From: Bdellovibrionales bacterium
GTDB lineage: Bacteria > Bdellovibrionota > Bdellovibrionia > Bdellovibrionales > JAUICD01
Direction: 5' to 3'
DNA length: 64,000 nucleotides
Assembly: GCA_965262715.1 (NCBI GenBank)
Contig: OZ253553.1
Span: forward strand, 2,080,001-2,144,000
In this document: positions 1-64,000 of the stretch, in pieces
Position numbering within the stretch: position 1 is the stretch's first letter
How the letters are laid out: each line of letters opens with the position of its first letter
Translations under genes and position numbers: made by a program
The notes under the pieces: model-generated
Seen by the model: the letters and a program-made list of their open reading frames with translations, nothing else
What the model was told of the DNA's origin: nothing
Databases searched by the model: none

Positions 1-1023
1 AGATTCTACTATCATAACATGACCGACACTCAGTGTGATAATATCTCCTGATTCAATAGAAGCATTTGTATCTGTAATATCTACTTCATTCAAACAACTA
101 CAACTCTGTTGATCTGCACTAGCCAGTTGGCTATACTTAGCAGCAGAAAACCATTGAACATGTTCTCCTAAATTTCCTCCTTTGTTTCCTGCACAATTAT
201 CATCGCCCGGCTTTACTAGACGTTGACCTGCTAAAGCCATCGCTGTCGTCACATATTCAGAGCAATTCCAGCCTAAAAATTTTGGAGTATTTCCTTGCGG
301 TGGAAGTGGCTTGCTCATAGTAGTATCTTTAAAAATATTAATATCATTACCCTCTCTATTAGAAGAAAAATAAGCATAAGATTCAGCAGTTTTAGTAAAA
401 GTAGCTAGACATGGTTGACTACCACATTGCATTTGAGCTTTGCATTCATTAGTTTTGTCCATTTGATTGTAAGGATGTGTCTTTTTCAAGTCATTGTAGT
501 TAGAAATATAATTACAAGATTCACGGACCTCTGAATCATAAGAACAATCCTTTAGAGATCCATAGCCTTTTAAAAAGGTGCCGTTATAATCTATCAAATA
601 CTCTCCATCACTGTTTTTTACCAGACCCCAGCTAAAAGGCTTAAGGGCTTCACACGTCCCGTAAGTGAGAGCCATAACCTCCCGAATACTCTTCACACTT
701 TCAGGACATTCATCTTCTACAGGAACAAATCCAGGAGCAGGTTCCCATCCTAGTACATCGAGTACATCATCTGCTGTTGCTCCTACTGGATTAGCCCTAC
801 CACAATCTTCTGTACATGATTCATGAGTCGTTGCACCTTGATATATTTCTTCAATTATTGAACTTTGAGCTATTTCTTCAAAAGACATTATAAGAAATAA
901 GAAAAAAACAAGATATTTTAGCCAGCTTATTGAACGACCATCCTGCCAGAATGCCTGTCTGCCAGAATGCCTGTTTGCCGGATTGCTTGATTGCCTGATC
1001 ACAGAAAATTCCTTTTTTAACAT
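1..1023 (-). CDS. Secreted Cys-rich protein with NlpC/P60-like catalytic motifs (runs off the left edge)
   Basis: My translation from ATG 1023 is open to position 1 (341 codons; absent from the ORF track). Hydrophobic segment WLKYLVFFLFLIM, then GWNCSEYVTTAM...SIESGDIITLSVGHVMIVES, resembling the NlpC/P60 Cys / GD / GHV pattern. Confidence 0.6.
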   Translation of the reverse strand, partial: MLKKEFSVIRQSSNPANRHSGRQAFWQDGRSISWLKYLVFFLFLIMSFEEIAQSSIIEEIYQGATTHESCTEDCGRANPVGATADDVLDVLGWEPAPGFVPVEDECPESVKSIREVMALTYGTCEALKPFSWGLVKNSDGEYLIDYNGTFLKGYGSLKDCSYDSEVRESCNYISNYNDLKKTHPYNQMDKTNECKAQMQCGSQPCLATFTKTAESYAYFSSNREGNDINIFKDTTMSKPLPPQGNTPKFLGWNCSEYVTTAMALAGQRLVKPGDDNCAGNKGGNLGEHVQWFSAAKYSQLASADQQSCSCLNEVDITDTNASIESGDIITLSVGHVMIVES

Positions 1024-1711
1024 CTAAGAAAAAGAATAAAAGTTTATATCTAAACCTTTATCTCTAAAAATAATCGTCATTAAACAGCTATTTCTTAAGG
1101 ATAAAACTCTAGCAGAAAGTCCAGAATATAATCCAACCCCCACACTGCTTAACCTTGTCTCAAAATGATCCATAAGATCGACAAAAAATAAGCTTATCCC
1201 ATCCTATGCGATACAAAACGCAAAAAAATATCTTCTTTCTAATGGATTCTAATGGATTATTTAGTGAGAAAAAGCTTTTAGATAGAGCAATGCATTAAGA
1301 TTACTGGCTTTGTAAGTATCCAGATCGCATAAATAACATTTATTGTAAAATACAAAAATTATTTTGTCAGATCACTTCTATAAAGAATAGCAAGCTAATA
1401 AGATGACTTACTGCCATAACCTTTGCTATATCCGCTTTTTCATTAGACCTAAAAAACTTAAGAATCTTTTATTTTAGAATATCTTTTTAAGCCTAAGTCA
1501 ATAATTTTATTTTGCGAATTTTCCCCTACATATAATGATTTGATTTTATTCAGCTTTTACTTCATATATTAAAGTCTCAACCAACTTCTATGCATTCAAG
1601 ATTAGCTGTTGACTTAAAAGACAGAGAAATCGTAAGTAATAAGTAACTGAAATTCATCAAGTGCTTTAAAGTTTATTTTCTTCTATGATACGTCAACTTA
1701 ATGAATAGGGT

Positions 1712-4372
1712 TTGAAAGTGAGAAATAAAAGTTGGGGGACTATTTCAAACTCTAAGAAGTTTATATATCTTAAGTCCCTTTGTCACCGATCATTTCATTT
1801 CTTCTTAAGCTTTTTAATCATTTTTCAAAGTGCCACAGTCTTTCCTCAAACTCAAAGTATTTTCAACTTACAATCTATAAATATAGCAACAGAAAATGAA
1901 CCTCAACCAACCAACCTCACTCCAATAGAATATTATGATCCCAATGTGCCACTTACAATTAAACCTGGTTCTTTTTCTGCAGCTCCTGGTCAGTACCTAA
2001 GCCCTCCCATCGCAGGAGAGCATTACCTTGCACAAACTAAGCTTGGTTATTCTATTTATAAACTCCAAGACACAGAGTTCATGACACAGAATATCTATCA
2101 ATTATATAATAAATTGATTTCAAAAATCAGAGGAATAGAGATTGAGCAAGGAGAAAATGCAAATGAATATTTGACAAAAGTTGCTGGAACAAAAAGAACT
2201 CCTCAAGTTGTAGAAAACATAGGGACAGCAGAACTTGCTAAAGTTAATGGCAAGTTCCTTATCAGGGTAATTCACAACCAAACAGATACTGTATTTTATA
2301 TTTTAGATGAAGCAAGCTTTTCAGAACACGATGATTATCTTAAAAAACTGCAAGCAAGACAACATCTTATGGGAGGTCTTAGTCGTTTAGATGGTCAAAG
2401 AGGAAGAGATGTCATCTTTTTATGGACAAGAGGTCCAAGAAACACAAAGACTGTTGTTTCTCCTCGCATTGAAACACATATAAAAAATCCCACAGCAAGC
2501 CCTCATATACTTCCAATTTTTCAAGATCCAACAACTTTTCAACAACTAAGACAACAACATAGACAACTGTATCGTCAAGAATATTGGGCTGCTATTGCAA
2601 GTAAAGTCACAACAGATAATCTGACCTTTGCTTTATTTGCAGCTATTATTCAAGGCACTATCACAGCTGCAATAGGATTCTCAAAAGAATTTATATCTGG
2701 CGAAAATGTTGATGTTGGAGACATCGCTCTTTTATCCTTCTTTTTCACTCTGTCTATATATCTATTTCCTTCATCTTACCGTTACTGGATCAATATGGGT
2801 AAGGTTGGTTTTATACAAAAAAAGCCAAATGTCGCAGAAAGCACAAGCCTTTTAGAACAACTTAAAACTATTGACTGGAAGGAAACCTTTATATCTAAAG
2901 TCGCTCGTAGTGCCTTAACAAGTCTTGCTTACTCTTATCTTTTTTTATTTATGACAAATGAACAAGTTGCTAATCTTGATATTTTAGATGTTAATAATCT
3001 ACCGACACTTATTCATCTTTTCCTTTTAACACAAATTATTGCTCTTCCTAATTTTATCATAAACAACAGTTCTAAAGTGTGGTGGACAGAGCAAGCGCAG
3101 GTGAATGAAATTGCAGGAGTGACTAATAAAGACATCTCTATTCCTTTTTTACCTTCGATTAGGTGGAATCGCGCGAATATTGATTACGCTTTCGTAAAAT
3201 ACAATGCTTCTCAGATAACTAAGCTAACCCACTTATTAGACTTTGCATTACCTGCAGTATTTATAACTTCAGCAAGTGCTATCGGTATTAACTTAAATAC
3301 ACTTGGCATCAATTCTGGCCTTTTAGCAATGTTAGTTTCAATTTGGGTAGGTCAATATTTCCTATTAAAACAAGTCCTTAACTTTCACCAGAAAAAGTAT
3401 CTGGATAATGAACAAACATGGCATTACATCGATCGTATCACTCAAAACAGACTTGGACAGTTACTTCTACAAATAGAGTCACTTCGTAGGAAGTTTTTAC
3501 TTTGGTGGCATCGCCCTCATACTCAAGATTCAAAACCAATGAATAACTTTTATAACATATTTGATCTATCATCAACAACAAGCCCTGATATAGCAAGCGC
3601 AGAAACAGAAGAAAAACATCTTGAAAAATGGCACCAACATAACGATGTAATATCTCACATTGAAAGTGAAATGGAATTTTATGCAAATAGCCAGCAGATT
3701 GCAAAAGCTTTGAGAGATATGCAGGCTGATTTTTTTCAATATATTGATCAGAGATCACCTTCTGAACAACCAGATTCTGAACAACTGGCTCTTGAAAGAA
3801 CATTAGCTAATGTTTTTAGAAGGCAAGTGATAACTTCTTTGAATAACTTTGCTAGAGTTGTTCATGCTTTATTTGAAACCCTTAAAGCGCGCAACTCTTT
3901 TAACAAAGAAAGCTTATTACAAGGAGAAACCTTTTACTCGGATATTTGGGACAGAAACAAGAGTATCGAACAAGATGATATTATGGACTTTCTTGAAGAG
4001 TACTTAACAGAAGAATTTCCTCATTTGCAACAAGCATTAAACTTTCTAAAAGAGGAAGAATTAACACTATCAGGAACAACAGAAGAGCTTGTAACATTAG
4101 AGAACTTACTTACAGAATTTCAAGTCTTTATGGAAAGCCACTTTGAACAGTTGTTGAGATATATTGACGACCAAGAGGCAAAAAACTCTAATTATCAATT
4201 AGAAGTCATTGTTCCAGAAAATGCAGCAGAGAGTCACTTTAATTATTCTTTTTTTAATAGAAAAAGAAGACAACAACCTGATGAATTATTACCTAGCCAT
4301 CCTACACAGTCACCTCATTCTCCTATAGAATCAACTAGTTATGTTTGTGCTGGAGCATTAGATAAAAAATAA
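1712..4372 (+). CDS. Large hypothetical membrane protein (signal-like N-terminus, several TM segments)
   Basis: 886-aa ORF with hydrophobic stretches in the middle third; no recognised family. Confidence 0.6.
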   Translation: MKVRNKSWGTISNSKKFIYLKSLCHRSFHFFLSFLIIFQSATVFPQTQSIFNLQSINIATENEPQPTNLTPIEYYDPNVPLTIKPGSFSAAPGQYLSPPIAGEHYLAQTKLGYSIYKLQDTEFMTQNIYQLYNKLISKIRGIEIEQGENANEYLTKVAGTKRTPQVVENIGTAELAKVNGKFLIRVIHNQTDTVFYILDEASFSEHDDYLKKLQARQHLMGGLSRLDGQRGRDVIFLWTRGPRNTKTVVSPRIETHIKNPTASPHILPIFQDPTTFQQLRQQHRQLYRQEYWAAIASKVTTDNLTFALFAAIIQGTITAAIGFSKEFISGENVDVGDIALLSFFFTLSIYLFPSSYRYWINMGKVGFIQKKPNVAESTSLLEQLKTIDWKETFISKVARSALTSLAYSYLFLFMTNEQVANLDILDVNNLPTLIHLFLLTQIIALPNFIINNSSKVWWTEQAQVNEIAGVTNKDISIPFLPSIRWNRANIDYAFVKYNASQITKLTHLLDFALPAVFITSASAIGINLNTLGINSGLLAMLVSIWVGQYFLLKQVLNFHQKKYLDNEQTWHYIDRITQNRLGQLLLQIESLRRKFLLWWHRPHTQDSKPMNNFYNIFDLSSTTSPDIASAETEEKHLEKWHQHNDVISHIESEMEFYANSQQIAKALRDMQADFFQYIDQRSPSEQPDSEQLALERTLANVFRRQVITSLNNFARVVHALFETLKARNSFNKESLLQGETFYSDIWDRNKSIEQDDIMDFLEEYLTEEFPHLQQALNFLKEEELTLSGTTEELVTLENLLTEFQVFMESHFEQLLRYIDDQEAKNSNYQLEVIVPENAAESHFNYSFFNRKRRQQPDELLPSHPTQSPHSPIESTSYVCAGALDKK

Positions 4373-4507
4373 GAGGGAGATACTCTTCGTTTATTTACAT
4401 CGTGTTAAGGGAACCTTTTCATGGCAACAGTTTGCCAGACTTCTTTTAGGGTTTAGTTTTTAAGAAATCAAAAATTCAGAAGATGAAAAATCAATAAGAC
4501 AGCATTA

Positions 4508-6289
4508 TCAATTACCTCTACCTCCAGTACTGCGCCTTAAGTATGACCTAGCAGTTGTCCCACTCCTGCATATACCTTCCCCCGTTGTACCACTTGGACA
4601 ACATACCTCTTTTGTATTTTCAAATTCTCCGTCATATTCATTTAAGCTGTCATACTCGTCATAATTTAAATTACCGAAAATAGAAGTGGGTCTTGAGACT
4701 TCAACAACTTGCTCTAAAGCTACCATTTCTCCATTGAGCTGAGTGGCACGAACTCGCTCATTAAATAATTGAGTTTGCAACTGCTGATGTGTTGCAACAA
4801 AGTTAGCATCTAATCTTTGTTTTTCAAGGTTTTTCCTGTGCAATTTATTAGTGAAGTCTTCCAATAAACTGACATATTGTTGTTGCGCAATTTTATAAGC
4901 TCTTTGTCCAGATTCATTAATACCTTCAGATTCTTCATGTATTGATTCAATCGCTTCTCTTAAGGATGTTATCTCATCAATAAGTTCTTGTTCTTTTCTA
5001 GCTATAGCACGTTGTTGTAATTCATATTCCTGGAGTGCCACTCGCACTTCATCTTGAGTGACCTGAGAGCTACGACATCTTGCATAAGCTTTCACTGCTG
5101 TTTGTCTTAGATTTTCTAACCGGCTCTCTCTTGTTGCATCTGCTACTCTTTGAACTGTTCCAGACTGCACTTGATTATTTAACTGACCTCTTAATGCTGC
5201 CATTCTGTCTTTTGCTTCCTCATCACATTTAGTAAAGATCCTAGCTACTTGTGCACTATATATAACCAATGCTCGATCAGCAGCCTCATTGTCATTATTT
5301 TGAATGCTTTCAAGTTCTGTTATTCTTGCTCGTATTTGCCGGTTTATTTGAAGGGTTTCCCCTCTCAATTCAGCAACCTGTCCTGAGAGTTGCTCTTGAA
5401 GTTGATCTGTTGCTCTTTCGAAACCTGTAGGAGCATTTTTGATGTCCCTAGTTATGTCTTGAATTTCTTTTTCAATCTCTGAATGCTCTGTCTGCACATC
5501 GCTTGTTTCCTTTAGTACGTCACCTTGCAGTCTCTCAACCTCATCTTGAGCGTCACCATGATCAGTAACAAGTTCACGTAATCTATCCTTATCATCGTCA
5601 AATTTTGCAGCAGCCGCTTGAGGACATTCACTTGCAAGTCTATTTTGAAACAATGATGTTAGACCTAGCGGCCCACCACTTGAGCCACCAAAACCTTCGC
5701 CAGATCCCAATTGTCCAAGAAGGCTGCGACATTTTTCTGCATCTGTCTGACATGTCGAGCTCGTCCCTCTGCACTCTGGCGGCAACTTAGCTCTAATTCC
5801 ACGCAATTCACGTTTCGCCCGCAGACATCGCTCCTGATCTCGCTCTTGTCTTTGAGTTATTCTATTCTTTTCTTGTTGTAGTGCATTTTCTGCATTTCTA
5901 TATTCTGCTTTTATATTTTGTCTACATGTACCACTATCAGTTCCAGGTCTATCACATACATGCATAGGACTACTTCTACTTAAATCCTCTACTTCTTCAT
6001 GAGCTGCTTTTAAGTTATTAATAAAGTACAAAAGAGATCCACAGTCAGATTTTCTTCCTTCTATCGCTCCCATATGACGCTCACACTCTGCCTTTTGTTC
6101 TTCATTACATTCTGTTGTACAGAGAATCACCTGTGCTTTTAAAGTGTGAAATGAAGGTATCATTGCGACAATAAAAAAAGTTATAATAACAAAAAAGAAA
6201 TTTAATACCACACCTTGGCAAACTGCCGGTCTACCGGACTGCCTGATGGCTGGGCTGCCTGATTTTTTAAGGGTAAATCCACCGATCAT
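4508..6289 (-). CDS. Secreted coiled-coil hypothetical protein
   Basis: 593 aa; signal-like segment, Cys pairs and long E/Q/R-rich helical region. The N-terminus SGSPAIRQSGRPAVCQ is encoded by a family-C repeat. Confidence 0.65.
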   Translation of the reverse strand: MIGGFTLKKSGSPAIRQSGRPAVCQGVVLNFFFVIITFFIVAMIPSFHTLKAQVILCTTECNEEQKAECERHMGAIEGRKSDCGSLLYFINNLKAAHEEVEDLSRSSPMHVCDRPGTDSGTCRQNIKAEYRNAENALQQEKNRITQRQERDQERCLRAKRELRGIRAKLPPECRGTSSTCQTDAEKCRSLLGQLGSGEGFGGSSGGPLGLTSLFQNRLASECPQAAAAKFDDDKDRLRELVTDHGDAQDEVERLQGDVLKETSDVQTEHSEIEKEIQDITRDIKNAPTGFERATDQLQEQLSGQVAELRGETLQINRQIRARITELESIQNNDNEAADRALVIYSAQVARIFTKCDEEAKDRMAALRGQLNNQVQSGTVQRVADATRESRLENLRQTAVKAYARCRSSQVTQDEVRVALQEYELQQRAIARKEQELIDEITSLREAIESIHEESEGINESGQRAYKIAQQQYVSLLEDFTNKLHRKNLEKQRLDANFVATHQQLQTQLFNERVRATQLNGEMVALEQVVEVSRPTSIFGNLNYDEYDSLNEYDGEFENTKEVCCPSGTTGEGICRSGTTARSYLRRSTGGRGN

Positions 6290-6397
6290 ATTAAAACCAC
6301 TCTTCTTTTATCTAATAACTCAATCGGCTTTATTTTGAAAAACATTAAAATAAATTTTAGAAACAAGTATAAAAATTTATTTTTTTAGGCCATTATT

Positions 6398-6520
6398 TGC
6401 AAAATTTATCTTATTAAAAATTGTATCATAATTTATGCAAAATTTATCTTATTAAAAATTGTATCATAATTTATGCAAAATTTATCTTATTAAAAATTGT
6501 ATCATAATTTATGCAAAATT
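6398..6520. repeat. 38-bp tandem repeat, 3 full copies plus a partial
   Basis: Unit tgcaaaatttatcttattaaaaattgtatcataattta starts at 6398, 6436 and 6474; partial at 6512. Confidence 0.95.
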
Positions 6521-6604
6521 AAAGATAATAATATTTTTGCTTGCAAAAAAAGTCTGTTTGTGTATTACTTTTCAGGACATTAAAAGTTTGTTACTATATA
6601 ATCT

Positions 6605-6888
6605 AAGGTTTCCAAATAGCTGAAAGTTTGTATACCTTCTAGATTTAAGTAGGGTGTATATAAAAAACTCGAGAAGATAAGGAAAGGGGACTGGCTCTGA
6701 TAACGGTGAGTAGACTTGGCTAAGATATTTAAAGTCATTGAGCTTTATGTCTTAGAGATGGGTTTAGCAGTGCTAAACCTTCAAGAAACCTAAAGTTATT
6801 ATTCATGGTGCCCACGTGTATGAGACTGGAGTTTTTTAAATCGTATCCTCGCTTAGAAGCGTCTACAAACACTCTGTTTGGAAGCCTT
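6605..6888 (+). ncRNA. ssrS: 6S RNA candidate (long rod-like RNA upstream of ygfA)
   Basis: Nested complementarity: aaggtttccaaatag/ctgtttggaagcctt, gtttgta/tacaaac, aaaaaactc/gagtttttt, with apical hairpins. TATAAT at 6597-6602. The next gene is ygfA, the common ssrS neighbour. No covariance-model search run. Confidence 0.5.
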
Positions 6889-6936
6889 TTTATTATCAAT
6901 AAACACATCCCTATAACTGTCTCATATTGAGATGCT

Positions 6937-7292
6937 GTTTCACTAAAAATGAACTGGCCTCTCGAGGCGAGCCTCTGGCCATTTTCTGGCGATGACCACA
7001 ACGGTTTGCACCGTCGATAAAATGGTCATCGCCTAGAAAACCTGTTCATTTTTAGGAGGGAGACTCCCCTCGTTCCTTTACAACATGTTAAGGAAAATTT
7101 CCTTTACCATCTCCTCTCCCTTACAAATCGCGCTAAATCTTTTTATAGCAACTTAAGATTTGATGTTTTAAGCTAAAGACGAGATCTTCCGCAGAGAAAT
7201 TGCCTCTGGCCAATTTCTCGAGAACTTCGAGGCTTGGCTTAAAACATCAAATCATTGCCTTAAAGATTTTTTCTCTGTTTTTTCTAAAAAAA
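6937..7292 (+). repeat. Family-A hairpin element with tail, carrying a family-B hairpin (7157-7253)
   Basis: ct|gtttcactaaaaatgaac...gttcatttttag...catgttaaggaaa, then tail cccttacaaat..., B (gatttgatgttttaagc...gcttaaaacatcaaatc) and aaagatttttt...ttttttctaaaaaaa. Same layout at 47738-48102. Confidence 0.9.
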
Positions 7293-7433
7293 CACCCCCC
7301 CCCCCCCCTCTTCTTATCTCTGGCAAACCGGAAGCAGTCTCCGGCAACAGCCTAATAAGATTAAACACCAACGCACTTAGGGATACCTGTAGCCTATGGA
7401 AGAAGCTTGCCATAACTCTAGATCATTACACTG

Positions 7434-7463
7434 AACAACCCTCGACTTGAAGTCGAGGGGTTC
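7434..7463. repeat. Isolated hairpin resembling an IS200/IS605-type end
   Basis: aacaaccctcgact-tga-agtcgaggggttc; no transposase nearby. Confidence 0.3.
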
Positions 7464-7694
7464 AAAATGTTTAAAGTCATTTGAAATCAATAACCCACAG
7501 ATATTTCTCACAGTGACGCATCTTTAAATTATAGAGGAAATAACTATCTATTATATAATAATATCTATCTTAAGAACTGCATTAGATTTATATAATAAAA
7601 ATAAAATGGTTTAAAGTATAAACTTTCAGCCTTTTTAATTATGTAATTATGATAAAAACAGAAATACATTTATGATCTATAAGAAGGAACTACA

Positions 7695-8264
7695 ATGGAT
7701 GCTAAAAAAAGCTTACGCAATCATTTTTTAAATCAACGCAATAAGATATACCAACAAACAGACTTTAATGTTCAAGAAGTTGCAAAACAAGCATCACAAC
7801 ATATCACTGCCTATCTTAAAAAAACGTCTGGCATCTGGGGTTCTTATCGTCCTATAAATACAGAGTTTGACCCTTGTATGATTGAATCAAACAACAAACA
7901 CCTTATATGGACTTACCCTAAAATTAAAAAAGATATATTAGAATTTCGTCGTATTTTAAATCCACAAAATATTTGGCAGAAAAACCACTTAGGAATTGAA
8001 GAACCTTCTGATACATCATCAGAGATTGTTCCTATAGAACAACTCGAAGGAATCTTGTGCCCTACTCTTGCCGTTGACCTTAAAGGCAATAGGTTAGGCT
8101 ATGGTAAAGGTTATTATGATCGAACTCTATCTGGTTTTGAAGGCCATAAAGTAGCCCTCATTTTCTCAGCACAAATTTCTAAGCAGGTACTACCTACAAC
8201 AAAAAATGATGTAGCTATGAATTGGATTTTAACAGAAAATGATTTTTGGGGTTGCCATCCCTAA
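7695..8264 (+). CDS. ygfA: 5-formyltetrahydrofolate cyclo-ligase
   Basis: K..LR N-terminus, GIEEP, P.LAVD..GNRLGYGKGYYDR motif. Confidence 0.93.
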   Translation: MDAKKSLRNHFLNQRNKIYQQTDFNVQEVAKQASQHITAYLKKTSGIWGSYRPINTEFDPCMIESNNKHLIWTYPKIKKDILEFRRILNPQNIWQKNHLGIEEPSDTSSEIVPIEQLEGILCPTLAVDLKGNRLGYGKGYYDRTLSGFEGHKVALIFSAQISKQVLPTTKNDVAMNWILTENDFWGCHP

Positions 8265-8304
8265 GACAAATAATGTTTGATGAAGTTTATAGAGGTCCTC
8301 CATT

Positions 8305-9537
8305 ATGATTATGCAGAAAACTTTAAATCCTCAAGATCAATTTAAAGAACTCAGTAAAGGCGTGGTTCAAATAGAATCTTCAAATGAGCTTCTCAAAAAA
8401 CTACAAAAAAGTTGTCAAGAAAATAAACCTTTAAAAGTTAAAGCTGGCTTTGATCCAACTCGTCCTGATTTACATTTAGGTCATGTTGTTTTATTAAACA
8501 AAATGAAGCAATTTCAAGACCTAGGACACGAAGTGATTTTTCTCATCGGAGATTTCACAGCTCTCATTGGAGACCCTACAGGTAAAAATGAAACACGGCC
8601 ACCACTCACAGAAGAAATTATTCAAAAAAATGCGCAAACTTACGCTCAGCAAGTTTTTAAAGTATTAGATAAAGACAAAACACATATTTGTTATAACACA
8701 AAATGGATGAACTCTTTTTCAACAACTGACTTTATCCATTTAATGGGACAATACACTTTAGCGCGTATGATGGAAAGAGATGATTTTAAAAATAGATTTC
8801 GTAAAGGACACTCCATCTCTCTTCATGAACTTCTCTATCCTTTGATTCAAGGCTATGACTCTGTAGCTCTAAAAAGTGATGTTGAACTTGGAGGTACAGA
8901 TCAAATTTTCAATATATTAGTTGGTAGAGATTTGCAAAGATCCTATCAACAATCACCTCAATGTGTCATGACACTGCCGATTTTAGAAGGCTTAGACGGC
9001 GTTCAAAAAATGTCTAAAAGTTATGATAACTTTATTGCCTTAGATGCTAATGCACAAGATATGTTTGGAAAAATTATGAGACTCTCAGATGAATTAATGG
9101 TTAGATATTATGAACTGCTCACAGATATAAGTGTAGATGAACTAACAGAATTAAAAAATAAGACAGGTCAATATGCTCAAGAAAATCCTAAAGACACAAA
9201 GATAAGATTAGCTAAAATGCTAACAACACAATTTTACTCTCAACAGGAGGCAGATCAAGCGCATCAAGAATTTATAAAAGTTTTTTCTAAAGGTGGACAG
9301 CCAGATGAAATACAAGAATTTTTTATAAAACAAGATCCTATTTGGATTTGTCAATTGCTTCTTGAAACTCAGCTTGTTAGTTCTACAAGTCAAGCTAGAA
9401 GACTCATTCGCAGCAATGCTGTTAAAAAAGATGGAGCGGCCATTACAGATGAAAATATAAAAATTTCTTTAGAGCAAGGTGATAGCTTTATCTTAAAGGT
9501 AGGCAAAAGACGATTTGCTAAAATTATCAAAAAGTAA
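8305..9537 (+). CDS. tyrS: Tyrosine-tRNA ligase
   Basis: GFDPT..DLHLGH, GGTDQ, KMSKS and a C-terminal S4 domain. Confidence 0.98.
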   Translation: MIMQKTLNPQDQFKELSKGVVQIESSNELLKKLQKSCQENKPLKVKAGFDPTRPDLHLGHVVLLNKMKQFQDLGHEVIFLIGDFTALIGDPTGKNETRPPLTEEIIQKNAQTYAQQVFKVLDKDKTHICYNTKWMNSFSTTDFIHLMGQYTLARMMERDDFKNRFRKGHSISLHELLYPLIQGYDSVALKSDVELGGTDQIFNILVGRDLQRSYQQSPQCVMTLPILEGLDGVQKMSKSYDNFIALDANAQDMFGKIMRLSDELMVRYYELLTDISVDELTELKNKTGQYAQENPKDTKIRLAKMLTTQFYSQQEADQAHQEFIKVFSKGGQPDEIQEFFIKQDPIWICQLLLETQLVSSTSQARRLIRSNAVKKDGAAITDENIKISLEQGDSFILKVGKRRFAKIIKK

Positions 9538-9595
9538 ATCCTTATTTATAATTCATTACCAATGAATTTATATATAAATATCAAGTTGAATTAGC

Positions 9596-9844
9596 TTATG
9601 CTCCTTTTGAAACCAGTTTTCCATCAAGAGCAACAGTATCAGCATGAATACAATATCCATTAGGCCATTCTAAGGAACCCGATTCAAGAAAGACCTCCTT
9701 AAAAAATTTCAGGTCTTTAAGAGGATCAATGACTTCTCCTGATCTATCTAACAAAAAGTGCATGTCATAATGATAAGTTCTACCATTTGCCATTTCACAA
9801 TTGATAAAATAGTCTCCAACTTGAATACCTACAATATAATTCAT
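9596..9844 (-). CDS. DUF2442-like protein (putative antitoxin)
   Basis: PLKD..FF.EV.L..GSLEWPNG..I..D pattern; overlaps the stop of the upstream DUF4160-like gene. Confidence 0.7.
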   Translation of the reverse strand: MNYIVGIQVGDYFINCEMANGRTYHYDMHFLLDRSGEVIDPLKDLKFFKEVFLESGSLEWPNGYCIHADTVALDGKLVSKGA

Positions 9845-10105
9845 TGATCTGCTCCTTTAATTCTTCTAAATACTTTTCCTTTTTTTCATTCTATCCCAAT
9901 TTTCTAAAAGTTCTTCTTTTCTCTGTAACGTCTATTCGGAAGCAATCTTATCAGCTTTCAGAGGAAAATGTCCTTTCATCTTTTGACCTGTTTTTATATC
10001 AAAAATTGCGCGATGTCCTTAATAATTAGCATGAAAATGTGGTGGATTATGCTCATTATAGTACATTTTTATAATTATTCCAAAAAAGCTTGAAATAAAA
10101 GCCAT
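9841..10105 (-). pseudogene. DUF4160-like (putative toxin) pseudogene
   Basis: MAFISSFFGIIIKMYYNEHNPPHFHANY*GHRAIFDI...ASE*TLQRKEELLENW. In-frame TAA at 10019-10021, TAG at 9932-9934 (conserved Trp position) and a probable frameshift in the A7 run near 9880-9886. Confidence 0.85.
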
Positions 10106-10234
10106 GTTCTATTTCCCTCATTGCTTTTACTAATATATTTTAGCAAATGAATACATCTACCTTGCTATTATTGTCTATAACACAAAATCTAAAAAATCAA
10201 CTTTCGTAAATATATAAAGATAATTTATAATTTG

Positions 10235-10327
10235 TCCGGAAAACTGGCAGCCTACGTAATCTGGTAACCAGTTCCCGGGAACGGTTGACTGATACAGATT
10301 GTCTGACTGCCCGATTGCCAGATTCCC
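10235..10327. repeat. Family-C palindromic array of ~8-nt GC-rich units
   Basis: ccggaaaactggcagcc...gactgcccgattgccagattccc. Related copies at ~943-998, 4422-4440, 6217-6262, 7320-7352, 17838-17931, 21085-21167, 27790-27870 and 30580-30620. Confidence 0.75.
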
Positions 10328-10349
10328 AAAAAATAGTCAACTTTGTAAA

Positions 10350-10571
10350 GGTCTTGTTGTATAAAGTCTAAGATGAGATTTGTGACAGGCTTCTGAAGTA
10401 GGACTAGGCTAGCGGCTCAGGAGACAGGATTATATAAAATACTTTATTCTATAATAATAAAATCGTAAAATGAAAGCAGTGAAAGGCACGGGGGTTGCCT
10501 AAGGCCTACGGAAGAAGCCTGTCACAAATCTCTAGCACATAAACTAAAATTAATGTTTGTGCAGCAAAGCC
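10350..10571. mobile_element. IS903-group (IS5 family) MITE containing a family-D hairpin core (10375-10532)
   Basis: Ends ggtcttgttgtataaa / tttgtgcagcaaagcc resemble the IS903 TIR GGCTTTGTTG; inner 19-bp IR gagatttgtgacaggcttc/gaagcctgtcacaaatctc. Target duplication is degenerate. Confidence 0.75.
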
Positions 10572-10593
10572 ACTTTTTATTTAAACCAGTATA

Positions 10594-13095
10594 TTACTGT
10601 AGAACATGTCCTGTATACTGCGCCTTAAGACCTTTTACCGAAGTGGACGAGCTAGATTTAAAAAGCGTGCTAGCTTTTTTAATAGTAAGCGCATTGACTA
10701 GGACCTGATCAACATGATCAACAAGTACAATCTTAATATCCTTCATCACTTCCTTAGGAATATCTTTTAAGTCCTTCTCATTTTCCTTAGGACAGATCAC
10801 TGTTGTGATCTCACCTCTATGAGCTGCTAATATCTTTTCTTTTAATCCACCAATAGGTAAAACTCGCCCTCTTAAGGTAACCTCTCCTGTCATAGCAACT
10901 ATTTTTTTAACAGGAATTTTAGCAATAGCAGAAACAATACTAGTTACAATAGCAATCCCTGCAGAAGGACCATCCTTAGGAATAGCCCCTTCTGGAACAT
11001 GAACATGTACATCTACATCTTGATAAAACTCTTTTTCAAAACCAAACAAGGAACTGCGAGACCTCACATAACTCATAGCCGCGCTACAAGACTCTTTCAT
11101 CACATCTCCTAATTGACCAGTAATAATAAACTTTCCTTTACCTGGTATAACACTCACTTCAATAACTAAAAGATCTCCACCTGCCTCTGTCCAAGCCATT
11201 CCATTTGTTAATCCAATTTCATTTTGCTGCTCTGCTCTGGTATGTTTGTATTTTTGAGAGCCTAAAAACTCCTTAAGCTTTTTAGGTGTCACTATGTAAG
11301 ATTTGATTTTGTCTTTCTTACCTTCTTGCTCCTGCTTTGCCTTTTCTGATTGAACAGTAAGCTTTTCTTGATCTGCTAAAAATTCTCTAGCAAGTTTTCT
11401 ACATACTTTACTGATCTGGCGTTCTAAACTCCTAACTCCAGCTTCCCTCGTATAATCACGTATCATCAATTTCAAAGTTGAATCAGTGATATTTACTTTA
11501 AGATCCTTTAAGCCATGAGCAGACATCTGCTTTGGTATTAGGTATTTTTTAGCAATATGAAATTTTTCATTTTCTGTATAACCTTCTAAAAAAATCACTT
11601 CCATTCTATCAAGTAATGGTCGAGGAATAGTGTGAAGAGAGTTAGCTGTTGTAATAAACATAATTTTAGATAAGTCATACTCAATTTCTAAATAATGATC
11701 TTGAAATGTACCATTCTGCTCAGGATCTAAAACTTCTAATAATGCTGATGAAGGATCTCCACGAAAATCCATACTCATCTTATCTATCTCGTCTAGTAAA
11801 AAAAGAGGGTTGCTTGTACCAGCCCTTTTTAAAGATTGAATAATCTTACCTGGCATAGCTCCAACGTAAGTTCTGCGGTGCCCTCGAATTTCTGCTTCAT
11901 CTCTTACTCCACCTAAAGAAATTCTGACAAACTCTCTACCTAAAGCCTTTGAAATAGAATGACCTAAGCTTGTCTTTCCAACACCTGGAGGGCCCACAAA
12001 ACAAAGTATAGGACCCTTTGCTTCTCCCCTAAGTGTCTGTACAGCTAGATGCTCCACAATACGCTCTTTGACTGATTCTAATCCATAATGATCTTCTTCT
12101 AAGACTTTCTCAGCATTTTTGAGGTTATTTTTAGGTTTGGAATATTCACTCCAGGGAAGTGATAATATCCAATCCACATAATGCCTCATAACAGCAGCTT
12201 CTGCGCTGGTAGGAGACATCATTCTTAGTTTACGAAGTTCTTTTTTTGTCTTATCAGTAGCTTCTTTACTCATTTTTTTCTGATTTAAAAGGTTCTCTAG
12301 CTCTAAAACCTCATCCTGAAAGTCGTCCTTTTCCCCAAGCTCTTTTTGAATAGCTTGCATCTGTTCATTAAGATAATACTCTTTTTGAGATCTCTCCATT
12401 TGTTTGCGAACACGAGTGCGAATCTTCTTTTCTATCTCTAAAATCTCTATCTCACCAACAACCATGTTGAGAAGCTTCTCAAGACGTTTACCAGCATCAA
12501 AAATCTCTAATATCTTCTGCTTATCTTCAATTTTAAGATTTAGCTGGGCTGCAGTGATATCTGCAAGCTCACCGGGGTCATCTATAGTTGAAATTCTCAT
12601 AAGAATTTCTGGAGGAATAGATTTATTAAGCTTAACATAAGTTTCAAAAGCTGACTTAACTGATCGCATCAAAGCTTTCGTCTCTATAGGCTTATCAGAT
12701 TCATCCTCCATTAAATCAATATGTACCATAAAGTGCTTATCAGTTTTAATAAACTTTATAATTTTGGTTCTAGCTTTGCCCTCTATTAAAACCTTAACAG
12801 TGCCATCAGGAAGACGTAAAAGCTGAATAATGGAACCCCTTGTGCCAACTGTATAAATATCATTAGCATCAGGTTTATTTATTTTTGCATCCTTTTGAGC
12901 CGCAAGAATAATATCTGTCCTCTCATTCATAGCCATTTCAAGCGCATGAATACTCTTTTCTCTTCCTACAAAAAGTGGTATCATCATATGTGGGAAAACA
13001 ACCAAATCACGTAATGGTAGGAGAGGGAATGCTGTTGAACCTTCATCCTCTTGAGTATGAAGTTGATGAGTGTCACTTTCTGGTTTGTCTGTCAT
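10594..13095 (-). CDS. lon: Lon ATP-dependent protease
   Basis: LPLRD N-domain, [16 protein letters not shown] catalytic Ser motif. Confidence 0.99.
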
Positions 13096-13178
13096 ATATC
13101 CACCTGTTTTTTATATAATATAATAATATATGATCATTTATTTCTACTTCATTTTTTATTTTTAATTTGTAGCGTGAA

Positions 13179-14465
13179 CTAAGCCGACTCCTCTTTTATT
13201 TTAACTTTTTTTATTCCTTCATCTTTTTCGTCTTTTACAATTATTTTAGGCTTTTTGCGTAACGTGATCACATCTTTACTAATTATAACCTCTTTTATAT
13301 TCGTCTTGGAAGGCATTTCATACATAATATCTAACATGGCTTCTTCCATAACACTTCTAAGCCCTCTTGCTTCCACCTTACGTCTTGTTGCTTCTTGAGC
13401 AATTGCTTTTAAAGCCCCCTCTGTAAAATGCAAAATAACATCTTCAAAACTAAAGAGCTTTTTAAATTGTTTTGTAAGAGCATTCTTAGGTTTAACCAAA
13501 ATATCTATAAGAGCCTCTTCATCTAGAGATGCCAATGTAGCTATGACTGGCAAACGACCTATAAACTCTGGAATAAGGCCAAATTTAGTTAGATCATCAG
13601 GTTGAACTTTTGAAAAGAATTTTTCCATATTTTTCTTAGCTTCTTCTTTATCTTGCACATCTGCTGCCAAACCCATAGTTTTATTTGTTGTTCGTGCTTC
13701 AATGATTTTCTCTAGACCAACAAAGGCTCCACCACAAATAAAAAGAATGTTTGTTGTATCCACTTGAATAAAATCTTGTTGAGGGTGTTTTCTACCACCT
13801 TTAGGAGGAAGATTAGCAACTGTACCTTCTAATATTTTCAAAAGTGCTTGCTGAACACCTTCTCCACTCACATCTCTTGTAATAGAAGGGTTTTCAGATT
13901 TTCTAGTGATTTTATCTATTTCATCGATATAAATCACTCCATGTTGAGCTCTATCCACATTGTAGTCTGCAGCTTGTAGAAGGTTAAGGACAATGTTTTC
14001 CACATCTTCTCCTACATACCCAGCCTCTGTAAGGGTAGTTGCATCTGCCATAGCAAAAGGAACTTTAAGAAATCTAGCAATAGTTTGAGCCAGTAGTGTT
14101 TTTCCAGATCCTGTAGGGCCAATTAACAAAATATTACTCTTAGAAAGCTCTGTTGTATCATTCTTTCTGGTATTTTTTAAAGAAGTAATGCGTTTATAGT
14201 GATTATGTACAGCCACAGAAAGAGTTTTTTTTGCTCTTTCTTGACCAATGACATAATCATCTAAAAAACCTCTAATTTCCCTAGGTTTTGGAATATTTAG
14301 AAATTCAGAAGTGATATCTATTTTTTCTTTTTCCTCTGCAATAATCTCATTGCAAAGCTCAATACACTCGTCACAAATGTAAACTCCAGCACCTGCAATT
14401 AACTTCTTCACCTCTTTTTGTGTCTTTTCACAAAAACTACAAGTCAGCTTATAATTATTTGTCAT
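13179..14465 (-). CDS. clpX: ClpX ATPase
   Basis: CSFC zinc finger, [22 protein letters not shown]. Confidence 0.99.
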
Positions 14466-15081
14466 GATTTCCTTCCTCTTTCTTTTTTCTACTACGGTTT
14501 TTAATCACTGAATCAATCAAACCAAAGTTCTTGGCCTGCTCTGGAGATAAAAAGAAATCTCTATCCATACACTTTTCTAACTCATGAAACTCTTTACCTG
14601 TATGTTTAACATAGATTTGAGTTAACGCACTTTTTGTATCAATAAGATCTTTTGCATGAATCTCTACATCACTAGCTTGCCCAGAAAGACCAGAACCTCC
14701 AACTAAAGGTTGGTGCATCATAATTTTAGAATGAGGTAGAGCATAACGCTTACCTTTTGTTCCTGCAGAAAGAAGTAATGACCCCATACTTGCTGAAAGA
14801 CCAATACAATAAGTGGCAATATCACACTTTACAAATTGCATAATATCATAAATACCTAGACCAGCAGATACACTCCCGCCAGGAGAATTGATATAAAGCT
14901 GTATATCTTTTTCAGGACTTTCCATCTCTAAAAAAAGCATCTGAGCAATCACCAAATTGGCTATCTCATCCACAATAGGAGTCCCAATGAAAATGATGCG
15001 ATCTTTTAAAAGTCTTGAGTAAATATCATAACTGCGCTCACCTTTAGAGGTTTGCTCTATTACAAAAGGAACAAGTGTCAA
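14455..15081 (-). CDS. clpP: ClpP protease subunit
   Basis: [33 protein letters not shown]. Confidence 0.99.
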
Positions 15082-15545
15082 AATAAATCTCCTTTAATCC
15101 ATTAAGTGCCACTTTTAAGTTAATGCAGCTGGCCCGTCATTATATTTATCTTTACTCATTTGCTATTCGTATTCTCAGCTTCTATATACTGTTAACATTA
15201 TTATTATAATTGTAAAAATTATTTTTTACATACTTCTTTTATTTTTTATTGCACACCTGCTAAATTTTCTATTACATTTAAATAGTTCGTTAAAAAGAAT
15301 CTAAAGAAATTGACCTTTCATATCTTATCGGTTTTTGTCTAAGAGTTTATAATCTTTGTTCAATATTACTTATACACTATCTTCTCATAATTTCACACAC
15401 ATGAATACAATGTACCACTTAGAAACATCTAACTTCTTTAAATATAAGAGTACTTATCCTTATTTGACCTATAATGAAATGAATTAAAAAATATTTAACA
15501 CTTAAAAAAAACAAAAAGCATATAATCTATAAATACTTATAACTA

Positions 15546-16928
15546 TCAAGACCCATCAGAAGCAGTGTCCAATCCTCGTCTTCTAAGTTCACTTTGAATA
15601 ATATCAGCGTATTGACCGCCCTTTGGATCATCAAATAACTGTCTTGCTAGGCCAATAACCCGAACTCCAGCTGTTTCGAACGTGTCATCAAAGTGTAAAA
15701 TAGGTAAATGCTCTGTAAAAAGTCTTAAAATATCACTTTCCTCAGTATTTTCATGTTTATAAATTTCCCACCAAATACTGTTATAAAGTACACCCGCCAT
15801 ATGTATTTCGCCTGGACCTTTATGACTGGTACAGTTACTAAAAACCTGCTGTGCATTTGCATTTTTTGTTGCTGAATCAGCAGCACTTCTAGATAGCCCA
15901 CCACCAGGAAAACAACCTGATATCCCTGATGTACTATTTTGAAACATCTCCCCCATCTCAGTGCTACTTGGAAATAAAATAGCTGCATGAAAATCAGCCT
16001 GACCTTCATCGATAGCAAAAAAACAGCCTTTCTCATTAGAACAACACCTTGAAGCTTCCAATATTTCTTCTTCAGATAAGTCACATAGAGACTTTCTGCT
16101 CTCGCAAGATACATGAGTTTGACACCCTGATTCTAAGCCTTCTCTAAGACCACCAATAGAATGAAATATATTGGCATGTCCCGCCTCATGGATAATGATT
16201 TCAGCACTAAGCCCGATTCCAATAGGAGGATCACAAGAAGGTGGATTTGACGTGAGATCACAAATAAGACCTAGCGCAATTTTATTTTCTAATGGACTAA
16301 AATAGGCCTCAAAAGGATTAGAAGAAAAGGCAGTTACTTTAACACCTTTCTCTGAAGCATAAAAGTTCGATGTATTTTCCTTCATCCAATCATGCTGATA
16401 CATAAGCCAATAATAACTCATCACCTGTTCTACAGAATAATCTCCATCACTATACGGTGTTGTCCATTTGCCATTAGAAAGTTTAACTCTTTGAATAGCA
16501 TCAGATATTGAATTAAGATATGGTGAACTGATTATAAGAGGACCTATATCTATATTTACAATAGAGTGGATCATTGTATCTATAACACCAATATCTCCAG
16601 TATTTCCTATATCTATATCAAAATGACTATTTTTAAGCAGTTCATCTTCAGTACCTGTAATTTGAACAGCAAAGGTCTGCACAGCAGTCAACTGTGAGAG
16701 AGCATCGCCATTACGGTTTATAATGTTACCACTTTGAGCTATAGGATTTTTTTTATAAATACAAGCATTGTAATTGGGGTTTTCATTACAATCCTCTATG
16801 ATTTGTCCACCAGGAATATTACCTACATTATCTACTCCTCCTCCTGGATTAGAGTTAACAGTTTGTGGAGTGTACCGACAACTCAAGCACATTAAGGAAA
16901 GAAAAATAAACATTAACTTAAAAAGCAT
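15546..16928 (-). CDS. Lipoprotein zinc metallopeptidase (gluzincin, M4/M36-like)
   Basis: Start moved to ATG 16928 (lipobox LMCLSC); AEIIIHEAGHA, AIDEGQADF and GEIHMAG motifs. Confidence 0.7.
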   Translation of the reverse strand: MLFKLMFIFLSLMCLSCRYTPQTVNSNPGGGVDNVGNIPGGQIIEDCNENPNYNACIYKKNPIAQSGNIINRNGDALSQLTAVQTFAVQITGTEDELLKNSHFDIDIGNTGDIGVIDTMIHSIVNIDIGPLIISSPYLNSISDAIQRVKLSNGKWTTPYSDGDYSVEQVMSYYWLMYQHDWMKENTSNFYASEKGVKVTAFSSNPFEAYFSPLENKIALGLICDLTSNPPSCDPPIGIGLSAEIIIHEAGHANIFHSIGGLREGLESGCQTHVSCESRKSLCDLSEEEILEASRCCSNEKGCFFAIDEGQADFHAAILFPSSTEMGEMFQNSTSGISGCFPGGGLSRSAADSATKNANAQQVFSNCTSHKGPGEIHMAGVLYNSIWWEIYKHENTEESDILRLFTEHLPILHFDDTFETAGVRVIGLARQLFDDPKGGQYADIIQSELRRRGLDTASDGS

Positions 16929-17173
16929 TTTTTGAATACTTAAAAAACGTAACAAATAACTTATTTGCTTATTACAAAATAAGGCTTGTTTTATTGATTT
17001 TCGTTTTTTTCTTAACAACATGGGCCTTCTGTTCACGACTAATGTTACTTTCTAGCCAAAAAAATCAAAGATGCTTAGGGACAAAGATGAATATAGAAAA
17101 TTTAAAAAAAATAAAGTTAATACAAACACTTCTTTTACTTTTTCGGTAAAAAAACCGAAGTTATTAAATGTTT

Positions 17174-17836
17174 TTTCACTCAAAATGGGCTATTTCACTA
17201 AAACGCATCTCGCCTCTGGCGACTTTCTGGCAGTAAGCCTGAAGGCTCACGCCTTCAGCAAGTAGCTTACTGCCTAGAAAGCCTGATGCATTTTAGTAAA
17301 GAGAACATCCTCATTATCTCACATAATGTTAGGGAAATCGTTGTTGTTTATGAAGGCTTACGCCTTCAGTAAAAAGCTGACTACCTCAAAAATCCGTTTA
17401 TTTTTAGGAAGGAGATACTGCTTGTTTTTTACATCATGTTAAGGGAAATATTTTTATTTCTTTTTTTCTTCCAAGTCCTGGCGGGTTTAATAAAGGAGAA
17501 AATTTTTATGACAATGCCAAAATGCATGAAGCAACTGATGTGAAGGAAAGTTTCCTCTTATCTTCTCCTCTCCCTATAAATCATAGCTTCAAAGATTTTT
17601 TCATTGTTTTGCTGTACCACTAAAAATAAACTGGCCTCTGTTTCACTAAAAATGAACCAGCCTCTCGAGGCGAGCCTCTGGCTGTTTTTGGCCAATCAGC
17701 ATGAAGGTCTTCCGCCTTCATAAAATGCTGATTGCCTCAAAAACCTGTTCATTTTTAGGGGGGGAGACTCCCCTCTTTATTTAACAAAATGTTAAGGAAA
17801 TCGTTGACTAAGTTTTTCACTCAAAATGCCACTTAT
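17174..17836 (+). repeat. Cluster of family-A elements and stubs
   Basis: Full copies at 17192-17338 and 17640-17801, 3' half at 17350-17449, tail without B at ~17545-17610, and 5' stubs ending in CT at 17174-17191 and 17617-17639. Confidence 0.88.
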
Positions 17837-18035
17837 CTCCGGCAGGCAGGCAATCAAGGCAGTCCGGAAAACAGTATCTGGCAACAGCTTCCGGGTACGG
17901 TATGCCGGATTGCCAACTTGCTCGTTTCCCAGAAAAATAAAAATCTACTTTTTTAAATGTACATCATGCCTTATTTCAGATAAGTTAAGAAAACTAAAGC
18001 TCCAATAACAAACCAAAAAGGGAAATAAACACATA

Positions 18036-18932
18036 ATGAAAAAACAATTGAAAATAGGGCTTAAGTTTACAAAATCAGGGATTGTTTTTTTCTCCTATAT
18101 TTGCTCTCTTATAGGGTATTTTTTAGGACAACTTCCTGGCCAGTCCTTTTCATTTTCTCACTTTATATTGTTTTCTATAGGGTTTGTTCTTTTGGCGGGG
18201 GGAAGCTGTGCCTTAAACCAAGTGCAAGAATCTGAACTAGATGCAAAAATGCCTCGAACCCGCAAGAGGCCTATTCCATCAGGTCAACTCTCATGGATTT
18301 TAGGATTTCGTATCAGTCTATGGATGCTCACTTTTGGACTTGTCATTTTGTTCACACTAAAACCTCTTATAGCTACTATTGGAGTCTTCACTCTTATTCT
18401 TTATAATGGCTTCTATACCTTGTGGTGGAAACCTTATATGACCTTTGGAGCCGTACTTGGAGCTGTTCCAGGAGCTATGCCTGTATTGATTGGTTATTTT
18501 GCAACAAGGGACCTAGCAGCTCTTGGTATAGAATGCGTTTATCTCTTTTTAATTCTATTTTTATGGCAAATGCCTCATTTTTGGTCATTAGCCATTAAAT
18601 ACACTGAAGATTACAAAAAAGCTGGAATTCCTGTTTTACCTGCCAAGCTTGGCAAACAGCGCACTTTCTATCACATAGGATTATATTTATTCACTTATAT
18701 TGCAGTGGCTATAGGATCACCTTGGTTTGTAGATGCGCATTTTTTTTACATAGTGTTAGTTTTCCCATTCAGCGCAATTTTGATTTATGAATTTTTTCGA
18801 TTTGCTAAAGCATCAACTCATTGGCTGCGGTTTTTTCTATGGGTCAATGCGAGTTTATTTGCTTTTTTAATCGCCCCTGTCATGGATAGATGGCTTGGCA
18901 CCATCATCAGATCTTACGACCTTCAATGGTGA
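18036..18932 (+). CDS. cyoE: Protoheme IX farnesyltransferase (heme O synthase)
   Basis: ALNQ..E..LDAKMPRTRKRPIPSG, GA.PGA.P.LIG, LWQMPHFWSLA..Y.EDY.KAG.P.LP. Confidence 0.95.
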   Translation: MKKQLKIGLKFTKSGIVFFSYICSLIGYFLGQLPGQSFSFSHFILFSIGFVLLAGGSCALNQVQESELDAKMPRTRKRPIPSGQLSWILGFRISLWMLTFGLVILFTLKPLIATIGVFTLILYNGFYTLWWKPYMTFGAVLGAVPGAMPVLIGYFATRDLAALGIECVYLFLILFLWQMPHFWSLAIKYTEDYKKAGIPVLPAKLGKQRTFYHIGLYLFTYIAVAIGSPWFVDAHFFYIVLVFPFSAILIYEFFRFAKASTHWLRFFLWVNASLFAFLIAPVMDRWLGTIIRSYDLQW

Positions 18933-18951
18933 TTGTTACTAAAGATGAGTT

Positions 18952-19548
18952 CTATATAATTTCAAAAATACCAAACTCTGGATCAACACATTCAAGACGT
19001 TCCTCATCTAAACGACGACAATTTAAATCTTCTACTTAAAAGTCACGTCTTCTTTCTCTTTGACCTCTATTTTTAACAATTCTTATGATAGACCTTCCTC
19101 TTCTTTCATATTCTGCACAACGAACGTATGTCCATTCTCTTTTTCTGACTCTACTAAAAATACTTTCAAGATGAGAAAAATGAAGATAATTATGATCCAC
19201 TCTTTGCCCATTTAAGTGAAAAGTTGAAGCATGAGGCACATGATTTTGTGTTATATTGTTATTGGTTAGCACTCTATAATGACTTCTGAGCATACTTTTA
19301 AAGTTTTCTAATTCTGGAGTCATAGATATTTCAAATTGGCCTAATCGAGAGGGTTGATTTGCCTCTTGAGGGTCAATCTGAAAAACATTTGTGACCAATC
19401 CAACAACAGTTTTTTGAAAGACTAGAGAGACTTGATCTAGATTTCTAGAATGGGATACATCCATCTTCAAGATAACAGTTTCAACAAAGACTTCTGTTAC
19501 AATACCTGCACTCATCAAAATAAAAAATAATGTCAGTAAAACTTTATC
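18952..19548 (-). pseudogene. Decaying secreted hypothetical gene
   Basis: ORF 19036..19518 continues in frame past its TAA (VEDLNCRRLDEERLECVDPEFGIFEII* to 18952). The in-frame signal-like stretch upstream lacks an ATG. Confidence 0.4.
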
Positions 19549-19695
19549 GGAAAAACTTTAGATTTATTGAATGATTCTAATAGTTTTCAAACTTAAACTT
19601 GAAGACCTTTACTTCATTGAACAAAGCAAGTTTGTACAAGATAAAACCTAAGCACTGCTTTAGATATTTCAACTAAAAATCAACTACCCTTCTCC

Positions 19696-19764
19696 TGACT
19701 AATATAAAGTTTGATTTTATATTAGTCATAAGTTATTTTATATAAATGTCGACTAATATAAAGT
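19696..19764. promoter_or_regulatory. Operator-like inverted repeat plus direct copy upstream of the AAA gene
   Basis: tgactaatataaa...tttatattagtca (19696-19728) and gactaatataaagt repeated at 19751-19764. Confidence 0.5.
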
Positions 19765-19794
19765 AAGCTAACAGGCTAGTTTAAGAGGTCTTTT

Positions 19795-21011
19795 ATGTAT
19801 ATTAAACGTTCTCTTTCAAAAACCATACGTAGAACTAGTCAGAGCTTTAAGGTTCTATTATTAACAGGTCCAAGGCAAGTTGGTAAAACAACTTTACTTA
19901 AAAAATTACAAAAAATCGTTCTTACATTTCATTAGATGATAAAGATGCTTGTATCTCTGCCAATGAAGATCCAGCAGGATTTACTGATCGCTTAAAACTT
20001 CCTGTCCTTATTGATGAAGTGCAATATGCTCCCAACTTGTTTTCTTACATTAAGCTGATTGTTGACCAAACTAAAAAAACTGGTCTCTTCTGGCTTACAG
20101 GCTCTCAAGAGTTTTCCATGATGAAAAATGTCTCAGAATCACTTGCTGGACGAATTGCTATTCTAGATATCCAAGGCATTTCTCTTTCAGAAGATGAAGG
20201 AAGACCACAAACACCACCTTTTATTCCAAAACTTGATTGTTTGAAGCATAGACAAAAAATAGCTAAATCTCTTTCTCTTGAAGATATTTATTTTAAAATA
20301 TGGCGTGGCTCATATCCACATGTGGTTTTAGATAGTGGTAAGACATGGCAAACTTTTTATGAATCCTATATCACAACTTATATTGAACGTGATGTTCGAG
20401 ATTATTTAAAAGTCGATAATCTTATTGCTTTTCGTAAATTCATGCAAATTGCAGCTAGTCGCACTGGACAGATATTAAAATATAGAGATATCTCTAAAGA
20501 AACCAGTATTAGTCAGCCCACCATTAAGTCATGGTTCAATGTTTTGCAGGCAACTGGTATTATTAAACTTATTCATCCTTATTTTAACAATATCACAAAA
20601 CGTCTATTAAAAACTCCCAAACTTTATTTTATGGACACAGGTCTTTGTTGTTTTTTAACAAAATGGGTAACACCAGAAGTTCTTGAAAATGGCGCAATGG
20701 CTGGTTCTATTTTAGAAACCTACGTGATATCTGAAATTATTAAATCTTATATTCACAATGGCATCTCACCTCACCTTTATTATTATGCTGATAAAGAAAA
20801 ACATGAAACTGACTTGCTGATTGAACAGGAAGGATATCTTTATCCTATAGAAATAAAAAAGTCAGCTTCAATCCATAGTTCAGCTTTTAAAGGATTTGAT
20901 CACCTTAAGAAATTAAAAGTTCCTATTGGCCATGGTTGTGTCCTTTGCTTTCAAAAAAACTTACTCCCTTATAAACGTAATATTGATATTGTTCCAATAG
21001 GTTATATATAA
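19795..21011 (+). pseudogene. AAA_14/DUF4143 ATP-binding protein, frameshifted
   Basis: ATG 19795 gives MYIKR...LTGPRQVGKTTLL (Walker A) in one frame. Walker B (LIDEVQ), TGS and KTPKLYFMDTGL lie in another frame. The shift is in the A-run near 19910-19915. Confidence 0.85.
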
Positions 21012-21306
21012 TAGAACTGGTCTCAAAAATAAGTTTTTGCATTATACAACACAAATTAAGAATTAAAACAATAAACCCTCGTTGTTCCGGGATACTGTAA
21101 TCCGGCAGCCTGGCAATCAGTTTCCATGACCAGTTTCCTGGATTGCCTGACTGTCAGACTCCCGGAAAAAGTTTGAAACTTGAACTTTTATTGAAGAGTA
21201 AGGGACATAGGTAACACTTTTTCATTAAAACAGGCAAAAGATTTATTTTGAGAGACAGAGATAATAAAAACATGCTATACCATCATTATGCAGAGGGGGG
21301 CACACA

Positions 21307-22851
21307 TTGAACTTTAAACAAACTTTGTCCATCTTATGGACTCTTTTTTTATTGTTACAACTATCATACTTCAATCCATCCTATGCTGTTGAAAAATCTA
21401 AAAACGTCAAAGTCCATCAAAAAAGAGAAGAACCTTTGACTTTGGATTTTGTTTTAACAGAAGCTGTAAAAAATTCTGATAGATTTAAAGAGGTAATTTC
21501 TAAATCTTATGCCATAAAAAAAGAAGAATATTTATCCAAAATACCTACAGACATTAATCTTAGATCTCAAGTTGGTCGAAGATTTAATTCGTCATCTTCT
21601 AGAGCTATTGGGCGACCTCCAACAAATTTATTTAATTCTTCCAATCCTTATTTTAATTCAATGAGCCAAAGAAAAGGTTATTATTATAATCTACAAACAG
21701 ATACTTATTTTCAAACAGGAACAAAAGCTATTTTAAGTTTTAATAACAATAAATACTCTGATGCCTCTTCTCATGAATCACAAGCGCAATTTACAATCTC
21801 TCAATCTCTTCTTAAAGATGCCTTTGGTTATCAAACAAGGAAGCTCAGACAAGCCGGAAGACTGACCAGCAAGGCTAATGAAGAATCTTTGGCTTTAGAT
21901 ATTGAGAGGTGGGCATTAGATGTTATAGATGTTTATTACAGAGCATGGCAACTCCACTCCGAGGTTCAAGCAGCCCAAAATAATTTATCAAGTAGAAGAA
22001 GATTACTTAATATCACAAAAATCAAACTAAGAAGAGGGACAGTTGAAAGATCAGACCTCCTTCAAGTAGAAGGCACTCTGTTAGAAGCTCAAATCAGATT
22101 AAACTCTGCAAGAGAAGGCCTTATGAATATATGGAGAGATCTTGTTATTCAGCTAAAATTACCTGAGAGTTGGCTAGATTATGATCCTCTACAAATTCAA
22201 ATGTCACTAGATTCTACCCATGACTTACAGGACTGTAATATTAAAGACTACCCAAAGACATCCACAGAAACTAAGTATTGGGAATATTTAAGGGATGCAA
22301 GTCTTCTAAAAAAGAAGAGCGCAAAAAATGCCTTCTTACCAGATTTGCAACTGACACTTGGACTTTCTAGCACCAGTCGAGAAGATTCATCTACCTTTGA
22401 AAAGCCAACTGGTTCTATAGGACTTGCATTTGAAATGCCACTTTCTCATTTTAAAGAAAAAGCTGAATTATCAGAGACTCTTGCCAATTATGCCAAAGCT
22501 TCCGCAATCACTTCCTTTCTTCATGGACAAGATCAAATTCAATGGATCAATAACTGCTCTTATTTTAAGCACCTAAAAAATGTTATAAACTTACGTTATG
22601 AAAATTTAAAAAAGCAAAGAGAAAGAAATTCTTTAGATGAAAGGCGCTACAGGTTAGGACGTATGTCCTTATTAGAAATCATTCAATCTGGAGATGAAGC
22701 TATTAATAGCCAACTATTATGGGATCAATCTCAAGTGGACCTCAAACTCAACTCATGGCAAATGCAACAAGCATCTGGTCAATTAAGACAGTTTATTACA
22801 AAAATTCAAGCGCAATTAGAAGAACAACAGACTTCAAAAGCTCGTCAATAA
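21307..22851 (+). CDS. TolC-family outer membrane efflux protein
   Basis: Signal peptide; OEP repeats (ISQSLL, Y..G....DLLQ, YRLGRMSLLE); adjacent to an RND gene. Confidence 0.85.
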   Translation: MNFKQTLSILWTLFLLLQLSYFNPSYAVEKSKNVKVHQKREEPLTLDFVLTEAVKNSDRFKEVISKSYAIKKEEYLSKIPTDINLRSQVGRRFNSSSSRAIGRPPTNLFNSSNPYFNSMSQRKGYYYNLQTDTYFQTGTKAILSFNNNKYSDASSHESQAQFTISQSLLKDAFGYQTRKLRQAGRLTSKANEESLALDIERWALDVIDVYYRAWQLHSEVQAAQNNLSSRRRLLNITKIKLRRGTVERSDLLQVEGTLLEAQIRLNSAREGLMNIWRDLVIQLKLPESWLDYDPLQIQMSLDSTHDLQDCNIKDYPKTSTETKYWEYLRDASLLKKKSAKNAFLPDLQLTLGLSSTSREDSSTFEKPTGSIGLAFEMPLSHFKEKAELSETLANYAKASAITSFLHGQDQIQWINNCSYFKHLKNVINLRYENLKKQRERNSLDERRYRLGRMSLLEIIQSGDEAINSQLLWDQSQVDLKLNSWQMQQASGQLRQFITKIQAQLEEQQTSKARQ

Positions 22852-22982
22852 GCCATTTTTCTAAAAAATAAGTGTCAAAACTTAAAATAATACTTACTGA
22901 TTTTGATCTTTGGATGTATAATACACCTAAAAGTGCCTCCTTATTCACATCATAGATATAAAATCAAAGAAATGAGTTTGAA

Positions 22983-25900
22983 ATGAACCGTTTAATTGAG
23001 TTTTTTACTCGGCAAGGCTTATTTTCAGTTCTTATACTGATTTACACCATGTTTATGGGTGTTTATGTGATCTTTTTGATCCAAAAAGAAGCTTTCCCTA
23101 ATATTCAAAGAGATATGTTAGCGATAGAAACCATCTTTCCAGGTGCTTCTCCTACAGAAACTGAAAAGCTCCTAACCAACCCTATAGAACAAGCTCTCAA
23201 TGAAGTGATTGGAATTAAAAAGCTAACATCAACTTCTATCGAAGGCCGCAGCTATATTGTTGTTGAAATAGACCCTGATCAAACCACAGCTTTTGAGGCA
23301 AAACAAGATGTGAAAGAGGCTATTGATCGTATAGAACGCTTTCCTGAAAGAGCAGAAGAACCAATTGTGACATCTATAGAAACAAGACATCGCCCAGTCA
23401 TTAAGCTCGTTATTAGTACAAACGATGAAACAGTTTCAGAAATTGATTTACGTAACACAGCTCGATTTGTCCAAAAAGAAATTGAGAGGCTTAACGGTGT
23501 AGCCTCCATCGATGCTTATGGTATAGGCGACTTAGAAATACATGTTGAAGCTATCCCAAAAAAACTCTCCTTATATCAACTCACTTTAACAGATCTCACA
23601 AGAGCTATTGCTTCTCAAAATCAAGATATCCCCGGTGGGGTGATTGAACAAGATACATTAGATGGAAAACGAGAAATTCTTGTTCGCACAGTCAGCAACT
23701 ATGAAGATGTTAAAGATATTGAAAATACAGTTGTAAGATCTAATGACCTTGTCAATGCCATACATATCAAAGATGTAGCTAAGGTATCTTATGGACTAGA
23801 AAAACCTCTAACTTTATTTAGAGGAAATGGTAAAAACTCTATCTATTTGACCATCAAGAAAAAAGAAACAAGTGATTCTATTCGCCTCGTTGATCAAATT
23901 AAAGCAAAAACAGAAGATTTAAAAGCGCAACTTTCTGATGATATTGAATTCACCTTTGTTGACGATCTATCATATTTTATTCGCAGACGATTAAATGTAC
24001 TGATCAATAACTTATCTATTGGTCTTGCTCTTGTTTTAATTATTCTTAGCTTTTTCTTTCCTTTAAAAATTGCTCTTTTAACAGCTATTGGAATACCGTT
24101 TTCCTTTTTAGGGACTTTGATCTTTTTCCATGTAACAGGGGTAAGTTTAAACCTATTGACGATGATGGGTTTGATTATTGTACTGGGTATGCTTGTCGAT
24201 GATGCTATTGTCGTGATTGAAAATACCATGAGATATATTGAAAAAGGCTATAACTCTACTGAAGCTGCGATCAAAGCAACTTGTCAGATATGGCAACCAG
24301 TTACTGCAGCTGTTGCCACAACCATTGTGGTGTTTTTACCACTGATGTTCATGTCAGGTACTATTGGTAAATTCATCGCTATATTACCACTTGGGGTTTT
24401 GTCAGGATTGGTATTAAGTCTTTTTGAATGCTTTTTTATCCTTCCACATCACATCAGTTTTTTAACCAGGCGTTATTCTTCACAATTTAATACAAAATCA
24501 TCTTCAAATAACCCTCAAAAAACAAAGCCTCCTAGAAAAAAGCTTTATCAAAAAGTAGACTACATCTGGAAAAATGTGTGTTTAAAACTTTATGAAAGGT
24601 TTTTAAGTTTCACTTTAAAACCTTTCTGCCGCCACTTTATTGCGCTTGCTTCCATCGGTCTTCTTATTGGCACTTACTTTTTATATGAGAAAAAAATGAA
24701 CTTTGTGCTCTTCCCCTCATCAGGAGTTGAAGCTTTTATGATTAAAATACAAGCACCTGTTGGAACTCCCTTAGAAGAAACGGTTAAGCTGATGAGGCCT
24801 ATTGAAGAAATTGTAGCCACTTTAAGTGACGGAGAACTTAAAGATTACATCACTAAAGGCGGAATACATCAAGCTAGTGCTAGTGACCCTGACTTTAAAA
24901 GGGGCAGTCACTTAGGACTTGTTTTTGTATATTTAACATCCACAACAGAAAGAGTAAAAACTGCTGATCAGGTCATTGAAGAATTAAGAGAAAAAATAGG
25001 CAAACCTCCAGGTATAGAAAATATCAGTTTTGAAAAAATACGTTCTGGCCCTAGCTCTGGACCTGCTATTGCCGTAGGAGTGAGAGCAACTGAATATGAT
25101 GAAATTATACCTGCTGCAGAAGACCTGCAACAGTTTCTATCTAAAATTGACGGAGTTTCTGATATAAGAAACACTCATGATAAAGGTAAAGAAGAGCTAC
25201 ATGTTAAAATTTTACAAGAAGAAGCTTTAGCTGCCAACTTATCAACAGAAGATATTGGAATGTCTGTTCGAGCTGCTTTTGAAGGCATTGAAGCAACTTA
25301 TATTCAAAAATTAGATGAAGAAGTTGCTGTGCGTGTAACTTGGCCACAGCAATTTAAAAACTCTAAAAAATCTGTACAAACATTACAAATTCCTAACAAA
25401 ATGGGGAACCTTATACCTATCACATCCGTAGTAGATTTTGATACTTATCAAGGTATTTCTACTTTCAAACATGAAGCTAATGAACGTCAAATAGAAGTAC
25501 GAGGAGATGTAAACACAAATATCATAACATCTGTAAAAGTTAATGAGCAGATTAGGCAAGCTCTTCCTGATATCCGCAAAAAACACCCTACTGTGAATTT
25601 TTCCTTTGGAGGAGAAGATCAAGATACAAAAGAGAGTATGGCATCTTTACGAAGGGCTTTTATTGTTGCTCTTTTATGTATATTTATGATTTTAGTACTC
25701 ACATTCCAAAGCTTATCTCAAGCACTACTCGTTCTTTTTATCACTGTACCTCTAGGTTTTACTTCTGTGATTTGGACATTCTTCTTTCACGATAAACCTA
25801 TTTCTTTCATGGCATGTTTAGGTATTGTTGCTCTTTCAGGTGTAATTGTTAATAATTCTATTGTATTCACATCTTTTATGAATGAAGCAAGGTCTGAAGG

Positions 25901-26267
25901 TATTGAGAAAATACAAAGTATTTTAAAAGCAGGAAAAACTCGTTTGCGACCTATTTTCTTAACTACTGTCACTACTGTAGCAGGTATTTTGCCCACAGCT
26001 TATGGTCTAGGTGGATTAGATCCATTTGTTGTTCCAATTGCATTAGCACTGGGGTGGGGGATGTTTTTTGGTTCCTTTTTGACTACAATTTTATTTCCTT
26101 CTTGGTTAGCTGTTTTAGATGATATCACTTATTTATTTGTTTTTATTTACAGAAGCCTATTTCATCCTAGACCTATACAAACGCCTAAAACAGCAGAAGC
26201 TTTTAAGCGTAACATTGGTGCACAACCTTTAACAAAAATAAGAACTACTAGACCTTTAAAAGGATAA
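22983..26267 (+). CDS. RND efflux permease (AcrB/AcrD/AcrF family)
   Basis: 1094 aa; GMLVDDAIVVIEN, GVIVNNSIV, RLRPIFLTTVTT. Confidence 0.95.
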   Translation: MNRLIEFFTRQGLFSVLILIYTMFMGVYVIFLIQKEAFPNIQRDMLAIETIFPGASPTETEKLLTNPIEQALNEVIGIKKLTSTSIEGRSYIVVEIDPDQTTAFEAKQDVKEAIDRIERFPERAEEPIVTSIETRHRPVIKLVISTNDETVSEIDLRNTARFVQKEIERLNGVASIDAYGIGDLEIHVEAIPKKLSLYQLTLTDLTRAIASQNQDIPGGVIEQDTLDGKREILVRTVSNYEDVKDIENTVVRSNDLVNAIHIKDVAKVSYGLEKPLTLFRGNGKNSIYLTIKKKETSDSIRLVDQIKAKTEDLKAQLSDDIEFTFVDDLSYFIRRRLNVLINNLSIGLALVLIILSFFFPLKIALLTAIGIPFSFLGTLIFFHVTGVSLNLLTMMGLIIVLGMLVDDAIVVIENTMRYIEKGYNSTEAAIKATCQIWQPVTAAVATTIVVFLPLMFMSGTIGKFIAILPLGVLSGLVLSLFECFFILPHHISFLTRRYSSQFNTKSSSNNPQKTKPPRKKLYQKVDYIWKNVCLKLYERFLSFTLKPFCRHFIALASIGLLIGTYFLYEKKMNFVLFPSSGVEAFMIKIQAPVGTPLEETVKLMRPIEEIVATLSDGELKDYITKGGIHQASASDPDFKRGSHLGLVFVYLTSTTERVKTADQVIEELREKIGKPPGIENISFEKIRSGPSSGPAIAVGVRATEYDEIIPAAEDLQQFLSKIDGVSDIRNTHDKGKEELHVKILQEEALAANLSTEDIGMSVRAAFEGIEATYIQKLDEEVAVRVTWPQQFKNSKKSVQTLQIPNKMGNLIPITSVVDFDTYQGISTFKHEANERQIEVRGDVNTNIITSVKVNEQIRQALPDIRKKHPTVNFSFGGEDQDTKESMASLRRAFIVALLCIFMILVLTFQSLSQALLVLFITVPLGFTSVIWTFFFHDKPISFMACLGIVALSGVIVNNSIVFTSFMNEARSEGIEKIQSILKAGKTRLRPIFLTTVTTVAGILPTAYGLGGLDPFVVPIALALGWGMFFGSFLTTILFPSWLAVLDDITYLFVFIYRSLFHPRPIQTPKTAEAFKRNIGAQPLTKIRTTRPLKG

Positions 26268-26310
26268 AAAGAAATCCGATAAGAAAGTTAAGAGTCTATG
26301 GAGTTCAATT

Positions 26311-27759
26311 ATGTCTTTATCTTTATCAAGATATTTTATTTATTTTTTTATGTTTCTTGTTTTATCTTATATTTCTTTATATGCAGAAGAAAAAAAAGTA
26401 GCTACAACAAAAACCACTTCTGCAACATTAAACTCATCTTTAACAACTACTTCTACTTCTACTTTTTCAACAACCACATCTACTTTTCAAAAGCCTCCTC
26501 CTAAAAACGAAGTAACATCTCAAAATACAACAACTACATCTCAAAACACAACAATCACATCACAACAACCAGAAGCTCCTTTATCTCGACAAGAAAAGAA
26601 TAAAATACATATTCAAAAAAAGATTGATAAATTACATCAAAGATTAGAAAGAAACCCAAATAATTTTAATCTACATTTTTTGCTTGGAAAATATTATTAT
26701 TTACTAGATGATTTTGATAAAGCTATTTTTCATCTCAAAAAAAATAATAAAAAGCCATCAATTAAAGCGTTAATACTTTTAGCTAAAGCTTTTTCTCAAA
26801 AAAAGGATTATCAAGAGGAGATAAGAGTTCTTAGTATTTTGTTAGAAATGCATCCAAGTTCTCCAAAAGTTTATACAGATATTGCAACAGCTTATTATAA
26901 AAATGATAAGATTGAAGAAGCTATTAAGTACTATAAAGCAGCACTACAAAATGATAGGAGGCACAAGGGAGCTTATAAAGGCTTGTGGACAGTCTTTGAG
27001 TCTCAAGGCAATTTCTATGATATGAAACAAATATTAGAGGATTTTTTAGCCTTATCTCCAAATGATATTGAAGCACATTCTAAACTGTGCCAAGCAAATT
27101 TAAAATCAAGATATGCAGATGAATCTATACTCTCCTGCAATCGAGCCATAAAAGTCAATCCATCTTATCCCAACAATCATATTTACTTAGGATTAGCGCA
27201 TAAATGGAATGGAAATGAAAAACAGGCTGAAAAAATTATTTTTGATACAGCTAAAAAGTTTAGAAAATCTCTATTAGCACAATATGAAGCCGCACGACTT
27301 GCTGAAGAAAAAAACCGATGGGGCGATGCTCTCAGGTTTTATAGAAATTGTGTTAATATTGATAATAGGTCCTTTACATGTACTATGAAAATAGCGCATC
27401 TTGCAATTCGGTTGGAAAAATATGAAGAAGCCACTGAATCTTTTTTAGCTGCTTGCCGCATCAATAAATTTAAAACTTTTTCTGAAATCAGAGATACTGC
27501 TGGAGAACTTAGAAAAGAAAAAAAGATGAAATGGTATCATCATTTTAAAAAAATAGCTGAAAGATGTCATATCGTTGGGGATCGCAGGTTAGAAAAAACT
27601 CCCTACGAGCCATTGACAGATTTGATTATAGAAGAAGCTCTACCAGAGGAATTTGAAGAAACCATTGAAGAAGAAGAGGAAAAAAAGGATCCTTCAAAAA
27701 AATCTTTAAAATCTCCACCTAAGACGACCAAAAATAAAACTCAAGATATAAAAAATTGA
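26311..27759 (+). CDS. Exported tetratricopeptide-repeat protein
   Basis: Signal peptide, Thr-rich linker, multiple TPR-like helical repeats. Confidence 0.85.
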   Translation: MSLSLSRYFIYFFMFLVLSYISLYAEEKKVATTKTTSATLNSSLTTTSTSTFSTTTSTFQKPPPKNEVTSQNTTTTSQNTTITSQQPEAPLSRQEKNKIHIQKKIDKLHQRLERNPNNFNLHFLLGKYYYLLDDFDKAIFHLKKNNKKPSIKALILLAKAFSQKKDYQEEIRVLSILLEMHPSSPKVYTDIATAYYKNDKIEEAIKYYKAALQNDRRHKGAYKGLWTVFESQGNFYDMKQILEDFLALSPNDIEAHSKLCQANLKSRYADESILSCNRAIKVNPSYPNNHIYLGLAHKWNGNEKQAEKIIFDTAKKFRKSLLAQYEAARLAEEKNRWGDALRFYRNCVNIDNRSFTCTMKIAHLAIRLEKYEEATESFLAACRINKFKTFSEIRDTAGELRKEKKMKWYHHFKKIAERCHIVGDRRLEKTPYEPLTDLIIEEALPEEFEETIEEEEEKKDPSKKSLKSPPKTTKNKTQDIKN

Positions 27760-28061
27760 AGGTTCATAATCACTTAAGCATCTTGTTTCTCTGGAATCTG
27801 GCAGTCAGGCAATCCGGGAAGCTGCCTCCGGCAACAGCTATCCGCTTACCGGACTGTCTAACTCCCGGAAAAAAGCTTAAAACTCAATCTCTTTATTGAA
27901 GTATCTCTCAAGCTAAGATATTTTATTTATTAATTTATCTAAGTTACACCGTTGTTGAATACCTATTTCTGGCCTCCGAAAGACCAGAAACTTGGCAATC
28001 GCACAATCAGTATTCCACCAAATAAGTATCAGGAACAGTCCTTAAAATATATAAATAATCT

Positions 28062-29039
28062 TTATAAGGGATTTATCTCGAATTCTTCGAAGACATGAAA
28101 TCCAAAACCAGGGCCCTCTATACGTAAAAAATTTCCAATATAAGGAGTGATATTTCGTAGTACAGCGACTACCCTTCCATCATCATCAAACAACAACCTA
28201 ACGTAAATACGAGGCGTAGAAACAAACTTTAATAGATTTGGCTTAGGAGGTTCATTACTTTCTTTCATTCTAGACTCAAAGTTAATATCAGGAGAAAGTT
28301 TTACGATATCCCCCACTCGAACAACTACCCTTCCATTCGGTACAATATTCATTTCAAGTATAGATTTGCTATCATCTATTTCTATAACTGTTGCTGTAGC
28401 TAGAGAAGGACTATAACTTATACAAACACTTTCTTCCGCAGGAGGGTAAACATTAAAAACATCCCCTTCTTGAACATGATCAGACCGACCCAAAGGAATT
28501 AAAATTCTATCACCCTGCAAAACACTTATATGACTTATTGGCTGTCGTGGCCCAACAAATTCTTCCAAAAAATCTCTAAGCTTTCTATAACCATCTCTTA
28601 CTGACTCTTTAACAGCATCTGTAATAGCTACAGAAGGATGCTCTTTATAATCTATAGGATCATTTACTTCAAGATTTATCTGAAAGTTTGATTCACCAAC
28701 ACCTATAACTCTAAATGTTCCTGACCTTCCAGGTAGTTGTATAGTAAATAATAGCTCTACTCTTATAGTTTCAATATTTGACTGAGCTCCATCAAGAGAC
28801 ATTAATCTATCACCAGTCAAATTAATAATGAGCCCCTGTTCATCAATTTGATCAATAGGCTCAGGACGTACTCTTATAACATCATAAGAACATACTTTTC
28901 TATCTGTTAATAATCCTAAACTCTGAACAGCTGATAGATTTAGAACATCATCAGAAGTAGTCTCTTGAGCTACACTATTTGAACTTACAGTGAATAATAA
29001 AAGATATATCATAAAAAATGTTTTTAAATAATAGCTCAT
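28062..29039 (-). CDS. Exported protein, tandem paralogue 1 (FlgT C-terminal-like domain)
   Basis: Signal peptide; IPLGRSDHVQEGDVFNVY...LATATVIEIDD..SIL...VRVGDIV shared by all four paralogues. Confidence 0.7.
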   Translation of the reverse strand: MSYYLKTFFMIYLLLFTVSSNSVAQETTSDDVLNLSAVQSLGLLTDRKVCSYDVIRVRPEPIDQIDEQGLIINLTGDRLMSLDGAQSNIETIRVELLFTIQLPGRSGTFRVIGVGESNFQINLEVNDPIDYKEHPSVAITDAVKESVRDGYRKLRDFLEEFVGPRQPISHISVLQGDRILIPLGRSDHVQEGDVFNVYPPAEESVCISYSPSLATATVIEIDDSKSILEMNIVPNGRVVVRVGDIVKLSPDINFESRMKESNEPPKPNLLKFVSTPRIYVRLLFDDDGRVVAVLRNITPYIGNFLRIEGPGFGFHVFEEFEINPL

Positions 29040-29231
29040 TTTCTCTCCTTGATTTGCGTATTTTAAGAAATGGATATTTATTATTCTATTGATTCCTTTA
29101 ACTGGAAATCAACCAAAATACTTTAAGATTGATCAATAATAAACTTAAGCCTTTTAGACTAAATAACAATAAATTGCTGTTTTTACATAAAGTGAACAGG
29201 CAAATATCTAGTACTACATTAGTAAGTTAAT

Positions 29232-29491
29232 TAAAGCAGTCTGAAAAAATAAGTTTTATGTTTTGTGATATTGAGATATAGAGTTATGGAAGGTTTGGAA
29301 TAGACGTGAGGCCAGTGCCTCAAGAGACAAGATTTTTATAAAATATTTATCCTATAATAGGTTCTTAAAATAACAGAAATATAAGGCACTTCGGGGTGCC
29401 TGCTGCCTATGGAAGATGCCTGCCATAACTCTGAATCATTACATTAAGGTAAGTTCAAATAATAGACTCAGCATTTTTGAGATAAACTTCA
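29232..29491. mobile_element. E-type MITE (TIR ~TAGAAGCRGTCTCAAAAAT) containing a family-D core (29280-29432)
   Basis: Degenerate ends taaagcagtctgaaaaaat / atttttgagataaacttca; the right part matches 35235-35303. Other E ends at 21012, 59291, 59363 and 60911. Confidence 0.6.
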
Positions 29492-29528
29492 AGATAACCA
29501 GATCATAATAATAAAGATTTTTTGGACA

Positions 29529-30416
29529 TCATTGTACGTTAGTAACTACTTGAAAACCAAAATTAGGAGCCTCATTTAAAGAACCATCAATAAAACGAGT
29601 GATTTTTGTCCAAATTTTTCTATTACCTGTATCCCTAACAACATAAATACGAGGTATATTGAATTGCAATACACTTCTCGTTCCGAAACCAGTATTTGTC
29701 TGCAGTCTTGATGCAAAATCTATTGCAGGAGAAAGTCTTACAATATCTCCAACCTGAACAGATCTGCCTCCATCGGGTATAATATTCATTTCAAGTATAG
29801 ATTCGTTATCGTCTATTTCTACAACTCTTGCTATGGCTAGCGCTGAAAGAGGACTATAACTAACATCACTACAAGTGTTGTAATAATCATCTCTAGGGTA
29901 AATATGAAAAACATCACCCTCCTGAATATGATCAGAGCGACCCAAAGGAACTAGGACTCTATCACCTCGCACAACATTTACCTCACTCCTCGGTTGTCGC
30001 GGCTCAAACCTCAAAGTATCTCTAAGCCTTACATAACCATCTCTTACCGCCTCTTGAACTATATCTGATATATCTCTGCTGACAAAGTTTCTAGATTCAC
30101 CAAGACCTATAATATCAAGTGTTACTGAACTTCCAGGCCGTCGCACACTAAATACTAACTCTAATCTTTCTAATCCTATACGGTTTTCTGGAATATCTAT
30201 TAGATATCCTTCAGGACCATCGTCAGAGTCAAATATATTACGAATTTGGTGATCAAAAGGACGTACATCTACAATAAGATCAAAACACACATCACTATCA
30301 CCAGTATTCAATGCTGATATAGTCTCACTAGAATTTGTATCCTGAGCTAAGCTATCCGAAACAAAAGTGATTAATAAAAAATACATCATAAAAAAGGTTT
30401 TTAGATAATGGCTCAT
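29529..30416 (-). CDS. Exported protein, tandem paralogue 2
   Basis: Start moved to MSHYLK (ATG 30416, matching the paralogues, SD ggggg); same C-terminal motif. Confidence 0.7.
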   Translation of the reverse strand: MSHYLKTFFMMYFLLITFVSDSLAQDTNSSETISALNTGDSDVCFDLIVDVRPFDHQIRNIFDSDDGPEGYLIDIPENRIGLERLELVFSVRRPGSSVTLDIIGLGESRNFVSRDISDIVQEAVRDGYVRLRDTLRFEPRQPRSEVNVVRGDRVLVPLGRSDHIQEGDVFHIYPRDDYYNTCSDVSYSPLSALAIARVVEIDDNESILEMNIIPDGGRSVQVGDIVRLSPAIDFASRLQTNTGFGTRSVLQFNIPRIYVVRDTGNRKIWTKITRFIDGSLNEAPNFGFQVVTNVQ

Positions 30417-30435
30417 TGTTCCCCCTTGATCTGCA

Positions 30436-30482
30436 CGTAATTTCAAATCGCAAGTGCAACACTTTTGTGTTTATAGATATTT
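30436..30482. mobile_element. Orphan IS30 terminal sequence
   Basis: 44/47 identical to the reverse complement of 34929-34975. Confidence 0.85.
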
Positions 30483-30760
30483 ATTATTTTATTGATGTCT
30501 TTAACTGAAAGGCAACAAAAATATCTCAATCTTGATCAATAATAACCCTAAGCCTTCTAGATGCAACCAAATACAGATACCGGATATTTTGATTCCGAAC
30601 GCAGTTTGCCAGAGTGCCGGTTTGAGCTGGACCTTCAATTTGTTCCTTGGCTTATTCCACTAAAATGCATCTCGCCTCTCGTGGTGAGCCTCTGCCCATT
30701 CTTATTATTAGCTTTTATCATTACTTATTTCTTTTGAATCTATATATAATGCTTGCGAAT

Positions 30761-30992
30761 GGCCTTGTTGCACAAGCAGCAAGCTTAATGTGCTAAGAGA
30801 TTTGTAACAGGCTTCTGAAGTAAGCTGTGGCGAGCCACCTCAGGCCAGAGCATTATGAGGTAAATATTCTAAAAGAATTTTTATTCTATAATGATCTGTA
30901 ACCATAACAGAAGTTCATTGCTCGGAGGCCCTCTGCTGCTTATCGAAGAAGCCTGTTACAAATCTCATCCTAAATCTTTATGCAACAAAACC
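30761..30992. mobile_element. IS903-group MITE with 9-bp target duplication, containing a family-D core (30797-30966)
   Basis: TIRs ggccttgttgcacaa / ttatgcaacaaaacc; perfect flanking direct repeat cttgcgaat (30752-30760, 30993-31001). Confidence 0.9.
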
Positions 30993-31109
30993 CTTGCGAA
31001 TTGAAAAATCGAACTCGAATGGTCATGCCGGATCCTGGAATAAAGAGAATTTAAGTTGTCATAAACTTATTCTTATATATTGAAAAACCACTAAGCAAGT
31101 AAGCGTCTG

Positions 31110-32141
31110 CTATTCTTCTTTAATAATGGCCCGAAAACCAAACTCAGAAGCCTCTGTAAGTAAAAAATGTTTGATATAAGCAGTGACATTTATCCAAACT
31201 CTTCTATCATTAAAAGCATAAATATTAGGTACATCAAATTGCAATACCCTTCTTGTTCTGAAATCAGTATTTGCTTGAAGCCTTGATGCAAAATCTATTT
31301 CATGAGAAAGCTCTACAACATCTCCCACCTGAACAGATCTACTTCCACCTAATGCAACATTTATTGCAAGTATAGAACTCGTATCATTCATCCTTACAGC
31401 TGTTGCTCTTGCTAAAGTCAGACTTCTAACATCACTACTACAAGCATTGTAATCTCCTCTAGAGTAAACATAAAAAACATCAGCCTCCTGAATATGATCA
31501 GATCGACCCACAGGAACTAAAATTCTATCACCTTGTATAGCACTTACATGACTTACTGGCCGCCGCGGCCTGAAGTCATCTCCTAAAGGCTCTTCTAAAA
31601 TATTTCTAAGCTTGTTATAACCATCTCTTACCACCTCTTGAACTACATATGATGTAATTCTTCCAGAAGGGTATTCAGCAAACCTAAATCCAAATCGAAC
31701 ATTTGAATTGTCAAATAAAGCTCCAAGATCTGCTTGAAGATTTCTAGTGGCATACGGCAAATGAACTTCATATTCCATGGGCACTGATCGAATATAACCT
31801 CTTAGGTTTTCTGTCACCTCTACTCGTCTTACCTTACCAATACCTATAGCTTGACGTACTCTTTCTGGACTTTCAGGTCGTCGCACACCAAACAATAACT
31901 CCAATCTTGTAATATCACCTCCTGGAATATCTATTTGATATCCTTCAACAAGGTCCCATAGGTTGCGAATTTGATGATCGAGAGGACGTACATCTGCAAT
32001 CAAATCAAAACATACATCACTATCACCAGAATTTACTAAAGATACTAAACCTCGCTCATCAAAAGTGGTCTCTTGAGCTACAGAAATAAAAGTGAATAAT
32101 AAAAGATATATCATAAAAAATGGTTTTAAATAATGGCTCAT
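31110..32141 (-). CDS. Exported protein, tandem paralogue 3
   Basis: MSHYLK signal; GDSDVCFDLI.DVRP.DHQIRN shared with paralogue 2; VPVGRSDHIQEADVF motif. Confidence 0.7.
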   Translation of the reverse strand: MSHYLKPFFMIYLLLFTFISVAQETTFDERGLVSLVNSGDSDVCFDLIADVRPLDHQIRNLWDLVEGYQIDIPGGDITRLELLFGVRRPESPERVRQAIGIGKVRRVEVTENLRGYIRSVPMEYEVHLPYATRNLQADLGALFDNSNVRFGFRFAEYPSGRITSYVVQEVVRDGYNKLRNILEEPLGDDFRPRRPVSHVSAIQGDRILVPVGRSDHIQEADVFYVYSRGDYNACSSDVRSLTLARATAVRMNDTSSILAINVALGGSRSVQVGDVVELSHEIDFASRLQANTDFRTRRVLQFDVPNIYAFNDRRVWINVTAYIKHFLLTEASEFGFRAIIKEE

Positions 32142-32418
32142 TTTTTCTCCTTGATATGCATATTTGAAGAATATAGATATTTATTATTTTATTAATGTCT
32201 TTAACTGAAAATCAACTAAAATACTTCATTAATTGATAGACTAAAGTCTTCTAGACTAGATAATAATAAACTGCTGTTTTTATATAAATTGAATAGACAA
32301 ATGTCCAAACAGGTAACAGTATAATTTAATCTTCTCTGTCTTTTACTCAGATAACCAGATCAACAACAATAAAATTTTTTAGTGAACATCAAGAAGCAAA
32401 TGACTATAACCAACTATC

Positions 32419-33525
32419 CTATTCTTCAATAACTTGAAAACCATCAGCAGCCTCTGTAACTAAAAAATATCTAATGTAAGAAGTAATATCTTCTGTAAGA
32501 GTTCCATCTGAACTACGAAACTCAATAGAAGCACTAGATATAGATTCTAATTTCAGTATCCTTCTGGGTATTGTTCTTGATTCAAGATCAACAGAAAGTG
32601 TTACAATATCTCCAAATTGAACACCGCTATTTTCATTTATCTCAAGTATGGCATTGTTTTCATCTATTATTTCTACAACTGTAGCTGTAGTTAAAGGGGT
32701 AGACAATCTAGCTATACTACAACGATTGCGATAATTTCTTACTCTCGTTCCATAAATATTAAAAATATCGCCTTCTTGAATATAATGGGATCGACCTAAA
32801 GGAATTTGTATTTTATTATCCCACCACTCAATCACAGTACTTGTTATTAATTGCTGTTGTAAGAAGCCTTGCTGTCTTTTCCGTTCATATTCATTTCTTA
32901 GTTGTTCATAGCCATTTTTTACCGCTTCTTTCACCGCATCTGCAATAGCCACAAAGGAAGATATTTCAACTCCTCTAGACAGGTCATCATTATTTGACTC
33001 AGGATCAGTTATTATGCTTTCTCTACCTATCTGAAAACTTATAGAGGTACCAATACCTCTAACTGGATCAAGTGATGGTGTTGAATTGTTATACCTTTGT
33101 AAAAGAAATGATAGCTCCAATCTTGTCGCGTCTCCTCCTAATTCAAAGGCACCTCTCAAGCTATCATTATTAAAGGTTACACCTCGACCAGGAGTTTGAT
33201 CAAAGTCTTCAACGCGTATATTGAAAATATAATCAGGACATATATGACTAGCTTTCTCTACCATATCTACTTCTTCCATTAAAAGTTTTAAAATATCACC
33301 CCTGCCACTATACGCTGCTGACATAGCCGCACTCCTAACAAGTTCATCAGTTACACCTACTTCTGATTCTAACAGATAGATGACATGCTCTATGTCACCA
33401 TTTTGAACAGCTTGTAAAAAACTCTGATTTGAATCATCAGAAGCTATCTCTTGGGCCACACCCTTTGAAGCAACAATAAATAATAAAAGGAATATCACAG
33501 AAAGATTTTTAAGTAACAAGTTCAT
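32419..33525 (-). CDS. Exported protein, tandem paralogue 4 (extra ankyrin-like N-terminal segment)
   Basis: FLQAVQNGDIEHVIYLL...AAYSGRGDILKLLM precedes the shared domain with IPLGRSHYIQEGDIF. Confidence 0.65.
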   Translation of the reverse strand: MNLLLKNLSVIFLLLFIVASKGVAQEIASDDSNQSFLQAVQNGDIEHVIYLLESEVGVTDELVRSAAMSAAYSGRGDILKLLMEEVDMVEKASHICPDYIFNIRVEDFDQTPGRGVTFNNDSLRGAFELGGDATRLELSFLLQRYNNSTPSLDPVRGIGTSISFQIGRESIITDPESNNDDLSRGVEISSFVAIADAVKEAVKNGYEQLRNEYERKRQQGFLQQQLITSTVIEWWDNKIQIPLGRSHYIQEGDIFNIYGTRVRNYRNRCSIARLSTPLTTATVVEIIDENNAILEINENSGVQFGDIVTLSVDLESRTIPRRILKLESISSASIEFRSSDGTLTEDITSYIRYFLVTEAADGFQVIEE

Positions 33526-33637
33526 TTTTCCTCCTTTTATGAGATCTATTAGAGGTTAAGGATATAATAATGTAAAAAACAATCAAAGCAAAGGATAGTA
33601 TATGTATCTAAAAAGCTATAAATTTTTAATATGTCTT

Positions 33638-34975
33638 GGTGGATTCAAGTTGTAAGTACAACTCCTTGCATAGTTGTTTAAAGGGGGTTAGAGGAATACT
33701 CTAATCAATAGCTTTACATAACGAAAGGAGTATTCCATGAGTAAGTACACTCATCTAACCCAATGTGAGAGATACCAGATTTTAGCTTTTTTGCAAAGTG
33801 GAAAATCAATAAGTTCAATTGCTACTCAGCTAGGTCGAGATAAAAGCACCATATATAGGGAATTGAATCGCAACAAAGGTTTGCGAGGTTATCGTCCTCA
33901 ACAAGCCCATGAAAAAACGGTTTATCGTCTTCAAAACTCTCATAGACATATAAAGATAACACAAAAAGTCATTAATAAGCTTGAGAGGTTTCTTCGTGAT
34001 CGTTTGAGTCCGGAACAGATATCCGGTTTTCTTAAACGAAAAGGTTTGTCTATAAGTCATGAGAGTATTTATCAGCATATTCTTGGAGATAAGCAATCAG
34101 GAGAAGATCTCTACAAATTTTTAAGATGTCAGAGGCAACGGAAGAAGCGATATGGTACAAGTAGATTTGATAAAAGGGGTCAGATAAAGAATAGAGTGAG
34201 CATTGATAAAAGGCCTAAGATAGTAGATAAGAAGAGTCGGATAGGAGACTGGGAAGGTGATCTAATGATAGGTAGACATCATAAAGGAGCTTTAGTCACT
34301 CTGGTAGATAGATGTTCTAAGAAGACGAGGATTGTCAAAATAGAATCTAAGAGATCTGAGGCAGTTTTTCATGCTATTTCTAAAGCTCTTAAAGGAGAGG
34401 TTGTTCATACAATGACTTTGGATAATGGTAAAGAATTTTCGTGTCATGAGAAGATCAGTGAATATACCGGATATAAAGTTTATTTTGCACATCCTTACAG
34501 TTCATATCAGAGAGGTTTAAATGAGAACACGAATGGTTTAATCCGTCAGTATTTTCCAAAGAAGACAGATTTTAGAGAAGTCACCTCTAAGGATGTAAAA
34601 AAGGTTGAGTTTCTTTTAAACCATCGCCCTCGAAAGAGTTTAGGTTTTCTAACTCCTAATGAGTTTCATAGACAAAAGATGGTTTGCTGAAGTTATTCAT
34701 AGTTTATCCATTTAATTTTACTTATATATAATAACTTCTGAAAATGCTTATTTGACAGCTTGATGTTTATGGCAAAGGATCGTTCTTCCGCAGAGCTTTA
34801 GCTCGAGGACTACGAGACTTTGCCATAAACATCAAAATACATTCATTCAAATTAAATAATTTACTATAATCTTTCATGATAATTAAAACTTTGTTGAAAT
34901 ATTAATCTTAAAATGATACAACTTTTAAAAATATCTATAAACATAAAAGAGTTGCACTTGTGATTTGAAATTACG
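33638..34975 (+). mobile_element. IS30-family insertion sequence
   Basis: Imperfect IRs 33638-33664 / 34949-34975 (18/27 match) flank the transposase; a family-B hairpin sits inside at 34760-34835. Confidence 0.8.
33737..34690 (+). CDS. IS30-family DDE transposase
   Basis: HTH (IA.QLGRDKSTIYREL.RN), SPEQI, GDWEGD, DNGKEF, RGLNENTNGLIRQYFPK. Confidence 0.98.
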   Translation: MSKYTHLTQCERYQILAFLQSGKSISSIATQLGRDKSTIYRELNRNKGLRGYRPQQAHEKTVYRLQNSHRHIKITQKVINKLERFLRDRLSPEQISGFLKRKGLSISHESIYQHILGDKQSGEDLYKFLRCQRQRKKRYGTSRFDKRGQIKNRVSIDKRPKIVDKKSRIGDWEGDLMIGRHHKGALVTLVDRCSKKTRIVKIESKRSEAVFHAISKALKGEVVHTMTLDNGKEFSCHEKISEYTGYKVYFAHPYSSYQRGLNENTNGLIRQYFPKKTDFREVTSKDVKKVEFLLNHRPRKSLGFLTPNEFHRQKMVC

Positions 34976-35008
34976 AAATATTATTAGTACTACATTGGCA
35001 AGTTAACT

Positions 35009-35303
35009 GAAGCGGCGTGTTACCTCATAATAGATTGTTACCAAGAGTTTGCTTTTAAGAGTTGAGTTATTCATTTATTTTTCCTTTGTTTATTGTATAA
35101 GTTGAGTAATCTAAAGAATTCATCCGTTACGAGGTGGTTTGAAACCCGCTCCTGTAAGCCGATCTCGAGGCGACTACCCTCTTCCTTTGCAAAGCATGGA
35201 AACTGTTTGTTTCCTTCTTGACGCCCGAAGCCTGTCATAACTCTAGATCATTATATTAAGGTAAGTTTAAATAGTAGACTTAGCATTTTTGAGACCGCTT
35301 CTA
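35009..35303. mobile_element. Degenerate E-type MITE with partial D core, flanked by a ~27-bp direct repeat
   Basis: Right end atttttgagaccgcttcta; tagtactacattggcaa(a)gttaactgaa at 34986 and 35302. Confidence 0.5.
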
Positions 35304-35337
35304 GTACTACATTGGCAAAGTTAACTGAAAATGAACA

Positions 35338-37359
35338 TTACTCATCCTCTGTAGGTTTTTGTGACGTTTGATTGGTTGTTTGATCTTTGGCTTGTTTAAG
35401 TGTTTCACTAAAAATATCACCAATACTCGTTTTATCTTTAGATTTTGCTTTATCACTATCTCGTTTTAAAGAATCACCTTGTTTTTTAAACTGATCTAAT
35501 TTTGTACTTAAAGCAATTTTCCTTGCTTTCTTATCAATACTCACAACAACAGCTTGTAGAACATCGTCAACTTTCAGATGATCTTCAATTTTTTCAGACC
35601 TTGGTTTATTATGAAGTTCACTGATGTGAATCAGTCCTTCTAAATTTGAAGTTATTTCTACGAAAACTCCAAAATCAACAACTTTGATAACTTTAACTTT
35701 GTGCTCACTTCCAATAGGAAAGTTTTTGTCTATATCTATCCAAGGATCAAACTCTAATTGCTTAATACCTAGACTAAATCTTTCATGCTCTACATCTAAA
35801 CCTAAAACCACAGCTTTAACACTATCACCTTTCTTAAATAACTCTGAAGGATGATGAACTCTCTTTGTCCAAGAAAAGTCAGAAATATGAACTAAGCCAT
35901 CAATATTTTCTTCAATACCAACAAAAATACCAAAATCTGTAACAGATTTAACTTCACCTTGAACAATAGTCCCTGGTTCATAGATCTTTTTTAATTCTTC
36001 CCAAGGATTTGCTTTTAGCTGCTTCATTCCTAAGCTAATACGTCTATGCTCAAAATCCACATCTAAAACAACAACATCGACCTCTTCGCTAACAGATACA
36101 CATTCTGAAGGATGTTTGATACGTTTTGTCCAACTCATCTCACTGATATGAATTAAACCTTCAATACCATCTTTTAATGTTACAAAAGCTCCGTAATCAG
36201 CTAAGCTCACAATGCGTCCCTTCACCTTACTACCAGTGGGAAAAATATCACCCGCCTCACTCCACGGATCAGGTTGAAGTTGTTTCAACCCTAGACTAAC
36301 TCTACCAGTTTTTTCATCGTGCTTAAGAACTTTAACATCTATTTTATTTCCAACTTCTAATATTTCTGAAGGATGCTTAATACGCTTCCAGCTCATATCT
36401 GTAATATGCAAAAGACCATCAAGCCCTCCAAGTCCAATGAATGCCCCATAATCTGTGATATTTTTGATAATACCTGTAATAACATCCCCTATCTTAATGC
36501 TATCTAATTTGTTGTATTGCATTTTTAATTGCTCTTTATCCTCCTCTAATAGAACGCGACGAGACAGCACAATATTACCACGTTTCTTATTAAATTTAAT
36601 TACTTTTAGCTGTAGAGTTTTTCCAACAAAATCATCCAAGCTCTTTACAGGTCGCACATCGATTTGGCTGCCTGGAAGAAATGCCTTCACTCCAATATCA
36701 ACGCTCAAACCACCTTTTACTTTCGCAACAACAACCCCTTCAATAGTCTCCTGATTTTCTGCGGCTTGAGAAATATCATTCCAAGCTTGTAGGACATCCG
36801 CTTTATTCTTAGATAGAACTACCATACCATTTTCATTTTCTAAACGTTCAATATAAACTTCAATCTGACTACCCATTTCAATAGTCATCTCCTTATCTTT
36901 ATCTGATTGAAATTCATGTATAGGAATAAGACCTTCAGACTTATAATGAATATCCACTAAGACAAAATCCTTTTGAATATCAATGATAACACCTTTTACA
37001 ACATCTCCTTGTGAAAAATGACTCTTATATTCTATTTCAAACAGTTGAGCAAAGTCTTCTGAAACTTCAGAAGTCTGAGTAAATAATTCTGGATTATCTT
37101 TAACATTTTTATCTTCAGTATTTAATATTGAAAGTACTTTTTCTTTTTCTATTTGACTTATGCTTTTTTTCTTAGGTAAGTCATCGGATTTTCCGTGTTT
37201 ATGAGATGCTTCCTGATCTGAAGATGAAGCATCTTGAGAAGCATAATCTTTTATATTTTTATGAACACCTGATAGCGAATCAACGACAATGTCCTCTTCA
37301 GAGGTAGATTGAGTTGTTTTTAAGTTTTCTGTTGTGTCTTCTGTTTCTGTTATAAGCAT
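35338..37359 (-). CDS. rpsA: 30S ribosomal protein S1 (long acidic N-terminal extension)
   Basis: Six S1 domains (KSEG.IP, AFLPGSQID, GL.HI.D.SW repeats). Confidence 0.98.
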   Translation of the reverse strand: MLITETEDTTENLKTTQSTSEEDIVVDSLSGVHKNIKDYASQDASSSDQEASHKHGKSDDLPKKKSISQIEKEKVLSILNTEDKNVKDNPELFTQTSEVSEDFAQLFEIEYKSHFSQGDVVKGVIIDIQKDFVLVDIHYKSEGLIPIHEFQSDKDKEMTIEMGSQIEVYIERLENENGMVVLSKNKADVLQAWNDISQAAENQETIEGVVVAKVKGGLSVDIGVKAFLPGSQIDVRPVKSLDDFVGKTLQLKVIKFNKKRGNIVLSRRVLLEEDKEQLKMQYNKLDSIKIGDVITGIIKNITDYGAFIGLGGLDGLLHITDMSWKRIKHPSEILEVGNKIDVKVLKHDEKTGRVSLGLKQLQPDPWSEAGDIFPTGSKVKGRIVSLADYGAFVTLKDGIEGLIHISEMSWTKRIKHPSECVSVSEEVDVVVLDVDFEHRRISLGMKQLKANPWEELKKIYEPGTIVQGEVKSVTDFGIFVGIEENIDGLVHISDFSWTKRVHHPSELFKKGDSVKAVVLGLDVEHERFSLGIKQLEFDPWIDIDKNFPIGSEHKVKVIKVVDFGVFVEITSNLEGLIHISELHNKPRSEKIEDHLKVDDVLQAVVVSIDKKARKIALSTKLDQFKKQGDSLKRDSDKAKSKDKTSIGDIFSETLKQAKDQTTNQTSQKPTEDE

Positions 37360-37613
37360 ATATTCATCAAACTCCTTTTCATAAAACTATAATTAACAAA
37401 GTGGTTATAAAAGTTATATAACAAAGTCTCATTTTATCTTCTTAAAGTCTAAGAGTCACCTTCTAAATAATCCTTTATTTATCAAATATTAAAATAGTTA
37501 AAAAAGCAAAGGTCTTCAAATGACTACCTTAGTATTGCATTGCCACTATAATATAAAAGTTAATCTCCCTTATTTTACACCACTGTTATTTATTGTACTA
37601 AATTGCCTTGAAG

Positions 37614-38264
37614 TCAATGAGTTCCATCAGCTGACATACCAAACATTTCAATCTGTTTAGGCCGTTTTACTATTTGAACAAATTGAAGAGACTTTGAATT
37701 ATTAACTTGTCTGAATCTTTCTAAAGAAAATTTATCAGAATTATTTTCTCGCAATTTCTTACAAAGATGAACCATAAGGTATCCACAACAACGAGCATCT
37801 TCTTTAGCTCTATGAAAACCCTCAGACGATATATTTAAATAGTTGACCAATGTTTTTAACTTATAATTAAGTAACCCCGGAAAGACATTTCGCGCCATAG
37901 CGCAAGAATCAAAAATTAATCCTTGAGGAGCCTTTGATTCAAACTTTTTAATATCAGAGCTTAAAAATTCGAAGTCAAAAGGAGCGTTATGAGCTACTAG
38001 AATATCTCTACCACAAAACTCTGCAAAACCACCTAATACCTCATCCACAGAAGGCTTACCCTTTACCATCTCATCTGTAATACCTGTAATCTGAGTCACT
38101 TTTATAGGAATATCTCTTTTAGGATTAACTAAAGTGGTATAAGTGGAAGTGGGATGCCCATCTTCAAATCTCACGGCAGCTATCTCTGTGATTTGATCCA
38201 TTCCTGCTAAAAAACCTGTTGTTTCAATATCAAAAGCAACAAACGATGGTATAACATCTGACAT
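37614..38264 (-). CDS. DEDDh 3'-5' exonuclease (DnaQ/PolC-like)
   Basis: FDIETTG, VAHNAPFD, HRA..DA. Confidence 0.92.
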   Translation of the reverse strand: MSDVIPSFVAFDIETTGFLAGMDQITEIAAVRFEDGHPTSTYTTLVNPKRDIPIKVTQITGITDEMVKGKPSVDEVLGGFAEFCGRDILVAHNAPFDFEFLSSDIKKFESKAPQGLIFDSCAMARNVFPGLLNYKLKTLVNYLNISSEGFHRAKEDARCCGYLMVHLCKKLRENNSDKFSLERFRQVNNSKSLQFVQIVKRPKQIEMFGMSADGTH

Positions 38265-38440
38265 AAATATCCCTTTTTTATTCCATTATGAAATGCTTTC
38301 TTAAAATACTTTTTGTACCCCTGGCAACTTTCTGATAGTGATTTTTGCCACAAAGATGGTATCATACTTCATTGCTACAATCGTCAATCTCACTTAAGCC
38401 CTGTAACAAGACGTGTCATTAATTTACTTATCTATATGCC

Positions 38441-38469
38441 TTGACTTTAATCGGGCTTACCACTATAAA
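38441..38469 (+). promoter_or_regulatory. Sigma70-type promoter of ssb
   Basis: TTGACT-17 nt-TATAAA. Confidence 0.6.
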
Positions 38470-38534
38470 AGCGTTAAAATAAAGAGAAAGCAGTAAGTTT
38501 AATTTATTATTATTATATTGTAAGGAGGTTTTTA

Positions 38535-39008
38535 ATGAGTCTCAACAAAGTCATGATTATAGGCCATTTAGGAAGTGATCCAGAGTTACGTCAAACAACA
38601 AGTGGGCATTCTGTTACTAGATTTAATATTGCCACTAATGAATATTGGAAGAGCAAAACAGGTGAACAAAATGAAAAGACGGAATGGCATAGAATTGTGG
38701 CATGGGGCCGTTTAGGAGAAGTCTGTCATCAACATCTCAGTAAAGGCAGGCAAGTTTATATTGAAGGGCGACTGCAAACTCGTTCATGGGAAGATAATCA
38801 AAATATAAAAAAATACTCTACTGAAATCATTGCCTCTACTGTTCAATTTTTAGGTGCTAACGAGCAAAAAAGTATGCCAAATACAACAACAAACGCTCCT
38901 TCTTATGAGGATAAGTCATTTGAGCCTTCATTTGATAATACTCAAGCGAACAATAATGCCCCTGTAGAAGACAACAGCAAAGCAGCAGCAGAAGGAATGC
39001 CTTTTTAA
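38535..39008 (+). CDS. ssb: Single-stranded DNA-binding protein
   Basis: [37 protein letters not shown]-terminal PF. Confidence 0.98.
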
Positions 39009-39138
39009 AATATGTTGTTGTTGTAAGTAAAGCACTAATAACCTAAACAACCAGGTCAAAAGTCCATCTGTCTCAAACTTTTAGACACTTATGTAAAAGA
39101 AGGTGGGTTCATTTCATTAATCCCTTCTCGATGATATT

Positions 39139-40824
39139 TTAAGTTTTCTTTCTCTGATAAAAGCTTAAAATGACTATCAACATCATTAAAATTATTTGTA
39201 ATAATGGGATATATTTCCCAAAACGTGTGAATAGAGTTAATGAAGGCTGCCCTGCGTAAGAAATTTCAAACCTTTCTGCCCATTCTTCTCCTGGAAGGCT
39301 TTGTTGCTTCAGAATTGTTCCATCAGCTAAAATAGCTGATGAGATACCTGTATTGGTCGCTCTGATTAAAGGCCGCCTCACTTCAATAGCTCTTGCTAGT
39401 GTCATGTAGAGATGTTGGTAGTTCTGAAATATATAAGGACTATTAGTAAAAAATTCATAGACTTTTTTAATTGGTGTATAAGTATTTCTATACCAAGAAT
39501 CATTAGTGACGTTAACGATGATTTGAGCATTTTGTTTTGCAAGCTCCGTAGAGAAATAGGGATAAAGACCTTCATAACAAATCTGTACTCCTAAAATAAC
39601 ATCTTTATCTTCCAACTTGAGTACTGTCGGACCTAGACTTCTAGAAAAATCAGATACCTGTGAAAACACTACTGAATCTTTAAAGTAAACAAAAGGTATT
39701 GGTAAATATTCTCCAAAAGAAATTAGAATAGATTTTCTATGTCTTCCTAAAATATTGCCATTGCCATCAAACAAAAAGGCTCCATTATAATACTTACCAT
39801 CTTCATCTTCTGAGAAAGCTCCTGTAAGAAGAGAAACTTTATTCTTCAAAATAAATGATTTTAATAAGTATTCACTTCTTTGATCTGTTTCTATTTCAAA
39901 TGGAAAAGCTGTCTCAGGCCAAACGATCAATTCTAGATTGTCAATTTGATTTAATAAGTCTTCTGTCAAATTAAAATACTTTTGATAAATATATTCGTTT
40001 GGATACTGCCTAATACTACCTATATTAGCTTGAACAACTCCTACATTAAGTGTTTTATCTGTAAAGTTCCATGCTCTTTCTTTAAGCTTTCCTGTGACAT
40101 TAAATAACACAAGCAGAAGAATAAGAACAACAATATGAATAACTGCTTTTTTTTGATTTATTAAAAAATCAGCACTCCATTGAAATATTCCTTTTATTTT
40201 TTTTAAAGAGTTAGCGTGTAGGCTTTTTCTTGAAGTATCATTCTTAACAAGAAGAAAAATCCATAATATATATCCATTAACAAGAAAAACTAGAGCACTT
40301 AAACCTTCAAAACCAATCGTGTCAGCCCATTGATACATAGGCCATTTTGTCCAAAATAAAGGATAACCTAAGTTCCAGTAAAACACTTTAGGAGAAAATC
40401 TTTCTAGAAGAACAGTTATAATAGCTAGAAAAAGTAATGAGCTTTTTAGACTAAAGGCTATTTTTTTACGAATCAAATGCCATATAAGTCCTGCGACAGG
40501 AATATGAAGATTTTGTGTAATGCAAAATAAAATTAAAATAACAAGTCCTAAGCCCTCAGAAACATCTCCAAATTCTATAGCTGTATGAGTTATCCAATGA
40601 AAACCAATAAGATTTATAATAAATTGAGTGAGCCATCCATAGAAAAAAACTCTCCCTCCAGACAAGTCTTGATGAATCCATATATACCAAAGGGGAGTAA
40701 GACAAAAAAACAAAGCCCAAGGTAAAAATGGAATATAACTTGTACTAAGCAAAATTCCTGATAGAATAGATAATAAAACAGCTAACATGAGCTTATTAAA
40801 AGCTAAAAAATAAATAAGATACAA
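39139..40824 (-). CDS. lnt: Apolipoprotein N-acyltransferase
   Basis: VQANI, WPETA, K..L..FGEYLP, ICYE, NDSWY, RATNTGIS. Confidence 0.96.
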   Translation of the reverse strand: MYLIYFLAFNKLMLAVLLSILSGILLSTSYIPFLPWALFFCLTPLWYIWIHQDLSGGRVFFYGWLTQFIINLIGFHWITHTAIEFGDVSEGLGLVILILFCITQNLHIPVAGLIWHLIRKKIAFSLKSSLLFLAIITVLLERFSPKVFYWNLGYPLFWTKWPMYQWADTIGFEGLSALVFLVNGYILWIFLLVKNDTSRKSLHANSLKKIKGIFQWSADFLINQKKAVIHIVVLILLLVLFNVTGKLKERAWNFTDKTLNVGVVQANIGSIRQYPNEYIYQKYFNLTEDLLNQIDNLELIVWPETAFPFEIETDQRSEYLLKSFILKNKVSLLTGAFSEDEDGKYYNGAFLFDGNGNILGRHRKSILISFGEYLPIPFVYFKDSVVFSQVSDFSRSLGPTVLKLEDKDVILGVQICYEGLYPYFSTELAKQNAQIIVNVTNDSWYRNTYTPIKKVYEFFTNSPYIFQNYQHLYMTLARAIEVRRPLIRATNTGISSAILADGTILKQQSLPGEEWAERFEISYAGQPSLTLFTRFGKYIPLLQIILMMLIVILSFYQRKKT

Positions 40825-41033
40825 CTTTAGTGCACAGCATTACAGGTCCTTTACTTGCTAAATCAAAAGAACAAAAGTAGTCGTTCATGGTTCTCTTAAC
40901 TCTCAAAATACATTTTCTCTTTCCAAATAATTTGAAAATAAAACTCAAAAAGCTTGATAATATCTTTCCATTAGGGTTTATTTTGAGGTTAAAATATAAA
41001 TAACTATATACAAATACAAGAAGAGACAGCGCA

Positions 41034-41669
41034 ATGTTAGAAGACACATTTCCATGTCCTAGATGTCACACAGAAAATACCAAAGGCAGTATAGACTGCC
41101 ATGCATGTGGTATTGTCTTTTCTAAATATTCTATCAAACAATCAAATACTCAACAAGCACAACAACGTCAACAAGATTTTAGCTCTTTAAAAGATCAAAC
41201 TTCAAGACCTGATGAATTTCCTTCTCCAATTCAAAAAACAAATTCCGCCAATCTACAACTTCAAGAACTATGGCAAAAGGTTATGGAAAATTATAGCGAT
41301 AAAGACGTGCATGAACAATTTATTAATAAAGCAATACAGCTTGATAGCTTAACCTACGCTTCTGAACAATACCATAACATTTTAAGTTCTCACCCTCATG
41401 AAGAAGTGGCAGAAAAAATGCAAAAACGCATCACTTTTTTAGCTATGACAATTATGACTCCTGAACATGCAACTGAACCCGAAGGATTTCATCTTGGCAT
41501 TTCCGGTATCATCACCATTCTAGGTGCCATGTTAATGGGAGCAAACTATGTGTTATCAGATCTACTCAAAAAATCCTCTTTAAACCCTAGGCTTCTTGAA
41601 ATTTCTGGAGCAAGTATGATCATCATAGGAGTCACATTTATCTTATTAAAAAAGAGATCTAAATCATAA
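41034..41669 (+). CDS. Zinc-ribbon membrane protein
   Basis: CPRC...CHACG N-terminus; two C-terminal TM helices. Confidence 0.65.
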   Translation: MLEDTFPCPRCHTENTKGSIDCHACGIVFSKYSIKQSNTQQAQQRQQDFSSLKDQTSRPDEFPSPIQKTNSANLQLQELWQKVMENYSDKDVHEQFINKAIQLDSLTYASEQYHNILSSHPHEEVAEKMQKRITFLAMTIMTPEHATEPEGFHLGISGIITILGAMLMGANYVLSDLLKKSSLNPRLLEISGASMIIIGVTFILLKKRSKS

Positions 41670-42626
41670 CTTGATACAGGCTGCTTGATGTAAGTTTTCC
41701 ATTTCGACAAGCAAAGGAGTTTGCTTTTGACATTCCTTTGTAGCAATAGGACAACGAGGGTGAAAAGCACAACCTTTAGGTAAATCAATCGAACTGGGTA
41801 TATCTCCCTTCAAAACAACTTCACTTTGGTTTTGATGAGGATCAGGTACTAAAATAGCAGACATTAAAGCCTTTGTATAAGGATGTCTAGGATTTTTATA
41901 AATCTCTAAACCACCTGCTATCTCCACAATCTTACCTAAGTACATAACAGCCACTCTATGAGAAATATGTTTAACTACTTTTAGGTCATGGCTAATAAAT
42001 AGGTAAGCCAATCCTAACTTTTGTTGCAGATCTTTTAACAAATTGATAATCTGAGCTTGAATAGAAACATCTAAAGCAGATACCGGCTCATCACAAATAA
42101 TAAATTCTGGATCAACAGCTAAAGCTCTTGCAATACCTACCCTTTGCCTTTGTCCTCCAGAAAGTTCATGAGGATAACGAGAAATTATATTTGATTGCAA
42201 GCCCACTGTTTGTATAAGCTCTTGCACTCGATCCTGATGATCTTTTTTAGAGGTATAAAGCTTATGGATAATAAGAGGTTCTGAAATAATCTGGCCTATC
42301 TTCATTTTAGGATTTAAACTAGAATAAGGATCTTGAAAAATAACTTGCATTTTTCTTCTAATAGTTTTTAAGTCCTTAATATTGGTAATATCTTCCCCTC
42401 GATAATAGATTTTTCCCTTTGTACAATCTAAAAGCCTCAAAATACACCGACCTAAAGTAGACTTTCCACAACCTGACTCCCCCACTAAACCTAATGTTTC
42501 ACCTGCTTTGATATTAAAAGAAACCCCTAAGACAGCTTTTACACTTTCAATTTTTCTTGAAAGAACTCCAGATTTAATAGGAAAATATTTGTGCAAATTC
42601 TCAACCTTAATAAGAGGTGCTTTCAT
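41664..42626 (-). CDS. Oligo/dipeptide ABC ATPase (OppF/DppF-like)
   Basis: [18 protein letters not shown]-terminal GC.FHPRC. Confidence 0.93.
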   Translation of the reverse strand: MKAPLIKVENLHKYFPIKSGVLSRKIESVKAVLGVSFNIKAGETLGLVGESGCGKSTLGRCILRLLDCTKGKIYYRGEDITNIKDLKTIRRKMQVIFQDPYSSLNPKMKIGQIISEPLIIHKLYTSKKDHQDRVQELIQTVGLQSNIISRYPHELSGGQRQRVGIARALAVDPEFIICDEPVSALDVSIQAQIINLLKDLQQKLGLAYLFISHDLKVVKHISHRVAVMYLGKIVEIAGGLEIYKNPRHPYTKALMSAILVPDPHQNQSEVVLKGDIPSSIDLPKGCAFHPRCPIATKECQKQTPLLVEMENLHQAACIKL

Positions 42627-43681
42627 TTTACATCACCTATTGGAAAAAAACAGGCTGCTTTATGCTCCCTTCTTTCAAAAGCCATAAGAAGAGGTTTGCT
42701 TTCTAAACAAGTTTTTTGAACTAAGTGACATCTATCTTGAAAACGACAACCTACTGGTAAGTTTTCAAAACTAGGAACTATACCAGGAATAGTTGTGAGC
42801 TTCTGATAACTCTGAGATGACTGCAGTGGAGGTATAGAATCCAATAATCCTTTTGTATAAGGATGCTTAGGATGAATAAATATCTCTCTCACATTCGCAT
42901 ACTCAATAAACTGACCTGCATACATTACAGCCACTTCATCACACATTTTCGAAACTACACCTAAATCATGAGTGATAAGGATCAGAGACATTCCTAGCTT
43001 ATCTTGAAGTTCTTTGATGAGCCTTAATATCTGAGCTTGAATTGTCACATCAAGAGCTGTTGTCGGTTCATCTGCAATCAAAACATCAGGATCACAACTA
43101 AGAGCCATCGCAATCATCACTCTTTGCCTCATGCCTCCTGATAACTGATGAGGATATTGCTTCATACGCCTTTTGGCCTCAGAAATACCTACAAGATTTA
43201 ACATCTCAACAACTTTATTATGGACATCTTTTGTGCTCATATTAGCATGATGTGATAATACCGCCTCTGCAATTTGATCCCCAACTGTAAAAACAGGATT
43301 TAATGAATTCATAGGTTCTTGAAAAATCATAGAAATGACATTCCCACGGAAAGCTCGCATTTGCTTTTCTGTTAACTTCAAAAAGTCTTTACCCTTAAAA
43401 AGAACCTCTCCATTTAAAATTCTACCAGAAGAAGATAGTAGCCTCATAATAGAAAGAGCTGTAATTGACTTTCCACAACCTGACTCTCCTACAATACCAA
43501 CACTCTTACCTGCATCTAAAGAAAAGCTTACATTATCTACAATTGTTGTGAGGTGATTTCCCCTAACAAAACCTACCTTTAAGTTTTTAACAGTCAATAT
43601 AGGCATATCTCTTTCCATAACAATCATCCTTCTTTCTGTATCAAAGAAAATAGGAATTGCATAACCAGAATTTTTTAACAC
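42623..43681 (-). CDS. Oligo/dipeptide ABC ATPase (OppD/DppD-like)
   Basis: [32 protein letters not shown]; the true start is probably a downstream Met. Confidence 0.93.
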
Positions 43682-43726
43682 CCTTGGATATTTTTATTTT
43701 AAGATGGAATAAGGCTCATGGTCTAT

Positions 43727-44836
43727 TTATAAAAGACTAGAAAAATAATGCAAAACTGATGGGCTTGACCAATTTGCTGTTGAAGCCACTTTTCTAATTA
43801 ACTTATGTTCCTGATTTAGAATATAACTTTCAGGCAACTTCCAAGTACCCCATTTTTTTGCTAGCCCCTGCCCTAAGTCATGCAAAACAACAACATTAGG
43901 AGTGGATACTTCAAAAGCTTTTATAAAATTGATAATATCCTTTTTATTATCATCCATAGAAATAGCTAAAATTTTCACTTGACCTTGAAACTCATCAACA
44001 AGTTCCAACATAGATCCAAATTCTTCCACACAAGGAGCACACCAAGTTGCCCAAAAATTTACAATTGTGATATCTCCTCTAAATTCAGATAAAGACACTA
44101 AACGATCATCTGTCACACTGGGAAGTGTAAAATCTGACGCACCAAACTGTTCTAATCGAGATAAGACATCTTGACTATCATTTGGAATGTTTTCCTCTTG
44201 ACAAGAGCGGACAATAAATAAAGCTGCCACAATCAGAGCTATCAAAATAAGACCTATAAACCAATAACGTTTGACTTTTTCTAATAAGCCAGTATGAGCA
44301 GGCTTTGAAGGTGCTTGCTTAGAAATAGATACATCTTCTTTAACTTCTACTTCCTTAGCTTCTTTTATTGTTTTAACCTCAGTCTTTTTGGCATCTATTG
44401 GTTTTTTAGATACATCATCCACTTTCTTTGTCTTCTTATCCAAATCTTTTTTCTGATCTCGTGTCAAAATTAAATCTGGTTCTACCCATTCAATAAAAGC
44501 CATAGAAGCATTATCTCCAACACGCTCAGCACATTTGACAATACGAGTGTAACCTCCACTACGATCAAGAAACTTAGGCGCTAATCTATTTACAACATCT
44601 GATATTAATGCTTTATCAGGATATTTGGATAAAAGCCGCCGGTAAGAATTCAGATCTTTTCTCTTACCTAAGGTGATCACCCGGTCAGCATGCCTTTTCA
44701 ACTCCTTAGCTTTAGCTAAAGTTGTTTTAATACGTCCATACTTTATCAAAGAAAAAACTAGATTCTTTAATACAGCCTTTTTTTGATTATAACTGTGACC
44801 AAAACTTTTGCGGCCTACTAAAACTCTATGTCTCAT
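43727..44836 (-). CDS. rplQ: 50S ribosomal protein L17 fused to a TM helix and TlpA/ResA thioredoxin domain
   Basis: aa 1-118 L17 (MRHR, IKTTLAKAKEL, RSGGYTRIVK, R.GDNA.MA.IE); Lys/Glu linker; TM aa ~192-209; VNFWATWCAPC (C266/C269), ISMD, LPESYIL. Confidence 0.92.
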   Translation of the reverse strand: MRHRVLVGRKSFGHSYNQKKAVLKNLVFSLIKYGRIKTTLAKAKELKRHADRVITLGKRKDLNSYRRLLSKYPDKALISDVVNRLAPKFLDRSGGYTRIVKCAERVGDNASMAFIEWVEPDLILTRDQKKDLDKKTKKVDDVSKKPIDAKKTEVKTIKEAKEVEVKEDVSISKQAPSKPAHTGLLEKVKRYWFIGLILIALIVAALFIVRSCQEENIPNDSQDVLSRLEQFGASDFTLPSVTDDRLVSLSEFRGDITIVNFWATWCAPCVEEFGSMLELVDEFQGQVKILAISMDDNKKDIINFIKAFEVSTPNVVVLHDLGQGLAKKWGTWKLPESYILNQEHKLIRKVASTANWSSPSVLHYFSSLL

Positions 44837-44885
44837 TTTATTTATCTCGTTACTTTACTGATTTTGCCTGTCTATATCTCATAAC

Positions 44886-46067
44886 TTAACTAGGGGTTTG
44901 ATTTGGATCTTGGCCCTGCCCCTGGCCCTGCCCCTGGCCCTGGCCACCATCATGTCCTTGTTGATTTTGATTAATGTCATCATAGTTATAATGACTGAAT
45001 TCATTGGCTTTACTACGCATATCTGAGGCGTTTTGTCTCATCTTCATTGCCATATCATGATGTTCCATAACTTCAGGAGAAGGAGGCCATCCCTCAATCC
45101 TCATCCCTAATTCTAAATTCATATTTGATAATATCTCTCTAATTTCATTTAAAGATTTCCTACCAAAATTCTTTGTCTTTAACATCTCTGCCTCAGATTT
45201 TGTCACAAGCTCTCCAATATAACGAATATTAGCATTTTTTAAGCAATTTGCACTTCTTACAGAAAGCTCTAAGTCATCTACTGATCTAAATAAGTTTTGA
45301 TTTAACTCAGGAACAGATACCTCTTTAACATATTCTTTTGCTTCTGAAGCTTCATCAAAATTAATAAAAACTTGAACCTGTTCTTTTATTATTTTAGCAG
45401 CTAAAGTACATGCCTCATCTGGCTTTAAAGATTTATCTGTCCAAACTTCTAATGTAAGCTTATCATAATCTGTCCTCTGTCCAACTCGAGCATTGTCAAC
45501 ATAGTAATTCACTCGACGAATAGGACTATACAAGCTATCTACAGCAATAAACCCTACTGGTAAATCTATCTTCTGATCAGAGAATAAAACATAGCCCCTA
45601 CCAAACTTACAAAGAATCTCTGCGTTAAACTTTCCATTTTGTCCTAATGTGCATATATGTTGCTCTGGATTAATAATAGAAATTTTATCTGTTTCTTGAA
45701 TATCCGACGCAGTTACATTGCCAGGTCCAATCTTACTGATTTTTAAAGTAACAGGCTCAGAAGTGTACTGACGAAACCTCACCTCTTTTAAATTTAAAAT
45801 AATATCAGTGACATCTTCTAAAACATCAGGAATAGTTGTAAATTCATGTAAAACTCCATCAAATCTTACAGCGGCAACAGCTGACCCCATCATAGAACTT
45901 AATAAAACTCTTCTAAGAGAATTCCCCAAAGTGACACCATAACCCCTCTCTAAAGGACTGATCACAAATTTTCCATAACTATCAGTCAGTGTGTCATTAT
46001 CCACATGAAAAGACTTTGGTTTAATAAGCTTCTTCCAAAATTGATTATAATGTTCTTGAATTTCCAT
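44886..46067 (-). CDS. rpoA: RNA polymerase alpha subunit with C-terminal extension
   Basis: PLERGYGVTLGNSLRRVLLSS, ELSVRSANCLK, NFGRKSLNEI. Confidence 0.99.
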   Translation of the reverse strand: MEIQEHYNQFWKKLIKPKSFHVDNDTLTDSYGKFVISPLERGYGVTLGNSLRRVLLSSMMGSAVAAVRFDGVLHEFTTIPDVLEDVTDIILNLKEVRFRQYTSEPVTLKISKIGPGNVTASDIQETDKISIINPEQHICTLGQNGKFNAEILCKFGRGYVLFSDQKIDLPVGFIAVDSLYSPIRRVNYYVDNARVGQRTDYDKLTLEVWTDKSLKPDEACTLAAKIIKEQVQVFINFDEASEAKEYVKEVSVPELNQNLFRSVDDLELSVRSANCLKNANIRYIGELVTKSEAEMLKTKNFGRKSLNEIREILSNMNLELGMRIEGWPPSPEVMEHHDMAMKMRQNASDMRSKANEFSHYNYDDINQNQQGHDGGQGQGQGQGQGQDPNQTPS

Positions 46068-46265
46068 AGAAATCTCCCTAAACTTTAAAACCCTTTATAT
46101 TACATAAAAGACTATAAAAAATAAACCACCCCTTATTAATACACACCCTCTATTTAAATTGTCCCTTTACTTTTCAAAAAACCTATGTGACATCTGCAGA
46201 TCCTTGTCATTTCACTATTTCTTTCTCAAACTTATGTTAGAAAATTATCATTTATACACTTTATC

Positions 46266-46892
46266 TTATCTAGAGTAAAACTCTACAATCATATTTTCTG
46301 CAATGGATAAGGTAATTTGATCCCTTTCAGGTAATCTTCTTACCCCACCTCTAAAACTTTTATGTTCTACTGATAACCAACCTGGTATTTCACGATTCTT
46401 TGCAGATTCCATAGATACTAAAATTTTAGCCTTATCTCTGCTTTTTTCCCGAACTTCTAAAGTATCACCTACTTTTAATAATAAACTTGGAATATTTACA
46501 CGTTTTGTATTTACTAAAAAATGATTATGCCGAATCAATTGCTTAGCTTCTCTTCGACTAGAAGCGTAACCTAAATTATACACTACATTATCTAAACGCA
46601 TCTCTAACTGTCTTAAAAAATTAAGTCCCGTATCTCCTTTCATTCTATTTGCATTATAATAATACCTTCTAAATTGTTTTTCAAAAACTCCATAATACCT
46701 ACGCACTTTTTGTTTTTCTCTTAACTGTAGTGAAAACTCAGAAAATTTTAGTCTCTTTTGACCTGCCTGTCCAGGAGGATAAGGACGTCTCTCATAAGCG
46801 CATTTATCTGTGTAACAACGAGTGCTCTTTAGAAAAAGCTTTTGCCCTTCTCTGCGACATAATCTACAAACACTTTCAATAATCTTACTCAC
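46266..46892 (-). CDS. rpsD: 30S ribosomal protein S4
   Basis: CRLCRREG, LREKQK, LEMRLDNVVY. Confidence 0.99.
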   Translation of the reverse strand: MSKIIESVCRLCRREGQKLFLKSTRCYTDKCAYERRPYPPGQAGQKRLKFSEFSLQLREKQKVRRYYGVFEKQFRRYYYNANRMKGDTGLNFLRQLEMRLDNVVYNLGYASSRREAKQLIRHNHFLVNTKRVNIPSLLLKVGDTLEVREKSRDKAKILVSMESAKNREIPGWLSVEHKSFRGGVRRLPERDQITLSIAENMIVEFYSR

Positions 46893-46924
46893 TCAGTCTC
46901 TCCCCTATTCTTATAAAAACAATT

Positions 46925-47308
46925 TTAAACTCTTCTGCGTTTCGGAGGGCGACACCCATTATGAGGAACAGGTGTGGTATCTCTTATAGTCAGTATTTTT
47001 AATCCCAAATTAGCAATAGAGCGAACAGCAGGTTCTCGACCTGCGCCTGCTCCTTTTAAAATCACATCCGCAGACTGCATACCATGATCCATTGCTAACT
47101 TAATCGCATCTTCTGTGGCCATTTGAGCGGCAAAAGCTGTCCCTTTCCGGCTACCTTTGAATCCAAGTTTCCCTGCGCTTGACCAACAAATAGTCCCACC
47201 ATTGACATCTGCTACAGTAATAATAGTGTTAGAAAAACCAGATTGAATATAAACTTTTCCAATAGGTGTAGCTTCTCTTTTAGATCTTTTCTTTACAGGT
47301 TTACTCAT
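46925..47308 (-). CDS. rpsK: 30S ribosomal protein S11
   Basis: [27 protein letters not shown]. Confidence 0.99.
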
Positions 47309-47318
47309 TTATTATTCC

Positions 47319-47696
47319 TTATTTAGTAGCAGTCTTTTTATTGGCAACAGTCTTTTTTGCTCCCTTACGAGTTCTGCAATTCGTCCTTGTATTTTGTCCT
47401 CTAACAGTTAACCCCTTTTTATGACGTATACCTCTATAACAGTTTAAGTCCATAAGTCGCTTTTTAGCCATGGACGTTTCTTGCCTTAAATCTCCTTCAA
47501 TTTTATAAGAACCTTGAAGAAGGTTTCTGATTTTTGCCACATCATGATCTGTTAAATCATCCGTCCTCAATGAAGATTTAATCTTTAATTCCTGACATAT
47601 TTTCTCAGATGTCTTTCGACCTATTCCATGTAAATAAGTTAAGGCAACAACAACTCTTTTGCTTTTAGGTAAATCAACACCACTTATTCTTGCCAT
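47319..47696 (-). CDS. rpsM: 30S ribosomal protein S13
   Basis: [30 protein letters not shown]. Confidence 0.99.
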
Positions 47697-47714
47697 TTAA
47701 AACCCTCATTCGCT

Positions 47715-48716
47715 TCACTCAAAATAAACTGGCCTCTGTTTCACTAAAAATGAACCAGCCTCTGGCTGTTTTTGGATAGTCAGCCTGAAGACTCGCGTCT
47801 TCAAGAAAATGCTGACTATCTCAAAAATCCGTTCATTTTTAGTAAGGAGACTCCCTTCGTTCTTTTACATCATGTTAAGGAAATCTTTTTCTTTATTTTC
47901 TATCTTCCCTACTACCTCTTCCCCTTACAAATTATCCCAAATCTTTATTATAGCTCGTAAAAAATTGATGTTTTAAGTTAAAGACGAGATCTTCCGCAGA
48001 GTGATCGCCACCAAAGCGATCACTCGAGGACTTCGAGGCTTGACTTAAAATATCAATTTTCTGCTCTTTCAAAGATTTTTTCCCTGTTTTTTCTAAAAAA
48101 ATAACCATAATCTAACCTTGCCTCTGCTTATGTTTAGGGTTCTCACAAATAACCCGAATTACTGTCTCACTAAAAATGAACCAGCCTCTGGCTGTTTTTG
48201 GATAGTCAGACTGAAGACTCGCGTCTTCAAGAAAATGCTGACTATCTCAAAAATCTGTTCATTTTTAGTAAACAGATACTCCCCACCTTTTAACATCATG
48301 TTAAGGAAATCCTTAACCTATTCTCACTAAAAATGCCTCTTGCCTCTGGCAACTTTCTGGCAATGACCCCGACGGCTAAAGCCCTCGGCAAATAGGTCAT
48401 CGCCTAGAAAGAATAAGGCATTTTTACTAAGGAGAAACTCCTCATTCTTTTAAACCATGTTAAGGAAACTTCCTCCTTACAAATCACTCTAAATCTTTAT
48501 TATAGCTCGTAAAAAATTGATGTTTTAAGTTAAAGACGAGATCTTCCGCAGAGTGATCGCCACCAAAGCGATCACTCGAGGACTTCGAGGCTTGACTTAA
48601 AACATCAACTTTCTGCTCTTTCAAAGATTTTTTCCCTGTTTTTTCTAAAAAAATAACCATAATCTAACCTTGCCTCTGCTTATGTTTAGGGTTCTCACAA
48701 ATAACCCGAATTAGCT
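47715..48716 (+). repeat. Mosaic of family-A and B elements and rpmJ 3' fragments (552-bp period)
   Basis: Stub 47715-47737; A at 47738, 48164 and 48320; B at ~47962-48059 and ~48514-48610; rpmJ 3' fragments at 48112 and 48664. Confidence 0.92.
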
Positions 48717-49628
48717 GTCTCACTAAAAACGAACCAGCCTCTGGCTGTTTTTGGATAGTCAGACTGAAGACTTGCGTCTTCAAGAAAATGCTGACTATCT
48801 CAAAAATCTGTTCATTTTTAGTAAACAGATACTCCCCACCTTTTAACATCATGTTAAGGAAATCCTTAACTGATTTTTATCTTTCTCCTCGTTTAACCTT
48901 GCCTCTGCTTATGTTTAGGGTTCTCACAAATAACCCGAATTACTGTCTCACTAAAAATGAACCAGCCTCTGGCTGTTTTTGGATAGTCAGACTGAAGACT
49001 TGCGTCTTCAAGAAAATGCTGACTATCTCAAAAATCTGTTCATTTTTAGTAAACAGATACTCCCCACCTTTTAACATCATGTTAAGGAAATCCTTAACTG
49101 ATTTTTATCTTTCTCCTCGTTTAACCTTGCCTCTGCTTATGTTTAGGGTTCTCACAAATAACCCGAATTACTGTCTCACTAAAAATGAACCAGCCTCTGG
49201 CTGTTTTTGGATAGTCAGACTGAAGACTTGCGTCTTCAAGAAAATGCTGACTATCTCAAAAATCTGTTCATTTTTAGTAAACAGATACTCCCCACCTTTT
49301 AACATCATGTTAAGGAAATCCTTAACTGATTTTTATCTTTCTCCTCGTTTAACCTTGCCTCTGCTTATGTTTAGGGTTCTCACAAATAACCCGAATTACT
49401 GTCTCACTAAAAATGAACCAGCCTCTGGCTGTTTTTGGATAGTCAGACTGAAGACTTGCGTCTTCAAGAAAATGCTGACTATCTCAAAAATCTGTTCATT
49501 TTTAGTAAACAGATACTCCCCACCTTTTAACATCATGTTAAGGAAATCCTTAACTGATTTTTATCTTTCTCCTCGTTTAACCTTGCCTCTGCTTATGTTT
49601 AGGGTTCTCACAAATAACCCGAATTACT
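48717..49628 (+). repeat. 4 x 228-bp tandem array (family A + spacer + last 52 bp of rpmJ)
   Basis: Units start at 48717, 48945, 49173 and 49401, each after CT; the last unit runs into intact rpmJ. Confidence 0.97.
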
Positions 49629-49690
49629 CCAGATCTTTTGATGATTTTGCATTTATTACAAATAGGTTTAACAGATGGCCTTACTTTCAT
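49577..49690 (-). CDS. rpmJ: 50S ribosomal protein L36
   Basis: My translation: [37 protein letters not shown] (37 aa, below the ORF-track cutoff); SD aagga upstream. Confidence 0.98.
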
Positions 49691-49806
49691 CACTAAAATA
49701 TCCTTTAAAAATAACCTAAGCTAAAAAATGTAACATAAAAAATCTTAAAATGACAAGCTTTTATATTTGCAATCTTCTACATTTTTGCAGTATAAAAACC
49801 ATTTTC

Positions 49807-50475
49807 CTAAATATCATTCATCTCATTTGTTTTAATTGTAATAAAAGGTTTCTCAATTCGAGCAAAAACAGCTTCTTCACTGCCTTCCCCATTTACCTCT
49901 AATAAAAGTCCATTTTTTTTATAATACTCAATCAAAGGAGCTGTCTTTTCAATATACACCTCTAATCTCGTTTTTACAACCACTTCACTGTCATCACTTC
50001 TTTGAAAAAGTAGACCTCCACAATGAGTGCAATTGTTGTCTTTTGAAGATACATCATCCACATGAAAAATAGCTTCACAAACTCTACAAATACGCCGGCT
50101 TGTTAAACGGTGCACCAAGACTTCATGAGGAACAGTTAAAAAAATAGCCTTTTCCAAAGTAATACGTTTTTCTTCCAATAAATGAGATAGTCCATTAGCT
50201 TGTGCTATTGTTCTTGGGAAACCGTCCAATACAAATCCCTTAGATATATCTAAGTGCTCAAAAACTTTATAAAATAGTTCTAAAACAATGAGGTCTGGTA
50301 CATATTGGCCTGCATTAATGTATTTTTTAGCCTTCTGACTCCAACTAGAATTCTCCTTTAAATATTTACGGAAAAGACCCCCTGTAGAAATATGATGTAT
50401 TCCATATTTTTTAGTTAAATTGGCAGATTGAGTGCCTTTACCTGCACCTGGAGGACCAAAAAGGAGTATCTTCAA
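49807..50475 (-). CDS. adk: Adenylate kinase
   Basis: GPPGAGKGTQ, LDGFPRT, zinc LID motif, QRSDD. Confidence 0.98.
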   Translation of the reverse strand: MKILLFGPPGAGKGTQSANLTKKYGIHHISTGGLFRKYLKENSSWSQKAKKYINAGQYVPDLIVLELFYKVFEHLDISKGFVLDGFPRTIAQANGLSHLLEEKRITLEKAIFLTVPHEVLVHRLTSRRICRVCEAIFHVDDVSSKDNNCTHCGGLLFQRSDDSEVVVKTRLEVYIEKTAPLIEYYKKNGLLLEVNGEGSEEAVFARIEKPFITIKTNEMNDI

Positions 50476-51776
50476 TATTGCACCCTTCTACTCTTGATCT
50501 TATAACCCTTAATAAAGCCGTCATATTGCACATTTAAAAGATGAGATTGCACTTGTTGCATAAAATCTAAACCTACACCAACTAAAATAAGCAAACTTGT
50601 CCCACCAAAATAAAATGGGATTCCAATTTGATTACTTAAAAGCCCTGGCAAAATACAAACAGCACTCAAGTAAACAGCCCCTGCTGTATTGACACGGTTT
50701 AATACTTTTTGAATATAATCTGAGGTGTGCTTGCCTGCTCTAATACCAGGGATAAAACCACCATGTTTTTTTAAATTCTCGGCAACATCATTAGGCTTAA
50801 ATACAATCTCAGCATAAAAAAAGCAAAAAAAGACAATCAATGCTATAAACAAAATATTGTAAATAGACCCTGAAGGCTGAAAAGAATCTCTTAAATTAGC
50901 TATGATCTCATTATTCGTAAAACTTGCTAACGTTGCAGGTAACATCAATAAGCTACTGGCAAAAATGGGAGGAATAACCCCTGAAAAGTTAATTTTTAAT
51001 GGTAAATGAGTCGTTTGCCCACCCATACGAGTAGCTCTTTGTGAATATTGAATAGGGATACGCCTTTGAGCTACCTCCATCCAAATGATATATCCTATCA
51101 CTCCCAACATAAATAATAAAAGAATCAACATAAATAAAGCAGTCATCTGTCCTTGTTGCACAAGATTGATCATAGAAACAAATCCACTAGGAATATCAGC
51201 AGCAATTCCAGCAAAAATAATCAATGAAGCTCCATTGCCAATACCCTTTTCTGTGATCTGCTCCGCAAGCCACATAATGAAACATGTACCAGCTGTTAGA
51301 GTGATAACAGTCATTAATTCAAAAGGAACCAACCCCACATTTGGTGAATTCACAAGAGGTATGCCAGCCTGTGTTGTTTGGCTTTTGATAAAAGTGCTCA
51401 TGCCATAGCCCTGAATAATAGCTAACAGCACCGTGCCATAACGCGTATACTGATTGATTTTCTTTTGACCTTGTTGCCCTTCTTTTTTTAACTGCTCTAA
51501 GTAAGGAACAACCGCTCCTAAAAGCTGAAAAATAATAGAGCTAGAAATATAAGGCATGATTCCAAGAGCAAAAACCGAAAAACTCTCTAATGCCCCACCT
51601 GTAAAAGTGTTTAATAAACCAAAGATGCCAGCACTTTGTACAATGAACTCTCCAACAGCACTATTGTCTGCGCCTGGAGTGGGCACATGAACACCAATCC
51701 TGTAAATAACTAATATCCATAAAGTGAAAAGCAGCCTTTTTCTCAAAGCTTCATTTCTAAGCAGCCCTTCTATCAT
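50472..51776 (-). CDS. secY: Preprotein translocase SecY
   Basis: FALGIMPYISSSII, GIGNGASLIIF, FIPGIRAG, GGTSLLI.VGV. Confidence 0.99.
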   Translation of the reverse strand: MIEGLLRNEALRKRLLFTLWILVIYRIGVHVPTPGADNSAVGEFIVQSAGIFGLLNTFTGGALESFSVFALGIMPYISSSIIFQLLGAVVPYLEQLKKEGQQGQKKINQYTRYGTVLLAIIQGYGMSTFIKSQTTQAGIPLVNSPNVGLVPFELMTVITLTAGTCFIMWLAEQITEKGIGNGASLIIFAGIAADIPSGFVSMINLVQQGQMTALFMLILLLFMLGVIGYIIWMEVAQRRIPIQYSQRATRMGGQTTHLPLKINFSGVIPPIFASSLLMLPATLASFTNNEIIANLRDSFQPSGSIYNILFIALIVFFCFFYAEIVFKPNDVAENLKKHGGFIPGIRAGKHTSDYIQKVLNRVNTAGAVYLSAVCILPGLLSNQIGIPFYFGGTSLLILVGVGLDFMQQVQSHLLNVQYDGFIKGYKIKSRRVQY

Positions 51777-51817
51777 AAAATGATCCCTGTAGCCATCATA
51801 AGCCTTGCCTTTCTTAT

Positions 51818-52330
51818 CTATCTATCTTTTTTTTCTTCTTTTCCTTTTATTTTCTTGACCACTCTTCTTATAGCAACGCCTCCAGCATCTTTAATAATAG
51901 ACTCTGCCGCTAAACTAAAGGCATCTGCTTCTATATGAAAAGCCCGCTTCAATTCGCTTTTACCCTTTAAGATTTTGATAGGTTGATTCTGCTTTCTAAT
52001 CAACCGAAGTGCTTTTAAAATAGAAGGAGTTATTTTATAAATATCTCCATTAGACTTAAGACCTGCCACTGGCAAATCTGCAACTTTGTCTAAAGAGACA
52101 ATTTGAAATTTGATCTTAGAAATAGGAGTAAAACCAAATTTAGGCAACCTCTGCCAAAGAGGCATTTGCCCTCCTTCAAAAGTAGCCCTACTTGAGCTGC
52201 CTGAACGCGACTTTTGCCCATTATAACCACGAGCTGCTGTTGTACCCCAACCAGAACTATTTCCTCGCCCTATCCTTTTTTTTCTAAAAGTAGACTTCTT
52301 CATAGGTCTTAATTCAGAAAGCAATGACAT
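51818..52330 (-). CDS. rplO: 50S ribosomal protein L15
   Basis: KRIGRG.SSG.G.T..RG..GQKSRSG, FEGGQMPL..RLPKFGF. Confidence 0.97.
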   Translation of the reverse strand: MSLLSELRPMKKSTFRKKRIGRGNSSGWGTTAARGYNGQKSRSGSSSRATFEGGQMPLWQRLPKFGFTPISKIKFQIVSLDKVADLPVAGLKSNGDIYKITPSILKALRLIRKQNQPIKILKGKSELKRAFHIEADAFSLAAESIIKDAGGVAIRRVVKKIKGKEEKKDR

Positions 52331-52357
52331 TATTTTTTACCTACCCATTTGTTATTA

Positions 52358-52558
52358 TTAATTCTTACATACACTCACATCTAAAAGATGTTGTACCTTT
52401 AATACCTGTCCTCTTAAAGATGGAGCATCTAAAAAAACTCTTTGAGAACCTATTTTCTTCAAACCTAAACAACGCACAGTTTCTTTTTGCTTCTTTGTAC
52501 AACCTATTGTGCTTTTTATAAGCTTGATTTTAAAAGATTTCTTATCACTTTGTACCAT
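52358..52558 (-). CDS. rpmD: 50S ribosomal protein L30
   Basis: IKLIKS.IG...KQ.ETV..LGL.KI; position between rpsE and rplO. Confidence 0.95.
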   Translation of the reverse strand: MVQSDKKSFKIKLIKSTIGCTKKQKETVRCLGLKKIGSQRVFLDAPSLRGQVLKVQHLLDVSVCKN

Positions 52559-52576
52559 TTTGCATTTCCTATTTTC

Positions 52577-53059
52577 TTATAAATGAGCCACTCCACGTTC
52601 TTTTATGACTTCATCTGCATCTCTAAGCTGCTGCAAACCTTGAATTGTAGCTCTGACCGCTGCATGAGGATTTCTTGTTCCAACACACTTTGTTAAAATA
52701 TTTCTTACACCAGCTACCTCTAAAACAGCCCTTACAGCACCTCCCGCAATCACTCCTGTTCCTGACATAGCAGGAAACATAATGATCTTAGCCACACCAT
52801 ACTTACCAATCACCTCATGCGGAATTGTACCCTTTTCAACAAGCACTTTATAGCAATTGTTCTTAGCAGCCCTTCCTGCTTTACCAATAGCTACAGGTAC
52901 TTCACTGGCTTTTCCAAGACCAAAGCCAATCTCTCCATTTTTATTGCCTATAACAACAAGAGCTGAAAAAGAAAACCTACGACCTCCTTTTACAACCTTG
53001 GCAACACGATTAATGCTCACTACACGTTCTTCAAATTCTTGTGTTGTTTCACTTGCCAC
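52577..53059 (-). CDS. rpsE: 30S ribosomal protein S5
   Basis: [19 protein letters not shown]; start moved to GTG 53059 (SD aagggg) because the track start lies inside a family-A element. Confidence 0.97.
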
Positions 53060-53073
53060 GAAAACCCCTTTCT

Positions 53074-53763
53074 GTTTCACTAAAATGCATCTCGCCTCTG
53101 GCGATTTTCTGGCGGTCAGCCTGAAGGTTCACAACTTCAGCAAGTAGCTGACTGCCTAGAAAACCTGATGCATTTTAGTAAGGAGAATCTCCTCATTATC
53201 TAACATCATGTTAAGGAAATCTTTTTATCTTCATTCCCTTATCTTTTTAGTTAGTATCTCCTATTCTTTTCCTTATAAACTTCTTAAAACTTTAACCCCA
53301 CCTGTTTCACTAAAATGCATCTCGCCTCTGGCGATTTTCTGGCGGTCAGCCTGAAGGTTCACAACTTCAGCAAGTAGCTGACTGCCTAGAAAACCTGATG
53401 CATTTTAGTAAGGAGAATCTCCTCATTATCTAACATCATGTTAAGGAAATCTTTTTATCTTCATTCCCTTATCTTTTTAGTTAGTATCTCCTATTCTTTT
53501 CCTTATAAACTTCTTAAAACTTTAACCCCACCTGTTTCACTAAAATGCATCTCGCCTCTGGCGATTTTCTGGCGGTCAGCCTGAAGGTTCACAACTTCAG
53601 CAAGTAGCTGACTGCCTAGAAAACCTGATGCATTTTAGTAAGGAGAATCTCCTCATTATCTAACATCATGTTAAGGAAATCTTTTTATCTTCATTCCCTT
53701 ATCTTTTTAGTTAGTATCTCCTATTCTTTTCCTTATAAACTTCTTAAAACTTTAACCCCACCT
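53074..53763 (+). repeat. 3 x 230-bp tandem array (family A + spacer + last 20 bp of rplR)
   Basis: Units start at 53074, 53304 and 53534, each after CT, and each ends in ttaaaactttaaccccacct (rplR 3' end). Confidence 0.97.
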
Positions 53764-54106
53764 TACGAGCTGCATCTGCTAACTCCTTAATACGACCATG
53801 ATAAAGATAACCACCCCTATCAAACTTTACTGTAACAATATTCTTTTCTAAAGCTATCTTAGCAATCTTCTCTCCAACAGATCTAGCTGTTTCCTTATTG
53901 TTTTTAGGTTCCTTCAGTGATGAAACAAAACCTAATGTTTTTTTCAATTGATCGTCAATGATCTGAGCATAAATATGCCTATTAGAACGAAATACAGCAA
54001 GCCTTGGCCTATCAGAATGTCCTTCTATTTTTTTCCTAATACGCGCTCGACTCTTTAATCGATTCGTTACCTTTTTAGTCGTTAATCTATGAATCTTTAA
54101 TCTCAT
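53744..54106 (-). CDS. rplR: 50S ribosomal protein L18
   Basis: [41 protein letters not shown]. Confidence 0.99.
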
Positions 54107-54146
54107 CTTTCACTGTTTCCCTTGTTTTTTCTAAAAAAACAATACA

Positions 54147-54686
54147 TCACTTACCACCTGTCTTTCCAGCTTTCCTTCTAACTACTTCGTTTGTGTATTT
54201 AACGCCTTTTCCTAAATAAGGCTCAGGTGGCCTAAAAGCTCGAATTTTTGCAGCCACTTGCCCCACAACTTGCTTATCCGGTCCCTTTATATGAATCGTC
54301 GTCTGCTTTTCAACATTTGCTTCAATATGCTCAGGCAAGTCTAAAATAATAGGATGACTATATCCTAAATTCAATTCTAAAGACTTCCCTTTAACCGATG
54401 CCCTATAACCCACTCCTTTCATTTCTAATGTCTTTGTCCAACCCGATGTTACACCTATCACAGCATTTTGAGCCAAAGACCTATAAAGTCCATGCAAACT
54501 ACGGCTTTCTTTAGATTCATCCTTACGATCAAATAAAATAAAACCATCCTTAACAGATGCAGTGATAGCAGAGTTCATCTCAATAGTCTGAGTTAACTTA
54601 GATCCTTTCACAGTAACTTTGTTGTCTAAAATACTTACCTGAACATTAGAATTAAAAGATACCGGTGCTTTACCAATCCTAGACAT
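54147..54686 (-). CDS. rplF: 50S ribosomal protein L6
   Basis: MSRIGK.P, GVGYRA, LGYSHP, RPPEPY.GKGVKY. Confidence 0.99.
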   Translation of the reverse strand: MSRIGKAPVSFNSNVQVSILDNKVTVKGSKLTQTIEMNSAITASVKDGFILFDRKDESKESRSLHGLYRSLAQNAVIGVTSGWTKTLEMKGVGYRASVKGKSLELNLGYSHPIILDLPEHIEANVEKQTTIHIKGPDKQVVGQVAAKIRAFRPPEPYLGKGVKYTNEVVRRKAGKTGGK

Positions 54687-54707
54687 AATAAACTACAAAG
54701 TTCTTCA

Positions 54708-55091
54708 TTACCAAACCTGAATGAGAACCTCACCTCCCACATTCTGTTTTTTCGCTTCTTCCCCCGACATCACACCCTTACTAGTACTTAAAATAGAAAG
54801 GCCATACCCAGAACGAACTTTAGGTATACTCTGGACTCCAGCATATTTTCTCAAACCCGGCTTGCTTATTAAACGAATCACATTGATTAAAGGCTTTCTC
54901 TGATGAGTGTACTTTAAATAAATGCGAAGCATGCCCTGCTTAGAGTCCTTGGCCTCAGCAAAATGCCTGATAAAGCCCTTCTCTTTCAAAACCATCGCTA
55001 CAGCCTTCCTCATATTAGAACTAGGTATATCTACCTTATCATGGTTTGCCATCTGAGCATTCCTAATACGAGTGATAAAATCACTAATCAC
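54708..55091 (-). CDS. rpsH: 30S ribosomal protein S8
   Basis: ISDFITRIRNA, SKPGLRKY, STSKGVM, GGEVL..VW; likely start GTG 55091 (SD aggag). Confidence 0.95.
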   Translation of the reverse strand: MISDFITRIRNAQMANHDKVDIPSSNMRKAVAMVLKEKGFIRHFAEAKDSKQGMLRIYLKYTHQRKPLINVIRLISKPGLRKYAGVQSIPKVRSGYGLSILSTSKGVMSGEEAKKQNVGGEVLIQVW

Positions 55092-55127
55092 TTCAAAAAC
55101 TCCTATCTGTCTTACCAAACATCTGAC

Positions 55128-55208
55128 CCCTCACGAGGCAAGCCTCTCGAGGTCAAGCTTCCAGCCACTTTCTAGCAGTCAACTGAAGTAGCTGATTACC
55201 AAAAATGC
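55128..55208 (+). repeat. Degenerate family-A remnant between rpsN and rpsH
   Basis: gaggcaagcctctcgagg...ctttctagcagtcaact-gaagt-agctgattacc. Confidence 0.55.
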
Positions 55209-55221
55209 TTTTTATAATATA

Positions 55222-55407
55222 TCACCAGCTGGCTTTTATAACTCCAGGAATCAACCCATTGCCAGCCCTTTGTCTAAAACAAATACGGCACATTGCAAAT
55301 TTACGCATATAACTGCGCGGACGACCACAAAGCTCACAACGATTGTATTTCCTAACTTTAAACCTCTGCTTTTTTTGAGCTTTAGCAATCATTGATTTCT
55401 TAGCCAT
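55222..55407 (-). CDS. rpsN: 30S ribosomal protein S14, zinc-binding (type Z) form
   Basis: MAKKSM...RCELCGRPR...CRICFR...[11 protein letters not shown] 55407 with SD gaggag. Confidence 0.98.
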
Positions 55408-55434
55408 ACTGTTCTCCTCAAAATGACCCAACCT

Positions 55435-55611
55435 TCTTCACTCAAAATAACCTAACCTCTTGAGGCAAGCCTCTCGAGGCGAGCCTCTGGTTGCTTTCTA
55501 GTAATGACCCCAAATAGCTAAAGCCCTTAAACAAATAGGTCATTGCCTAGAAAAAATAACGCAATTTGGTAAAGAGAATCTCTTCATCCCTTCGCATCAT
55601 GTTAAGGGAAT
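55435..55611 (+). repeat. Family-A element between rplE and rpsN
   Basis: ct|tcttcactcaaaat...two 14-nt loop expansions...aatgacc/ggtcatt...catgttaagggaa. Confidence 0.85.
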
Positions 55612-55736
55612 TATAATATCTAACTGCATCAAAATCCGAAGATTACCTTCATTTTTTTACAAAATGTCAGGAAACCCTTATTCACTTAAAACACGAATCT
55701 CTAGTCACTCTTTCTTACTCTACCTTTACTTACCTG

Positions 55737-56282
55737 TCATACTTTTTTAAAAGGCATACCCAAAGCACTTAATAAAGCCAGTCCTTCCTTATTTGAAGGA
55801 GCTGATGTACATACCGTGATATTCATTCCTCGTATCTGATCAATCTTATCATAGTTAATCTCTGGAAACACAATTTGCTCCTTAAGTCCCATATTAAAGT
55901 TGCCCTTACCATCAAACCCTTGTGGAGAAATACCTCTAAAATCTCGCACACGAGGCAATGCTAAAGAAATTAACCGGTCAAGAAAAGACCACATTTTTTC
56001 CCTTCTTAAAGTTACAAAAGCTCCAAGCGGCATGCCCTTTCTTAATTTAAAGTTGGCAATAGCCTTCTTTGCTTTAGCAATACAAGGCTTTTGTCCAGTC
56101 ATAAATGCTAAATCCGACTCAATAAAAGGCACTGTCTTAGAGTTTTTAACAGCCTCCTTACCAGAACAAACACTTACTACAATCTTTTGCAACTTAGGGA
56201 TCTGCATAGAAGAACTATAAGCAAATTGTTCCTTTAATTTTGTCTTTACCTCTAAGTTGTATTTTTCCTGCAGTCGATTCAT
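55737..56282 (-). CDS. rplE: 50S ribosomal protein L5
   Basis: IPKLQKIVV, FKLRKGMPLG..VTLR, LPRVRDFRG, EQIVFPEI; start moved to MNRLQ (56282). Confidence 0.98.
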   Translation of the reverse strand: MNRLQEKYNLEVKTKLKEQFAYSSSMQIPKLQKIVVSVCSGKEAVKNSKTVPFIESDLAFMTGQKPCIAKAKKAIANFKLRKGMPLGAFVTLRREKMWSFLDRLISLALPRVRDFRGISPQGFDGKGNFNMGLKEQIVFPEINYDKIDQIRGMNITVCTSAPSNKEGLALLSALGMPFKKV

Positions 56283-56327
56283 AATATTTCTCATCCACAT
56301 TACTTATATTTCTTATAACAAACCCTA

Positions 56328-56356
56328 ACATTAACTGATACAAGCTCAGTTGTCAA
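56328..56356 (-). promoter_or_regulatory. Candidate sigma70 promoter of rplE
   Basis: TTGACA-17 nt-TAATGT on the minus strand. Confidence 0.5.
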
Positions 56357-56372
56357 AATTGTCAAGTCATTT

Positions 56373-56510
56373 ATTTTCACTTAAAATGAACATGACCACT
56401 TATCTGACATCAACCCGAAAATTGCATCATTAGCAAATAGCTGACCGCCTAGAAAGAATGATGCACTTAGGAAAAAACATCTTCATTCTTTTATACTATG
56501 TTAAGAAATA
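56373..56510 (+). repeat. Degenerate family-A element upstream of rplE
   Basis: ttcacttaaaatgaac...gcaaatagctgaccgcctagaaagaatgatgcacttag...tatgttaagaaa. Confidence 0.7.
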
Positions 56511-56548
56511 ACTTATTTTATCTACTACTAATCTTTATAAAGAACAAT

Positions 56549-56585
56549 AAAAAAAGGTAAGCCTTAGCTAGCCTACCCTTTTTTA
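56549..56585. terminator. Probable intrinsic terminator
   Basis: A-run / ggtaagc...gcctacc / T-run downstream of the 56625..57233 gene. Confidence 0.5.
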
Positions 56586-56624
56586 AATCACAATTATAAA
56601 AATAAGTGTTTTTAAAACTATATT

Positions 56625-57233
56625 TTATTGGTCATCATCGTCGCCATCATCATCAGAAGCAGGTGGCGTTGGTTCTAATCTAGCTACAGCATCACTATCT
56701 AATACCGCCTCTGCTAATTCCGCGCCTGCTACATTAGTATCTTCCTCATCACTTAATATACCTTGAAGTGCATTATAAGCATCTTCAGTTACAGTATGTA
56801 ACGTAAAGACTCTGTCGTTATCATCCTCAGTATCATGATGTTCCACGAGAACATAAAACTTTGCTTCCTCCGGATCATCTGTTGGTGAAGCCGCCTCTGC
56901 TGGTGGAGGTGTATCTCCTGGTGGAGCTGGTGTACCTTCTGGTGGAGCTGGTGTACCTTCTGGTGGAACTGGTAGAGCCACCGGTGCATCCTCTGCAGCA
57001 AGATAAAGTGTTCTTGTGTCATCACCTTCTATAGCGATTTCTTGATCAAAATCAACATTATATCTTACATCTTCGTAGTCAAAATGTAGGGTATTGGTAT
57101 TTTGGTTTAAATTATAATTAATTATGGTTGGTCCCTCTCCATCAGAACCACCACGATTTGCACACCCAAAAACTGTGATAGTTAAAAGCACCGCAGTTAA
57201 TAATAATATTTTATTTTTCATTATAACCTCCAA
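56625..57233 (-). CDS. Acidic lipoprotein with PPEGTPA repeats
   Basis: Lipobox TVFGC; 21-bp tandem repeats near 56900-56970. Confidence 0.7.
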   Translation of the reverse strand: MEVIMKNKILLLTAVLLTITVFGCANRGGSDGEGPTIINYNLNQNTNTLHFDYEDVRYNVDFDQEIAIEGDDTRTLYLAAEDAPVALPVPPEGTPAPPEGTPAPPGDTPPPAEAASPTDDPEEAKFYVLVEHHDTEDDNDRVFTLHTVTEDAYNALQGILSDEEDTNVAGAELAEAVLDSDAVARLEPTPPASDDDGDDDDQ

Positions 57234-57623
57234 AGACTAAAGTAGTTGAATTTTTAATCAAGTTAAAATAAACAAACCAATTAGAGATTGTTATTTCAAT
57301 TTAATTAACACTTCTAAAAAATGAATATCTTATCCTTCAAGGGTAATCTGACATATTTTAAGTAGGCAAGAAGTTTTTTTATAAAGTCTTGTTATTTCTA
57401 AAAACAAACTGGTAATAATGCGACACGTCAAATCATGCAATGTTTTTTACCTTGCAGGCTTTAACTCTAACCTATTTTATTTTCAGTGATCATTATTTTA
57501 TTGATCAGTAAAAGTAAAAAATATTAAAAACTATTTAAAATCAATGACTTCTATTGTAACTCTATTGTCACCATATAAATAAACCCAAAAGTATAGGCAA
57601 ACTACATTAACAAGAAGAGTTGA

Positions 57624-59126
57624 TTAGTCAGGCCAGCTCAAAATCAAATCGTGTCTTTTTTGCAAGTGAGGCATTTGTTGTTGAGCTTTCCTTTGCTGGC
57701 GGAATAATTTGTCTCGAATAGACTCTATACTATAATACTCCGGATGGCCTTTTAGAAGTTTAGGATTATTGGTCAGTTGGACATCAAGTGAATTTAATTC
57801 TGCTTGCAAAGTTTGTATTTTTTTACTTATCTTCTGATACTCTGCTATTTTATCACGACCAAGGACATTTTGACGGTCACAATAAGCTTTTTGAGCTAAA
57901 CAAGCATTGTTCCTACTGGATGTTTGATAACTTAAACGAGAACACTGTCGATAAAGTTTCACATCATCTCTTAAGGAACAATTTCCATACAAAATAGCTT
58001 GAAAATGTGAAGGATCTAAAAGAGAATCATCATTCTCATCATCGAAAACATTACCCCATCGAATACCATGGCTTGATAACATACTATTTTCTTGAACCAC
58101 ACGGCAATCATAATTTGGTGCATAACGCTCTTCAAGATATTCATCCCATAAACCTAAAAGATGTATTATTTCATGTGTTGTAGATGAACAGTGCATATTC
58201 ATATGATAGTATTTAGCATTCCTGAGTGCGTAACGAGAACCAATTTGAATAGAATGTTTTGGCATACAAGAATCAACCTGATAAGCATCTTCAATGACAA
58301 TTTCTAATATTTCTCCATGAGGTCCTCTCATTTTAAGATTGGCCTCACTTATACAAGGTCTGACTTTTTCTTCTATGTAATAATTATGCATTTGATCAAT
58401 TGGCACAGGTATATCTCCATCATACCAAAGAGAAAAATGAACAGAGAACTTTAAAGTCACAAAAGCTTTATAATGATTTTTAGATTTTCTTTTTATCTTA
58501 TAATAAATATAAGGAAGAATAGTCGACTGAACTGGAGTGATAATAAAATGTTTTTCCTCTCCAATTTTGTATTCACTACAAGACCCTTCATCTTCTAACC
58601 TCTGTAAAAGATTAACAAGCTCAGTGCTTATGTAATGTGGGGATGCATTATTCTCCAATAAATGCTCAGCAAAAGGTGTTATCAAGTTTGGATTATGTGA
58701 CACCATTACATTCACTAAAGATAAAACCCTATCACGGACAACCGCATACTCAGCTTGCATATCCTGACAACTGCTTTTTTCTTCATCTGTTAGAGCTTCA
58801 CAGCTGATAGGTACTCGATTGTATTTGTTAAGTTCATTTTTTAAACCTTCTAGAATAAATCGCAAACACAATGTTCCTTTTTCATTTAGAATATGCAGAA
58901 TTTGATTATATTGAGATAAAGACCCATGAGTAACAAGTTGTACAATATCTGTACTATAACAAACACCTGGGTCACAATTAGAAGTTAATTGTGTTGCTAT
59001 CTTACTAACTTTTTCTTCTGTAAAAATAAGAGGTGAATGAGAAGCAAAAACCAGACATGAAACACTAAAAACTTTTATAAGATAAATACAACAAACTATC
59101 CATTTCAATCTCATTTTCAATTCCAA
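57624..59126 (-). CDS. Secreted zinc metalloprotease-like protein
   Basis: HEIIHLLGLWDEY motif followed by NSML; Cys-rich; N-terminal hydrophobic segment. Confidence 0.65.
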   Translation of the reverse strand: MELKMRLKWIVCCIYLIKVFSVSCLVFASHSPLIFTEEKVSKIATQLTSNCDPGVCYSTDIVQLVTHGSLSQYNQILHILNEKGTLCLRFILEGLKNELNKYNRVPISCEALTDEEKSSCQDMQAEYAVVRDRVLSLVNVMVSHNPNLITPFAEHLLENNASPHYISTELVNLLQRLEDEGSCSEYKIGEEKHFIITPVQSTILPYIYYKIKRKSKNHYKAFVTLKFSVHFSLWYDGDIPVPIDQMHNYYIEEKVRPCISEANLKMRGPHGEILEIVIEDAYQVDSCMPKHSIQIGSRYALRNAKYYHMNMHCSSTTHEIIHLLGLWDEYLEERYAPNYDCRVVQENSMLSSHGIRWGNVFDDENDDSLLDPSHFQAILYGNCSLRDDVKLYRQCSRLSYQTSSRNNACLAQKAYCDRQNVLGRDKIAEYQKISKKIQTLQAELNSLDVQLTNNPKLLKGHPEYYSIESIRDKLFRQQRKAQQQMPHLQKRHDLILSWPD

Positions 59127-59382
59127 AAAGTAAAACCATCACCTGAAGTCATTCATTGTACTTATTTAATAACTTAACAAAACCAGTAATATCACAAATA
59201 GTTTTAATCCTCACCTATCATTTCTGGAGATATTTTACCAACATTTAATTTGAAAGCCAAATTTATCTTAATATTGCAAAATACAAAGCTTATTTTTGAG
59301 ACTGCTTCTAAATAATATCCAAACATAAATTGTTCTTATAATTTTTATAAACATTTTATATATGAAGCGGTCTCAAAAATAA

Positions 59383-59514
59383 AAGTTTATTCAACTCCGT
59401 CAAGAACATAAAAACATGACTGTTGCACAAGCTGCTAGGAGATTAGGAGTAAGTGATTCAGCTTTGAGAAGATACATTTCTGAATATGAACAAAAACATG
59501 GTCCTATCCCTTGA
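59383..59514 (+). pseudogene. HTH fragment abutting an E-type MITE end
   Basis: KFIQLRQEHKNMTVAQAARRLGVSDSALRRYISEYE...*; begins right after tgaagcggtctcaaaaataa. Confidence 0.45.
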
Positions 59515-59703
59515 AGACAATAAGGATGACATATCATTAATTTGAAAGTTCTATTTAAAAAGCTTTTTATCTTAAAACAGATGAAACCAATCCATTTTAA
59601 AGCAGATAATGGAAGCAGGTCCTTTATTTGTAGTATTTACACCTATGTAGACAAATTATCTTTTTATGCTTTTAATAACTAGAAAAAATATCTATGAAAG
59701 TTT

Positions 59704-60768
59704 TTATGGCACTTCTATTAACAGTTGCTCTATTTCTCGTTTTATATCTTCGGTATTAGGAATGGTGGCATCTTCTAAGTTTTCATGCAACCCAACCCCA
59801 GGAACATTCTGAGATGCTAAAACTCTAGGTCTTGCTAAAAGTTCATAGAACAAATCATTAGTAATACGATAACTTAAGTGTTCTGCAAAATTTGTTACTT
59901 CTGTTTCTTCATTCACAAAAAGAATTCTTTTTGTTTTTGAAGCAGACTCTTTAATCAAAGACCAATCATAAGGATAGATCGAACGTAGATCTAAAACTTC
60001 AATAGATATCCTATCATTATTGTTTTCTACCATTTTAGTAGCTTTTAAACACATATTTACCATTCGGCCATAAGTGATAATAGTAATATCTTTACCTGTC
60101 TTGACGATCTTGCCTTTTCCAATAGGAATAGAGAAATATTGCAAATTCGGCCAGTTAGGAGTCCATGCCTTTCGAGCTGTACCAACAGGCGCATCAATGC
60201 ATTTTTTTAATTCATTTTCACTTTTAGACTCACCAGGAATAAGCTCTTTACCAGAGACTCTTAAAAGAGCTTTGGGCATTAAAAACATTACAGGGTTAGG
60301 ATCTTCAATAGCAGCAATCATAAGACCATAAGCATCCAAAGGCGTACTTGGCATCACAATTTTCCAGCCTTGAATTCTAGACGCCCATGCTTCAAAACTA
60401 TGACTATGATAAACAGAACCATGAATGCCAGCACCAACAGGCGTCATCAACACAAGAGGTAAATAAACTTGGCCATTTGAACACCAATGTGTATTGCCAA
60501 CAATTTTAAGAAGATCTATGGTATTAAAAATATAATCAACAAATTGAATTTCTGCAACACAGCGATCTCCTGTCATAGCAATACCGGCAGCCATTCCAAC
60601 AATACCACGTTCATCAAGAGGTGTGTTCCATGCAGTTTTCAATCCTTGGGTCGCTGTAAAAACTCCGCCCAAAGGAGGACCCACATCCTGCCCAAAAATA
60701 TCTTGGACTTCTAAATGCTCCTCTCCATAATGCAAAGCCATCCGAATGGCCTGAGCCATATTTGCCAC
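59704..60768 (-). CDS. 2-oxoacid (probably branched-chain) dehydrogenase E1 beta subunit
   Basis: GQDVG...GGVF.AT.GL, NTPLDE.GI.G, AEIQF.DY, HSHS.EA, EVLDLRS. Confidence 0.9.
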   Translation of the reverse strand: MANMAQAIRMALHYGEEHLEVQDIFGQDVGPPLGGVFTATQGLKTAWNTPLDERGIVGMAAGIAMTGDRCVAEIQFVDYIFNTIDLLKIVGNTHWCSNGQVYLPLVLMTPVGAGIHGSVYHSHSFEAWASRIQGWKIVMPSTPLDAYGLMIAAIEDPNPVMFLMPKALLRVSGKELIPGESKSENELKKCIDAPVGTARKAWTPNWPNLQYFSIPIGKGKIVKTGKDITIITYGRMVNMCLKATKMVENNNDRISIEVLDLRSIYPYDWSLIKESASKTKRILFVNEETEVTNFAEHLSYRITNDLFYELLARPRVLASQNVPGVGLHENLEDATIPNTEDIKREIEQLLIEVP

Positions 60769-61026
60769 TTTATGCTCCTATTAACTGAAAAACATATGAT
60801 TACAAATTGTTATTCTATTATTATGTTTCTATGTAAACAAGAGATAAATTCTTAATTATATAACAACTTAATAATGACTCACATCGTAGATCATGATATT
60901 TGCTCTTTTTTAGAAGCCATCTCAAAAATAAAGTCTTGTAGTATTTGAAAGATTGAATTACAAAATACAAAATATTACTTGATCTCTAGATAATAAAAGT
61001 AAGAAACTATATGCGAGGTGTAAAAA

Positions 61027-61995
61027 ATAAAAATCTTCATCTTCACATTTATCTTTATTTTCATCTTCACCTATCAGGCTAGAGGAACTTGTGATTTTAA
61101 TCAATATTCAGGTGATGTGGGTTTAGGTATCATCAACGGTCATCAAATATACACCCTATTTACAAGACATGTAAGCACGCAAGAGGCGGACGATGCTAAA
61201 TCTTTCATGGAAACAAACACCTTAAGTGCAGTTGTACATGTACTCAATGCAACTATTGACAAACACCAAATGAAAATTCAATCTGAACACTCTAAAGTTC
61301 AACAAATAATAGAACTACTTGAATCCGAAACAATTGATTGGGTAGGTATTGAAGCCGCACCAGAAGATCTACAAAGAACATCTCTTGCCACTTTAGTTTC
61401 AGTATATAGAAATGACAGAAACTCATTGAATAACTTTAATATTCATCCTCAATGGGATCAAAATAAAACTGATAAAATACTCCATCTCTTATTCCCTTCT
61501 ATTGTTATTGCTTATGCTCAAAATTCAGCGATCTTTCAAGGAGTAAGAATCGTTCCACTTGAAAATCATGAACAAAGAGCAGAAGGTTTTGAAATAGAGT
61601 CACGAATAAACGCTCAAAAAAACATTCTTGCTGATTTCCTCCACACAAGGTTGATCACACTATCCCAATTTCAAACAATTGAAGCTTTTTTCTTAGATCG
61701 ACTTTATAACATTATTAAATCAAATTCTAATAGTGAAATTGAATCAATTTTAGAAAGCCTTCAAGAAGAAGCCCGCGTCGCTGTTAATACCTACTTAGAT
61801 CAAATCAATGAATTTGTACATTTAAAGGAGAAACGCAGCCAAACAGCCGCCATATCTATATCTCAACAATCCGGTAATGGGCTAGTTATTATGGGACCTT
61901 CTCATGCCAAAGATATAGAAGAATACTTAACAGCATCCTGCCAAACTATTTCACCTATAGACGAAGATAGTCGTACAGCTATCAAAATAGAATAG
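61027..61995 (+). CDS. Secreted hypothetical protein
   Basis: Frame is open from 61024; a signal peptide (IKIFIFTFIFIFIFTYQARG) lies upstream of the track's GTG; SD gaggtg precedes ATA 61027. Confidence 0.55.
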   Translation: MKIFIFTFIFIFIFTYQARGTCDFNQYSGDVGLGIINGHQIYTLFTRHVSTQEADDAKSFMETNTLSAVVHVLNATIDKHQMKIQSEHSKVQQIIELLESETIDWVGIEAAPEDLQRTSLATLVSVYRNDRNSLNNFNIHPQWDQNKTDKILHLLFPSIVIAYAQNSAIFQGVRIVPLENHEQRAEGFEIESRINAQKNILADFLHTRLITLSQFQTIEAFFLDRLYNIIKSNSNSEIESILESLQEEARVAVNTYLDQINEFVHLKEKRSQTAAISISQQSGNGLVIMGPSHAKDIEEYLTASCQTISPIDEDSRTAIKIE

Positions 61996-62114
61996 TAAAA
62001 GCAATGTTACCGGTCCACCCATTGAAATTCTAATAAATATGTCTTACAATAAATTCTACGCATTCTAAAACAATGTTATGAATATATTAATTATATGAAC
62101 ATATAGGATGATAG

Positions 62115-62465
62115 ATGTCTGTATTCCAAAGGTTAGGTAAAGTTATTTCAAGCCATATCAAGGACTTAACCGATAGGCAGACAACACAAAATCAGTCTTT
62201 CACTGAACATTATGAGTATCAAAGAGTAAATACCCATTCAAATCACAATCACATTGATGAAAAAGAAAGCCTATATCGAGCTAACCTTGAAGTTGACACA
62301 AGTACTAATATTAAAGATATTCGCACTTCATATAAAAGTTTAATGAAAAAATACCACCCAGATCTTCATGCTTCAGATCAAAATAAGAGAAAAACAGCAG
62401 AGCAAATAACAAAAAAGTTAAATGAAGCTATGAATTACTTTGAAAAAAAATACAAAAAGCAGTAA
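62115..62465 (+). CDS. Small J-domain protein
   Basis: IRTSYKSLMKKYHPD...KKLNEA. Confidence 0.88.
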   Translation: MSVFQRLGKVISSHIKDLTDRQTTQNQSFTEHYEYQRVNTHSNHNHIDEKESLYRANLEVDTSTNIKDIRTSYKSLMKKYHPDLHASDQNKRKTAEQITKKLNEAMNYFEKKYKKQ

Positions 62466-62508
62466 GAATACTTAAAAAGTAATCAGACAACTAAAGAAGG
62501 AGTACTCA

Positions 62509-62916
62509 ATGAGTGACCATTTTGAAAAAGTAAAAGGTTATCTACAAGAATTAGGTTTTCTTCCTATCAAAGAAAACAAAACAAATCAAATAGTTGTTAT
62601 AGAAGATGAAGAGCGAGGTATCAAAAACCTTATTATTGACTGTGAACCTCCTATTTTGATCTTAGAACAATTTATCTTTGATCTGAAGGAAGATGCTCCA
62701 AAAGAAACACTAAGAAAGCTTTTACAAATGAATCGTAATCTGGTACATGGGGCTTTTGTGATTGATGACTCTGGTAAAAAGGTTCTTTTTCGCGACACTT
62801 TACAACTAGAAAACCTGGATCTCAATGAAATCGAAGCCTCAATCAATGCTTTAAGTATTGCCATGGTTGAAAACTCAAATGAAATAGTAAGACTTGCAAG
62901 AAATGAAGGAGAATAA
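62509..62916 (+). CDS. YjfI/YbjN/CesT-like chaperone-fold protein
   Basis: LLQMNRNLVHGAF..D....VLFRDTLQLENLD.NE; directly upstream of pspA. Confidence 0.7.
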   Translation: MSDHFEKVKGYLQELGFLPIKENKTNQIVVIEDEERGIKNLIIDCEPPILILEQFIFDLKEDAPKETLRKLLQMNRNLVHGAFVIDDSGKKVLFRDTLQLENLDLNEIEASINALSIAMVENSNEIVRLARNEGE

Positions 62917-62918
62917 AA

Positions 62919-63629
62919 ATGTTAAAAGCGTTTAAAAGATTATTTAAAATGGCAGAATCTGAGGCTCATTCTGCAATTGACAAGTTTGAAAACCCGATCA
63001 AGATGACAGAGCAAGGCATTCGAGATTTGAAAAAAGACCTTGAAAACGGTATTAGAAGCCTTGCTCAAGTCAAAGCATTAACAATCCGATTGAAAAAAGA
63101 TGCAGCTGACAAAAAGCAAATTGCAGCAGATTATGAGCGAAAAGCCATGTTACTTCTAGAAAAAGGTCAAAAAGGTGGTATGGAAGCAGGCGAGGCTGAT
63201 CGCCTAGCTAGTGAAGCATTAGCTAAAAAAGAAACTGCTTTCACTCAGGCAACAACAGCCTCTCAAGATATTGTGAACCAGGAAAAAATGATAGCTCAAC
63301 TTGAATCCAACATAAAAAAACTCAAATCCCAAATTGGACAGTGGGACAATGAACTTATCACTTTAAGGGCTAGAGCAAAAGTTGCTTCATCCACAAAGAA
63401 ACTCAATCAACAGCTTGCACAAGTTGATTCAGACAGCACCTTATCCATGCTTGAAAAAATGAAAACTAAAGTACAAGAAGATGAAGCTTTAGCTGAATCG
63501 TATGGTGATATGGCCATGCTTGAAAATAACATTGATACAGAAATCAATAAGGCTTTAGCAGGCCAAGCCAACTCAAAAACATCTGACTCCTTAGCATCAC
63601 TTAAAGCTAAAATGGGTATCAACAAGTAG
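62919..63629 (+). CDS. PspA/IM30 family protein
   Basis: A.S.IDKFENPIKMTEQGIRDL, coiled coil, LE.MK.KV...EA.AE, LASLKAKMG. Confidence 0.93.
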   Translation: MLKAFKRLFKMAESEAHSAIDKFENPIKMTEQGIRDLKKDLENGIRSLAQVKALTIRLKKDAADKKQIAADYERKAMLLLEKGQKGGMEAGEADRLASEALAKKETAFTQATTASQDIVNQEKMIAQLESNIKKLKSQIGQWDNELITLRARAKVASSTKKLNQQLAQVDSDSTLSMLEKMKTKVQEDEALAESYGDMAMLENNIDTEINKALAGQANSKTSDSLASLKAKMGINK

Positions 63630-63640
63630 GAGAGGCTTTT

Positions 63641-64000
63641 ATGATATTTGTTACACTTATAATTTTAATTATCTTAGCAGTAGCAGCTTATTATTTTTGG
63701 ATACGACCACTTAAACAACTTGAAGCTAAAAACTTACCTAAACCTTATGAAAAAGACGAGCTTCGCATTGAAAATGTGGGTCCTGGTGCTGTCATACGTC
63801 TTACAGGAATTGGAAAAGACATGGATGAATTTGACTTAAAAGTTATTTCTAAACACACTTATCGCCAAGTTGAGTCAACATGGTATGAATTAGAATGCGA
63901 TAAAGGTGAGGGAAAAGTCTGGCTTGATATGGAAGAAGACGACGAGTTAGAATTAGCTGTGGGGCTTAAAAAGCTTAAGTTGCGAGATTTAAATATCACA
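63641..64000 (+). CDS. DUF4178/YjfK-like membrane-anchored protein (runs off the right edge)
   Basis: My translation: MIFVTLIILIILAVAAYYFW...LRIENVGPGAVI...KHTYRQVESTWYELEC....KVWLDMEEDDELEL; SD aggag. Confidence 0.65.
   Translation, partial: MIFVTLIILIILAVAAYYFWIRPLKQLEAKNLPKPYEKDELRIENVGPGAVIRLTGIGKDMDEFDLKVISKHTYRQVESTWYELECDKGEGKVWLDMEEDDELELAVGLKKLKLRDLNIT

What the first reader, a model, noticed from the sequence alone, without database searches (positions are those of the whole stretch)
43727..44836. Ribosomal protein L17 fused to a membrane anchor and a TlpA/ResA thioredoxin
Seen: one uninterrupted 369-aa ORF at the canonical rplQ position: complete L17 (aa 1-118), ~70-aa Lys/Glu-rich linker, KVKRY plus TM helix (aa ~192-209), and a thioredoxin fold with WCAPC. 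There is no Met between the L17 domain and the TM helix. Established: bL17 lies on the solvent face of the 50S near the exit-tunnel side; TlpA/ResA/CcmG proteins are membrane-anchored extracytoplasmic thiol-disulfide oxidoreductases. Inference: with N-in/C-out topology the protein could tether ribosomes to the inner membrane and place a redox domain next to exported nascent chains, unless the linker is cleaved. Many secreted proteins in this window are Cys-rich.
Basis: partly seen in the sequence, partly recalled or inferred. Interest (0 to 1): 0.8.

Follow-up and report, generated by a model that had tools for sequence, protein, structure and literature searches.

The report
Ribosomal protein with built-in membrane anchor
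In one genus of uncultured bacteria, the only gene for ribosomal protein L17 runs without a stop into a membrane helix and a thioredoxin enzyme, and both genomes we could check lack the usual machinery that guides ribosomes to the membrane, so their ribosomes are likely leashed to the membrane permanently.

Summary
The fusion is real. The 369-aa minus-strand ORF is the genome's only rplQ. Public contigs of the same sample match it base for base. Eleven distinct proteins (54-85% identical to it) keep the L17-linker-helix-thioredoxin layout without a stop and form one clade. Relatives carry rplQ and a separate membrane-anchored TlpA gene side by side (30 of 39), so the fusion arose by read-through of neighbours. 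It is found in 2 of 384 genomes of the order. New here: both fused genomes, and their sister genus, lack Ffh, FtsY and SRP RNA, which 253 of 280 order genomes keep (Ffh). A ten-gene tree puts SRP loss before the fusion. Best reading (55%): the protein stays whole and leashes 50S subunits to the inner membrane, as in mitochondria, while the thioredoxin keeps its ordinary periplasmic job. Limits: no protein-level evidence; cleavage is not excluded (27%); 26 other SRP-less genomes show no such fusion; and a neutral ratchet could explain retention.

The parts
43727..44836 (-). Fused rplQ-tlpA ORF, 369 aa plus TAA; the only rplQ of the genome
44483..44836 (-). bL17 domain, aa 1-118, complete; diverges at the same relative rate as unfused L17
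44267..44482 (-). Lys/Glu-rich linker, aa 119-190 (54-78 aa in homologs), predicted disordered, no Met here, no conserved motif
44210..44266 (-). Single transmembrane helix, aa 191-209; basic before, neutral or acidic after (predicted N-in/C-out); likely the ancestral TlpA signal anchor
44141..44209 (-). Predicted periplasmic spacer, aa 210-232, with invariant R210 and C212 in 10 of 11 homologs; not a lipobox by this genome's pattern
43730..44140 (-). TlpA/ResA-type thioredoxin fold, aa 233-369
44030..44044 (-). WCAPC active site (WCxPC in all 11 homologs)
44886..46067 (-). rpoA, upstream neighbour (canonical alpha-operon position for rplQ)

Best explanation
The cell's only L17 gene is fused through a flexible linker to a membrane helix and a TlpA-type thioredoxin, and the protein likely stays whole, so that L17 built into the 50S subunit would leash ribosomes to the inner membrane in cells that lack the SRP targeting system. 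SHOWN: one stop-free ORF; single copy; one fused clade; derivation from the adjacent rplQ and tlpA genes; absence of ffh, ftsY and ffs in the two fused genomes and their sister genus; SRP loss older than the fusion by parsimony. INFERRED: (1) insertion N-in/C-out through SecYEG, probably SecA-driven as reported for E. coli RodZ; (2) L17 assembles into 50S while anchored, on a 54-78 residue leash; (3) ribosomes held at the membrane would reach SecYEG/YidC without SRP, as mitoribosomes do; (4) the thioredoxin keeps its ordinary periplasmic role, likely taking electrons from DsbD for cytochrome c maturation or disulfide repair, now at ribosome copy number. Confidence 0.55 is for the intact tether. 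That the fusion was kept because it offsets SRP loss is about 0.35.
For: Integrity. Eleven full-length fused clusters, all with both domains, monophyletic at support 1.0. Only 1 of the best 150 hits among 1.84 billion representatives spans the whole profile. No way to make free L17 at the DNA level: no stop, no slippery heptamer or A-run over 6 in this linker, and nothing shared with G001. No conserved cleavage motif in the linker, no conserved A-X-A after the helix (by eye), and R/K never occurs at -2 in 127 lipoprotein-like ORFs. The linker never drops below 54 aa. SRP: no PF00448 match in G000, G001, G003 or G004, four matches in G002, control 14 of 14; SRP RNA in G002 only, 1 of 5; G002 Ffh, FtsY and FlhF (identities confirmed) give no tblastn hit at E<0.01 in G000; the Ffh M domain is in 253 of 280 order genomes at least 90% complete. 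The ten-gene tree groups G000+G001 with G003+G004 at 100/100. SecA, YidC, SecY, trigger factor, DsbD, a CcsBA-like protein and c-type cytochromes are present. In the fused pair the thioredoxin core is as conserved as L17 (68.5 vs 67.5%), whereas in 3 unfused pairs it lags L17 by 14-15 points, as expected if it is now made at ribosomal-protein level. Mitochondrial precedent: PMC8321541 (passages). RodZ inserted by SecA: PMC10502375 (passages).
Against: There is no RNA or protein evidence. The fusion is one evolutionary event, so its overlap with SRP loss is n=1; about 10% of order genomes lack Ffh (27 of 280). The SRP-less sister genomes G003 and G004 and 24 SRP-less genomes of another family are unfused, and none of 30 L17s from that family has a hydrophobic helix (max KD 0.8, one cut by a contig end). 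No other ribosomal protein examined carries one, and YidC has no long basic tail, so a tether of this kind is not required for life without SRP. SRP status is known for only 2 of the 11 fused members. bL17 is an early binder (PMC9687910), so 50S assembly would have to occur at the membrane. RseP-like proteases are present. These lineages tend to grow low-complexity tails (RpoA +41 to +238 aa), which makes accidental read-through easy. L17's closeness to the tunnel exit is recalled; the paper passage I saw says only 'bottom of the mature 50S' (PMC10460392).
Confidence: 0.55

Rival explanations
1. Cleaved polyprotein: the fusion is translated whole, then cut in the exposed linker or within the helix, releasing soluble L17 and an ordinary TlpA. 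It would work like eukaryotic ubiquitin-ribosomal protein fusions (recalled).
For: The linker is long, low-confidence and probably disordered (pLDDT under 50 at aa 139-185). RseP-like M50 proteases occur in 5 of 5 family genomes. Cleavage would avoid membrane-bound 50S assembly.
Against: No conserved motif in the linker (about 42% mean identity). RSC/RNC does not match the genome's lipobox pattern. A cut by signal peptidase I or II after the helix would still leave L17 anchored. No dedicated protease gene lies next to the ORF.
Confidence: 0.27
2. Neutral ratchet (competes with the 'why', not with the tether): rplQ and tlpA were already tightly coupled; a drifting Lys-rich tail ran through the stop and the tlpA start codon decayed. 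Any new stop now kills TlpA, so the fusion is locked in without benefit.
For: In the sister genus tlpA starts 1 and 7 nt after the rplQ stop, and L17 is 260-271 aa. Low-complexity tails are common in these lineages. At the ancestral start position G001 has TTA/TTC codons and G000 has TTA, which are not starts. 26 SRP-less genomes manage unfused.
Against: Of 30 adjacent pairs, 12 are already in frame, yet only one clade in 384 genomes is fused, and it is an SRP-less one. This suggests read-through is normally purged. Making TlpA at ribosome copy number should be costly. A second TlpA-like gene exists.
Confidence: 0.4
3. Two products from one ORF: internal initiation (for example at Met112) or recoding yields separate TlpA and short L17, with the fusion a minor form.
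For: Met112 has a Shine-Dalgarno-like site (-6.4 kcal/mol in G000 and -7.3 in G001, against -3.0 for the real start). One database protein, P0008, was called from that Met.
Against: Met112 is part of the L17 core (33 of 37 unfused L17s have it), and the GGAG comes from the conserved Gly-Asp codons. Internal starts cannot produce free L17. No shared frameshift signal was found.
Confidence: 0.08
4. Co-translational redox coupling: the fusion exists to hold a thiol oxidoreductase beside chains emerging from SecYEG.
For: It is geometrically possible if the protein is intact. The CxxC site is invariant, and the domain evolves more slowly than in unfused relatives.
Against: No Cys enrichment in exported-like proteins. 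The same TlpA is a free-standing gene in the rest of the order.
Confidence: 0.09
5. Assembly or sequencing artefact joining two genes.
For: The genome is a metagenome-type single contig, and the matching runs may be its own source.
Against: Eleven divergent fused proteins from several sources, and a second genome.
Confidence: 0.01

Closest known systems
Bacterial bL17 (RplQ; PF01196, TIGR00059), including long-tailed forms such as NF051448 'sunset domain' L17
   Same: Complete L17 core at the end of the alpha operon, single copy; sequence and fold match L17 in solved ribosomes.
   Different: It continues into a membrane helix and an enzyme. It scores far below the sunset-variant cut-off (119 vs 280 bits). 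No solved chain matches both halves among the best 60 of 79 hits.
TlpA/ResA/CcmG(DsbE) membrane-anchored thiol-disulfide oxidoreductases (B. subtilis ResA 1st9/2f9s; Geobacter 3kcm)
   Same: Signal-anchor helix, spacer, WCxPC thioredoxin fold, and a xLPESY cis-Pro loop (motif role recalled); fold matches.
   Different: It has a 190-aa cytoplasmic N-terminus containing a ribosomal protein. It is below the ResA, DsbE and TlpA cut-offs, so it is a subfamily-level relative only.
Mitoribosome tethering (Oxa1 C-tail, Mba1/mL45, Mdm38, Mrx15)
   Same: A stable ribosome-membrane link in a system without Ffh/FtsY; SRP loss was proposed to follow such tethers (PMC8321541, passages).
   Different: Those are separate receptors. 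Here the anchor is covalent on a core ribosomal protein, it appears after SRP loss, and the cell translates a full, mostly soluble proteome.
E. coli YqjD/ElaB/YgaM tail-anchored ribosome-binding proteins
   Same: Inner-membrane proteins that hold ribosomes (PMC10502375, passages).
   Different: They are accessory stationary-phase factors, with YqjD binding the 30S subunit; they are not constitutive 50S components.
Streptococcus mutans SRP-independent growth via YidC1/YidC2
   Same: A bacterium that survives without SRP (PMC8546722, abstract start and passages).
   Different: S. mutans keeps SRP naturally and uses basic YidC tails. Here SRP is absent from the genome and the single YidC has a short tail.

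Membership tests
bL17 (RplQ) | L17 profile above the curated cut-off, complete core | tested here: met
   PF01196 109 bits; TIGR00059 111.7 vs 70
bL17 (RplQ) | Follows rpoA; single copy | tested here: met
bL17 (RplQ) | Soluble protein of about 120-200 aa | tested here: not met
   369 aa with a KD 2.9 helix; 36 relatives outside the SRP-less genera are 141-200 aa
bL17 (RplQ) | Incorporated into the 50S subunit | not testable with these tools
   inferred from single copy and a normal divergence rate
TlpA/ResA/CcmG | Thioredoxin fold with CxxC | tested here: met
TlpA/ResA/CcmG | One membrane anchor before an extracytoplasmic domain | tested here: met
   hydropathy and charge bias in 11 of 11; topology predicted, not measured
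TlpA/ResA/CcmG | Named subfamily (ResA, DsbE, TlpA) cut-off | tested here: not met
   76.7/170, 56.6/123 and 46/230 bits
TlpA/ResA/CcmG | Reduced by DsbD/CcdA; acts on apocytochrome c | tested here: inconclusive
   DsbD, a CcsBA-like protein and cytochromes c are present but unlinked; a second TlpA exists
Lipoprotein (Lgt/LspA substrate) | Lipobox before Cys212 | tested here: not met
   R at -2; 0 of 127 lipoprotein-like ORFs have R or K there; Cys absent in P0011
Mitoribosome-type stable membrane tether (works like) | No Ffh/FtsY in the compartment | tested here: met
Mitoribosome-type stable membrane tether (works like) | Ribosomes physically membrane-bound | not testable with these tools
   needs fractionation or tomography
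Mitoribosome-type stable membrane tether (works like) | Long basic YidC/Oxa1 C-tail | tested here: not met
   YidC tails are short in G000-G004; Mba1/mL45 homologs were not searched
Cleaved ribosomal-protein precursor | Conserved cleavage site and dedicated protease | tested here: inconclusive
   no conserved linker motif; general proteases present

The most novel reading that the evidence does not exclude
A bacterium in which every large ribosomal subunit is an integral-membrane particle: after losing SRP, this genus anchored its ribosomes through a core ribosomal protein, converging on the mitochondrial solution, with 50S assembly at the membrane and one periplasmic thioredoxin per ribosome.
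Probability: 0.35. Interest if true: 0.92.

Novelty: categorically new. Interest (0 to 1): 0.78.

Why it matters
SRP is described as universally conserved (PMC10502375). How membrane proteins can be inserted without it, and how mitochondria replaced it with fixed tethers, are open questions. This lineage offers a natural bacterial case: whole-pathway SRP loss, plus a core ribosomal protein with its own membrane helix. It gives a directly testable design (an anchored L17 in a laboratory strain depleted of Ffh) and a natural comparison with two SRP-less groups that lack the fusion. Both halves are known families. The rating of categorically new rests on the arrangement, which my ten literature searches did not show (listings only), and it falls to a new variant if the protein is cleaved.

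Tried and rejected
(1) No RNA holder was listed for the region, which says nothing about expression. Runs X5 and X6 did not span the junction, and no raw reads were seen. (2) search for related loci with the alignment was swamped by generic motifs and read only 1 of 64 and 2 of 64 parts of the collections; 0 of 160 loci were fused and 4 had adjacent genes. A junction-only scan found nothing. DNA is therefore in hand for only 2 of the 11 fused members. (3) The long 'open frame' values for relatives were read-through spans, not fusions. (4) Lipoprotein processing at Cys212 was rejected. (5) Programmed frameshift: no shared signal. (6) L24 loss, suggested, was rejected: L24 is relocated. (7) The idea that all SRP-less lineages carry an anchored ribosomal protein was not borne out; only the S10/spc/alpha genes in the fetched stretches were examined, with the full block in 8 SRP-less genomes plus G000. 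(8) The AlphaFold model is modest (mean pLDDT 60.6, pTM 0.36) and was used only for domain layout. (9) My regex for terminators gave false positives and was not used. The promoter/terminator scan was at chance level. (10) Atlas hits were all 0.80, leads only. (11) Five papers searched for L17's position at the tunnel exit had no mention of L17. (12) P0027, a 327-aa L17+TlpA singleton from another lineage, looks frameshifted and was not counted.

Full report
Observation. Window 44836->43727 on the minus strand is one 369-aa ORF after rpoA. It holds a complete L17 (aa 1-118), a 72-aa Lys/Glu-rich linker, one helix (aa 191-209, KD 2.9) and a WCAPC thioredoxin fold (aa 233-369). It is the only rplQ in this single-contig genome of 2.94 Mb, 92.7% complete. 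Contigs of two runs of one sample, which may be the genome's source, cover 43400-45200 without a difference or gap; two other runs did not span the junction. An AlphaFold model (mean pLDDT 60.6) shows two folded domains, a low-confidence linker and a long helix. Foldseek matches the halves separately, to ribosomal L17 chains and to ResA/Geobacter thioredoxins.

It is a real, single-origin fusion. The protein search returned 11 full-length clusters at 54-85% identity to the query (counting the query itself), plus two partial ones. All 11 carry both Pfam domains. Mean pairwise identity is 79% in L17, 42% in the linker and 74% in the thioredoxin. The linker varies from 54 to 78 aa and never contains a stop. 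The fused proteins form one clade (support 1.0; 64 rows, 260 columns; genomes without a TlpA in the fetched stretch were left out). Among 1.84 billion 50%-identity representatives, 1 of the best 150 spans the profile. Among 384 genomes of the order, 50 had a match at E<=1e-60 and only G000 and its congener G001 were stop-free. The class search added 6 genomes and no fusion. The lineage is likely Bdellovibrionota: this rests on weak Atlas leads, recall and an earlier AI note, and no call names it.

Origin. Of 39 unfused relatives, 30 have a separate helix-anchored TlpA gene directly after rplQ on the same strand, in frames 12/11/7; 1 of the 39 L17s is cut by a contig end. The same order appears in 4 of 160 unrelated loci. 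In the sister genus the TlpA start lies 1 and 7 nt after the stop and L17 has a 140-150 aa Lys-rich tail. In the deeper fused members the ancestral TlpA N-terminus is recognisable (TPxxKGLL versus MSPGLKGLL in G002), but the start codon is gone (TTA/TTC in G001). The fusion therefore arose by read-through of tightly coupled neighbours.

No DNA-level route to free L17. There is no slippery heptamer or long A-run in the G000 linker; G001 has one heptamer at codon 194 that is not shared. Met112 has a Shine-Dalgarno-like site (-6.4 and -7.3 kcal/mol; the real start scores only -3.0), but it is a core L17 residue (33 of 37 unfused), and an internal start could only add free TlpA. The conserved R-S/N-C after the helix is not a lipobox by this genome's usage (0 of 127 with R or K at -2). 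Proteolysis cannot be excluded: RseP-like proteases are present.

The SRP pathway is missing. PF00448 finds nothing in G000, G001, G003 or G004, while G002 of the same family has four matches and 14 of 14 controls ring. The G002 proteins are FtsY, Ffh and FlhF (FlhF is just under its cut-off). They give no tblastn hit at E<0.01 in G000, and phmmer finds only a ParA-like fragment at E 0.012. SRP RNA is found in G002 only. In G002 ffh precedes rpsP; in G000 rpsP is preceded by an unrelated gene on the other strand. Three of the four SRP-less genomes are single contigs, 90-93% complete, and the fourth is 99% complete. Across the order, 253 of 280 genomes at least 90% complete keep the Ffh M domain. 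The misses are these four, 22 genomes of family f6, and one f3 genome; the fragmented f3 genome G383 still has SRP54-type genes. In 24 of 24 tested genomes of three f6 genera no Ffh or FtsY passes the cut-off, while 7 of 7 controls do. A ten-gene tree (1846 columns, 11 genomes) separates G000, G001, G003 and G004 from G002 and the outgroup at 100/100, so one SRP loss precedes the fusion by parsimony. SecA, YidC, SecY and trigger factor remain. I found this, before seeing that an earlier AI note on another genome (e1-7797286) reads the same way; that note is not independent support.

Results against a simple compensation story. The 26 other SRP-less genomes are unfused. None of 30 L17s from the f6 set has a helix, and 19 of 30 have a separate TlpA in the locus. 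No other ribosomal protein of the S10/spc/alpha genes examined exceeds KD 1.5. YidC tails are short. The coincidence is a single event against a base rate near 10%. SRP status is known for 2 of 11 fused members. These lineages also accumulate low-complexity tails (RpoA +41 to +238 aa outside G003/G004). Once the TlpA start is lost, selection for TlpA alone keeps the linker open, so conservation does not prove that tethering is useful. On the other side, 12 of 30 neighbours are already in frame, yet only an SRP-less clade fixed the read-through.

Mechanism. Charges flank the helix as for an N-in/C-out signal anchor in all 11 members. [quoted passage not shown] If uncut, each 50S would be leashed to the membrane on 54-78 residues, much as mitoribosomes are stably tethered where Ffh and FtsY are absent (PMC8321541). 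The thioredoxin most likely keeps a reducing periplasmic role: DsbD, a CcsBA-like protein and c-type cytochromes are encoded, as is a second TlpA. In the fused pair the thioredoxin is 68.5% identical at 80.4% background, equal to L17 (67.5%). In three unfused pairs it is 63/72/48.5% against L17 77.5/87/64%. This fits expression at ribosomal-protein level, but rests on four pairs.

Literature. Ten searches showed no title or abstract start describing an L17-thioredoxin fusion, a bacterial ribosomal protein with a membrane helix, or SRP loss in this order. I saw only the listed rows, and the library lacks most subscription journals. I read matched passages only of PMC8321541, PMC8082313, PMC9099147, PMC10460392, PMC10502375, PMC8546722, PMC9687910 and PMC5071890 (one table row). 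Term searches in PMC7005732, PMC8185961, PMC5458493 and PMC2958802 returned nothing. I read no whole text and no supplements; supplementary tables of genome surveys could record the SRP loss.

Verdict. Intact membrane tether 0.55; cleaved precursor 0.27; internal start or recoding 0.08; redox coupling as the main purpose 0.09; artefact 0.01. Whether the tether is adaptive (about 0.35) or a locked-in accident (about 0.4) is open. Interest 0.78.

Noticed in passing
G000, G001, G003, G004 and genera g102/g114/g115 (G299-G304, G350-G367): At least two apparently independent whole losses of Ffh and FtsY within one order, in genomes of 1.2-2.9 Mb, while some equally small genomes (G283, G286, G342) keep SRP. 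This is worth study on its own.
   Followed up: partly
window 44886-46067; L256-L274: RpoA carries low-complexity C-terminal tails in SRP-less lineages: +51 aa here, +198 in G001, +41 to +238 in f6, but none in G003/G004.
   Followed up: partly
window 48665-49628 and 53072-53763: Near-perfect tandem arrays between ribosomal genes: 228 bp x4.2 (the unit includes the 3' end of rpmJ) and 230 bp x3 between rplR and rpsE. A related repeat lies after the fused gene in G001.
   Followed up: no
G000:C1:2839053-2843528 and 2616222-2616506: The S10/spc cluster is split: S10 genes and L14 lie about 700 kb from L5, and L24 is relocated beside L28 and S18-like genes, as in G002.
   Followed up: partly
L023, L024 (G003, G004): The longest L17s seen (260-271 aa, 56 Lys/Arg in the tail) are in the SRP-less sister genus; such a tail might bind anionic membrane without a helix.
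   Followed up: no
G000:C1:883862-885358; L288: Trigger factor is long and strongly diverged in G000 and G001 (498 aa and a 525-aa frame, versus 442 in G002), with the ribosome-binding motif recognisable.
   Followed up: no
G000:C1:2842193 (S17) and the L4 gene: S17 has a long acidic N-terminal extension and L4 a 34-aa His/Asp-rich C-tail; S1 (window 35338-37359) has an acidic N-terminal extension.
   Followed up: no
G000 genome-wide: Gln is the commonest residue at -2 of lipoprotein-like Cys sites (28 of 127), suggesting an expanded family with an FQNC-type box.
   Followed up: no
P0027; P0274, P0275: Other L17 read-throughs: a 327-aa singleton L17+TlpA that looks frameshifted, and two 737-aa L17s running into an unrelated region with no Pfam match on record.
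   Followed up: partly
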